DNA of 64,000 nt from Eledone cirrhosa (taxonomy: Eukaryota). The translations under genes and the position numbers were made by a program. Below, one piece after another: positions 1 through 64,000 of the stretch. Each line of letters starts with the position of its first letter. Position 1 is the first letter of the stretch. A model generated the notes under the pieces. The model saw only the letters and a list, made by a program, of their open reading frames with translations, searched no databases and was not told the DNA's origin. The stretch is from NCBI GenBank assembly GCA_964016885.1, contig OZ024740.1, forward strand, positions 292,454,001-292,518,000, written 5' to 3'.

Positions 1-920
1 TTAGCTCCAGGTTAGCACTTACTAAATAAACCTCTGATCAGTGTTTCCCTTCTCCTTTTCCTTTATTTAACTCTATTTTCACCTTTACCTCCCTTATTTT
101 TCTCTATTTTCACCTTTACCTCCCTTATTCTTCACTATTTTACCTTCATCTCCCATATTCATCATCATTTTTTCTTTTTCTCTTTCACTATATCCAATCT
201 ATTCATTTGGTACCATCCATAAACATCACTCTCTAATGAAGGTCTCTCTGAGACACTTTTCTTTTCCTTACATCCTACTTTAACACTTAGTTAGATTCAA
301 AATAATTCATATAAAGTTTAGAGGTACAATTTATCAGAACGTATTTGATATTCATGTGAAAGTATGGTGCAATCTACTAGGCCAACCTTGATTCCAAATG
401 ATGGCCACACTTTACTTACATACACTTCTGATGGAATATGGACTTAAGTGCTAATTTAAATATCCAGACATGAGTGTAGGAATGGCTGTGTACTTAAGTT
501 CATCAAGCAAGTACATGCTTTTAGGTTTGGGCCCACTGTGGTATTTGGGGAAAAAATTTCTACTAGAATAACCTTAAGTTTACCAAAAATATCCTTGTAA
601 ATGATATTTACTAGATGAGAGTTGTACAGAAGCTTGATGTATTTGTATGTTGGTGAATCAAACAAAAATACCTTGTATTCTGTTCATGCTTAGGAAAATT
701 TGCTCTTTGGTTGATAAAACATATAATAGGCAAAGTACTGATGCCAATATAATTGCCTAAAAATTCTTGTAGAGTATGTCCCAGCATGCTTGCTGTCCAA
801 TATCTAAAGAATAAAAAGAATATTCAATTCTCTTCTCAGAGATGGGTACCTCCTCCCATTCAGTTAATGAATTATATTTCCATAAAATTAAATGACATAG
901 TTTGTGTTAATATTTTACAG

Positions 921-967
921 AGTGTTGGTACTAACAATATTAAACAAAGAGCACAGGATCTATGTTC
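921..967 (+). CDS. Internal coding exon of class-V PLP aminotransferase / cysteine-desulfurase-like gene (SVGTNNIKQRAQDLC-S); earlier exons lie upstream of the window
   Basis: ttttacag acceptor and GTGAGT donor. 47 nt, ends in phase 2 (TC), which joins the G of the next exon to give S-R-A-F. Confidence 0.75.
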
Positions 968-1959
968 GTGAGTTATTTTTTACATTATGTTATGTTGTTG
1001 GTGTGTTAATGGTGATGCTGGTTGATGTGTTTTGTGAGTTGATTGGTATAATTGAAAAAAAGAAACAAACAAAATAAAAACAAAAAACCCCAAAAAACAA
1101 TCAGTACCAACAATGAATTGAGACAGACAAACAAGGAAAATCAAAACTGCTAATTTGTATAATTTTTATTTGTGCTATAGGATATGACAAAACCATGCAA
1201 CAAAATACGACACAACTGGAATATGTAAAAAGGCTTTCATCAACACTTTGGTAAATGTAGTGTTCATTGATGAGAGTATTTTTGTTGCGATGTATTGGAG
1301 ATGTTGGTTGAGATAAAATATTACAAGAGAATGAACTGGACATTAATACTTGTGTGTTTTGTGATATTTATGGTTATGACATTATACCTATTTTTGTCTG
1401 AATTTCAATAACCACAGATTTACCCATAATTTCACTACATATGTGATATCAAATGCTTCTGTGAACAACTTTGTGTTTCACCCTTTGTGCTTCACCTAAT
1501 AAATTAAAATAGTCATGTATTGAGTCATTCTAATTACCTCGTCCCACCCCCACCCTCAAAGAAAATTATGGTTTTGAACATGTTAGAAGTGATTCAGTGT
1601 ATTTAACGTTTTGATACCAAACTGCCTGAAATCACTTTTAGTTCTGTGATACACAACTTTGTTTTAAAGTGTTTAACCAAGTCTTCCATAGCTTTATATA
1701 AGAACTATTGTTCCAAATTAATTAATGAGAAAGATAGTTATATTATTAAATCCATCTACACTTTTGATTATTTTCAAAACTATTTGAAAATCATATGTAG
1801 TCTTTCATTAGAAAAATAAGTTAATGGAAGCAATAGATATTAAGATGTTGGATATTTCATCTTGAATCATTATTTAAACATTGTATAACCCTTAACTCTA
1901 AAGTATTTTCCATCAACATTACCTATATTTTCTATGTCATCAGCATGTATGTATATGTA

Positions 1960-2250
1960 TGGTCCCATAACATTTGAGGGAGTCGTAGCAGTGCTGTATT
2001 GGCATACAGCATTGCTAGGGCATTTTAAAACCTGGTCTGAATATAGATTTCTTCCAGAAAAGGATAGAGTAAGAGAATGGAAGTGAAAAAAATGCAGATG
2101 AAGAATTGATCCTAGTAGTAGACTGGTACTATTTTTATCGACCTTGAGTGGATGAAGGGCAAAGTTGACTTCAGCGAGATTTGAACTCAGAGCTGAAATG
2201 AATACTGCAAATCATTCTGACATTTTAATGACTCTGCCAATTCTCTGCCT
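1960..2250 (-). mobile_element. tRNA-type SINE, long variant
   Basis: Reverse complement of GAGTTCAAATC (B-box) and the CTTTGCCCTTCATCC...GTCGATAAAAATAGTACCAG core. Tail shared with the 7740 and 29785 copies. Confidence 0.75.
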
Positions 2251-2411
2251 ATATGTCATCTTTATATTCTTATACTAAAACCTGGTGTGACCCATCCCTC
2301 ACCCCATATAAAATATTTTCGATATAAACTTTAAATCTTGGGTGAGACTTAACTCAACTCCTATATAAGTTTCTTCACTCTCCATCAATGCAACCTTTAT
2401 TTTAATTTTGC

Positions 2412-2637
2412 TTAACCCTTCAACATTTAAACCGGCGGTATCTGGTCACAATTCTCTCACCTCTTTCCTGTTCAAAGTGGCTGTAACCAGCCATATATAC
2501 CACCATTAAGGTATTGTTCACAAAATAAATATCAAAATCTTGTAGATGTAATATTATGTGAAATAATTATGTGAGATAATGTTTACCATGAAAATACAAT
2601 AGTAAATATAGAGTAATGTAAATGCTAAAGAATTAAA
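2412..2637. mobile_element. Probable TTAA-flanked MITE
   Basis: Imperfect terminal inverted repeats ttaacccttcaacattta / taaatgctaaagaattaa. Confidence 0.5.
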
Positions 2638-3655
2638 CAAGTCTGACTCTGGACAAATCATCTGCCATCCTCTACCTCCACTGGGTTGAGAAGACTCTTC
2701 AATTGAGTCAATGACTGACAATCTTCCTGGTGTTGGTGCCACAATGTAAAGTGCACTCTGTAACATTTGTGAATATGTGACAAGCAGCCCTCAACCTGTC
2801 TCGGCAGTCAGTAGCTCCAATTAAGTACTGACTTGATTTACAATGAACTGTCCAACCTATAAAATGATCTGTAACCCCAGTATAAAATATTTTCTATTCT
2901 CATTATCAACATAACATTAAATCTGGTTTAATGACTAACCTCAGTCTAAAGTATTTTCCATTGCTAATTTATTTGAATTGGATGTATTTCTTAAACTTTT
3001 CAAAGTTTATAATTACTATCAATATAAATTTACTCAAATTTTCCCCATCAATATAATCTATTTAAATTTGGTGGAAAATTTTACATAGGGATCACACCAA
3101 TTTCAATATAATGATTTAATTGGTTATACTCTCTAACATATGTATAAAATATATTCTATCACCATAATCAATATGACCTTTAAGTGTAATGTAATTTCTA
3201 ACCTCAATCAATATAACCTCTATTTAAATCTAGTGTAATTCCTAACCCCTTTATATAGTATTTTCAATTACTGCCACCATCTTCAGTTTATGTCTACCTT
3301 TCCCCATTAACATGGATCATCAGTGAGTGAATTCTTATTTGGAGTTTTTTTCCTTGACTAGTTGAAGACCAGGTCTCATTCAAAGATTTTTTTTGGCATG
3401 GCTTTTATGCTTTTTATACTGCCAATCATTTTCACAGAATGTACTGGACACGTTTCATTATGGCCCAGCACTGAAAAGTCTTGTCCTCAGAAAGACATAA
3501 CCCTCTCTACGCTATGTTTCCCACTCATTGGTATGGTTTGATTGGTTTGAAATTATCAGGTATAGATGCTTTGTAAATGATGAGTGATTGTTTTAGTTTA
3601 TGAATGTCAAACTGCCTGCCAAAAATCTAACAAACAAACTTGGTTTATTTTGCAG

Positions 3656-3860
3656 GAGGGCCTTTAAAAAGTGGAAGCAAAACAAAAACCTTATAATTCT
3701 TGGGAGTCAATCCAGCTCCAGGCTCCCAATTTTCTCTTTCCTAGTAAAACATGAAAGCAGCAAAAATCTTCTGCATTATAACTTTGTGTCTGCTGTGCTC
3801 AGTGATATGTATGGTATCCAAGCTCGAGGAGGATGTGCATGTGCAGGACCTTATGCAATA
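3656..3860 (+). CDS. Coding exon, cysteine-desulfurase-like (RAFKKWKQNKNLIILG...HYNFVSAVLSDMYGIQARGGCACAGPYAI)
   Basis: tttgcag acceptor and GTATGT donor. Contains the RGGCxCA motif corresponding to the catalytic-Cys loop of class-V (SufS-like) enzymes. Confidence 0.93.
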
Positions 3861-4009
3861 GTATGTATTTTATATTTCCTTTCATCAATTTATATAGTTT
3901 AGATTTTGACTAAATTGTTATCTGGCACTAGGCCAGGCATTTAAAGGCTTTCCACTTGTGATCAGCCGACTTCATACTTTTCCAGTTAGAGGATTACAGT
4001 ATCATTGCC

Positions 4010-4986
4010 CAGATGGCTCTATAGAAATAGTGGACACCTTCCGTTACCTAGGTGACAAAATCAGCAGTGGCGGAGGGTGCTCAGAAAGTACAGTAGCCAG
4101 AGTCAGAACGGGATGAAGAAAGTTCAGAGAGCTTATACCACTATTGGCTGCTAAAGGGTTCTCTCTAAAAATGAAAGGCAGGCTGTATGTTGCCTGCATA
4201 CGAACAGCTATGTTACATGGCAGTGAGACATGGGCGTTGTGTGCAGAGGATCTGCGCAGACTGGAGAGGAACGAAGCATATGCATGCTCCGTTGGATGTG
4301 TAATAGTAATATACATGAACAGCAAAGCATAAATGAACTAAGTGAAAAATTAGGTATAAGAGGGATCAGATGGTGTTTACTTGAGAGAGGACTATGTTGG
4401 TATGGTCACATGATGCGCATGAACGTCGACAGCTGTATAAAAAAGTGCAGGGCGATCAAAATTGACGGAATTTACGGAGTAGGCAGACCCATAAAAACCT
4501 GGGACGACTTGATAAATTCCGACCTTACACACTTACACCTATCTAAGACAATGTCACTGGACCGAGATCTTTGGCGCTACGCAATAATACAGAAAACCCG
4601 CCTTGCCTAAGTACAAAGCGAAACCTACAGTCAGTAGACACCTCTTAATCAAATATACACCCCCAACCCCCATCCCCATCAACACCACCTCTTTCTCTGT
4701 AAAGTTATGTTGGTACCACAACATCCAGTCTTAAATAAATGAGGTCGTGTAGGTGTCACGACAAAAACACACAGTCCACGCTGTAATGTGGCCGTGTAGG
4801 TAACACGGTAAAAACCTACCAGTCCACACTATAAACGTGGTTGGTGTTAGGAAGGACATCCAGCCGTAGAAAACCTGCCAGACAGTCCCATACGAGTGAG
4901 ACAACCAATCTTGCTTCAAGTGGGACAATTCCCGTCTAAACCCATGCTAGCGTGGAAGATAGACGTTAAACGATGATGATGATGAT
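4010..4986 (+). mobile_element. 5'-truncated RTE-clade LINE (RT C-terminus, 3'UTR, (GAT)n tail)
   Basis: FRYLGD...KGRLY..CIRTAMLHGSETW...WYGHMMRM...GRPIKTW with a stop and a frameshift. Ends in gatgatgat. Confidence 0.9.
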
Positions 4987-5992
4987 AAATTTTTCTTTGC
5001 TTTTTTAAAGACAGCAGGTTGTGATTGAAAGAAATTTTGTTGCTATTTCTAGCATGTTAGTCAACTGTGAAGAAACTCAACAATTGTATGCATTTAATGA
5101 AAATGACTTTTAATCTTTAATTGGTTATTGGGTCAACTGCAAAAAAAAGGGCCTCATTTTTTGTTGCATGTCAAGGGTAACACAACTTTGCAGGACCACA
5201 CATTTCTTATTTATTGATGACAACTATTAGTTTAGAACCCTCTATATTACTCCCCACACCAACTCACATGTCCAGTCAGGGGAACTATATGTGCTTATGA
5301 CCAGCTAGAAATAGTAGCCAATTTTCTTGTTAAACCATGTCCTGACATCTTAAAAGAATAAAAGACATTTTGAATGATGTAGTCCGGGAGACATTGAATG
5401 AAAATAACCCTGGATAGTCATGACTGGAATACTTTTAATCATTGTTCGGTTTTATCAGGGCTGATCTGGATTTAGATAACATTTCTAAAGAAATGACCTG
5501 TTTGAATAGGCCAATTAACATTTTATCTTTAGAGTGAATTGTAATGTGCTTGTGGATCAAATAGTCAATTCAACTTTGGTTTACGGTTGAAACTAATTCA
5601 CTTTCTTAATCGACTAATATTTTATAACAATATTAGCAGCTTAAGGGAGTGAATTAATTTCAACTGACGTTTTTTTTAAAAAAATGAAAATACCAAAAGT
5701 ATTATGGTGTTAAGTGCTGGTGGGTTTTCAAAATAGGTTGTAGAAGTAAATATGTTTGAGAATCACTGCGCTAGAGAAGGCATGAATGTTACAGCATCCC
5801 TTGTTTCTTTAAACATGAAATATATTGTCTAAATCAAATAGTTCAAGAGTAAGTTGTTTAGTATTTCCTAATGAAAGGTGTTACGTCAAAACAATTGACT
5901 TTAAGATTGAGGGAAGGTCAATGGAATTGGTATATTAATAGCACAAAGACTAGTTGTGAAAATTGCAATTAATTCCTTATAGCCTAACTGGT

Positions 5993-6290
5993 GAAGGCAT
6001 GAGGCTTAGTGGTTAGTGTTGGTTCACAATTGTGAGGTTGTGAATTCAATTCCTGGACCTGGTTGTACATTGGATCCTTCAGCAAGATACTTTATTTCAT
6101 TCTGGAAAAATGAGTGGCAAACTGTATCAGCCTTTTCCTTGGACAACAGTGATGGCATAGATAGTGGAGAGTGATATGTATGGGCAACTGCTAATCTTCC
6201 ACAAAAAACACTTTGCCTAAGCTTGTGCCTCAAAAGGGAACTTTTTCTGTGCCAACCCATGGTCCAATCACAACCAAAAGAAGCTTATGA
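5993..6290 (+). mobile_element. Second tRNA-type SINE family (related pieces at ~6880-7040 -, ~21283-21395 +, ~45630-45735 +)
   Basis: GGCTTAGTGGTTAG (A-box-like) and TTCAATTCC (B-box-like), followed by ccttcagcaagatactttatttca. Recurs in the window. Confidence 0.65.
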
Positions 6291-7166
6291 TAGCTTAACT
6301 ATTTTTGGTGGTATTTTTCCATCCTAAATACAATTTTTTCTGCTCCTACCTATCACTATCAAATACAGACAACATGTACCTTTACAACAATTATTACATT
6401 TGAATACAAATTCACAGTCCCTTGGTCTGAGCTATAACTTTATTGCCTGTCGAAATGTGATGTTTATTTGTCTTGTTGACAGTGGTTTTAGTGTTGTCTT
6501 TAGTTAATCCATTTTAACTAGATCTAAGTTTTTAATTAAATCTAATAGATATATTTTCACTTAAGATACCTTCTTTACAAAACTCTGAATTTCCCTTTCC
6601 ACTGTTTACAATGTCTTGTCTCTCACATGGTAAAATATGTTCAATTAATTCATTTTAAAAGAATATTTCTTTAATATATATTGTGTTGAATTCATCATTT
6701 CATTTCATTTTTCATTTCATTTTACGTCTGCTTTTCCCCTGCTTGCAAGGGTGGGACAGGAACTGTTTCTGGCTTGATTTCTACAGCTGGATGCCCTTCC
6801 TAACACCAACCTCATTTACAGTGAGTGCTGGGTGCTTTTTTGCCGTGGCACCTCCACGACCACTTTGCAGTGGAATGATATGGACCCCAGTCCCTATCAT
6901 CTCATTTCTACAGCTGAGTAAACTGAGGCAATGTGAAATAAAGTGTCTTGCTCAAGGAAACAACACATCACCTGGTCTGAGAATTGAACTCACAACCTTT
7001 CGATTGCCAGGCCAATGCTCTAACCACTAAGCCATGTGCCTCCATTATTATGTTAAATATATATCTATGTGTATATAAATACACACATGTAAATTTAACA
7101 TGTTTATACTCAATGTTTATATTGATATACATATTTTTGCAATCTCGGTTAAACTGTATATGTAGA

Positions 7167-7482
7167 TCATCATCATCATCATCATCATTTTACGTCCACT
7201 TTTCCCTGCTTGCAAGAGTGGGACAGGTCCTCTTCAGCATTCGTCATCTTCTCTGTGAGCTTCAGCAATCTGAGGTCAGCTCTCACCACCTCCGCCCATG
7301 TTTTACATGGTCTTCCTCTACTGTGTCTTCCTTCTACTGGGATTTCTTGGCACTTCTTCACTCAACTATCATCTTCCATGCGCATCACATAGCCATACCA
7401 AAGGAGTCTTCTCATTGACATTGCACATCCATCGGAGAATGCTTGCTTCTTTTCTCGCTAGCTTTCTCATATCCTCCGCAGT
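7167..7482 (-). mobile_element. Internally deleted RTE LINE 3' fragment
   Basis: (CAT)n tail at 7167. The minus strand reads MLRWMCNV...YGYVMRMEDDS..KKC..GRPCKTW. Confidence 0.75.
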
Positions 7483-7555
7483 TTTCTATGATACAAATTT
7501 AAATATTTATTTAATATTTATATTTTGTAACATAAATTTTTTTTTTTAATTTAAG

Positions 7556-7623
7556 GATCTTCTAGGCATTTCTGAAGAGCTTTTCGCCAAATTTTCCTGG
7601 TTTTTAAAGGAGACTCAGGAAAC
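7556..7623 (+). CDS. Coding exon (DLLGISEELFAKFSWFLKETQE-T)
   Basis: Poly-T...ttaag acceptor and GTAAGT donor. Phase 0 to 2. LLGI follows GPY as expected in this family. Confidence 0.88.
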
Positions 7624-7734
7624 GTAAGTAATAAACAGACATTAGTAGCCAATTATACTGAATACATGTACTTCTACATTGGTAGAGCTACATCTATTCT
7701 GCTTGGTGACTGTTTAACCCTTTTGATAGTATGG

Positions 7735-8378
7735 TCCTGTAACTTCTGATGGAGTCATAGGGGAGCCATAGTGACATAGTGTTTCTTGGGCATTTTAAAG
7801 CCTTGTGGAATCCATCTCATATCCAGGCCTGATTACAGCAGATTTCTTCCAGAGAAGAATACTGAAAGAAAGGAAGTAAGAAAGAATTATAGAAGAAGAA
7901 TCGACTCCAGTACTAGACTGGTACTTTTTTTATTGACCTCGATTAGATGAAAGGTAAAGTAGACTTTGGCAGGATTTGAACTCAGAGAGCAGAGAGCCAA
8001 AACTAATGCCGCAAAGCATTCTATCAGACATTCTTACGACTCTGCCAATTTGCTGCTTTCAACCTTTTTGATATCAAACCACAACTCAGTTTATTCTACT
8101 GTTTACATTTATCTAAAACCTTCCATCATACAATTATGTAAGAATCTTTAATTTCAAACATCAACATAATTGTTTCTACTTTAGGCCAGCAATTTTGGAG
8201 AAGGGGAAAAATCGATCAAATTGACCCAGTGCATTACTGGTGCTTTATTTTATCGACTCCGTAAGGATGAAAGGCACAGCTAACCTCGGAAGGATTTGAA
8301 CTCAGAACGTAAAGGGACATAACTCTATGCTGCAAAGCATGGTGTCTGACGCTCTACTGATACTGCCAATCCACCACC
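7735..8378 (-). mobile_element. Two tRNA-type SINE copies (~7735-8055, ~8170-8378)
   Basis: Same B-box and core sequence as the other copies. Confidence 0.8.
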
Positions 8379-8441
8379 CTTTGATTAAAGCAACTTCTAT
8401 TTTAGAACCAAAACAACGAAAAAAATTCTATGGAATAATTC

Positions 8442-9544
8442 TTGCTCAGTATGTAGGAAAGGTGTAGGTAGGAACTCCATTCTCTGCTCCAAATGCAAAC
8501 AATGGGTAGACAAGAGATGTAGCGGGATCTTAGGAAGCTTAATTAAGAATGTAAGCTTCACATGTAGCAGCTGTGCTGGGACAGCAAGCAGCAAACAGCC
8601 ACAGGAAACAAGTACCACCAATCTCTGGGAGGGCTTTGTAGAAACAGTAGACAGCTTCTGCTACCTAGGTGACTGAATTAGCAGCTGAGGTGGGTGTTCA
8701 GAAAGTACAATAACTGGGGTAAGAATGAGATGGAAGAAGTTCAGGGAACTACTGCCACTGCTAGCTGCAAAAGGCTTCTCCCTCAAAATGAAAGGCAGAC
8801 TGTATGATACGTGTATCCGAACAGCAATGTTACATGGTAGTGAGACCTGGGCGCTGAAGGTGGAAGACTTACGTAGATTAGAAAGAAACGAAGCCTGCAT
8901 GCTCCGATGGATGTGTAATAGTAATATACGCGAACGGCAAAGCATAAATGAATTGAGAGAGAGACTGAGCATAAGAGGAATCAAATGCTGTGTGCAGGAG
9001 AGGCGGTTGCGTTGGTATGGACATGTGATGTATATGAAGGATGACAGCTGCATAAAAAGGTGCAGAGCACTAGAAGTCAATGGAAACCGCGGAGTGGGGA
9101 GACCCAAGAAAACCTGGGATGAGGTGATAAAAGCCGACCTTACCCAATTACACCTCTCAAAGGCGATGACACACGACTGTGACCTCTGGCGTCACTAGTA
9201 ATACAGAGTACCCGACCTCCCATGGATACAAGCTGAAGCATATAGACAATATGCCCCCACACCCTCCCACTGCAAAGTGGTCGTGGAGGTGCCATAGCAA
9301 AAAAGCACCCAGCCCACACTGTAAAGTGGATGTGTAGGCGCCACGGAAAAAAAGCACCCAGCACTCACTGTAAATGAGGTTGGTGTTAGGAAGGGCATCC
9401 AGCTGTAGAAATCAAGCCAAAATCAGTTCCTGTATGAGCAAGGCATGGTCAGCCGACCAGACACTGCCTACAACAGGACAACCCGTCTAACCCATGCTAG
9501 CATGGAAGAATGGACGTAAAACGGTGATGATGATGATGATGATG
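8442..9544 (+). mobile_element. 5'-truncated RTE LINE with AATTC target-site duplication
   Basis: RT C-terminal ORF 8725-9198 and (GAT)n tail. AATTC at 8437-8441 and 9545-9549. Near-identical to the 3' part of the 40-43 kb element. Confidence 0.93.
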
Positions 9545-9694
9545 AATTCAAAATAGTCTTATTCAATATAATAAATAAATGTTCCTTGAAAATTAACCCT
9601 TTTTGTCCCCATATTTCTAATGGAAGACATAATATTGAGAAAGCTAATTTACTACATCTCTACAAATTCTTGATTGTTTTCACAATTTAAATCA

Positions 9695-9987
9695 CACACA
9701 TAAATGAGAAAAAGTGTCCAGTTCACACTGCAAAGTGGTCATGTAGGTGTCACAACAAAAAGCACCCATTCCACATTGTAAAGTGATCATCTTGGTGCCA
9801 CGATAAAAAGCACCCAGTCCACTCTGTAAATGTGGTTGGCCTTTGGAAGGGTATCCAGCCGTAGAAACCAATCCAGAACCAGTTCTGCATGAGGAAGACA
9901 TGGTCACCTGATCTGACTTGTCTTACAAAGGGACAAGTCGTCTAACTCATGCTAGCATGGAAAAATGGACATTAAACAGTGATGATA
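9695..9987 (+). mobile_element. RTE 3'UTR-only fragment / LINE-tailed short element
   Basis: Tandem aaaagcacccag..cac..tgtaaagtgg units followed by ggaagggtatccagccgtagaaacc...catgctagcatgga...gatgat. Confidence 0.75.
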
Positions 9988-10301
9988 AACAATGTCTTCC
10001 ATTAGAAATATGGGAACAAAAGGGTTAATTTTTCTAGGAACATTTTTTAAATTATGTTGAATAAAACTATTTTGAATTATTCCATAGATTTTTAATTTCG
10101 TTGTCTTGGTTCTAAAATAGAAGTTGCTTTAATCAATGAATGTGAATTTTACTGAATCATAAGACCTACTGATGACTAGAATTAGGTGTCTTTAGTTATT
10201 GGCCTTAATCGACATATGACTATCACAACAGATAGTATAATTGTAACGACTCAGTAATGAAAACCTTGAAAAATGAATTTTTTTTCTTCTTTTCTTTTTA
10301 G

Positions 10302-10349
10302 TGAAAAAGGATGTCGCCAATGTGTAACATCAACACTGGAAATAATGAG
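10302..10349 (+). CDS. Short coding exon (EKGCRQCVTSTLEIM-R)
   Basis: Long polypyrimidine tract plus AG, GTAAGA donor. 48 nt, phase 2 to 2, links in frame to RPGF. Confidence 0.8.
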
Positions 10350-10684
10350 GTAAGAAAAACATTTCTGGCTCTTGTATACTGCTTAGGGACGAGTAGTAGT
10401 TTTTAGCCCAGCCTCCTGAGTTGTAGTTTTGTCATTATTATTAAGTGTTCAAGTTGTGTGGTTATATGTAGACCAGGTTGGAATAACCATTAAGCAAAAT
10501 AAGTGCATGATTGGAGCACCCAAGGAAGAGGGGCATAATTTTATTCAAATTGTCATTGCCTCCCACTATGCAGATTTTTTGGAGGGGAGAGCACTAATCT
10601 TTTGGTTGCTTAGGATCTCAAAGGGACTTAATCCAGTCATATGTATAGAGAGACTAGGTTAAAAGATGGCTTTTAAAAAAAATG

Positions 10685-11025
10685 TACTCTCAGGTCTTGA
10701 ATACCCCCTCCCCTCATCGCTTATTAATTTTTCAGACCCCCCCCCCCCTCACTTTTATCCCCCCCCCCCCAAGCTTGTTACATTTTATTATCTCCAGCGA
10801 AACTATTGAAAGTGATACATATGGATACAGCAGCTGAAGAATCTAATAATATTATTTTACATTAAAAAAACATTATGTATGGCAAAAAAGAACATTGCAA
10901 GAAGTCAAATATTTACGAACGTACATTATACAATTGCCGACCGCCCACCACCCTTTATTCTAACTTCCCTGCATATAAGAATTTAAGCAAATGTCCCCTC
11001 AACAATTATTTGGGACCCGAGAGTA
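10685..11025. mobile_element. TA-flanked MITE (Tc1/mariner-like ends)
   Basis: TIRs tactctcaggtcttgaata / tatttgggacccgagagta. Confidence 0.65.
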
Positions 11026-11668
11026 TGTAGCGGTCATATGTTGTTGACGGAGAAAAATAAGCTGGCGTGTTTTTCCAGTTACGTCCCCTGTTTATATGAG
11101 TACGTCTAGGTTATAAGTGATTGATACTGTGTGTATAAAAGGTAAGATTATGGGAAAAAAATTGGTATCATCTGTGCAGTATTGTGTATAGTCGGATGTA
11201 CGGAATAAGAAATGAGACATAAGGCCGTCAACTATTGCAGTTCATAAATTGCGCCCCACATACGCATGTCATCAGAAATATAAGCAGCTGATGTAAGGGA
11301 GATAACTATTCTAGATACTGGTTTGTTTTCATTTCAGTAGCTTCAAACTGAGAATTGAATTAACAAAAGATAATTTATCAAATGAGAATTCTAAGATATG
11401 ATACTTATTTTTGGATTTATTACAATATCTGTGTTCAAGATCTCACTGTATAATTTACTGAAAACTTGAAGAAATAAAATTTCTATAAATTGAAACATAA
11501 AAGTGTAAACATAAAAAACCAACTTGTGGTTTCACCTCTCTCTTTCTGCTTATATGCTAAACTATACAATATCTAAAATTATAAGAAATATTTAGAAATA
11601 CTATTGTTTTGGAACAAAAATGCCAGTAACAGTTGAAACTATTTACTTTTCTATTGTTTTTTAAACAG

Positions 11669-11780
11669 GCCAGGTTTTGTTCGGATAAACTTGCCCTATT
11701 TTTATGATGATGATACTATTGACTTCATTATTGATGCTGTAGATACAGTGGCAACCCATGCTTGGAAGTTTCTGCCCTAT
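11669..11780 (+). CDS. Coding exon (RPGFVRINLPYFYDDDTIDFIIDAVDTVATHAWKFLPY)
   Basis: aaacag acceptor and GTAAGT donor. Carries the class-V substrate-binding Arg motif (GFVRIN). Phase 2 to 0. Confidence 0.93.
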
Positions 11781-11829
11781 GTAAGTTGACATTTTAATTT
11801 TAAGTAGACTGTATGTATATATGCTTTTC

Positions 11830-12012
11830 TAGGGCATTTTAAAAATCTGGCAGATCCCAATCCTCCCCAGGTCTGAATACAGATTTCTTCTACATAAGGA
11901 TAGTGAGAAAATGGAAGTGACGAAGAATTAACCCCAGTAAAAGATTGGTACTTTATTATCAATCTTAAAAGGATGAAAGGCAGAGTTGACCTCTGCAGGA
12001 TTTGAATTGAGA
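11830..12012 (-). mobile_element. tRNA-type SINE fragment
   Basis: ggatgaaaggcagagttgacctc...ggatttgaa core. Confidence 0.7.
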
Positions 12013-12139
12013 TTTCTACTGTTCCAAGATATAGTTTACAGTATTGTTGAAAGAACTTTCTTTTACTCTTCTAAGATAGATAAAACTTGTATCAGTAATA
12101 TATATAGTTAAGTTGAAGACCTTTGTGTATTGGTACTGA

Positions 12140-12935
12140 TTCTTCAATCAGGAAATCTTCTGAACGTGACCTGGGCATTACGGTCAGCAGTGATTTGTGT
12201 TGGACGAAGCACGTCTCTAAAATTGTCAAGAAGGCCGAGGATGTCTTAGCATCACTCAGTAAGACCTTTGTCAGCCACTCTCCAGCTATCTATTTAAAGC
12301 TGTATATAGCTATGGTGCAGCCACACTTAGAATTTGCATCACCAGTCTGGAACCCCTATCTTGCTCAGAACATTGACCACCTGGAAACTGTTCAGAGACG
12401 TGCAACCAAGCGAATACCCTCCATTAGGCATCTACCATACTCTGAACGCCTTGCTTCCCTGGGCATGGATACATTGAAGCTCTGACGTCTGGCAGCTGAC
12501 TTGGTAAACATGCACAAAATTATTAACCATCTTGCCAACAACAACCCTGAGTACCTTTTTGAATTCCATTTGTCTAACACACATGGGCATGCCAACAAAG
12601 TCAGAAAACAGCACAGCTCCCATGACTTTCGGAAAACAGCACAGAAAACAGCACAGCTCCCATGACTTTTGGAAACAGAGTTGCTGAAGCATGGAACAAA
12701 CTACCTGCATCAGTTATTAGCTGTCGAGACACTGCATCCTTTAAAACCTCCATGCTTTCTGAGATTTGCCAACACTACACCTAATATTCCCCCTCCATAC
12801 ACATGCACACATGCATATCATGACTCATACACTATTAACTTCTCTGACATTTGTATATTATTCTATGTACTATACATGCACCTTTGATGAGTTGTAGTGC
12901 ACCTGAACACTGTACACAATAATACATTTCATTAT
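12140..12935 (+). mobile_element. CR1-clade LINE 3' fragment
   Basis: ERDLGITVSSDL.W..H...V.PHLEFASPVWNPY...LETVQRRATK...YSERL, with an in-frame stop and a short internal duplication at ~12602-12677. Confidence 0.9.
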
Positions 12936-13849
12936 CAAAACAGTGAAACTTTATTTAAAAATACACATTTAAATCTGTGGAGGATCTGCTTTTCTTTGTA
13001 AATGTTCACAATATTCTTATTCAGTGCTAGATCAACATTTGATCAGACGTCCATGATTGAATGGTTAAACGTACTCCACAATTATAAGGTCCTCGGTTCA
13101 ACAAGTAATTCAAATGTGGTCAAAGAATGTTTTGTTTTTGTTCAACAAGTCAATCATGATTAAGCAATCCTATGATCACACTCACCAGCCACACTATTTT
13201 AGGCATTAACCCATGCCAGCATAGAAGATGGACGTTAAACGGTGATGATGATAATAATGATGTCTTTTCTTTCTTTTCAATGGTAAGGTGTGATTTTATT
13301 TTTAATAACATTGGTTACAATTTTCCAATGAGTCACTCACTAGTTCACTGTATTTCTGACAGTGAAAAGGGATTTTCTGTGCAACTTGAGTGGAGAAAAT
13401 ATCACAAAGGACTTCATTTAAAATGACCAGTTTATTGATTTTCTTGCTGATATTTACATCTTTAACCAATATACATCAGGGAAATTATATGCACACCTAT
13501 ATGAAAGGACTTCTGCAGTTTCAATGCCTACCCAAGTCACCTAATAAGATATTGGTCAACATTTTCCCACTTTCTTGCATTAGAATCTCATGATTGTGAA
13601 GTGAAATTAGTAACCACAAATAGGTGCAAATACACATATATATATATATATGGAATGGATTAGCTTCAACAACAGTAGCATCTCTTACTTTATGAAATTC
13701 TCTACAGGCTGTCAAATGTTTTTCATAAGCATCCTGTATACAACACATACACATATGTGTATAATGCTATGTTGGAGCATCAATACCAAATATTTTACAA
13801 AAACTGTTTTATAAAGTTAATTTCAATGTTTTTTCTGTTTCTTCAACAG

Positions 13850-14008
13850 TATATCTGCAACAGTCATACTGGCTCTTGGACCCATGAAAACTTTTTCACT
13901 TATTATGGTTCAGCTCTTTACAGTCTTTCTGATGTAACTTATGATGAAGGGAAATTTGTCAATACAAATAAACGTCCAACATCATTGCCGATAGAATATA
14001 ATTTAAAG
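13850..14008 (+). CDS. Coding exon (YICNSHTGSWTHENFF...IEYNLK)
   Basis: caacag acceptor and AAG|GT donor. 159 nt, phase 0 to 0, with a Y...TGxWxH pattern following LPY. Confidence 0.88.
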
Positions 14009-15360
14009 GTTCTATACTTTTACTTTGTTCATCTCTAATTAGTATCATTTCTTGTTTCAATCAGTAATGTTTCACAATGGTTTTCCAAATTTGAGTGTTT
14101 TAGAGGAAAGCATGTAGTGGTAAGTGGATCAAAGTATTGAGTTTGATACTTCAATGTCCTGATTTCAAATCTAGACAGATTTGATTTTTGTTTCTCTCTG
14201 CTCAATGTTATTAAAACTTTTGTTACAAATATAGATATAGTTAAGAACCTTGATTTAAACCATAATTTCAGGTTTGATGTTACTGCATATTACCTTGCAT
14301 ATGTGCCTTCTAATGTGGCTTTGGATTAACCAAAATCTTTGAGGGGATGTTTGGTAGATGGAAATGGTGTTGAAGACTGTCAGATGGACGATCTTGGGTA
14401 CTGAACTTAATCTGTCAGCTGGTTTAACACCAACACTTATCCTTAGATGCCATTAGCAGAGCCAATTCTGTCGTAAGCATCCATGCAAGATCTCTGGTAT
14501 GAAGCTAACTTTCTACTTTTGTCCCACCAATCTTGGAAGCTATCCATTTCCTCGTCTAATGAATCCATTAAAGCGAATAAAAATATTTGAAAATTTTTAA
14601 GATGGTAGTTTTGGTGGATAAAGTAGAGTAGTGTATGTAGATACATCATAAACTATAGACATGCAGATCAAAGTTAGTTTTACGTTGTATACTTCCAGAA
14701 CCGAAAAACAATGGTTAGTGCATCTGGTAACCTACTATGTTTACCTTCATGTATTTCATATCTTGGGGAGGTCAGCTTTACCAAACTGACATATCTTTTG
14801 GCCAGAAGATTGAGTGTTAGGGACTTCATACCAATCAGTTGAGGAGCTTTTCTTTTTTTTTTTTAGATTAGGATATTTGAGAGTCGCTAGACTAGACAAC
14901 AAAATATGTGATGGAGCTGTCAACTTTTGGTTGAAGCATCTTAATATCTTGACTAGCCAAGTATCTTACTGTCTTTATCAGCATCAATTTGTTCACATAC
15001 ATGCTTCCCCTTGACATATATCACCTACTAATTAAACAATACTCCTATCAATTGGGACCCTGTGACTCTGTGGCAACATGTTCAGATTTGATTTCCTTGC
15101 TGGGACTGTTTCTCTTGTTAACGTCTTTAAATGTCTGTCATTAATTGCATCATTAACTCCATAGAGAATTCATTAATTCTTTATGTTCTTATAATACATA
15201 CATACATTATATGCATGCATTGTTATGTGCATGCATAACTTGTTTTATATGTAATTTATAATTAAATAAAAAATAAGATATTTTATATTTTTAAGTTAAG
15301 AGTGAAATAGCATTGTTTTAAGGAAAAACTTTTAATATCTTGTCGGTCTTTTTATTGTAG

Positions 15361-15414
15361 GATGTGGCTAATGACATGAACATTATTATCAATTCAATAG
15401 AGAAAGATCTTGAG
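15361..15414 (+). CDS. Coding exon (DVANDMNIIINSIEKDLE)
   Basis: ttgtag acceptor and GAG|GTTAGT donor. 54 nt, open, phase 0 to 0. Confidence 0.72.
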
Positions 15415-16454
15415 GTTAGTTCTATCTGTATTCATCTTTGTTTAATGTATTTTCATTTGCTTATACAACCCTTGCTTTTTATGACACCAATCAGAAAATC
15501 TTAATCAAATAACAATCCAATGGCTCCATGTAGTGATGCTTTAGAGAATCAAACATGTATTGGGACTTCTGATTTTATAAGTAAATCAGCTAATAAACTT
15601 GTAAGGTTGAGTTATACATATAAGAATGACACTGAAAAAGAATGTAGAATCAATTGTTGATATATTGGAGCTCATGATTTCTGTGATAGAGTAAGGTGGT
15701 CTTCATGTCTCTCAGAGCTAATACTAAAAAATAAATTTTTCTTGCATATTGATAAGTCAGATATAAAAGGGATTAAACTGTTGACTATTTAATTATTAAA
15801 CAGTGCATCATAAAATTCTTAAAATATAAGGATTGTGCCTATGTTGTTGCTGAATCTTAGTGAGCCAATTATTTGATAAATTTTGTTCTGGTATGATAGA
15901 TCTGATTCAGTAATATGACAATTTCCTGAATTTGTATTGAGCCTCAGTTTTCTTCTACAGAAGCAAAGATATTTGAGTAAATATTGATTTAGGAAACATG
16001 CTACTATTTACTAATATTCGCCATTGGATTAAAACACTGGCACAGGCATACCTGTATGATTAAACTTGCTTTGTGATGGAATGTTTCTTTGTGTGGCTCG
16101 ATTATATGACATCTTGGTCAAGTGGCTACCATAGTTTTGGGTTGACCAAAACCTTGAGTGAAATTGGGTAGATAGAAATTGTGGAAGCCCATCAGATTGT
16201 ATGTACCTGTTCCCAAGTAATGTCTCAGTTTAAAACCACCATCTGGGCATTGGGTACCTTTTAACAGTCTCAACTCTGATGTAAGCATTTGGGCTAGGTC
16301 TCTGGTTTGATAACTTTCTTCCCTCAATCTCATCAGTAACAAAGGCCATGAAAAAAAGTTAAGGACATGGCCTTCTTTCTCTGATAATACCCCCCCCCCC
16401 CAAAAAAAAATTTTGAGTTATAATTGATGGTTATTTTCCCCTGTTATTTTCTAG

Positions 16455-16724
16455 ATGTATGAGGACACAATTCGAGATAACATTGAAGATCACATCCCTG
16501 ACGATAAAATGTCTCTGCTTTGGTTTATGACACCGCGAGAAGCCTTGTCATACATGGTCAAAGGGAACTTTTGTCCAATAACACAAAATAAAGTCCCTGA
16601 TTCAAGTGGCATGGTCTTTATACCTCGCGCTCTCTCTCAGAGGAAACTTAGCATTGATCCAACCTATTTAAAATCTTGCAATTACATTAACAGTGTAATT
16701 GCAGAACCTGAGCCCAGTAAATAG
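16455..16724 (+). CDS. Terminal coding exon (MYEDTIRD...LLWFMTPREAL...PEPSK*)
   Basis: ttttctag acceptor, open to TAG, WFxxPxEA C-terminal motif. Matches the 89-aa ORF in the track. Confidence 0.85.
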   Translation: MYEDTIRDNIEDHIPDDKMSLLWFMTPREALSYMVKGNFCPITQNKVPDSSGMVFIPRALSQRKLSIDPTYLKSCNYINSVIAEPEPSK

Positions 16725-16862
16725 GAAAGTACCAGAAGGGTGAAATCAATTAAAAGTGAATGGCATGAAGATAATTATATAGCTCATCTGCAAATTAACC
16801 ACAGTCTTTTCATAGTTACACACGTTATTTTATTCCCTACATGCTTATATTATTTCATATAA

Positions 16863-17052
16863 AGGCAGCGGATTGGCAGTATCGGTAGAGCATCAGACAC
16901 CATGCTTTTCAGCATAGAGTTTTGGCCTTTTACGTTCTGAGTTCAAATCCCACTGAGGTTAACTTTGCCTTTCATCCTTATGAGATCGATAAAATAAAGT
17001 ACCAGTAACACACTGGGGTAATTGCTGGCCTTGTGCCAAAAGTAGAAACAGT
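16863..17052 (+). mobile_element. tRNA-type SINE in the presumptive 3'UTR
   Basis: TGGCAGTATCGG A-box, GAGTTCAAATCC B-box, conserved core, and AATAAA at 16993. Confidence 0.85.
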
Positions 17053-18483
17053 TATTTCATATATATTTTTATATCATAAATTTTAAGTTTCTCAATTAAA
17101 AATGAAAAAAAATCTGAGTATGTTGTATGTTTTAGATTTAAAAAAAAAACGTGACATGACAATATTTTGTATGTATATCTGACCTTTATTAGAATTTTGA
17201 CTGTCCATTGAAGTGTCCTTATACGTCTCATAATAATATAATTCCAATTGTGTAATTCAAATATCCATTTATGATCAATCATTCATTTATATGCTTTAGT
17301 CATGTTATGTTTGAGTATATTATTCCTTATTTTCTTTTCACTGCATTGTGTAAAGACAACCCTTCCCCTCACATCAACTTACTTCGCTAGAAAGTATGTT
17401 GCTGATGTTGGCCTCGTTGACATCAATACCATAGAAAAAGACTCACTTTCTCGATCTCTCTCTCTTTTGTAATTTAATCAGAAATACAAATATTTACTAG
17501 CTATGGTTTCAATGCTATCTTTTATAAGAGGAAGCTTTTTTTTTATTCTTTTTTAAAAAAGACGTTTAAATTCGGCCATAATTTTCTTGTGTATTCATAA
17601 CTTAATGCCTATTCATACCTGTATGGCTGCAAATATATAAAACCATTCTTCACTATTTGGTATGTTTATTGAACAGAACACAAGGAATTGATATCATAGT
17701 CCAGTTGACCAAAAATCTACTTTAATTGTGTAAACAGCTAATTTGAGGCCTACACTCCTCTTAAGATTCTGAATTAATACATAATCAAAAACAACAATTT
17801 CTTTACAAGAGTTTATGCTAATGCTATATAAATAAAAACAATGCAATGAGGCAGTCTCTATGTAGTTGCTCGATCTGCTAGAAATACCACTGAAATTATA
17901 CACTGCCTGTCTTAAACATGAAAGAACACATCAGATAGTGTGCTCTTAGAAATACAGACAGATGGAATATTCACATTTGAAACACCTCTGTATCATGTGA
18001 TATTGTCAACCAGGATTGACCTAGGGTTAAACAACTACAGACAACATGCATAATTTGGATGAAATTATTTACCTTCACCTGGAAGGTAATTGTTTGCAGA
18101 TAATATGTATACAAAAGAATACTACAGTACTCATGCAGACAAAGCTGCAATATTTTCTGTCCTCTTTGCACCAAATTTCAATGTCAGTGGCTAGGCTTCT
18201 TTTATCATGTTTCCACCACATATCTCTTACATACTCTTAGCTGCCCACTAAACTCCAACATGGCAAGAATTTTGAATAATGTTAAAATCACAAAGCCATT
18301 AGCTTTAATCCATGTCCTTATGATACTGTGTACATCTATATAGTAGTAAAACTCTGTTTGTGTATTGTATTTGTTTGTAAGTTTGAGTATTTGTAGCTCA
18401 AACAAACCATTCTATACAAAAAAATGTTTTGAGTTATATTCTCCTAAACACATATACTCATACATTTTTGCAAGAAATCCTTA

Positions 18484-18486
<3 letters not shown>

Positions 18487-18534
<48 letters not shown>
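18487..18534. repeat. (AT)n microsatellite
   Basis: Directly visible. Confidence 0.97.
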
Positions 18535-18535
<1 letters not shown>

Positions 18536-18537
<2 letters not shown>

Positions 18538-18665
18538 TATTTCTTCTAAGGGGTCTTGGTGTGCTGTCTAAGTAGTGAATTATTTTCCTTTAAGGTTGCT
18601 GTGGGCCAAGGCATCATTGTAGTAGGGGGCAGAAGCTTTTATCTGTGTCATTGTATTAATGTGTA
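18536..18665 (-). mobile_element. Inverted fragment of the adjacent Penelope-like element
   Basis: Reverse complement matches ~20250-20372 (tagacagcacaccaagaccccttagaagaaa). Confidence 0.8.
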
Positions 18666-18959
18666 TCTTTCTAAAAATAGTTTTTTCAAAGAATTCCTGT
18701 TCTTTAAAATCCCTTGGCCAACGACCTCTCCTATTGTAAAACTCACCACCTTCCCTAACTACCAGGAAACATATATACCACTGTATTACAATGACAGTTG
18801 ACTTTCTTGAAGATTTCTTTCAAATTAAAGAGTTCTAGTCCTGTAGAAGCCATTTCTACATTAAATTTGATTTTTACAATCTACTTATGTATTGAGTACC
18901 TTACTGTGATTACCCCCGATTGAACCCGGGAGTCACATATCACTTAGCACCTAACCGTG

Positions 18960-20420
18960 ACTCTTATAAGCATCGCTTAGAAACCATGCTGACCAAACAG
19001 GACATCGACACTTCTATGTAGAATATCCCCATTCCACCAAGGAAACAATACTTAAAAACTCTCATCAGGCGTAGGGATGAGTTCATCAAGCGGATTAGAT
19101 GGAGAGCTTTCTTAGTCGACCTCCAAGATGTATCATCTACCAATGATAAGTCTGGATTCAAGATGAATAAGGCACAACCCACCAACAGCATACTTGAACC
19201 CTTTTAGGAAGACCTCTTTAAAATGATTAGAAACATAAATATCCGTAGAGCCAACACACCATTCCAGGCCTACATAAAAGATGAACTCCAGAAAATGAAA
19301 AGTTTCCCCAACATCTCTGTCCCCTTTGATAAAACTAAAAACCTTTTTATGAGGTGAACATGCAGACGTACCAGAGGCTGGCGAAAAATGCCATCACAAA
19401 CACCTATAAAAAGGTAGATGATAGGGTCCTGATGTAAACCAATTCAGTCAGCAAGGAGATCACCAAGTTGAAGACTGGACAGAACCATTAAGGATGAAGA
19501 CCCCGCACTTCATTAAGGACCAGAAGGCTCACTTCTAAATACAAGAAACCGTCAGTTTGGCTAATTAATCCAACACGATCGGATATTGGATCAATTAGCA
19601 AGATCCTCGACCGAATACTACCATCACTGCATGCTGCTTCTCCACTCCCACTCTGGAGCAGAACTTCAGAGGCAATTTCTTGGTTCCAGGAACTGCCGGA
19701 GAAAAGTAACACCCACTTTCTGCAATTAGATATAGTGGACTAGTTTAATCTCTACTTAAGGATGCATTGGCCTATGCCAGGACGCTTACTAAGGTCACCG
19801 AAGCGGAGTATGACGTGATCCTCCATGCCCGTAAGACCTTATCTCACGAGGGCTCTTACTGGATTAAGAAATCAGACGCCCCATTCGACGTTAGTATGGG
19901 AGGGAGAGACTCCGCAGAAATAAGCGACCCGGTAGGCCTGTACATCCTATACAATATGAAGAAACGTTTTACCGGGTTAACCGGAGGACTGAACCGCGAC
20001 AACAGCCTCTTCATCCTGCACACGGTGAACCCCAAAACCACCGATGGGTTTCAGAAGATCTTATATTGTTTCTTTCGTTATCTAGGCTTTAGAATTAAAA
20101 TTGAATCTAACATAACTTGGGCCAACGTTCTAGATGTTACCTTAGATTTAGAAACTTCCCTCTACTACTCACACAACAAATCTGATAAATCCCTTAGATA
20201 TGTAGACTCCCTCCCCCCAAAGTAGTTCACTTAGAATTTCTGGTCCCTCTGCCAATGAAGACATCTTTAGCACTTCCACCCCTACTACGAGGTCCAGGCC
20301 CGCTGCGGCTTAAAAAAAAAAAAAATCACCTAAGTAGACAGCACACCAAGACCCCTTAGAAGAAACAGGTACAGGCAAATTAGCTGTTACATCCACCCCT
20401 TTCAACAGCAGTGTCAACAT
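18960..20420 (+). mobile_element. Degenerate Penelope-like element RT (Naiad-type), 3'-truncated before GIY-YIG
   Basis: NIPIPP..YLK.LI...FIKRIRWRAF, DKTKNL, LINPTRSDIG, FLQLDIVD, FDVSMGG.DSAEISD.VGLYIL, GGLNRDNSL (decayed YRDD), VLDVTLDL, PPFN. Many stops and frameshifts. Confidence 0.85.
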
Positions 20421-23400
20421 CCACGTATGTATGTGTGTGTGAAAAACCTTTTGCGCAACTGTTACAAACTCTCGCCTTCAGAGAACATGCATATGACATC
20501 AGCTGCCCGCACACATACAAACGTAATAATGAAGGCGTTCATATACAAATAAACATGAAAGCATGCATTGGAGACAGATACACACACAGCCGAAAATAGG
20601 CTCACCAAACAGACATCAGGACTATATTTTTAGCAAAAAGTATTTAATGTCCTTACAGTGGCAACATTCATCAATTTGTACTTGATGTCACTGTGTAAAA
20701 TGGTTGTGCTGGTATAGCAAAAACAATGCATCCAGTGAACACTCCAAAGTGGTTATGTTAGGAAGTTACATCCAGCCATAAAAACCATGCCAAATATGTA
20801 ATGTGAGCAAGATGAGGTCGCTCCGATATGTCGAGTCTCGGACTGTGACAACTTGTCCAACACATGCCAGTATGTATAACTTTTTAATTCCAATTACTTG
20901 CGCCAGCCGACTTTATGTAAAATTAAGTGTATGGTATGAACTTTATTATTTTTTTCTTGTGTATGAGGAGCCTCCCAAACTTGAAATCCCACCGTCCCCA
21001 TGGTCTAAATCCGGCCCTGGTTGGCTTCATAGAAATAACAGCTAAACTCCAAGTTACTGTTCCATCTTAAAGGGGAGAAAATTATTACTTTTTTAATGTT
21101 TTAAACGAAATATTCCTTAAAATATTCTTTTATGAATTACATATTTTACATATACTTGAAATCAGTTTAAATGTTACTAATGTGAGGTTATGTTTGCAAA
21201 TTTTACTTGTAAGAGTGGAAGGATTTCTGACACTATCGATAGTAAATACGTGAATTTTAACAACTATCTTTTATACAAGTGAAAGCGTGTGGCTGAGTCG
21301 TTAGAGAATTGGATTCGCAATCGTGAGGTTGTGAGTTCGATTCCTGGTGATGCGTTATGTCCTTGAGCAAGACATTTTACTTCATGTTGCTCCTTCTATT
21401 TGGAGTTGCAACCAATGGATAGTATTAGGAAAGACCAACAGTATACAGTCTTGATGTTTTTTTCTCTAAATTGTAAGTAGCATAATTGAAACAATGAATA
21501 GAAGAATTTAAACAACTATTATATACAATATCCATATTTCTATAAAATAAACTTGTTTTCCCACGCAAGTGGAATAACAAATAAACACAAGGAGGATGGC
21601 TAGCCAGCTACCTCTCTCCCTGTTAAACCTGAAGCATGGAGGTGGTACAACACTCAGGTCCTACTATACTTCCGAATTACTTGCCAGCATGGCCCTGGTT
21701 CTCGCTCTCTACTTGAAGAAATGGAAACTTGAAGAAATGGAACAACTCTCAGGCCCTCCTCATCTAGTACACTCCAAAATTCATCGTCCAACCCTTGTCA
21801 GGATGAATCTTGACTGATTTCACCTTCCCTGCTGAACCCTTGCACACTCGACACTCCCAAGCTTGACACACCACCCAAACGTTTACTCCAACACCAAGCT
21901 CCCACCACAAGCCACATATAAATGTCCTCTTTGGGTCATTGAGGGTTGTCACACAATTTTAGACACACTCCAGTTGCTTTCATGTTTCCTACATGGTTTG
22001 ACCCTATCGGCAATGTGATATCTGTACCCACACCTAAATTCCTACTAATATCCCCACAGCAAGACTGAGATCTTTAGTGCTGTAATAGGGTAGTGTTAAT
22101 GCCACGACGACAAGCACCCAGTTACCTTGCAATGTGGTAATGTCGGAGTCATGATAGAATGTTCCCAGTACACGCCGTAAAGTAGTTGGTGTAAGGAAGG
22201 GCATCCAGCCATAGAAACCAAGCCAAAACAAGGCCTACTAGCAGCACCTAGTCCCCTGACTGGTCAGGCCGCTGTACTCAATAGTTGTCTAACCCCTGTA
22301 AGTATGGAAAATAGACGTACAATATTGATTGTATTCTGTTTTGCAGTTACCACGCTCAAAGGTTAATAGCTAGTTTGTATATCATACTTAACATATACTA
22401 AAAATAATCTTAGCCTCCTCTCTCATAAAACTTTCGTGAAATTTTGTGCCCAATTCCTCTCCCTCTTTTACTATTTCTTTCCATATCTTGCTCTCCAGCT
22501 GAGACCACCCACTCTCTTTTTTTAACGGTGCTCCAGCTGTGATCAAGCACCCCTCCCCTTTTCTTAGCGGGCCGTTAACTGTACTAACCATCATATTTTT
22601 AACGGCAATCTAATCGTGACCATCTGTCCTGTTTTCTTTTGAGGCTGTGACCATTCTCTGCTTTCCTCAACTATGACTGCTTGGGCTTTTTTAAGTCGAA
22701 CATGACCAACCAGTAGAATTATGATTATTTCAACAAAATGGCCAACATTTCAGTGTATTATTTCCTGGGTAACGCCAGGAAGTTGCCGAGTTCCAATTTA
22801 ACTCTTCAGAACGCTTTACATTCATGATTCTCTTGCTTTTAGGATATCGCTGATATCCAGTGGTGTGTCATATAACAATGATGTCGAACACCCTGGGAGC
22901 AAAGTTCTTACCATTGACATCAGAGAAATTGTTAACTATGTTTGGCATAATAATCTTTTAGCATATCGATAATTTATCTAAATAGGCTTCTTTCCAGATT
23001 GTTCAATTCCAGTACATGCTAGAAAACTTTCTGGCCTCCATATCAATTACTTAAGTGCGCCATAAGACCTAGCTTATTAATGCAGTAAAACACCTAACAG
23101 GTTCACTTAGGGTCGCCATCAGTCGGATGATTTTGAGGTTATGAATTTTGATTGCGTAAAGACTGTGGAGGGCCATGTATAAAGGAATGGTTTAGCTGTC
23201 TCGGATAAGTCAAGGGTGAAATATATGCACTGTTAAAGATATAATAGCTGAAACTCTACCATTTCTATGATGACTTGAAGTGGGGTGTGTGTGTGTGTGT
23301 GGGGGGGGGTATGATTTAGTAACTACAATTAGGTAGTGGTATGATGATCTGATAGCTTGGCAAATAATAGATTATGGGTGTTTGGAGTGCCTGTGTGTAG

Positions 23401-24929
23401 TAGAAGAAGATAAGTGATATAGAGAGTTAATGGTTGTAAAAAGAAGAAAAAAAAAATTTCTGCACAAGGAGCGTCCGTTTGGGCTGAGTGCAAGATTGAT
23501 GTCACCAAAAACAAGGATCCAGAGAGAAGTGAGATGTCCTTGGTGCAAGACAAGAGATGGAGTTGAAAATTTGTTGGTAAGATGAAATTCGGAAAGTGAT
23601 AGAAAAAAAAAAATGTACATTTGTTGAGAGAAGGTGAACTAGAGTAATCAGAAACCCTTCCTGCTAAAATTGTGAGCTGGCTAAGACAATAGTCAGGGTG
23701 GGATGTGTGGGTGCAGAAAATACGGGATTAATTGATAGCTACAACATTTTAGTTACTTTTGACTGGACCTTTATTCTGTCGTCTTTAAAGATTAAGAATC
23801 AAGCTCGAAAGAATCTGAATTCATCAGCCAGGCATCCTGCAGCTTTTATCAATTCCCTGCCCTCATTTTGGTGATAATGAAAATGCCAAAGATGTTGATA
23901 ACCTTAAGTTACGAGACACGTTCAACTCTCAGTTGAACCTATTTCACTTTTATCATTAAGACATGAATATCACGACATTCCATTACCTTTTCCCTAATAA
24001 ATATAGAATATTATTTTGATAATCTCTTTTGGTAAGGCATGAAGAATCTTTTACATGCAAACAAGCCTCTACCCACCCTCCACACACAAAAACAAAAAAA
24101 GTGCTTTTAATAAACCCTTTCCAACAGTTCGCTTGTGTAAAAACTTTCAGGATTGAGGATTGTCTTTATAATTTTTTTTATATCCATGTGGCATTTTAAC
24201 TAATTGACCGCATTTCTGAACTTTTGAAAATCCTATTCTTTAGAGTTGCTTCATTCCCTAACCAAATATGTCAGTTGTTTTGCTAAACGTAGTTTTTCGT
24301 GTTTGAGCGTCTCAACACTTAATACAATAGACATCAAAACCGCTAACCTTACTAAGTCAACATAAAGCAGCAGCAGTAGATGAATATTTCCGCTTTCAGT
24401 ACATTTTCATTCTCTCCAGGCAAACTTGATGACAGTGTTGTTTTTATTCAGATAATCTTTCGTCGTATTTAGTTTATTTCAATGAAGCATCACTTTATGT
24501 ATCTTAGATAATAATATTGGTGGCCTCTTGCCTTCTATAAATGGCTGCTGCCTTGTAGGTTTCATATGTTTGTTTTACTGTATTTATTTATTCACTTAAT
24601 GATTACGTGAGAGGTACGAAATATTTATATCTATGTTCTCATAGATAAACGAATATTTCATTTTTGTTTTTTCTCATTTATTGCCGCTCACACAAACTCC
24701 ACACCATCCGCAATTACCACATAAAAAAAATGTTTCCTATTCTTGCGCAAGTGCTCCATGATTAGAAAATAAGTTTTATTGTGTATCCCCCCGAAGATAT
24801 TAACTTCTCTGTAAGCTGTCACTGACATCATATCTGCAACTGATAGGTTCTTGGCAATACGTGAATGCCATTTTCACCGGGCACAAATTATCCCCCCCCC
24901 CCCCTCCTCCAACTACGTCTCTCATATTG

Positions 24930-25067
24930 GTGGATTGGCAGTATAGAGTTGCTATTCTGAGTTCAAATCCCGCCAAGGTTAACTTTGCCTTTCATCCTTA
25001 CGGGGTCGATAAAATACGAGTAATACATTGGGTAATTGCTGGCCTTGTGCCAAAAGTAGAAACAATT
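24930..25067 (+). mobile_element. tRNA-type SINE, internally deleted
   Basis: B-box plus core plus gctggccttgtgccaaaagtagaaac tail. Confidence 0.8.
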
Positions 25068-25228
25068 ATTTATACACATATAAACATGTTTCCAGCGAAC
25101 GCTCGTGAAGCTTTATTAGTAGAGGGGTGTTTTAACCGATGGTAGGGGTTAATATTGAATACGTATACGATATTGGAAATATATACACTGAACGGTGTAT
25201 ATAACGATATAAAGTCCCGTGCACGTCA

Positions 25229-26079
25229 TCTACTTATATATATAACCAGCAATTTCTCTGTCTGTCTGTCCGACAGTGGAAACACGTGCGTAGAGAGAGA
25301 GTGAGAGTGAAAGAAAGAGACAGACTACGAGAGAGGGATAGCGGGAGGGAGAGAGAGTGAATAGACGCTAAAACACGTGCTACAGAAACATTACCTTCCC
25401 CTCTCCACTGACTTTGGTCACTAAGGCCGAGGGAATCGCGCTGAGCGCGTCATAATGACGTAATGCAGACAGCCAGACATACAGACAGATATTATAAGGG
25501 CGCAACGTTATATCTATGTATCTATCTAAAAAGAAAGACTAAGAATTATATAGAGAGAACGCTAAATCGCCTAATGCGCTCCCTAGGGCATTGAAAATTT
25601 GAAATAATTTTTTCTCAAAACACTCACAGGACCATAAGTATTACATGTCTAAAGTTTGAAAACAATCGGTTGGATGGTTCTCAAGTTTTAGTGAGCTGAC
25701 AGACAGACAGACATTCTCTGTTTTAGATATATAGACTAGCAGAATCCCCCCCCCCGGGTGGTTTTCTGCTAGTCTATATTATAAAACAGAGAATGTCTGT
25801 TTTTTTCTGTCTGTCTGTCTGTCTGTCTGTACAATCACTAAAACTCGAGAACCGCCCAACCGATTGTTTTCAAAAGTTACACATGTAATACTTATGGTCC
25901 TATTGAGTGTTCTGAGCAAAAAAAAATTCAAATTTTCAATGCCCTAGGCGATTTAGCGATCTCTTTCTCTCTCTCTTAGTCTTTCTCTTTTTAGATAGAT
26001 ACATAGATATGACGTCGCGCCTTTATAATATCTATCTGTATGCCTAGCTGTCTGCATTACGTCATTATGACGCGATCAG
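25229..26079. mobile_element. Cluster of non-autonomous Helitron 5' halves; inverted pair 25441-25735 (-) / 25773-26079 (+)
   Basis: TCTATA..AAAACAGAGAATGTC(TGTC)n...AACCGATT 5' ends shared with the 37477-38274 element. Confidence 0.8.
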
Positions 26080-26085
26080 TGTGTG

Positions 26086-26123
<38 letters not shown>

Positions 26124-26302
26124 AACATTTTATTTAAAATTGTTGGGTTACAACGAGTAAATATTTTATAACTGATATAAAAGCACTCAACAGATTTTGG
26201 AGTATTTTACGATATTAAACAAACTATAACAACTTTTTAAATGGAAGTTGTAAAATTTCTCAAGGTATGTCAAATTTATTTATAAAACTGTTTATATATT
26301 CT

Positions 26303-26366
26303 ATTTTGTCTGAAGAGGGCATACCATATTTTTAATATGATATCCCTGAAATATATATAATGAAAT
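26303..26366 (+). ncRNA. Decayed minimal type-I hammerhead ribozyme-like motif
   Basis: CTGAAGA (26310), stem GGGCATA.CATAT/ATATG.TATCCCT, GAAA (26348), TATATATA. Flanks ATTTTGT / ATGAAAT can pair with wobbles. Confidence 0.5.
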
Positions 26367-26428
26367 AAATATGGTTTTATAAATGTAGTTTCCATTTGTT
26401 TAATATCGTATATATATATATATATATA

Positions 26429-27914
26429 CTAGCAGAGGTACCCGGCGTTGCTCGGGTATTAAATAGCAGTTGTGTATACCATTTATGTCAATACTTCAGT
26501 GCTACTTCGAAAACTATACTTTTATAAAAAGAGGGTTCCTGCCCCCAGGGGTCCCCTACTCAATATGTGCCAATTCTGAGAGTTCACATTCATCTGCAGG
26601 ACAAACGTAGCCCATGTGTCAAGTTTTGTGAAAATCGGTTGCGAACTCTAGAAGTTATGACGTTTTGTTGCATTGCACTGCAGTTCTTCAGTCGACTCCA
26701 AGGAAGTGGTTAAAGGGGGTTATCTGCTGGGAGACCCTATAATCACTATCTGGAAAAATGAAAGTGCCCATGACATCCGGAGTACATAAGTAACTTATGT
26801 CTTAAGTTTGGTGAAAATACTGTAGAAATGCATAAGGTTTATACACGCGTGCGCTCGTGTGTTTGTGTGTGTGTGAGTTTGTGTGAGTGTGTGGGGTATG
26901 TATTTGTGTGTGCATATGTATGTGTATGTCCGTCGGGGCACACGTATGTACTGGCCTAAATCTTCACTATTTACTTTTACTATTTTAATAAGCTGTCATT
27001 TTCGTTTTCAATTTTATTTACATCATTCTTAAACTCCGGGGCTGGAAATAATTCGGTTATGTTAAATAGAATATTAGTCTAACGACTCTATTTATACCAT
27101 AAAATTGGTCTTGACTTTGCATGAAATTGTTCTTCACGCTCCACATAACGACGTATTATCCTCGCTTTTTTCCCGTTCATTGCCAGGGAACGTCTTCACG
27201 AACCAAAATATCGTCTCCCTGTTTTCGTTCGGTTGCAACGTTTCTCGAAATATTTACTTCTGCATTCACAGATTACTCTCAGTTCAATTTGAATGGGAAA
27301 TTCCTGTTTCATCGATTTTCTCCGTAACCATGGAAGCTTGTACCATAAAAGTCGACCCAACGCCTCCTCAGGTAATTCTGCATAACTGTGTAAATTTTCC
27401 GACTACACTTACTTACTTAAATATACAACGTCTGACCACTTCCAATTTATATAGTAGATATATTCTTATGCCAGGGAACGTCTTCACGAACAAAAGTATC
27501 GTCTTCCTGTTTTCCTTCGGCTGCAACGTTTTTCGAAATATTTACATCTGCGTTCACAGGCTGGCGATTACATAATCACATACATCACTGACAGATATTT
27601 TTGCATACACAAAAACAAAATATAAACAAACAAGGCCAACGATTACACCAGTTAGTCTTAGTGTACTTCATACTGCTTTTAGGTAGAAGATCCCGTTAAG
27701 GGTGAAAGCAGCGATTCTTTGCTTAAACTTTAATATTTTATTTTAATATATATATATATATATAATTATATATTCGTGTACAGATATTTTTACATACACA
27801 ATAACAAAATATAAACAAACGTATTTATTTCACGAGATTCGATAAGGATAAATATATATCAAATATATAAGAACCCTAGAGCAAATCCCGAGCAACGCCG
27901 GGCCATTCTACTAG
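26429..27914. mobile_element. Helitron-derived composite bounded by two outward-facing 3' termini
   Basis: CTAGcagaggtacccggcgttgctcggg at the left end and cccgagcaacgccgggccattctaCTAGt at the right end. Internal duplications at ~27180/27470 and ~27590/27780. Confidence 0.75.
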
Positions 27915-28002
27915 TGTAACATAGAACGTATATTTTATAAAATTATTTAATGCTAAATATAAACATTCAAACATTAATGCCGCAAATTATGAGTTAGTAG
28001 AG

Positions 28003-28615
28003 CAGGGCAGTGGATTGGCTGAAGCATAAGAACATCGGATCAAATGCTTTTAGGCATTTAGTTACGATCCTTTACATTCTGAGTTCAAATCCTACCGAGG
28101 TTAACTTTGCCTTTCTTCCAGTAACAGACTGGAGTCGTTTTAACCAACTTCCCCCTCCCTCGAAATTGTTGGCCTTATGTCTAAATCAGAAACCATTATT
28201 GGCAGTATCGGTAGAGGGTCGGACGCCATGCTGTACAGCAAAGAGTTACGGCCCTTTATGGTCTGAGTTCAAATCCCGCCGAGGTTAACTTTGCCTTTCA
28301 TCCTTACGGGGTCGATAAAATAAAGTACCAGTAATGCACTGAGATAATTGCTGGCCTTGTGCCAAAAGGTAGAGACAATTATTAAGGGCGGTAGATTGGC
28401 TGTATCAGAAGAGCGTCAGACACATGCTTTGCAGCATATAGTTACGGCCCTTTACATTGAGTTCAAATCCAACCAAGGTTAGCTTTGCCTTTCATCCTTA
28501 TGGGTTCGATAAAATTAAATACTAATAATGCACTGGGGTCAATCAACTTTCCCCCTACCTTGAAATTGTTGGCCTTGTGCCTATTAAGGTAGTGGATGGC
28601 AGAATCAGTAAAGTG
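28003..28615 (+). mobile_element. Head-to-tail array of three tRNA-type SINEs plus a partial fourth head
   Basis: B-box and core repeated at ~28081, ~28265 and ~28459. Confidence 0.85.
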
Positions 28616-29784
28616 GTGTGATATTTAAAGTGATGCCCCCTTGAGTTTTCACTTCAAAACAACTATATCTTAACTGATACATATTTTATTTTTTTGATTA
28701 CTGGGTCTTTAGAATCGACTTTTCCCACTCACAAATTGCTAGCCTTATGCTTAAAAATAGACATCGTTTCGAGTTAGACCAATTGAAGCGCATAGCCGTA
28801 TTTTCCATGAGTAGAAGTGTGAAATGACTGACAAGGGTCAGAGACAACAGTAGATGGGTCATCAATGCCGTTACATGCATAACTGTTGCAGCAAGGATAG
28901 AAAGAATTAGCTTGAAGAATTTGTCGAATTTCGGTTATTTAAATTGTTGATTTTGCTTCAGGATATTGAGTTCCCTTAAAGCTATAAGACTTTGAAAGGT
29001 CAATGCGAGAAATGAAATTATTAAAAAAATGTTCGTATAACAGGAAGTTTGTGCTTCTGGGTCAGTGGATTATCTCCTTCACTTCCTCACAATTCTCTGC
29101 TGTCAACAACAAACACCTCATCTGCGATTTCTTCATCTGTTAGTACTTAGTATCCAGTTCACTTTCTGTGTGTTCGCCTGTCTTCTGGAGTGTACAACGA
29201 TCACTTTCCTCGAATCCATCACAATCATCTTCTACTTTCACGTACAGATTTCTTTTTTCAGGCATTGAGTTTATTGTTACTTTTCATGTCTTCCATGAAA
29301 CTTGCATGGAATATTTCAAACTTACGGTTGAAGTTATTGATATTAGTGAATTTTTTTTTATTCCCCAGTGTCTCCCTTAAGATCATTCTCTACTACCACA
29401 GCGGCAAATTTGTTCGAATGTCTTCAGTAACATTCTTGTAGGCAACCATTATACCTCCATCTATTGACTGAGCAATGGAGGTAACAGTGGATGACAAGAA
29501 TATGCACCTTATTTTACTACCATTACTGACAAGTTGCTGACCACCTGAGTGAGCAGGAACATTACCCAACAGCAGTTGCTCCTTGACCTATTTAGAAGAA
29601 AGTTTGGGAACATTATCCTTGTATTTAGGCATGATAGGAATGAAATGTGGGACAATTCAATTATTAAAGATATGGCTGTTAAATCACAATGTCTTGCAAT
29701 GGTAATTATGCATCATCTCTGTTATCACTAATTTTATCTGTATTCATGCAACCAAATAAAGTTTACGACAAGGTATAGAGACTT

Positions 29785-30100
29785 CGGCGGCGAAATGGCA
29801 GAGTCGTCAGAACATCAGATAGAATGATCTGTGGTATTTGTTCTGGCTCTCTGCTCTCTGAGTTCAAATCCCGTCGATGTCAACTTTGCCTTTCATCCTT
29901 TCGAAGTCGATAAAAAAAATGTACCAGTCTGGTACTCTGTCGATTCTTCCTCTATATCTCTTTCTCACTCTTTATCCTTCTCTGAGAAAAATCTGTGTTC
30001 AGACCTAGAGAGGGATGAGCTTCGCTAGGCTTTAAAATGCCCGAGAAATTCCACTTCGGCGCCCCCCCCACGACTCCATCAGGAGTTACGGGACCATGCA
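29785..30100 (+). mobile_element. tRNA-type SINE, long variant
   Basis: ggcggcgaaatggcagagtcg head, GAGTTCAAATCCC B-box, core, and tail matching the 7740 and 1960 copies. Confidence 0.8.
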
Positions 30101-30579
30101 CGCATGCATAGAGACTTTAATCTTAAAAGCTTAGGTATTCCGTTGTAGTCATTGCCAATACTACCTGGTTTCATCCCCATTATACACTTCAGAAATAAAA
30201 AAAAAAAGATGGTAGGAGGAAATTTGGTTGCTGTTTCTCACATGTCAAATGACCATGCAATAGGTTTCTATTGACATCACGCTGTTTTGCTTGTTTGTTT
30301 TTATAGATAAATATATTGTCACTGACTTCTTTAAATAGCTTTGAAAAGTTAGAAGTGGAGGAAAAAAATCAAAAACATAGTAAAGGAAAGAAATCGTAGC
30401 ATTAACCCCCTTTTTGTGTGGTATTAGCACTGAAAGAGAAATCTGTCCTCTAGCATAGAAAAGAACAGAATTAGGATGAAAGCGGTCTTCCCTAATTCCA
30501 AACTGTGTTCAACATTTTGTTATAAGCAGTTAACACATATCTCAGCTCACTATAGTAGATTAAAATAGCACCAGTGGCA

Positions 30580-30930
30580 ACCTGGTGCTTTCGGCTACCA
30601 CCCCAGGCTCTGCTGCCTGCTAGGCCGAGGAGGGAAAACTGTCCAAGTATCGGCCACTCTCTGATAGATTTGTGGTAGAATCTGAAGCAGTGGAGACTTC
30701 CGGCGTTCTTGACCCCCCCCCCCCCCCCGATCACATTCCTACTCACTGTTATTGGAGCGAGTTGGTTGTCCGCAGGTGCAAGCTCCGCAAAGGGGAAGTG
30801 GCTGTTCCAAAGCGTCTACCTCGCCGTCCTTCGGGGTAATGTATTCTCCATTCTGATGGTCTGGACCAAGAGGCGGAGGGTAAGTTAGTTGGATGTGGAC
30901 GATGATCGTTCGGACGTCACTCATTTCCTA
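30580..30930 (-). repeat. GC-rich interspersed repeat, possibly a LINE 5' region (second copy ~53215-53325)
   Basis: ccaggctctgctgcc...gagggaaaactgtc.aagtatcggcc.ctctctgatag occurs at both sites. Confidence 0.6.
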
Positions 30931-31499
30931 TTTTCCCCCCACTTTCATTCACTTATAAGGTCAGTTATAAATCAAACCAGCGATCAAGTGCCGGGTTGAA
31001 TACTTTATAATACCAGGCTCTCTACTTCAATATTTTCATTTAAAATTAACACTGAGACAATGGTGTTGGGAGAAAACAGATTGTCAAGTTATTGCTCACT
31101 CCTCTCCAGAGTATTATCGAGTTAACTAAAATGAAATAATTATATCCAACGAACAGTTTGTTTCCCGTTTTATATTTCATCATAAATATTGTCTTGCTAC
31201 ATTAGACTTTACACTCAAAATTAACATTTCCTTATAAAATTATAACTTTTATTTTTGCTGTTAATCTTTAAGTAAATAAATATTGAATTTATTGTTAAAA
31301 CATCCTCGCCATACGATCACAAGGCTGGAATAAAACAAGTTTTTTAGGAGAGTGTTTATAAAATGGACACAAAAGTTCTCTTAATATTTTTTCAAACGAG
31401 TTTTCGAATAGTGAACATTTAGACGTATTCCCAAGCATCATTGCTGACATATATTATAACCGAGGTCCTACGTTTGATTTAGTGATGCGTAAAACCTTT

Positions 31500-31748
31500 T
31501 CGGTTATGACACTATGAGCATGTGCTTATAATGTCCCAGGAAAGGATCGCTAGACAGATTTTACGAGTAAAACCAACAGACTCCGAGCAAGATGGTTGGA
31601 TAACATCCATGAGCTTGGTTGGCCTCACTTGGGGCTCCAGCCGGGTCAGTTGGAAACGGTTGCTTCTGACAGGACCCACTGGAAGGAGTGTTTGAGGACT
31701 CTGTCCCCAAACCCTCTCAGGAATAAGTAAACGAAGAAGAAGAAGACA
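31500..31748 (+). mobile_element. RTE-like LINE 3' fragment with (GAA)n tail
   Basis: Homologous to 53575-53965 and 56832-57159. Confidence 0.8.
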
Positions 31749-33491
31749 CACTGCAGTGTTTCTATCCTCCATAGCCTATCCAATTTCGACTAAATAAAGC
31801 CAAAAGCCAATGTTAAAGCACAAGTCTAATAGAAACTATATTAAAAAAACAACACAAACACATCAACAAATATACACGAATCTATTGTGGCGAATAGTAT
31901 AGAGGTTCATTACCTTCCCTGTTTCTAGGGCTTTGGTGATCGATATGTATACTATGTTTTCCTAAACATTTAAGTACCGCCGTGGCTCACTAAATGTTTT
32001 GTGTGGCCCACTTTTAGGTCATATGTCTACTTTGGGCATCACTGATTTTAATAAAGGTTTCTTTGAAAAGTAAAGTTATTTATATTGTTTAGAAACTATC
32101 TATCTTACCGGTATACTGGAGGCGAGGAGTCGTCGGGGTTATGCTCCCAACTTATTCTTTAGTTGAGTCATCTGTTGTCGGATGATCGTCTTATTACTAA
32201 TTTTCTCGAAGATCAGCGGTAGTTATTAGTAGGGGATTAACTTAATTTGTGTATAGATGAGACCACCAGTATCTTTTGTTTGGTCTTTGGTCACTATAAA
32301 CACTGGCATTGTTGAATTCAGGATTGCAAGCTGAACAAACTCTTGTTAATGTTAGTGCTGCTCTATGTGGTCTCTCAAATCTGCTAGGAATGGCAATAAA
32401 TATCTCTAAAACCATATCCTAATATATTATACAAAGAAAGGATTCATTTGGTGATGTAGTCCTTGATATACAGAAATGCGGGATGGTCACAGCTTGAACG
32501 CTATTAATGTTGATTTGGTAGATAAACAACAACGATGACTTCTGGTTTCTAGCCTGTGATATTTATTTTCAACTGTGAACTGGGCTATTCGTGAGTTAAG
32601 TGCTTTATTCACTGGTACTACGATGAGATATGAACTGCTGATCCGCCAGTCATCCATGCACAGCTCAGCACTACTATTCTAAAACTGCATCACAAGAAAA
32701 TCAACGAATGGAAAGTCAAAGTTAATGAAGTTATTTCGGCTATTATTTCCATAACTAAATATTGCTACACCCTTTGATTAGCCATGAAAAGTTTAGATGT
32801 GGGGAAAAGGAATGTAAAATTGTCGTATTTACATCGATGGTGTTGGTACTAAAGGATTCTCCGTCGATTTCAACGATGAGCATTCATGCTTTTTAATCAA
32901 TTAACGTGTAATCGGTTGGGTGTTCTACAGACATGTGCACCTTTAACGTAATTCCCAAATCAAACCAGCGTGTCACAATATGTGACGAAATAGAATATTT
33001 GGATTACAGGTAAAATCTACCTCACAAGCGGCGATATAGTTTCTGTCTATCTAATTTTACTTACAAGGCTTGGGTTAGCACGAGGTTATGGTAAAAACAC
33101 TACATAGATCTCATACAGTGGGATCGAAACCGGGTTCTCGTGATTGCAAAGGGAACTTTGTAATTAATCACCCAAGCTTGCGTAATGGGAGAAACTCTTC
33201 ATTGGGCGGCGAAACATTTAATTTCATATAACAAAGACTGGGAACCTGCAAGCACGTCTTGCTTAGTCTCTCGTCTACTCCGTGTTTGTAAAGACGTTGA
33301 AGCCACGACACCGTCATTTCGAGTACCACTTGCAATTGAAACAGGTATATAAAACAAACATACCTGAGTCTTGCAACTCTCTCTTTTCTCTCTCTTTCAC
33401 CCCCCCCCCCCCTGCCCCCTGTATGTATGTAAGGGGAAGTATGCATATGTTTTGTGGTCTAATATATGATAGCTATCAAATATCTATATTT

Positions 33492-36400
33492 CGGTGAAAA
33501 CCGAAGGGAAAACTTCTTCGAACTGTGTAGACAAACCTAATTTAAAGATGATAAGGGTCCCTACGGACACCTATAAGTCTTTAAAGGAAAACTTTCCTAA
33601 GGACGTGGGTAATCCTTGTGTTAAACCCATTAACCGCGTCCTTTTAAAAAGTTTCCCCACCCTCACCCCAGAGACCCCCACCCTACCAAACATCTCCGTC
33701 CCCACCCCGCCGGAAACCACCACCCACCCAGACAACTCCTCTAACACCCCCATGGAAACCGTGCGGCCTGATCCCTGGGAGACGAAGAGGTGTTTTCTTC
33801 TCTTTTAACTTTTCAGAACCAACATGGCCAATATAAGAGTTGGGTGTGTGAATGTACGCGGCATGGGGATGCCCTGGAAACGGGGCAAACTCTTAAACGA
33901 CCTCAGGTCGCACAGTATGGATGTAGTAGCCATTTGCGAGTCCAGGATCGACAGTGAGCGACAGCTGGCCCCCATCTTCGATTACTTTGAGATCTACGCA
34001 TCTTTCTGTCAGCCGAGGAGTGGGGGCGGGGTTGCCGTTTTGCTGCGGAAACACCTGGGCCTCGTAACACAGACGGTACATCTGGATCCGGAGCGTCGAC
34101 TGGTGGTCCTAGACGTTGACGGTAGTGAAGGTGGAGCCTTCAGGCTGGTGGCCGCATATGCCCCATCCGGGACACCGCGGCCAGACTTCTTCAAACGTCT
34201 AGAGACTTTTCTGGGAACGTCCCGCTCCTTGCTTTTAGTGGGGGACTGGAATGGATTCATAGATGCACGTTGGGACTATGTGGGAGCATGTCCCAATAAA
34301 GGAGGGAGTAACATCCTCAAACAGTTAATCGGCCGATTTGACCTGGCCGATAGATATCGACTAGATTTTCCGACTGTGCCACTGTGGATGTGGACTAATC
34401 GTAGCGGAACATCTAGATCGTACCTAGATAGGGTTCTAGTTAGAAATAAGGATAGGGACATGTTAAGCTGTCCACAAATGTTCATGGTTGCCTATTCAGA
34501 TCACAAACTAGTGCCTGCATGGTCAACCTTGATACAACCCATAGGCAAGGACCCGGCTACTGGAAGCTGAACTTGTCGTTACCGACATGCAAAGCCTACA
34601 GTAGACGGATTAGCACTTTAGTTAAACAGTACTTGACAGGGGCCATTGTCAACAACAGATGGTGGTACTCTCTCAAGAGGGAAGTTAGATTAGACTCGTT
34701 AGTTTTTAGTAAAGAATTAGCGTTAGATAGAAATAGAACCGAGAAAGAACTGGTAGATAAAGTAGAAGAGGCAATTAGAAGTGGTAACGTAACCAGCGTG
34801 CTAGCAACGAGAACGGCCTTGGACCAGTTCTTCGACGCAAAGTATGAGGGCTGCGTTGTCAGAAGCAAAATATGTGCTCTGGGAAACGAGGGAGCCAAAG
34901 CTGTTAGCTGGGCCTGGGTGACGGAGGCAAAAAGTGGCAACAAGTCTTTGAAGGACCAAAACGGACGCGTGATACGTGAGCCGAAGCAGATGTGTGCGGC
35001 CTTTCAGCGGCACTTTGCTCAGCTGTTGGGGCAGGGCGGCGCGCCGGGAGGGGCTATGGATTTCGGTCCATACCTCGACAGCCTACCGCGACTCTCGGAC
35101 AGCGGGGCAAAGTTCTGCGAAAAGCCGATTTCAGCCGCTGAGATAGGGGACGCGTTGAACTAATGCGGCAAACGCAAATCTCCAGGTCTCGACGGTCTAC
35201 CCTACGAATTTTACGTAACAATGCCGGACTTATTCTCCGGTCTCCTGGAAGCGGTCTACTGCAACTGGCAACAGAACGGGAGAATTCCCAGTTCTGTGAC
35301 CGGGGCGTAGTCACACTAGTCAGGAAGGACGAGAATAAGGGGGATGACATAGGCAACTTCCGGCCCATAACTCTGCTAAACACAGAGTTACAGATTTTGG
35401 CCAAGGTGTTGGCAAAGAAGCTGGCGCTTGTCGTCGGGAACCTGGTGGGAGAAGCGCAGACATGCGCAATCCCGACCAGGTCCATACACAACAACCTCCA
35501 CCTCATGCGATACATCATAGAGAGGGTAGGGTGTAAACCCAGCTTCGCTGGGGCCCTGATCAACTTGGATCAGTCTAAGGCTTTCGATAGGGTTGACCAT
35601 CGTTACCTGGATGCGGTGCTCGAGGCGACAGGCTTCAAACCCGTGTTCAGGGGCTTGATTGCTGCAATTCATAACAACAACATCTGCTCAAGGGTTAAGG
35701 TGAACGGCTACCTCTCGGAGCCGTTCACCTTAACCCTTGAGCAGATGTCCCTTCTGTACGTATTGACTCTCGAGCCACTACTGCAGAAGTTGGAGCTATT
35801 GCAGGGCATCACTCTGGAACCGGGACTGCGGAAAGCGGCGTCGGCCTACGCCGACGACGTGACAGTAATGGTGTCGAGCGCCTCGCAAATCGAGGAAGTC
35901 GGCACCTTACTGAAGGAATACGAAAGGTTCACAGGAGTGAAGCTGAACCGGGACAAGTCCATCGGTTTGCAACTCGGATCGTGGAGAGGCAGACGGATGC
36001 CTTCCGATGGCGTCGTCGATCGCTGGACGGAAGGACCAGTAAAGCTGCTCGGGGTCTGGTTTGGTCCGGACCTTCAGGTGGAGAAGAACTGGAACGAGGT
36101 GTCGGCCAAGGTGTTTGCATTCACTCAGAAGTGGGCCGAGTGCAAACTATCCTTGAAAGGTCGAGCGGAGGTGGCGAACACTTTTATAGCGTCCGCCATC
36201 TACTACCGCTTGACCGTCGTGCCTTGTCCAGCCAAAACGCTCGCCAAAATGGAGCGCGCGCTCTTCCAATTCCTTTGGAAGAGGCGGGCTCCTATGGTGA
36301 GAAGATCCATCTGCTGCCAACGCCCTTCCAACGGAGGGCTGGGAATGCCGTGGCTGACGATGCGCAAACACGCGCTCAGGCTTCGGCATCTCTACGTATT

Positions 36401-37476
36401 CCTCACCGGACAACTTGTGTGGGCCCCGTTTGTGAGGCGAGCCTTCCCACGACTCGTCTCGCTGACCGAGCTGCAGTCCTGAGTCAAGCAAAGACCGAGG
36501 AAAATGGGCGACTGGCACATCGAATGTGCTCAGGCGCTTACAGCCGTCTGGCAGGCGGGCCCGACGATCAGTGGAGACTCCACTTCGTCATTCTATAGAG
36601 GGTTGATCCGCAGCAAGTGCGACGACGTGCTCGGTGAAACTCTGGGCGTAGAGGAACACGAACTAGCCAGTCTGTTCGGTAGGACCTTCCGCCCGGGACC
36701 GATGGACAACTTCCAAAAGTCCCTGGCCTGGCAATGCTACCGAGGAGCTCTACCAGTTCGAGACAAGCTCTACAGACATGGGCGCCCGGGCAGGGACCCT
36801 GCAAAAAAGATCTGTCCGAGGTGCGTGCGAGACGAAGAAACCGTCGCGCACGCATTCATACACTGCCCGGGCGTCACCGACCTGTGGGGCTATGTAGAAC
36901 GACTATTGTCGCGGGTGGGACCAATCCGGTTGACCACCGAGTCCATTGTCATGATCAAACCGCCACCCTCCTTCAAAAACGAAGGAGAGGCGGTTTTCCT
37001 TTGTGTGATAGCTATGGCGAAAGAGGTTGTATGGTGCACAAGGTTGAAAGGGCTGAGGTCAGACACCTTTCTCTCCGGTCAACAACTGATTCTTTTTTTC
37101 AAATACCACTTTGGAAGAAGAATCAGGATGGAGAGAGAGGTGCTGTACCCCAGCAAGTTTTATGAAAGGTGGGTGAAAGTGGCGAGAATGGCCCGAGTGA
37201 ATGGGCCTGCTCTCTATATCAGTCTGTAGGTTGAGGAAAAGGAGAAAGGAGGAGGAGAGGAAAGGAGTACAAACTCTTCGTACTCCTGGAGATGAGGGTT
37301 GCACATTTTTTCGGGGGTATGTGTTACCCATATGAACTGTCTCCCCCTATTGGGGAAAATCGACTAATTTTTAAATTGCATTTGTGATAATATTTTACAC
37401 GTTTTTATTGTATGTAAACTTCCACCTTTGTATTTGTTCCCTTCTTTTGTGCCCCTGTGGCTAATAAAGAAACATA
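33492..37476 (+). mobile_element. Tx1-type (L1 clade) non-LTR retrotransposon, 5'-truncated
   Basis: GC-rich island. Pro/Thr-rich ORF1 end (33494-33808), then ORF2, then AATAAA at ~37463. TATATTT on both sides. Confidence 0.92.
33824..37229 (+). pseudogene. Tx1 ORF2: APE endonuclease, RT, CCHC zinc finger; frameshifts near 34520 and 35160, in-frame TGA at 36480
   Basis: NVRG, GDWN, SYLDR, SDHK, GPGYWKLN, SPGLDGL, FRPITLLN, DQSKAFDRVDH, YADD, GGLGMP, CPRC...ETVAHAFIHC. Confidence 0.93.
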
Positions 37477-38274
37477 TATATTTATAAAACAGAGAATGTC
37501 TGTCTGTCTCCCTAAAACTCGAGAACCACCTAACCGATTTTTTCAAACTTTACACATGTAATACTTATGGTGGTGTGAGTGTTTTGAGCAAAAAATATTT
37601 CATATTTTCAATGCCCTAGGGACCGCATTAGGCGAAAAACCGCATATTTTAGGCTTTAAAGGCTTTTTTTTAGGCATAACGGAACAATAATCCAGGCGAT
37701 TTCTTCAAAATTTGCATTATTTATGTCGTTTAAAGTGTTTTGAACAAAAAAGATTTTCTCCTTTTTTGCCCCAGGGCCGCATTAAACGAAAAACCGATTT
37801 TTTAAAGCATTTTGGTTGCGTTAGGGCCTGTAACTCGAGAAATACCCAACCGATTTAAAAAAAAAACTTTGCATATGCATTACTTACGTTTCACAAATTT
37901 TCTTGACTGAAAAAGATTTCAAATTTTTGACCGGGGACCGTATTGTTTAGCATTTTGGTTGCGTTAGGGCATGTAACCTTAAAAGTATCCAACTAAATTC
38001 CTTCATGCTCTCCACCACTGCAGTCCCACATGCTTACTGCTCAGTAACTATTGCTTTCATTGTACCATAGCACAACAAATACATGTTCGGTTTGTTGAAT
38101 GCCTTTTTACTTAACCCTATCGCCTTGGCTTTCGTGGGTTGAACATTTTACTCTCAGGCACCCAATTAAGTTAAACCCCTGGTAATCTACAACGAATTTT
38201 TTTAATAAGCACAAAATGTAGACACCATCCCCAGGCCGAGAATCCCGAGCAACGCCGGGCCATTCTGCTACTAG
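37477..38274 (+). mobile_element. Non-autonomous Helitron (its 5' TC displaced to 33483 by the Tx1 insertion)
   Basis: ATAAAACAGAGAATGTCTGTCTGTC...AACCGATT 5' region and 3' hairpin cccgagcaacgccggg followed by CTAG|T. Confidence 0.85.
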
Positions 38275-38647
38275 TCTCCAATTTGGATAAACTATTTTCA
38301 GCTGTTATTTGAACGGAATTCAAGCGATACAGATTTCGATTCTCTCTAGTGGTTGCTAACAAACTTATTTTCTGTCCCCAAGGGAATTTTACCAGGATTT
38401 CTAACCCTATTATCATTGTAGCAAATATGTGCTTGGATTTCAACATTTCAAATTTCAAATCATCCCAAAGCCTTTATAAATCGTAAAATTTGTTTGCTTC
38501 TGGCTTTAGCCGTTAAAGCTATATATGGAGCAAGCCCTATTACGTACAGGGGTTTTTGTCGCTGCAGGTAATACACACTCTATCAATTCTACCAACCTAC
38601 CACCCTTTTAAAACCTAATATTAGATATTCATAATTATTATATTTAA

Positions 38648-38833
38648 ATGGTGGATTGGCAGTATGGGTAGAGGGTCGGACGCCATGCTTTGAAGCATAG
38701 TTATGTCCCTTTACGTTCTGAGTTCAAATCCCGCCGAGGTTAACTTTGCCTTTCATCCTTACGGGGTCGATAAAATAAAGTACCTGTAATGTACTGGGTA
38801 ATTGCTGGCCTTGTGCCAAAAATAGAAACAATT
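38648..38833 (+). mobile_element. tRNA-type SINE
   Basis: Complete A-box, B-box, core and tail. Confidence 0.88.
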
Positions 38834-39997
38834 ATATTTAAATAGAAATCTGGAATTACTATTGGGACAAACTATGTATCTAACTGAAACCGTTTTGTAT
38901 GAAAGTGAAAACATTAGAATGACCCACCCCGCCTTCATCAAACATACAACAAAAATACAACATTTTTTAGTCATTTGACTCATCATGCTTATAGCTGGCT
39001 CGAATGTCGCTCGGTACTAACCCTAAAATTTATCACTATGTTACCCAGACTCTGTATGTTCTTTAAATAACAATGTAAAGTAGAAGAAGGCAATTACAAT
39101 ATCTACATATGACATTTAACAACAAAACGTCTTTAAAATACAAAGAGACAATCGCTCCTCTCTTCAAAGGGATTAGTTAGAAACGTAGAATGAGGCAAAT
39201 AAAGTTTAGAGAGAAAGAAAAAACAGTCACAGACAGAAATGATTAGATGGCAACACAAAATACTTGATAACTTGATGCCGGTAAATAGTAGACTGAATTT
39301 AGAAACACGAGAAGTTTTAGAATTTATGCATGTTTCTCCTGGCATCTGTAGATCATTCGAATATTAGTTATCAACGATTAGATTGCCAACTACGGATCAT
39401 AGTTTATCTGTTATTCTTGACACGGAAAAGCTCAAGAATGATTAAAATGTTGATGAAGATAACATCAATATATCAAATTTACATGTGAAGAAAGAGGCGT
39501 AGAATAGCAGCTGATAAGCTTCTGAACAAGATGGGGTATCTTTTTCGTCTAAAGGAATTTTTAAAATGTGCTTTCATTTAAATATACTCTGATAAAAATT
39601 ATAAACAACCCGTTTTTATCAACTAGATAGTTTATATTAGAGACAAAAGTTTAAATAATATATAATAGCTATAAGTACAAATGTACTTATTAACCCACAC
39701 GTACATACATAGTAACATATTTCTACAAAAACGTATATACATACTCACAGAAAACAGAAGTCTATATAAACTCTTGTAAACTTAATTATCTTTTTAGCAA
39801 ACCCCAAATCAGAGCCCCCTATCCATTCATACATACTTTCATTCATACATGATGGCTGAAACTTAATTTCGAGTATGCTTGCCACTTAAGCTCGAGCAGC
39901 ACAGATATGGCCTTTTAGTCCTGCTAGGGACTTATCACTCTTGCACAGACGTTGTAACAATGGGGGTCTCTTGCAGTAGGTTTTACGGTTCTGTTTT

Positions 39998-42900
39998 CAT
40001 CATCATCATCATCATCATCATCACCGTTTTACGTCCGTTCTTCCATGCTAGCATGGGTTAGACGGGTTGTCCTGTTGTGGGCAGTGTCTGGTCGGCTGAC
40101 CATGCCTTGCTCATACAGGAACTGATTTTGGCTTGATTTCTACAGCTGGATGCCCTTCCTAACACCAACCTCATTTACAGTGAGTGCTGGGTGCTTTTTT
40201 CCGTGGCGCCTACACATCCACTTTACAGTGTAGGCTGGGTGCTTTTTTGCCGTGGCACCTCCACGACCACTTTGCAGTGGGAGGGTGTGGGGGCATATTG
40301 TCTATATGCTTCAGCTTGTATCCATGGGAGGTCGGGTACTCTGTATTACTAGTGACGCCAGAGGTCACAGTCGTGTGTCATCGCCTTTGAGAGATGTAAT
40401 TGGGTAAGGTCGGCTTTTATCACCTCATCCCAGGTCTTCTTGGGTCTCCCCACTCCGCGGTTTCCATTGACTTCTAGTGCTCTGCACCTTTTTATGCAGC
40501 TGTCATCCTTCATATACATCACATGTCCATACCAACGCAACCGCCTCTCCTGCACACAGCATTTGATTCCTCTTATGCTCAGTCTCTCTCTCAATTCATT
40601 TATGCTTTGCCGTTCGCGTATATTACTATTACACATCCATCGGAGCATGCAGGCTTCGTTTCTTTCTAATCTACGTAACCTTCCACCTTCAGCGCCCAGG
40701 TCTCACTACTATGTAACATTGCTGTTCGTATACACGCATCATACAGTCTGCCTTTCATTTTGAGGGAGAAGCCTTTTGCAGCTAGCAGTGGCAGTAGTTC
40801 CCTGAACTTCTTCCATCCCGTTCTTACCCTAGTTATTGTACTTTCTGAACACCCACCTCCGCTGCTAATTCAGTCACCTAGGTAGCAGAAGCTGTTTACT
40901 GTCTCTACAGAGCCCTCCCAGAGATTGGTGGTACTTGTTTCCTGTGGCTGTTTGCTGCTTGCTGTCCCAGCACATCTGCTACATGTGAAGCCTACATTCT
41001 TAATTAAGCTTCCTAAGATCCCGCTACATCTCTTGTCTACCCATTGTTTGCATTTGGGGCAGAGAATGGAGTTCCTACCTGCACCTTTCCTACATACTGA
41101 GCAAGGCCATTTCCCTGAGGGGATCTGGGTTCTGTTTTCTAGTCTACTTACAAGGACCTTAGTCTTTGTCATGTTGACTTTGAGACCCTTTCTTTCTAGT
41201 CCCTGCTTCCAAGTTTGGAATTTCTTCTCTAGTTCTACCATAGATTCAGCTATAAGTGCGAGGTCATCAGCATACAGGAGTTCCCATGGGCATCCGGTCT
41301 TAAACTCCTCCGTTATTGCCTGCATGACTATGACGAACAGAGCCCTGGTGGACACCAATCTGTACACTAAATTCCTCGCTATACTCATTGGTAATCCTAA
41401 CTTTGCTGACTGCTCCCCTATACATGGCCTGTACAGCTTTCACAAGCCATTCATCTACTCCTAGTTTTCTAAGAGCCCACCAGATTATAGCACGTGGAAC
41501 TCTGTCAAAGGCTTTCTCGAGATCGACGAATGCCAGATAGAGTGGCTTACTTTTAGCTAGGTACTTTTCCTGTAACTGCCTCACAAGGAAGAGGGCATCA
41601 GTGGTGCCTCTTCCTGGTACAAACCCAAATTGCATCTCATCTAGTTTCACCCGGTCCCTAATCAACTGTGCTATAACGCTTTCTGTTAGTTTCATGACCT
41701 GGTCCATCAGCTTCATACCTCTATAGTTTCCTCTATCTAGTGCATCACCTTTACCTTTGTAGCAGTTGACAATGATGCTACTGCACCAATCTTTTGGTAT
41801 GACACCTAGTATTACCTGGTTAACAATACGTGTGGTTATAGTGTGACCTACAGACCCAGATGCCTTCAGCATCTCGGCAGCTATACCCGATGGACCGGTT
41901 GCCTTCCCCATCTTCATATCTTTGATTGATTGCCTTACTTACTACGCTGCTGCTGACTTGTACTGCTGGCCCCTCTATAGGGTCTACTTGGGGTAGGGTC
42001 TCTTCTTCCCATGCATTCTCCTCATTTAGTAATCTATCATAATGACTCTTCCATGCATCTTTCTTCTCAGCACTTGTGAGGGCAAGCTCACCTTTATCAT
42101 TCCGGATACACTTCTCTCCAATGACATCACAATTCTCTCTGACACATTGCCTCGCAATCTTGAACACCTCCTGTTTCTGGTCCTCACGTTGCAAAACATG
42201 CTTGAATTTTCTATCCTCTGCTTCCCTCCTAGCTAAGCATACTTGTCGCCTAGCTTCCTTCTTGGTCACTATGTAATGTACCATGCTTCCCCCGTTCTTC
42301 CATACTGTCCATGCCTGTCTCTTGGCCTTAACTGCCTCATCTACCTTATTGTTCCACCACCAAGTCACTCTCCCCCTGCTTGTGGTCTTACTCCAGCCAC
42401 AGATCTCATCCGTCGCCTCTAGTAAGTTATTTTTTAGGAACTCCCAGTGCTCTTCTACATTGAATGCCTCTATCTGTTCTTCTTTACTGTCGTAGGCGTT
42501 GAGTAAAATATCTTTAAATCTGTTACTGGCTGAGGGGTCTTTCAGCTTCCATATCTTTCTTCTCCAGGTTGGAGAACTAAGCTATGTTGACAACTAAGCT
42601 ATGTTGGGAGGTACATTCCTCACTAGGGAAGGCTTTTGTGTTTACGACCGTCCATCTGTCACGTCCTCTGATGAGGATAAAATCTATCTGACTAGAATGC
42701 TCCCCTGATCTATAGGTGATCAGGTGGTTGTCGGGTTTTTTGAAGTTTGTGTTACATATCGACATGTCATTGGCGTCGCAGAATTCTAGAAGTCTGAATC
42801 CTTCTTCATTTCTTGTGCTAACCCCATGGCCTCCATGGACTCTATTGAAGCCGTCACAGTGTTTACCTACGTGTCCGTTAAAATCTCCTGCGATGATTAG

Positions 42901-43345
42901 GAAGTCATTGTCGTTTGTTAGAGCAGTAGTGTGCATTAGGGACTCGTAAAACCTATCCTTAAGTTCGTCTGGCAACCCCGATTGGGGTGCGTAAGCTGAT
43001 ATTATTGTGGTAATTGTTTTATTCAGGACTAGTCTGAGTTTAATGATTCTTGCATTTACCCTGTACACTGAGATTACTTTATCTACCTACTTGTCAGCTA
43101 GTAGTATACCTACACCACCCATCCCATCGTCATTTCCCACCCAGAAAAATTTGTAGCACTGACATTTTCCTACCAGGATTCTAGCAGACTCTCCTCTCCA
43201 TCTAGTCTCTTGCACACAGCATACATCAATTTCCTTTCGCTCTAGCATCTCTACGATTTCTCCTGCTCTTCCTTTCATTGTGCTTACATTGATGGTACCA
43301 ACTCGGAGTTTTGGGCATTTGTCAACATTCGTAGGGAAGGGTCAA
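39998..43345 (-). mobile_element. Near full-length RTE-clade LINE (APE + RT), frameshifted; 5' boundary approximate
   Basis: VQETRW, SAYAPQ, GDFNGHVG, IDFIL, TWWWN, NYRG.KL, QFGF, DLEKAFDRV, GVHQGS, YADD, internal CxxC motifs, and (GAT)n tail at 39998-40023. Confidence 0.95.
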
Positions 43346-43879
43346 TTTTTGCAGGGGTGTGTGTGTGCTTCCTGTTCTGAATTGGAGCTTCACATGGGTG
43401 CTTGGTAGCTCGCGGATTCATATTCATTTTCATCTGTTAATCAGAGTTGCTCCATTTCTTCTCAGCTCATCCATACATAACGGTAGGAAAATTCAGGGCT
43501 AGAAGAACAGTGGTGGTGGTAATAATGGCAGGGTGTGTTGGGCTGGGACGGGGGAGGAGAGAGTTAGGTAGTAGTAGAAATGGCAGGGTTTGTTGGGGTT
43601 GGTAGTGGGGGGGGGGGGTATGCTGAGGTTTGATTGGTCGAATAGGCTATGGTGGTGTGAGGGGGTGCGTGGGAGGGAAATTGTGAGGTAGGTAGCCAAG
43701 TCATGGCCTGTAGCATCTGATGGCAAAATCGACAGATAGGAGTAGATGACTTTGAAGAGAATGCGAGCTGATAAATAAAACATCGCTAATAATAGTGTAA
43801 GAGAGAGGAGAAGAGTAGGTGACTTCGTAGAGTGGCAGTATGGTAGAGAAAATGAGGGTAAAAAAAAAAAAAAAAAATG

Positions 43880-45635
43880 TTTTGGTGCACTTTCAAATGA
43901 CGTTTCAGTCCACCAACTGAGGCACACTCTTTTCCACACTCCCCACAGACAGAAATTCCATATAATTGTTTCTACTTTTGGCACAAGGCCAGCAATTACC
44001 CAGTGCATTACTGGTACTTTATTTTATCGACCCCGTAAGGATGAAAGGCAAAGTTAACCTCGACGGGATTTGAACACAGAATGGCAAGGGCCGTAACTCT
44101 ATGCCGCAAAGCAAGGCGTCCAACTCTCTACCGATACTGCCAATCCATATAATGCACAGTTGCTAGTGTCCCAATGTACGTGGCTTCTCCGAAGACATCC
44201 AAACCCGCCGACTTAGACATAACCGGTTACATTCTTTACAGGTTGCATTCTAAGATAATAAGACAAACCAAACTCAAGGCCCTTCCGAGCACACCGTTGA
44301 GCTTTTAATGCTGAACACTATTTCTTTCAAATTCTCCCCTCCCATTATGCACTGCCTTCCTCCAGGAAAGTCTATCTAGAGCGAGGTTCTCCCAGTCATT
44401 TTCCGATATTTTCATCTTCCTCAGTGTGCTTTTAATGTAATCCATGTACTTCAATTTTTCTTTGTTCACCGGTCGTTTACCTTCAATCAGCTCACCATAC
44501 TGGGACTGCCGAGAGATGCGATCATCATCCATTCTCCCTACATGAACACTCCATCTTAATGGATGTTGAAATATGAGAGACTCTATACTGGTAGACCGAT
44601 TGCGTTTGAGGATTCAGTGTCACTCACATACATTTTCCAGTGGAAGCTCTGTAAACGTGGAAGACACTGTTGGTGAAAGTGTTCCAACCTTTTGAGATGT
44701 TTTTGGTAAGTGACCCAAGTCTCAGATACATACAACAAAGAGGACAAAACACAAGCATTATACAGTTTTAACTTTGTCTCAATGGAAATACGAAGCTGAG
44801 ACCATAGACGTCCATCCAGTTTTCAAATGCAACACTTGCCTTCTTGATTTGGAGGGAGATTTCTTTCTCCAGAGTATTGGTCATATTTACAGTGCTCCCT
44901 AGATATACAAACTTATCCTCGACTTTCAATTTCTGGTCATAGACATATATTTGCCTTTCCAGTCTCATGAGACTCTCTTCAACCCAAACCTTTTGGATTA
45001 AGGTAATTAGGTGACGAAGTAAATTTTCACTTTCACATTTGAAGATTTCAATACAGAGACCATCCATCCCAGGTGACTTACCATTATTTAGCTTTTTCAT
45101 ATCGGTTTTGACTTCCTCTAGAGAAGACGTTTCTGCCATTACATCCCTGGTGGGTATGCAGGGAATGGTGTTGAGAAACACGTCATCAACCTCAGAGGGT
45201 CTATTTAAAAGTCTGTCAAAGTGTTCGTCCACCTGGTAAGAATGTCCTTTGAGTTCGTTGCCGTCCTGAGTTCAAAGAAGTGCAACTGGAGAGGATAACG
45301 GCCCATATACTACTTGCAACAAATTATACAGCAACTTTATGTTGTTGGAGACCCTGAATCTGTTTTATTCTTCCACCACTTATCTTGAATGCTACGAAGA
45401 CTACGCTGCACTTTACACTTCACCACATTGAACAAGTCTTCATTCTTATTTATTTCTGGTCCACCAGCTAGCACTTTCGTTATCAATGTGTTCTTTTCAT
45501 TTAAAAGCCTCTGAACATCTCTGTTATTCTCATCAAACCAGTCTTGTTTTCTTTCGACTAAACCCAGAACATCATTGCAGACTTCATACACAGATATTTT
45601 GAACTCTTCCCATGATTCATCACATTGAATATCAT
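43880..45635 (-). mobile_element. BovB-like RTE LINE relic with central RT deleted and C-terminal C2H2 fingers
   Basis: DWFDENN, EHFDRLLN, GKSPGMDG, F.YLGS, YGEL..GKR, DRLSWR, CGECGKEC.S.GGLKRHLKVH. Confidence 0.85.
43967..44143 (-). mobile_element. tRNA-type SINE inserted into the RTE relic with 10-bp TSD TCCATATAAT
   Basis: TSD at 43957-43966 and 44144-44153. Confidence 0.88.
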
Positions 45636-46954
45636 GGGCATCGGCGACTGCTGGTCTTCCACAAACAACGTCACTTTCTAGGTGCAAATCCCATGGTCTT
45701 TCGTAACCGAAGGAGGTCTTTACCCTCTTTACCCTTATATACACGATTATGTGTGAATCTATGGAATATAATCTGCTGAATTTCCACACTGTCTTTTGCC
45801 CTAACCTTTTCCTTTTGAACCTTTTATAGACTTTTAGATTTAATTCTGATGCAAGACACAAAGAATTGCCCCAAATTGAGTTTTCTTTTCCATGCCATCC
45901 CAATCCAATTGCTGACGAACAAACTGACAAGCCAAAAATATCTAAGACTATGTGGAAGAAAGAGCTCATGATAACAAAAATTGTACTTTCTAATTATCTA
46001 ATACAGAAAACCTATCATATTTAATAAATGCAGTTTTTTACTAAACCGATTTTATTAATGACTACTAAAATCATTGGGATATTTGTTGTTGTCAGCGGAA
46101 AACGATCTACATGAACTAATTAATGTCTCTCTAGAGGTAGAGAGAACGTTTCTGATGCTAGTTATAGTTATATGAATTTATAAACTTTATTAAAGAAATC
46201 CAGTAGGTATGTGATTCGGATCTTTAAAAGCTACTACAATCCACGTTACTAACATCAAGTAGCCTCAATTTTACCAAGAACACAACATGGCCTAATAGTA
46301 GAGTTATGTGACATCAAAATGGAATTTGACCAAGACTAATGCTGGCAGGCATTTTATAAGATCTGGTTAGAGAAAAGGCATGACACCATAGTATCAAAAT
46401 CTGGTTCTGAATTTAATGATTTATTCTTCATTGGCTTTATAGGGTAATTATTTCAAGTTCCTGTTAATTTTAGTTTAATTTCATTTCCTTGGTGACTGGC
46501 TTTTGAGACGTATAGACGACAGCTATCGAGTATGATGGTTGCCTGTTTATTGTTTGGTACTTTTAAGTTTGTGTTCTGCAGCTTATATGGTACTCATTTA
46601 TCCGGTAGCCATAACCTTTGACGGAAACCGGATATTGAGGGCAATTCTAGAATGATGAACTTTGTCCTTTTAATATCAGTGTAGTGTAGTGAGTTGGTTT
46701 CTTTGATATGTTTAACTTTGGTTTATATGAGTTTCAAGTTTTGTTGACTAGACATGAAATAGTTTCTGGTTGATTTGCTTGTGATGGACGTTGTTTTATT
46801 GTGTTAAAAATTATGTTTATAACTGAGTAATTGTATTTGTGTAATGGGAGGTCGTTGGTTTAGGTTTGTGGCATTCGTTTACTATTATTTAGTTGTTGGA
46901 TGGAGTTGTGAGAGAAAAAATATAATATAATATATGATATAATATAATTTAATT

Positions 46955-47396
46955 TTTTCTACTTTTGGCACAAGGCCAGCAATTACCCCAGTACATTACT
47001 GGTACTTTATTTTATTGACTCCGTAAGGATGGAAGGCAAAGTTAACCTCGGCGGGATTTGAACTCACAACGTAAAGGGCCATAACTCTATGCTGCAAAGC
47101 ATGGTGTCTGACGCTCTACCGATACTGCCAACCACGATCATTACCCAGAACGTAAAGGGCCATAACTCTATGCCGCAAAGCATGGTGTCTGACGCCATAA
47201 TATAATATATAATATAATTGTTTCTACTTTTGGCACAAGGCCAGCAATTACTCAATGTATTACTGGTACTTTATTTTATCGACCTCGTAAGGATGAAAGG
47301 CAAAGTTAACCTCGGCGGGATTTGAACTCAGAATGGCAAGGGCCATAACTCTATGCGTCAAAGCATGGCGTCCGACCCTCTACCGATACTGCCAAT
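46955..47396 (-). mobile_element. Two SINE copies plus a partial one in a (TATAA)n context
   Basis: Core and B-box repeated, flanked by (ATATA)n tracts. Confidence 0.85.
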
Positions 47397-48009
47397 GCAA
47401 TAATATAATATAATATGATATAGATAAGGGTTTCATAAATATAGCTGAAATAACAAATGCATATTACATTAAGCTATGAAAAATATGACATTTAGAACTT
47501 TACTTATATGATGAAAGGATATGCCTTAATGTACTTGCAGTTCAATATTGGTATTAATGTTGGGGAATCAGGAATGATTATTCAAAGAATAGTAGACGTC
47601 TTCCATTTTGAAAGCGACAAATTACAAGAAATAACAACTAGAAACGTCAAAACATGAAATTAATAGAGAATAATATACAAATTGGAAATGAACTCCAAAA
47701 TTGATGACTGCAGCATGATATAAAATTACTCTACTTCTCAACGGCAAAATACATGATGTTGTTGCAAGAACAATATATAGTGTCATGTGAAGGAAAATTT
47801 GCCCCAATTCACAAAGTGAAAATATTACTTTTTAAAAAAGAAGTTAAGATTTGTAGATCGAATGGTTAGGTGAAGACTTCTTTGTTGCCTTAAGTGACTT
47901 TCTTGTGTATTCGATCAATATACTTAATTAACGGAAGGGACAGCAGCCATGACCTCACGGGTCATACAGTTGTTATTTAGTTTGAACATTTACAAATTGA
48001 TGTTTGGGG

Positions 48010-48783
48010 GGCAAACAAAGATAAACAAGGAAAAAAACAAGCGGAACAGGGTAAAGAGGGTAAGACAATGGTAAACAGAGTAAAAAAAGGGTAACAGAGT
48101 AAAACAATGGTAAAGAGGGTAAAACAAGGTTGGACATGGTAAAACAAGGGTAAGCAGAGTAAAAAAAAAGGGTAAACAAGGTTAAACAAGGGTAAAATGA
48201 GGTTAAACAAGGGTAAAGCAAGGGAAAACAGAGTAAAAAAAGAGTAAACATGGTAAACAGGGGGAAACAATGGTAAACAGGGCAAAACAGGGCTAAACAG
48301 GGTATAACAAGAGTGAAAAGGGTAATACATGTGGAAACAGGGTAAAACAAGGGTAAACAGGGTAAAGCAAGGGTAAACGGTGTAAAACAAGGGCAAACAG
48401 GATAACGAAAGGGTAAATCAAGGGAAAACAGGGGCAAAACAATGGTAAACAGGGTAAGACAATGGTAAACAGGGTAAAACAAGGCTGAACAGGATAAAAC
48501 AATGGTAAACAAGGTAAAACAAAGATAAACAGGGTAAAAAACGATTAAACAGGGGGAAAACGAGGTGAAACAGGATAAAGCAAGGGCAAACAGGGTAAAA
48601 CAAGGATAAAGAGGGTAAAACAAGAGAAAACAGGGGAAAACAAGGTCAAACAAGATAAAGCAGGGAAAACAGGGTAAAACAAGGATAAAGTGGGTAAAAC
48701 AGGGGTAAACAAGATAAAACAAGGCTAAACAGGGTAAAACAAAGGCAAACTGGGTAATTTAAGGGTAAACAGGATAAAACAAG
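48010..48783. repeat. Degenerate ~9-10-bp satellite (GGGTAAA(A)CA(A))n
   Basis: Directly visible, strongly purine-rich on the + strand. Explains the spurious F/L/P/C ORFs. Confidence 0.9.
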
Positions 48784-48789
48784 AAGTTT

Positions 48790-49010
48790 GATGTTCAACG
48801 GAGTAAGGATTGAGAACAGTAGTTACTGAAGGGGAAACAAGGCACAGTGTGGATGACGAGAGGAAGAGTGACGAGTGTGTGGAGTGATTGTGGATGAAAG
48901 CAGTATTAACCAAACTAATTAGTTCTGAGGAGCAAAGACTGTTATAGCAGTGACAGAAGAGATAAAATAAGGAGACATCTGTGGGGCTAAATATTTGCAA
49001 ATAATCCAGC
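48790..49010 (-). mobile_element. Old Jockey/CR1-group LINE 3' relic
   Basis: VSLFYLFCHCYNSLCSSEL resembles the LSLFYRY..G.CS.EL C-terminal motif. Confidence 0.45.
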
Positions 49011-49534
49011 ATTTCTATATTAACTGTTGTATTTTTTCTTTTCGTTGAAATTTAGTCGTTTCTTCTGTTATTTCGTGGAGGTAGGAACATTGCTAGCTTC
49101 TTACTGTTGTATATTGGATCTGCTTATCCATTTAATTTCATATGAAAAATGTAGACCACATGCAAAAAACAATGAAAAATACTTTAAGAAATATCATTTC
49201 TTCCACCACAATCTAGTTAAACAAACAAACAGACAGCTAACAGAATGCGAGGGTGGGGCAGGATGGAAGGGAGTTAAATAGTGTCCTGTTCCTAACTAGA
49301 TGTCTCGTTAGGATGCATGAAAATAAGGGGACTGGTTGTTCAGGTTTGTCTTATTTTCGCCAACCAGTCAAAAATATACACAGTTCTCTTTATTTAGTGT
49401 CAGCTACCTACAAACAAACAACAATATCTGGTCGTCTTATCATATTTTTAGTATATATTTCTTTATATTATTTCTTATATATCTTCTATTCTATTTCGTT
49501 TACGTACATGTCTGTCTGTCTGCCTGTATGTATG

Positions 49535-51410
49535 TTTTCTCTTTCTCTTAATTTCGAGTATATTTTTTTGACCGGCCACCTTCCTGGTGGCAAGGTTGTA
49601 AAAGAAAAGAAATTGTCATCCCTTGAATCGCAAGAATGTTTTGCATATTTTGAAGGTGCCAGCTATCGCAGCCATTTGTAGACTATGAATTAGGGAGCTG
49701 CGCTTTTTGTCCGCAAATCCAAGTTCGGTCATACTTTGGTCCAAGCGGGTTGGTATATAACCCGTAGCACCAATAATGATGGGTATGAAGCTAAAGGTGT
49801 ATCTTGGATACTGGATTTGTAAGCTCCTCATCAATGGTCCGTAGATGTCCTCCTTCTCCTGTATTTTTCTGACAACGTATACATCAAGTGGGCAGCTGAT
49901 CTCCACAACAGAACACGTTTTCAATGTGTGGTCCCAAACTACAATATCAGGCCGGTTGTGCTTTAATTTGGTGGCAGTTTTTATTTTCAGGTTCCACCAG
50001 TATTCCTTAGTGCCATCTGTCTCAATATATTCTTCCTCGTTTGTTGTTAATTTTGTTTTCCGAAGTGCGTTCCAGATAGTTCTAGCTATCCCATCGTGTC
50101 TCATGGGGAGGTAGTAGCGAGATGACATTCTTTCGCAGCTGGCAACAATGTGGCTTACATCCTCGATCTTTGTTTTACATAGCCTACATTTATTGTCAGC
50201 TGCTGGCCCTCCTCTTTTGTGCAGCAGATATTTGGTAGGGAGTTCTTGTTCCTGTATTGCATAGAGATATCCCTCAAGGTGTGATGTCATAAACTTGTCG
50301 GAACTCCATGCCAGGCTTTTTGAGTGGTTTATCCCCTCTATGGTCTGTGTTTTACGCCTCAAGTATCCATGCACAACTTTTTCTGTAAATTGGTCAATTT
50401 TTTTTTCTGGTTTGAACATTGAATAGGATCTTCCGATTTCTCTGGGTGAGAGATTTATATCAGGCTTTATTCCATATCTCTCCTCCAGATCAGTCGCTAT
50501 TCTAATGATATTTCTTTTTTCATGCTCATAAACCTGAGCAAGATGGTCGCCAACCTTTTTCCTCTGTTGAAAGTGTTGCTTCAGTGTTACTATCCGGGTC
50601 TCATATGTTGTTAATATTGATTTTAGACCCCGGCCACCTTCCTTGCGTGAGAAGTATAGCCTATCCACATCACCATTGATGTTAAAGTTCCCAGTAACAC
50701 TGAGAAGTTTGCGAGTTCTAACATCCATCTCACTTAGTTCTTGCAATGACCAGTTCAGTAGGCCAAATGTTGGCGTTAGAATTGGCACAGCATAGGTATT
50801 GTGGGCAATGTATTTGTTGTATGCTGACAGTTCTGATGACCATATTTTTTTTACTCTTCTGAGGTATTCAGTTCTGGTTCTCTCCTTATTTATGGGTCCA
50901 TCATATCTGACATTCTCATCCTGTCCAAGATATCTGTAGTTGTCACCTGACTGCAGCGGTTGTATTGTCAGGCCGTTCATATCTAGATTTCTAGAGGAGG
51001 GCACAGCTCTTCCACGTTTTACTGCCAAATATGCACACTTGGACTCACCAAATTTCATTTTGATGTCGGTTGAAAATTGTGTAATGAGGTCCAATTGTTT
51101 CTTGATGTCATTGATATTTGGCCCATACAACTTCAGGTCATCAACAAAGAAAAGATGGGAGATACTTCTGGGCCCACTTCTTTGTCCACCTTGTTTCCTG
51201 AGTAGGTAAGATAGTGGATTCAGTGAGAGAACGAAGAGTAGTACTGACAAGCTATCACCCTGAAAGATGCCCTTCTGGTAATGTATCCTATCAGTCTTAA
51301 CCTGCTCCTTCTCACCTCTAAGGATCAAATTGGTGTACCAGTTCTTGGTCAGGCGTTCAACAGCAGCTACTAATGGTTGTGGGACTTTAGCTAACTGTAA
51401 AGCCTTAATA

Positions 51411-51412
<2 letters not shown>
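49535..51412 (-). mobile_element. R4/Dong-type RLE non-LTR retrotransposon, 5'-truncated; ORF open for ~600 codons to the stop at 49616
   Basis: GIFQGDSLS, FVDD, YRYLG, RLYFSRKEGGRGL, CRLC...HIVASC, RHD, RPDIVV..E...K..Y (restriction-like endonuclease). Confidence 0.93.
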
Positions 51413-51441
<29 letters not shown>

Positions 51442-51486
51442 TGTATGTATGTATGTATGTATGTATGTATGTATGTATGTATGTAT
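51413..51486. repeat. (ATGT)n microsatellite
   Basis: Directly visible. Confidence 0.97.
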
Positions 51487-51489
51487 AGG

Positions 51490-51986
51490 AGGGTGACTTT
51501 GGACATCCTGCAGGACTAAAAACAAAACCTGTCAAAGGGCAAAGGAGCTCTTAAGAGTCAATGGCCATCCAAAATCACCGGGAGAGATAACCCCTTAGCC
51601 TTTCTCAAGGCAGAATTCTAGGAGAAGGAAAACTCTGATATAACACCTGCAACCCTGATGGTATCCAATGATGTTGACTTGTTCTTCTTTTTGGTAAATA
51701 TCATCTTGGTTAAGAGAGTGGGACTGGCTTTGTGCAGTGCCTTTGCTCACTATAAAAGCTTCACGGCACAGGCATTGCTTTATATCTGGAGATCTCTCTG
51801 CACTTGTCATCACATGGTACCATGGGCCCAGCACTATGTGTCAATAATTGTCACAAGTGTAGTGTTTGTACCAGAGTTTTCAAGTCGCTGGCTGGACTAA
51901 AAAGTCACACTCGTTCAGCGCATCGGTAGGAGTTCTCCTACATGGATATAAAGTAGTGGCCGTACTCGAAAACGAGTTGGCAGCCA

Positions 51987-51990
<4 letters not shown>
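51490..51990 (+). mobile_element. Degenerate RTE-like LINE 3' end followed by (AT)n
   Basis: Terminal C2H2 finger CSVCTRVFKSLAGLKSHTRSAH*, short 3'UTR, (AT)n at 51989-52032. Confidence 0.55.
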
Positions 51991-52038
<48 letters not shown>

Positions 52039-52109
52039 AAAAGAGGCTGTTTGCATAATTGCACACGAATCGAATATTATTATTATTATTATTATTATTA
52101 TTCGAAAAT

Positions 52110-52300
52110 GGCGGTGGATTGGCAGTATCGGTAGAGTGTCGCACGCCATGCTTTGACGCAGAGAGTTACGGCCCTTGCCATTCTGAGTTCAAATCCCGCC
52201 GAGGTTAACTTTGCCTTTCATCCTTACGGGGTCGAAAAAATAAAGTACCAGTAATACACTGGGATAATTGCTGGCCTTGTGCCAAAAGTAGAAACAATTA
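52110..52300 (+). mobile_element. tRNA-type SINE with probable TSD (ATTATTATTATTCGAAAA on both sides)
   Basis: Complete A/B boxes. Direct repeat at ~52091-52108 and ~52297-52314. Confidence 0.88.
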
Positions 52301-52325
52301 TTATTATTCGAAAAACTCAGATTAC

Positions 52326-52360
<35 letters not shown>

Positions 52361-53574
52361 AGTGTGTGTGTGTGTAATTTGTATTTAGTAAGCTCCATCT
52401 TCTATTATTCCGCGTTTTCACTTTTTATTTATTTATTTATCATTATCATTTTTTTATTGACAGAATTTGCTGTTCATAAAATTCTTAAACTTATCGCCTA
52501 GGCAGCGATTTCCACTCCTTAGAGTCCAGTTCATGTCCTGCCTTACCCTTCCCTACAATTTTCTTTATCTCTGCAACTATCTTTCTAATATTTATATAGT
52601 TTTGTTTCCTTTTGTTTTTAAACGTTTCTTTCTTTCTTTTCTTTTCTTTTCTTTTCTTTTTTTCGTCACTCTTTCTCCTGTGAATACAGTTCATTAAAAA
52701 TGTGTCACTGGATGCTTTCTGTTACTTATTCTGAGAATTATCTATTTCAGAAATATAAACCAAAGTACTTAGCATATATAGAACCGTTTGGAGCTTTCTA
52801 TTATTGAAAACAGGATGGGTATGGTGGAAAAGGAAATGTTTTGTCAATGTTTAGCTGTTGATGGTAGTTGTAGACTATTTTGACGACCGTAAGAAAATTT
52901 TACAATGAATTAATGTTACTTTAGCTCCCGCCTTTGCACGAGAATAGTTCTCATATCTATCTAAGTTTGTTTGCTATTGATAAAAGATCTCAGGATAGTT
53001 ATTCCCCCTTTGTCCTTACGAGAAAGAAGCCATGTTTATCAATGTTACACGTTATCCTTAGAATTCAGAAACGTCTTTCAGATATCGTTGTATTTATTTT
53101 ATACAATTCATTCATGGAATTTCTTGCAATTTCACTAAAGAAAGAGCTGCCTCCATTATTTCTGGAACAGGTGGGCTGTTGTTGGCTGATTGAACATAAT
53201 TAAATCAGGGTCTTCCACTCCAGGCTCTGCTGCCCGCCAAGCCGAAGAGGGAAAACTGTCGAAGTATCGGCCGCTCTCTGATAGGTTTGTGGTAGAGCCT
53301 GTAGCAGCGAAGACTTCAGCAGATTTCTTCTAGTGAGAGAGGGGAAGTGGGAAAGAGATATAAAGGAAGAATTGACTCAGTACTATATGCTGAGCTATGT
53401 ACACTTTAATTGCTTGAGGGAACTATCCGTTGATCGAACAGCTAGAACACTCATCGTCGAAAACCACGGAGGACCTTTACATTCCATTCCATTCCAACTC
53501 GTAACTGAATTTTAAGCACAGTTTGTTAGACACATTCACATAACATTCTCAATTAACAGTCTTGCACGAAAAAA

Positions 53575-53965
53575 TATGATTGCGAATACAAGCGGCGAAA
53601 ATGGGGTTCCTCCGAAGGGTTTTGGAGTAAAGTTACTCGATAGAGTGCGCAACTCGGAGATCAGAGAGCCGATCTAGATAGAGTCGCTACTTCTCAGAAT
53701 TGAGAGGTCACAGCTCCGATACTACAGGCATATGGTTAGAATATCTCAGGAAAGAATCATTGGACAGACTTTATGGGCAAAACCAACCGGCAGAAGACCC
53801 AGGTGTAGACCTCGAGCAAAAGGGTTTGATAACATCCATGAGCTTTGGAATCCAGCCGGATCAGTTGGAGACGGTTGCTTCTGACAGGAACTGCTGGAAA
53901 CAGTGTTTGAGGGCTCTTCCCCCACGACCCTCTCAAGAATATGTGGTCGAAGAAGAAGAAAAGTA
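53575..53965 (+). mobile_element. RTE-like LINE 3' fragment with (GAA)n tail
   Basis: LLDRVRNSEIR...LLLRIERSQLRY. Confidence 0.8.
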
Positions 53966-56831
53966 GAGAAGAAGCACGAAATTAACTTTTGGTTAACTAT
54001 TTTGTTGGAAATCTTTTCGCTGATGGTAACCGTAGTTGGCTCTCCATATATTTTAAACACAGCCTAGTAAGGTTTCATCATGGAGCAGCAGAATTTGTTT
54101 TAGCGAAGAGGTTTGAAATAAATCTTTGACAGTGGAGTCATTCATCAATTCATTTCGCAGTTTTTCTGGAACTGATCTGAATTAAATCTGAAGGAATTTG
54201 AAATGAGATAATAATCCAGTTCTCTATATCAGGAAAAGAGGAATCTAATCCAACACGCAGTGGAACAAAGTGCTTTTCGGTTAACACGTGGCTTTTTATC
54301 CTCAGGTATACTCATGATAAGGAGGCGAATTAGCTGAGTCATTAGGGCGTCGAATTAAAAGTACCTCAGTATTTGTCCCAACTCACTACACTGAGTTTAA
54401 ATCCTGTCGAGATTAACTTTACCTTTAATCCTTTCGAGGTCGATGAATAAAGCCCCACCCCAGTACTGGGATTAACTTCTGTCTGTTTGTCTGTCTGTCT
54501 CTCTCTCTCATTCTCTCTCCGTCTCTCTGGAAGAAATCGGCTATTCCGACCTGGAAAGGATGAACTTTGCCTGGTAAAATACCTAAGACACCTCGTGTGT
54601 CAAGACGGTGTTGCTACGCATACAGAGGCCACACACTTATGGTAATCCTGTCTTTTAGTTTTTAAAACAGTGTAAAACTTTCTTGTTTTGATATTAGAGT
54701 GTGATTTGAAGAAAATATAACTGCTACTCTTTATATTTTGCTGTTTAGTCAGGGATCAATTTATTTTTCATGTTTTCCGAAACTGTTGGGTAAAGGAAGT
54801 AAGTTATCTTTAAACCAGAGATCTGAACTCGAATGCTTGCAACAGAATGAACACAACTAAAAGCAACTAAGGACCAAGTGATGGTGTTAAACTTAGTAAG
54901 AGATTAAGTTCTACTCCCCAAGAACTCAGAATGCAAAGAACCGAAACAAGTATCGTAAAATATCTTATCTGACGCTCACAATATTCCTCTAATCCATAAC
55001 CCTGGACTAATACATTATTTTAGCAATATCGAAAGAATAAAAAGCAAAGTTGATCTCGGCAGAGAGCCAGAAGAAATAACGAAAGGCATTTTGTGTTACG
55101 TTAAAACAACTTTGCTAATTAACTTACAATTCTGTGTTACAATTCATTAGCTAGAGAGGACTTCTAAGGAAAATAATCACCGCACGTTCTTCGCACTAAA
55201 TATGTAAGTCAAAAAGCTATGTCGCCCATGAGTCTTACGTGACTTAGCACCAGCGATAATCTAAACCTTTGTTAGCCTATTCTCTTAGTCATCAAGTCTA
55301 CATCTCCTAAATGCGTGCAGTATAAGAGTAAACCTTTATACGTGTAATATACTAGAAAAACAACACACAATGGATCTGGAATATTGATTTAAAATAATGT
55401 TTTGATATTTTCTTTTTTGAAAAAGAAGAAATATCAACTTCGAACAGGGACTGAACCTTCAGTCTCTTGATATTATTTGTCGTCTAAATCAGCTAACATT
55501 CCTGCTCTACGAATGAGTCAAATCTTCTGTGACTGTTCAGCAATGCATATTAATATACATTAGTGATTTCGTGCTTGTATTATACAAATGATTTTATGCA
55601 TTAACTGTTTAATTTATTGGAAATATGGTTGGCTACACGACACAACACATCTTTCAGTTCAACGAACACTGATCTTTTCGCTAACACCAGCTGTCTATTA
55701 TATGAATACAGTCAATCTGTTTCGCATACTTATGCGTGTAGATGTATGTATTATTATGTGCGACAGGGTTTACGTGAGTAAACTCGGGTTGTTCGTCAAT
55801 TGAATATATATGTATATGTATGTGTATATAGACACCGATGTTGTTATATATATAGACACCACTGTTATTTGGTGCTTCAATATATCTAGTCCATTGGGTT
55901 TCATATAAAATATCTATTGTACATGTATTTTTCTTGATTCATTGAACATGTAAGTATATATAATCTTTTTTTCACCGTTTTTTATTGCTTATTCGGTAGG
56001 TTTTACGTTCTTCTCTTCATTATTCATCACGGATATAAACATTAACATTTAGGTACATACACAGTGCTTTCATTGATAACATAGCGCAAAATAGACGCAT
56101 GATAGATAAGGTTTAAATAATGTATTCTAGCAAGCCTAGAACGCTAAAGGTTCGACTAAAGTAGAGAACAATAGTGGTGAGCACTCTAGAAATAAGGTGA
56201 GGCAGCAACCCTGTTTTGTTTCTCTTTGAAAATATTTTCACTTCTTTTTCACTGCAAATATTCTTATGAAAGGCAATAATAGTTTAAGTAAAACTCATAA
56301 CGGAAGATTGTTGCCATATCTGAGGCAATGCTGCTGCTACACAGCCAAATATTCTAGATAGCATTCAATAAGGAGATTTATTCCCCTGAAGAGTTAGTAA
56401 CATATCATGACCATCAGGCCATGTACTAACTACTATGGTTAATCTTTCCTCCCAAGAACCTCAGACAATCCACTATAAATACACATTCCGCACATATTTT
56501 TTCATGCAGGTGTCTTACAGATGTTTAAGTTGAACATCAATCGTTTCGACCTTCCCAGACTCAGAGGACCTGCAGATATCATGGGTCCTGTCCCTTCCTC
56601 CACAGTAAACTATAAAAAAAATTATGTTACATCGTCTCATCACATTCCTTTTTATAAATATATAAATTTGCTTCAATAATTGAAATCTGATAATTGTATT
56701 AGTATAGGGATGAAAATCCCGAAGTAGAAATTAAATATAAAAAATTGCCTGAACTGAAATATATTAATTGGTATTAAAGAAAAAAATATTCAACATAAAT
56801 AATGGTTTATGATTTAAGAAGGCCAATAATT

Positions 56832-57159
56832 TGAGAGGGAGGATAGAGCCTCTACTTCTCCGAATTGAGAGATCACAGCTCCGATACTATGGGCATGTGG
56901 TTAGTATGCCACAGGAAAGAATTGCTGGACATATTCTACGGGCAAAACCAACCGGTAGGAGACGGAGGGGTAGACGCCGAGAGAGATGGTTGGATAACAT
57001 TCCTGAGCTCGGCAGGTCTCGCTTGGGGATCCAGCCGGGTCAGTTGGAAACGGTTGCTTTTGACAGGACCCGCTGGAAGGAGTGTTTGAAAACTCTGACC
57101 CCATGACCATATCAGGAATAAGTGGGAGAAGAAGAAGAAGTAGAAGAAGAAGAAGAAGA
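56832..57159 (+). mobile_element. RTE-like LINE 3' fragment with (GAA)n tail
   Basis: IERSQLRYYGHVVSMPQER...GRRRRGR...WLDNI. Confidence 0.85.
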
Positions 57160-57177
57160 GTTTTTTTATATCAATCC

Positions 57178-57570
57178 AAGTACTTTACTAGTACTTTTTT
57201 ATTGTCCCCTGGAGGACGAAAGGCAAAGTTAACTTCGATGGGATTTGTGTTCAGAACGTAATGGGCGGTAGCTAAATACCGCAAAGCATTTTGTCCGACG
57301 CTCTAACGATTTTGCCAAACCACTACCCTGAAGATTCAACATAAAGAATTCTTTCTAACATTGCACAAGGACAGCAATTTGGAAAAGGGGAAAGTCGATT
57401 ATATAAAGCCCAGTACCTGACTGGTACTTTATTTTATCGACTGCAGAATGATGAAAGGCAAAGTTGAACCCGGCAGGATTTGAACACAGGAACACAGGAT
57501 TTGAACGTTTAAGAGCGGGAACAAATTACAGAAACCATTTTGTCGGATTCTCTAAAGATTCAGTCCACCA
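57178..57570 (-). mobile_element. Two diverged SINE copies
   Basis: gaaaggcaaagtt...ggatttg core occurs twice. Confidence 0.7.
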
Positions 57571-57619
57571 GCCTCTTCCATGTAAACGATGAAAATCAGA
57601 CGGAGAACTTGAGATAGAA

Positions 57620-58826
57620 GGTCTCAGCAGACTCTCGTGTCTCATTAGACTGTGTTAGGTACAGAGAAACAAGGTCTTAACAGGCTCCTGTGTCTCATTA
57701 GACTGTGTTAGGTACAGAGAAACAAGCAAGGTCTTAGCAGAATCCCGAGTCTCATTAGACTGTTGGGTACAGAGAAACAAGGTCTTAACAGACTGTGTTG
57801 GGTACAGAGAAACAAGGTCTTAGCAGACTCCTGTGTCTTATTAGAGTGTGTTTTTTACAGAGAAGCAAGCAAGGTCTTAACAGACTCCTGTGTCTTATTA
57901 GACTGTGTTGGGTACAGAGAAACAAGGTCTTAGCAGACTCCTGTGTCTTATTAGAGTGTGTTTTTTACAGAGAAGCAAGCAAGGTCTTAACAGACTCCTG
58001 TGTCTCATTAGACTGTGTTGGGTACAGAGAAACAAGCAAGGTCTTAGCAGACTCCCGAGTCTCATTAGACTGTGTTGGTTACAGAGAAGCAAGCAAGGTC
58101 TTAGCAGACTCCCGAGTCTCATTAGACTGTGTTGGGTACAGAGAAGCAAGCAAGGTCTTAGCAGACTCCTGTGTCTTATTAGACTGTGTTGGGTACGGAG
58201 AATCAAGCAAGGTCTTAGCAGACTCCCGAGTCTCATTAGCCTCTGCTAGGTACAGAGTAGCAAGCAAGGTCTTAGCAGACTCCTGTGTCTTATTAGAGTG
58301 TGTTTTTTACAGAGAAACAAGCAAGGTCTTAGCAGACTCCCGAGTCTCATTAGACTGTGTTGGTTACAGAGAAACAAGCAAGGTCTTAGCAGACTCCCGA
58401 GTCTCATTAGACTGTGTTGGTTACAGAGAAACAAGCAAGGTCTTAGCAGACTCCCGAGTCTCATTAGACTGTGTTGATTAAAGAAGCAAGCAAGGTCTTA
58501 GTAGACTCCTATGTCTCATTAGACTGTGTTGTGTACAGAGAAACAAGGAAGGTCTTAGCAGACTCCCGTGTCGTATTAGATTGTGTTGGGTACGGAGAAT
58601 CAAGGTCTTAGCAGTCTCCGGTGTCTCATTAGACTGTGTTGGGTACATAGAAACAAGCAAAGTCTTAGTAGACTCTCGTGTCTCATTAGACTGTGTTGGT
58701 TACAGAGAAACAAGGTCTTAGCAGTCTCCGGTGTCTCATTCGACTGTGTTGGGTACAGAGAAGCAAGCAAAGTCTTAGTAGACTCTCGTGTCTCATTAGA
58801 GTGTGTTGGTTACAGAGAAACAAGGA
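57620..58826. repeat. 57-bp (and 53-bp variant) minisatellite, about 21 copies
   Basis: Unit AAGGTCTTAGCAGACTCCCGAGTCTCATTAGACTGTGTTGGGTACAGAGAAACAAGC, giving 19-aa periodicity in the ORF track. Confidence 0.95.
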
Positions 58827-58917
58827 ATGTGTCCTATATTAAACTGTAAATAGAAAGTTGTAAGACACCTTAAATAGTTAAATAGACAATTTGAAAAACA
58901 ATCTGAACTAACTCCCA

Positions 58918-60250
58918 ACACATACTCACACACGCAGACACACACATGTACATAGACACACATATATACAGACACACATTCACACATACACACAAATTTA
59001 CATACACACATATATAATATACGCAGACACAGATATGTACATAGACACACATATACAGACACATACTCACACACATATATACATATACATATACACAATG
59101 ATATATTCAGACACATACACAGACACACATTCACACATACACACACACACATGCAGACACACATACACACGCACGCACACACACACATACGCTCACGCAT
59201 ATACAAACACATACAGAGACAAACACTGACACAGACATACACATGCACACACATGCACACATACACACTCACGCACACATACACAGACACACTCACACAC
59301 ACATACGCAGACACACTCACACACATACTCAGACACACGCACACGCACGCACGTAGACTCACATGCACACATACACACTCACGCACACATAAACAGACAC
59401 ACTCACACACATACACAGACACACACAGACACACGCACATAGACTCACATGCACACATACACACTCACGCACACATACGCAGACACACTCACACACATAC
59501 ACACGCACACGCACGCACGTAGACTCACATGCACATATACACACTCACGCACACATACACAGACACACTCACACACATACACAGACACACGCACACGCAC
59601 GCACATAGACTCACATGCACACATACACACTCACGCACACATACGCAGACACACTCACACACATACACAGACACACGCACACGCACGCACGTAGACTCAC
59701 ATGCACACATACACACTCACGCACACATACGCAGACACACTCACACACATACACAGACACACGCACACGCACGCACATAGACTCACATGCACACATACAC
59801 ACTCACGCACACATACACACTCACACACATACACAGACACACGCACACGCACGCACGTAGACTCACATGCACACATACACACTCACGCACACATACGCAG
59901 ACACACTCACACACATACACAGACACACGCACACGCACGCACGTAGACTCACATGCACACATACACACTCACGCACACATACGCAGACACACTCACACAC
60001 ATACACAGACACACGCACACGCACGCACGTAGACTCACATGCACACATACACACTCACGCACACATACACAGACACACTCACACACATACACAGACACAC
60101 GCACGCACGTAGACTCACATGCACACATACACACTCACGCACACATACACAGACACACTCACACACATACACAGACACACGCACGCACGTAGACTCACAT
60201 GCACACATACACACACACAGGCACAACACAGACAGACACACACACACATT
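58918..60250. repeat. CA-rich tract with a higher-order 80-86-bp minisatellite (~59240-60210)
   Basis: TAGACTCACATGCAC recurs every 80-86 bp. Confidence 0.93.
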
Positions 60251-60408
60251 CTTTATATAGTTATATTCTAGACTTAGTCTTTCCCTCTCTTTCATATAAA
60301 CATTGGCCATAGACCTATTCTAATTTGTTATCGCGCACCCAATGAATCAGTGAATAGATACGTTGTTTAGACGAATTAAGATGTGCCCTGTAAGTACATG
60401 TGTGCCTA

Positions 60409-60666
<258 letters not shown>

Positions 60667-62034
60667 GAACAAATGCAAGCCATCATCGAATGTCTTATAC
60701 GTAAACAATACACACAGAAAACAATGCCAACAATAAACAAGGCATCTACTAGACAAGGCTGTCGGATTCTAAACTCGTAAAAATTACATTCGTAAAAACC
60801 GAGTTAATCATGAACTAGATATCTATACTAGAGCTAAGACATCCCCCAATAATCCTTACCTCAGATATCATCCATATATCTCAACCCCTAACTTACTCTA
60901 AATATGAATATAGGGAAGACGCTCTTTTTCAAGCTGCAGCCGTCAAATTACGCAGTTTCTGTATAAGAATAGATATTAAATATCCATTATTACCTGCAGC
61001 GACAACAACCCCGTAACGTACTAGGTCTTGCACCACCCTCTCTCGTATACCATTTACGTTAAACCTTCAAGCAATTCCCCCAAGATGATGTGATATCGCA
61101 CATCGGGAGGCCCAGGTTTCAAATAAACATAATATACATACTCGAATGTAAAACCTAATTAAGATAAAAATAAAAAAAAATCTAATAAAGAAAAAAGAAC
61201 GAAACGACTAAAGACGAAGAATACAAGAAGTCTAGTTCTTATTCCATATTCTGAAAACCACAATAAGAATAAGGAAAATACCAAATTTATTATGAAATAA
61301 GCGACATGAGCGAAACGAATCCTTAATGAAAAATATAAATATGATATCAAAATATTATAACCAAAAGGTGACCAAGAGGTTTAAATTTCAGTGTCATTAT
61401 TAATGTAAAATAAACATAATATTTACACTCGAATGCAAACTACAATTAAGATTAATTAAAAATACAAGCGTAATATATATATAAGCATAACATATATAAG
61501 CATAAGATATTCAACCACTTAATCAGAGAACAGCAAAACATTTTAACGAAACAAGACTTACCTATCCGTTTTGTCTGGTTGTTACTTTGGTACTAATTCT
61601 CCGATGTCTTCGGTCAAGTAACGGTCAATTAAATACCAACAAATGTTTATATAATTTTGCTACCCCTAAACAAGCTAAATTTTAAGTAGGTCATTATAGC
61701 ATACAATTTAAGGCTCTACAGTTTCATTGTAAAATTGTACACCCTTTACTTTTACAAAAATTACTACTTCACGGGAAATGTAGCAAAATTGACTTAGATT
61801 ATAAGCAAATAGATAAAATTAAGAATAAATTAAAGTGTATTCAGACTATACGCATTCCAAAGCAAATCAGAACCAATCCACTTTTTTTTTTTTTTTAATT
61901 GAATATATCTTAAATACGTTAAGGCAAATACGTTAAATGTCAAAGTCTAATGTCTCTCATCTGCAAACTAGAAATAACCTTGAATTTCTTCCCCAAAACG
62001 CCGTATTAGAGATTTCTCTTTGATTTTTTTAAAA

Positions 62035-62073
62035 AAACACATGGTAGGACAGAGACTGTCCTACCATGTGTTT
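62035..62073. repeat. Perfect 18-bp inverted repeat with 3-nt loop
   Basis: AAACACATGGTAGGACAG-AGA-CTGTCCTACCATGTGTTT. Confidence 0.9.
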
Positions 62074-63013
62074 AAAAAAAATATTCACTACGTTTTAAAA
62101 AAAAATTCATTAGGCTATTTATTCTACTATAGCGTATAACTTGGCTAGAAAATACGCTGTATCATCAGCATAACGGCGCACAGTTAGATGCAAAGGGGAA
62201 CCAAGCCACCCTAAATCTAAAATACTTAGTCTTATTGTAGCTATCGTCTCGACAGCTATTTCGATAGTGACGTCTATATAATTAACCTTGCTAACGTCGC
62301 ATCCATTCTTATTCACCTCTAAACTCTTCTGGTAGGTCTTGTGTAGCAAACCCTCGAAATGCCTATAATTAGGAACACAGGCACAAACACACACACACAC
62401 ACACGCACATATATACATATGTGTGTGTATACATATATATATATGTGTGTGTGTGTGTGTCGTTATAGTGTAATACTCACTATTGTCATTGGTAAGATGA
62501 GATTAGCTCGATATACTTTACTGTTCTCTGTTCTTCAGGACTGAAAAGAAACTGGATGATTAAGGGCTGTTCAGGTAGCAGAGCATTTAATATTCAAAGT
62601 TAAGAAAGCCAAGGTTAGGATATTATTATTTATTTATACATCTCTACGAACGTTTTAATGCGACTAGAACATCACATCCATTTGTGGAGACACCGGATTA
62701 CCAGTTAACAATTAACTTCATTATGGCTGTTTTATCCCAACAGCATCTCTTCAGGAAATATATACAATAAAATAACAATAAATTGATATCATAAGAGAAA
62801 TACCAAGAAAAATATTCTTAACTTTATACATATAATTTTCTTCTATACCTGCATGGGATGTTTGACTAACGAAGAATCTTCTAGATATTTTCAAATCTTT
62901 CAAATCCTAAATAACTAAAAGTACTGCCCTAAATTTGTAGGAAAAATGTTTCTAACAACCCCTGCTGTAACCAATTCCTAGTTTTAACATATTTTTTTCC
63001 GAAAAATAAAAAC

Positions 63014-63016
<3 letters not shown>

Positions 63017-63104
<88 letters not shown>
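63017..63104. repeat. (AC)n microsatellite
   Basis: Directly visible. Confidence 0.97.
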
Positions 63105-63109
<5 letters not shown>

Positions 63110-63499
63110 AAAACAAACAAAAACAAACCAAACCTTTTACAAGTTTATGCTAACTTTGCACTTGAAATTTGAACTGCCTGCCTAAATGTTCTTGGCTTTG
63201 AATCCGCTCCTTTTCTTGATATTTGTCTTATGATATCAATTTATTGTTACAAAAAAAAATACCAGTTCAGTAATGATGTCGCTTCTTTCTCTGTACCTCT
63301 TTGAGCCCAGCGAAGCCAAAGGACGACGGGACCGAACGACCGACGCCAAGGTGAGAAGGGCACAGAATTGCTACTGTTCTAAACTAAATATGAAGAATTA
63401 ATATAGATAAACGGAAAAATCGTCCATGAGATTGATGAAACTGGAGCACAGTTGTGCTTTTAATAACATGTTTAAAAGATTGAAAAGAAAGCTGTTCCC

Positions 63500-63551
<52 letters not shown>

Positions 63552-63609
63552 CATACATACATACATACATACATACATACATACATACATACATACATAC
63601 ATACATAAT

Positions 63610-63678
<69 letters not shown>
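63500..63678. repeat. Compound (GT)n(AT)n(ACAT)n(AT)n microsatellite
   Basis: Directly visible. Confidence 0.97.
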
Positions 63679-63681
<3 letters not shown>

Positions 63682-64000
63682 CAATCAAAACAAGCAACAC
63701 CATATCAGTTATAAGAAAAGTAATAAAACTTACTAGAAGTACTAAAACTGATGGCGGGAATTTGGTAAACGAAGCCTTTCGTGAATCACATGCCGAATTT
63801 GATCTGTCATGCAGAAACTAAGCAAAGCGGTTATAATTACGTTGTTCCGTAGTGTTTATACAAACATTAAGCATGTACTGATGTTGTTCCATAGTGTTTG
63901 TATAAACATCAGGTAAGCACTACGAATTTGATAAACACTGAATTCCAGAGTTGAGCATATCGCTTACGTTATTTTAACGGTATCTTCGCTTGCACCAAGC

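What the first reader, a model, noticed from the sequence alone, without database searches (positions are those of the whole stretch)
25441..26079. ~640-bp Helitron palindrome centred on two inverted CTAG|TC head-to-tail junctions
Seen: two ~300-bp diverged Helitron 5' halves point outward (TC at 25735 on - and 25773 on +). The 37-nt spacer CTAGCAGAAT-C10-GGGTGGTTTTCTGCTAG is itself a hairpin made of two 3'-terminus-like ends, so each strand reads ...TTCTGCTAG|TCTATA. Known: CTAG|TC junctions mark Helitron circles and tandem rolling-circle products. Inference: a fold-back/template switch at the 3' hairpin during rolling-circle replication could have produced this palindrome, a possible route from Helitrons to foldback elements. 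It would form long dsRNA if transcribed.
Basis: partly seen in the sequence, partly recalled or inferred. Interest (0 to 1): 0.7.

Follow-up and report, generated by a model that had tools for sequence, protein, structure and literature searches.

The report
Helitron that targets other Helitrons' starts
The palindrome is a by-product: a young family of small rolling-circle jumping genes carries a flipped piece of another family and sits almost only at the exact first base of older jumping genes of the same class, likely because the enzyme that moves it uses their start signal as its landing site, a rule that would make Helitron target choice directly testable.

Summary
The palindrome is real, but it is two elements, not one fold-back. 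The left element ('A', 25229-25772, 544 bp) is a young non-autonomous Helitron: a 211-bp head, an inverted 295-bp 5' end of another family, and a 37-nt CTAG-to-CTAG hairpin. The right arm is the start of an older, separate Helitron (25773-27914). Forty left arms form one clade (2.1% pairwise); 23 right arms (15%) scatter among solo copies.

The surprise is the target rule. Of 100 listed ends of A's sister family, 98 are followed by TC, nearly all by the 5' end of another Helitron of many families. Controls: about 10 of 100 ordinary ends, 1 of 100 ends of an older family with the same hairpin. One resident head exists empty (73 copies) and filled exactly at A|TC (9 copies). Fold-back at the hairpin does occur and probably created A's left arm once. 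No transposase partner and no empty allele of this locus were found. The scan noted a Helitron pile near 5' ends in another genome (e1-7304716), not this rule.

The parts
25229..25772 (+). Element A: 544-bp non-autonomous Helitron, 5' TC after A (25228), 3' CTAG; member of the head-targeting 'AC' lineage
   Evidence: Sharp shared left boundary with unrelated flanks; 40 distinct copies of 481-571 bp; head 95-99% identical in the 39 other listed hits
25229..25439 (+). AC head, shared with sister family C1 (about 0.9-1.0 kb), which carries another body and the same hairpin end
   Evidence: 1648 exact AC heads in G000
25441..25735 (-). Left arm: inverted 5' end of a B1-type Helitron (variant B1*), a fixed internal part of A
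   Evidence: 40 left arms form one clade (FastTree support 0.79), sister to B1* copies embedded in Helitron F
25736..25772 (.). 37-nt terminal hairpin with CTAG at both feet; reads as a Helitron 3' end on either strand. The family form is a 17-bp stem with a 3-nt loop; this copy has a C10 expansion
   Evidence: used in both orientations in family H (9 reversed, 4 forward of 13)
25773..27914 (+). Resident older Helitron B' (subfamily of solo copy L119): TC start at 25773, ordinary hairpin and CTAG end at 27887-27914; its first 307 bp are the right arm
   Evidence: no twin above 93% over the arm among 40 scored of 5492 candidates
26429..27458 (-). Another Helitron nested in B' on the opposite strand, with an ordinary 3' end at 26429-26456
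   Evidence: match to L304 over 26410-27463 at 88%

Best explanation
The palindrome consists of a young 544-bp Helitron (A), which carries an inverted 5' end of another Helitron family, joined by its 3' CTAG to the first base of an older, separate Helitron, and A likely inserted there in place because its lineage uses other Helitrons' A|TC starts as its target. Shown: unit boundaries, separate ancestry and age of the arms, near-exclusive position before Helitron 5' ends, and filled versus empty copies of one target. Inferred (about 0.55): a RepHel transposase nicks the resident's A|TC as if to start its transposition, and a nicked AC circle is joined in by reciprocal strand transfer, flank-A to the TC of A and the CTAG of A to the TC of the resident, with no duplication. 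Inferred (about 0.6): the left arm arose once by fold-back at the symmetric hairpin in a C|B1* junction. A long palindrome appears whenever A lands on a B-type head.
For: Target rule: 98 of the first 100 of 711 C-type ends are followed by TC; the other 2 are B2 heads with a changed second base, and 1 of the 100 is not clearly a head (read by eye). In 30 AC heads picked by the head alone, 22 of the 23 with an end within 1.5 kb end in the hairpin, all 22 before a head. Controls: ordinary ends 9-10 of 100; family D with the same hairpin 1 of 100 and 0 of 21. Ages: left arms 1.0% median from consensus, solo B1 and B2 5.4% and 5.3%; right arms 2.7-13.9% from their nearest neighbour. In place: the B1* head inside Helitron F is empty in 73 copies and has an AC head exactly at its A|T in 9; B1* or F resumes after the CTAG in 7 of 9, with different inserts and few shared variants. 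582 B2 heads are capped against 2155 after A; the younger family K with the same first 18 nt has 2 capped matches, both B2 point mutants, against 2115. A 13-nt start motif is not enough: 23 of 100 genomic matches are not heads but 45 of 45 such targets are.
Against: No autonomous element with the AC head or the hairpin end was found in 40 RepHel loci (of 3704 candidates) or 20 longer C loci, so the enzyme is unknown. No allele of this locus with B' but without A was seen. 2 of the 9 filled loci show no hairpin end within 5 kb. The listed samples are the first matches on the first contigs, not random draws, and the trailing D filter drops about a quarter of sites. The twin search scored only 40 of 5492 candidates. 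Left arms share 15 of 78 private changes with their own right arm against 10% with others, so some arm-to-arm copying blurs the picture. Whether K escapes by age or by sequence is not separated. The hairpin loop flips in family H, which weakens loop orientation as proof of the fold-back origin.
Confidence: 0.75

Rival explanations
1. Co-mobilised dimers: A or C was joined to a second Helitron as an extrachromosomal intermediate, or read through its own hairpin, and the pair inserted together at ordinary AT sites.
For: Read-through of 3' ends is shown for Helraiser (PMC4778049, passages). Chains of 2-3 AC elements and composites exist; 11 of 100 C ends precede another AC head. Cannot be excluded copy by copy.
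Against: A pair would land at a new flank, yet 9 insertions keep the F-specific flank, at a rate (9 of 82) of the same order as B2 capping (582 of 2737). Partners are older than A and have no close twin. The equally young or younger family K is never a partner.
Confidence: 0.13
2. Per-locus fold-back: each palindrome formed where it stands by template switching at the hairpin.
For: L141: about 190 nt of arms with 1 mismatch; L152 and L170 have 30-50 nt next to the hairpin matched to the other arm; 15 of 78 private left-arm changes shared with the own right arm.
Against: Own-arm distance 13.4% against 13.7% to other copies' left arms; left arms monophyletic. 6 of 40 A copies are followed by a head with no likeness to the left arm and 11 more by only partly similar ones.
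Confidence: 0.04
3. End-defective passenger: AC elements can circularise but cannot capture an ordinary target, so they reach chromosomes only by reversal of the circle-closing reaction at a resident start that a transposase has just nicked. Same outcome as the best explanation, but a loss of function rather than a gained specificity.
For: The 3' CTAG is buried in a 17-bp stem; no cognate autonomous element found; targets are of many families, including an autonomous element's start (L253).
Against: Family D has a like stem and uses ordinary sites. A head embedded backwards inside F is hit at a normal rate, so the target need not be a mobile unit's working start.
Confidence: 0.3
4. Host homologous recombination, or base-pair guidance by A's inverted arm, brings the element to similar heads.
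For: A's inverted arm is complementary to B1 heads; heads share TC, an AT run and a TCTG repeat.
Against: A hits B1-type heads in 6 of 21, C (no such arm) in 7 of 30. Junctions are exact and both heads intact, with no chimaeras.
Confidence: 0.04

Closest known systems
Canonical non-autonomous Helitrons (HLE1), e.g. Helraiser/HelibatN (PMC4778049, PMC5876387, PMC11417382; passages read)
   Same: 5' TC, 3' CTAG, palindrome ending 11 nt before the 3' end, insertion between A and T without duplication.
   Different: Helraiser's 1,751 new insertions went to AT in AT-rich DNA at large; here about 99% sit at another Helitron's first base. The hairpin is extended to include the terminal CTAG, so it is symmetric.
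Head-to-tail junctions and tandem Helitron arrays taken as signs of rolling-circle concatemers (PMC5876387 introduction, passage; Xiong et al. 2016 seen only as a citation)
   Same: Exact CTAG|TC junctions.
   Different: Here most junctions join different families of different age (89 of 100 C ends precede a non-AC sequence), so they point to targeted insertion, not concatemers.
Self-inserted and composite FoHeli elements with multiple 5' termini (PMC5148889, passages and section 16)
   Same: Helitrons inserting into or beside Helitrons; new chimaeric units born by read-through to a captured end.
   Different: Scattered cases in HLE2-like elements, one 2 bp from a 5' end; no family-wide, base-exact rule reported in what I read.
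Telomere-repeat-targeting Helitrons of Paramecium (PMC13085455, passages)
   Same: A Helitron lineage with a strict, orientation-fixed target.
   Different: Target is telomeric repeat; a separate transposase clade.
Mobile elements that target other mobile elements: Tx1L in Tx1D, IS4321/IS5075 in Tn21 inverted repeats; maize Helitrons clustering near their own family (all recalled, not read; PMC2785268 was not held)
   Same: Hyperparasitic, safe-harbour targeting of another element.
   Different: Other enzyme classes, or a regional rather than base-exact preference.

Membership tests
Non-autonomous HLE1 Helitron (element A) | 5' TC start | tested here: met
   25229; shared boundary in copies
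Non-autonomous HLE1 Helitron (element A) | 3' CTRR end | tested here: met
   CTAG 25769-25772; sequence diverges right after it
Non-autonomous HLE1 Helitron (element A) | Short hairpin about 11 nt before the 3' end | tested here: met
   Inner GC palindrome ends 11 nt before the end, but the stem is extended over the terminal CTAG
Non-autonomous HLE1 Helitron (element A) | Insertion between A and T, no target duplication | tested here: met
   A before the head in 35 of 40, another CTAG-type end in 5; filled versus empty F sites for sister family C
Non-autonomous HLE1 Helitron (element A) | Autonomous RepHel partner with the same ends | tested here: inconclusive
   0 of 40 RepHel loci, 0 of 20 long C loci; 3704 candidates exist
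Non-autonomous HLE1 Helitron (element A) | Circular intermediate, HUH chemistry | not testable with these tools
   needs eccDNA or an assay
Foldback-type element (long terminal inverted repeats) | Palindrome moves as one unit with its arms as termini | tested here: not met
   Unit starts 212 bp outside the left arm; right arm is a separate, variable element
Foldback-type element (long terminal inverted repeats) | Target-site duplication at the outer arm ends | tested here: not met
   The outer ends run on into A's head and B's body
Rolling-circle tandem (concatemer) of one element | Joined units are copies of the same element and age | tested here: not met
   11 of 100 C ends precede an AC head; partners older

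The most novel reading that the evidence does not exclude
A natural site-specific Helitron: the AC left end, with its hairpin end, sends the rolling-circle transposase to nick and join only at Helitron left ends. It is a hyperparasite of its own class; Helitron target capture in general is then a loosened form of left-end recognition, and many head-to-tail junctions read as concatemers are targeted insertions. Its symmetric terminator also breeds new families by fold-back and by capture from the opposite strand (A, G, H).
Probability: 0.4. Interest if true: 0.85.

Novelty: new variant of a known kind. Interest (0 to 1): 0.72.

Why it matters
How a Helitron transposase picks and opens its target is open; assays report only AT in AT-rich DNA. 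Here one genome holds matched natural variants: a lineage with a base-exact target, an older family with the same hairpin and no such target, and an equally young ordinary family. End swaps would show which end sets target choice. It also warns that CTAG|TC junctions need not be rolling-circle concatemers, explains how hundreds of 600-bp palindromes arise without fold-back at each site, and hints at duplication-free, site-specific integration at a short landing pad.

Tried and rejected
Assembly artefact or one-off event: rejected by copy number and private changes. Palindromic MITE or foldback unit: rejected. Guidance by the inverted arm: rejected. Hairpin alone as the cause: rejected by family D; D's low exact count came from a fifth T in its outer arm. 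Family selectivity by one base at position 20: probably age, as K is about 0.7% from consensus over its first 150 nt and sits inside AC elements. Empty-allele search by laying 6 of the 8 runs offered: swamped by paralogues, no answer; X1 and X2 hold only small shares. Autonomous partner: not found. G and H loci were picked with a TCT target, so they are not counted as evidence of targeting. 17 of 40 right arms with under 260 nt of likeness were left out of the tree. Ten literature searches listed no paper on base-exact targeting of Helitron 5' ends; four papers asked for by id were not held, and subscription journals and Repbase/Dfam notes are not covered. No supplements were read.

Full report
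Observation. The inverted repeat is real and as described: arms 25441-25735 and 25773-26079, 270 matches, 29 mismatches and 45 gap columns, z -38.7 against 20 shuffles, with a 37-nt spacer bounded by CTAG on both sides. The window lies in G000, a 3.0-Gb animal assembly; its SINE looks octopod from recall, which I did not test.

It is a family, and the unit is not the palindrome. All 40 scored candidates match the centre on both strands and the hairpin pattern has 1698 exact sites, 0 in the reversed control. The shared sequence starts sharply at A|TC 25228/25229, 212 bp left of the left arm, with unrelated flanks, and ends at CTAG 25772. I call this 544-bp unit A. Of 40 distinct copies, 39 are followed by TC and 1 by TA; about half of these were found through the centre and are biased, but the 21 found through the head all precede a Helitron start, 4 of them of families unlike the left arm. 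The right arm continues as an ordinary Helitron to 27914, interrupted by a nested one at 26429-27458. B1 and B2 heads also occur alone after A in most listed cases.

The arms have different histories. In a tree of 40 left arms, 23 right arms (17 with under 260 nt of likeness left out), 41 solo and 13 C-capped heads, the left arms form one clade at 2.1% mean pairwise distance; right arms are at 15.0%, like solo copies (13.7%), and scatter among them. A right arm is no closer to its own left arm (13.4%) than to others (13.7%). The window's right arm has no twin above 93% among 40 scored candidates. So a young element stands in front of an old one.

The target rule. A belongs to a lineage with one head ('AC', 1648 exact copies) and one hairpin end: C1 (about 0.9-1.0 kb) and C2 (1.2-1.6 kb), A1 and A2, G and H. 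Of the first 100 of 711 C ends, 98 are followed by TC and all but about 1 by a Helitron start, 11 of them AC heads and the rest B1, B2 and at least eight other types (by eye). In 30 AC heads chosen by the head alone, 23 have an end within 1.5 kb; 22 are the hairpin and all 22 precede a head. Ordinary ends precede a head in 9-10 of 100. Family D, older, with a related last 62 nt and the same hairpin but another head, does so in 1 of 100 and 0 of 21. 582 B2 heads are capped and 2155 follow A. A rough expectation for random AT insertion is 1 in 100,000 per site (my estimate). The first 13 bases do not suffice: 23 of 100 genomic matches to them are not heads (by eye), while 45 of 45 C targets with that start are.

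Insertion in place. A B1 variant (B1*) lies backwards inside another Helitron, F, so its upstream flank is fixed. 73 copies are empty. 9 have an AC head exactly at the A|T; in 7 of them B1* or the F body resumes right after the CTAG, with single C1, C2-like, C1|C2 and composite inserts that share few variants; 2 show no end within 5 kb. A co-mobilised pair would not keep that flank. Family K shares its first 18 nt with B2, is about 0.7% from consensus over its first 150 nt, inserts at ordinary sites and is not capped: 2 matches, both B2 point mutants, against 2115. This fits targets that had to exist before the AC burst, and shows that head targeting is not a habit of all young Helitrons here.

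Mechanism. From published passages: the transposase cuts single strands at A|TC and after CTAG with determinants in the terminal 40 nt, the left end is essential, the hairpin terminates, and circles with CTAG|TC junctions form (PMC4778049; PMC5876387). The simplest reading, inferred, is that the target nick for AC elements is a left-end nick: resident A|TC and circle G|TC are cut alike and exchanged. All targeted families share the AC head and the hairpin; D has the hairpin only and is untargeted, so the head, or the enzyme that reads it, likely sets the rule. A loss-of-function version (cannot capture ordinary targets) remains possible. I found no autonomous partner in 40 RepHel loci and 20 long C loci; one A2 copy caps an autonomous element's start (L253). 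Guidance by the inverted arm is unlikely: A hits B1-type heads in 6 of 21, C in 7 of 30.

Origin of the left arm. Left arms are sister to B1*. A2 has the C head, then F-body sequence, inverted B1* and the hairpin in C's orientation; the window's A1 joins a longer C1 head to the same arm. This is what a fold-back at the hairpin in a C|B1* junction inside F would give, returning to the template at a segment shared by F and the C head; such junctions exist (L230-L232). L141 is a fresh example of the same event, and L152 and L170 show short tracts. The loop is found both ways round in H (9 reversed, 4 forward of 13), so inversion plus a loop flip is not excluded.

Raw data. Laying 6 of 8 offered runs gave no piece across this copy and no allele without A; contigs of X3 and X4 (one sample, possibly the assembled one) do show the hairpin joined to an AC head.

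Known and new. A meets the HLE1 end and insertion features and fails the foldback and concatemer features. Nested, composite and tandem Helitrons are known (PMC5148889; PMC5876387), as is a telomere-targeting clade (PMC13085455); wheat Helitrons show plain AT preference (PMC13286980). Also read as passages without bearing: PMC11417382, PMC4067079, PMC8547701. Ten searches listed no report of base-exact targeting of heterologous Helitron 5' ends; key reviews and the maize study were not held. Verdict: new variant of a known kind, interest 0.72.

Noticed in passing
L141 (G000:C1:23672620-23675670), centre near 1500: Fresh inverted duplication: about 190 nt with 1 mismatch on both sides of the hairpin, then return to the half hairpin; a clean template-switch product.
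   Followed up: partly
family D, L208-L227 and listing: Hairpin loop is mostly GAA but TTC-type in roughly a tenth of listed copies, a flip/flop like parvoviral termini (likeness recalled), and the loop is hypermutable.
   Followed up: no
listings: Ordinary targets have family-specific 3' context (TA run then AAA for B-type ends, TAAT 5-9 nt in for D), loosely like each family's own 5' end.
   Followed up: no
L076, C1 body, minus strand: A repeated Gln/Pro-rich reading frame fragment (85-155 codons) in C1 and a SINE fragment in C2: captured cargo.
   Followed up: no
G000:C20:3.5-5.2 Mb, C27:13-15.5 Mb, C19:35-40 Mb, C16:0.5-0.8 Mb: Near-identical RepHel matches repeated every 100-150 kb, suggesting large segmental tandem units; several of this family's 3' ends are followed by a TC start.
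   Followed up: no
L375-L381 (G000:C1:5.85-5.86 Mb): Seven copies of young family K about 1 kb apart with repeated flanks.
   Followed up: no
window 37477-38274: Solo B-type Helitron with decayed start and ordinary 3' end.
   Followed up: partly
window 24949-25070 and 28004-28600: SINE copies, stacked at about 184-bp spacing from 28004.
   Followed up: no
window 27181-27271 and 27469-27559: 91-bp direct repeat (91%): the nested Helitron carries a piece of B-type body.
   Followed up: no
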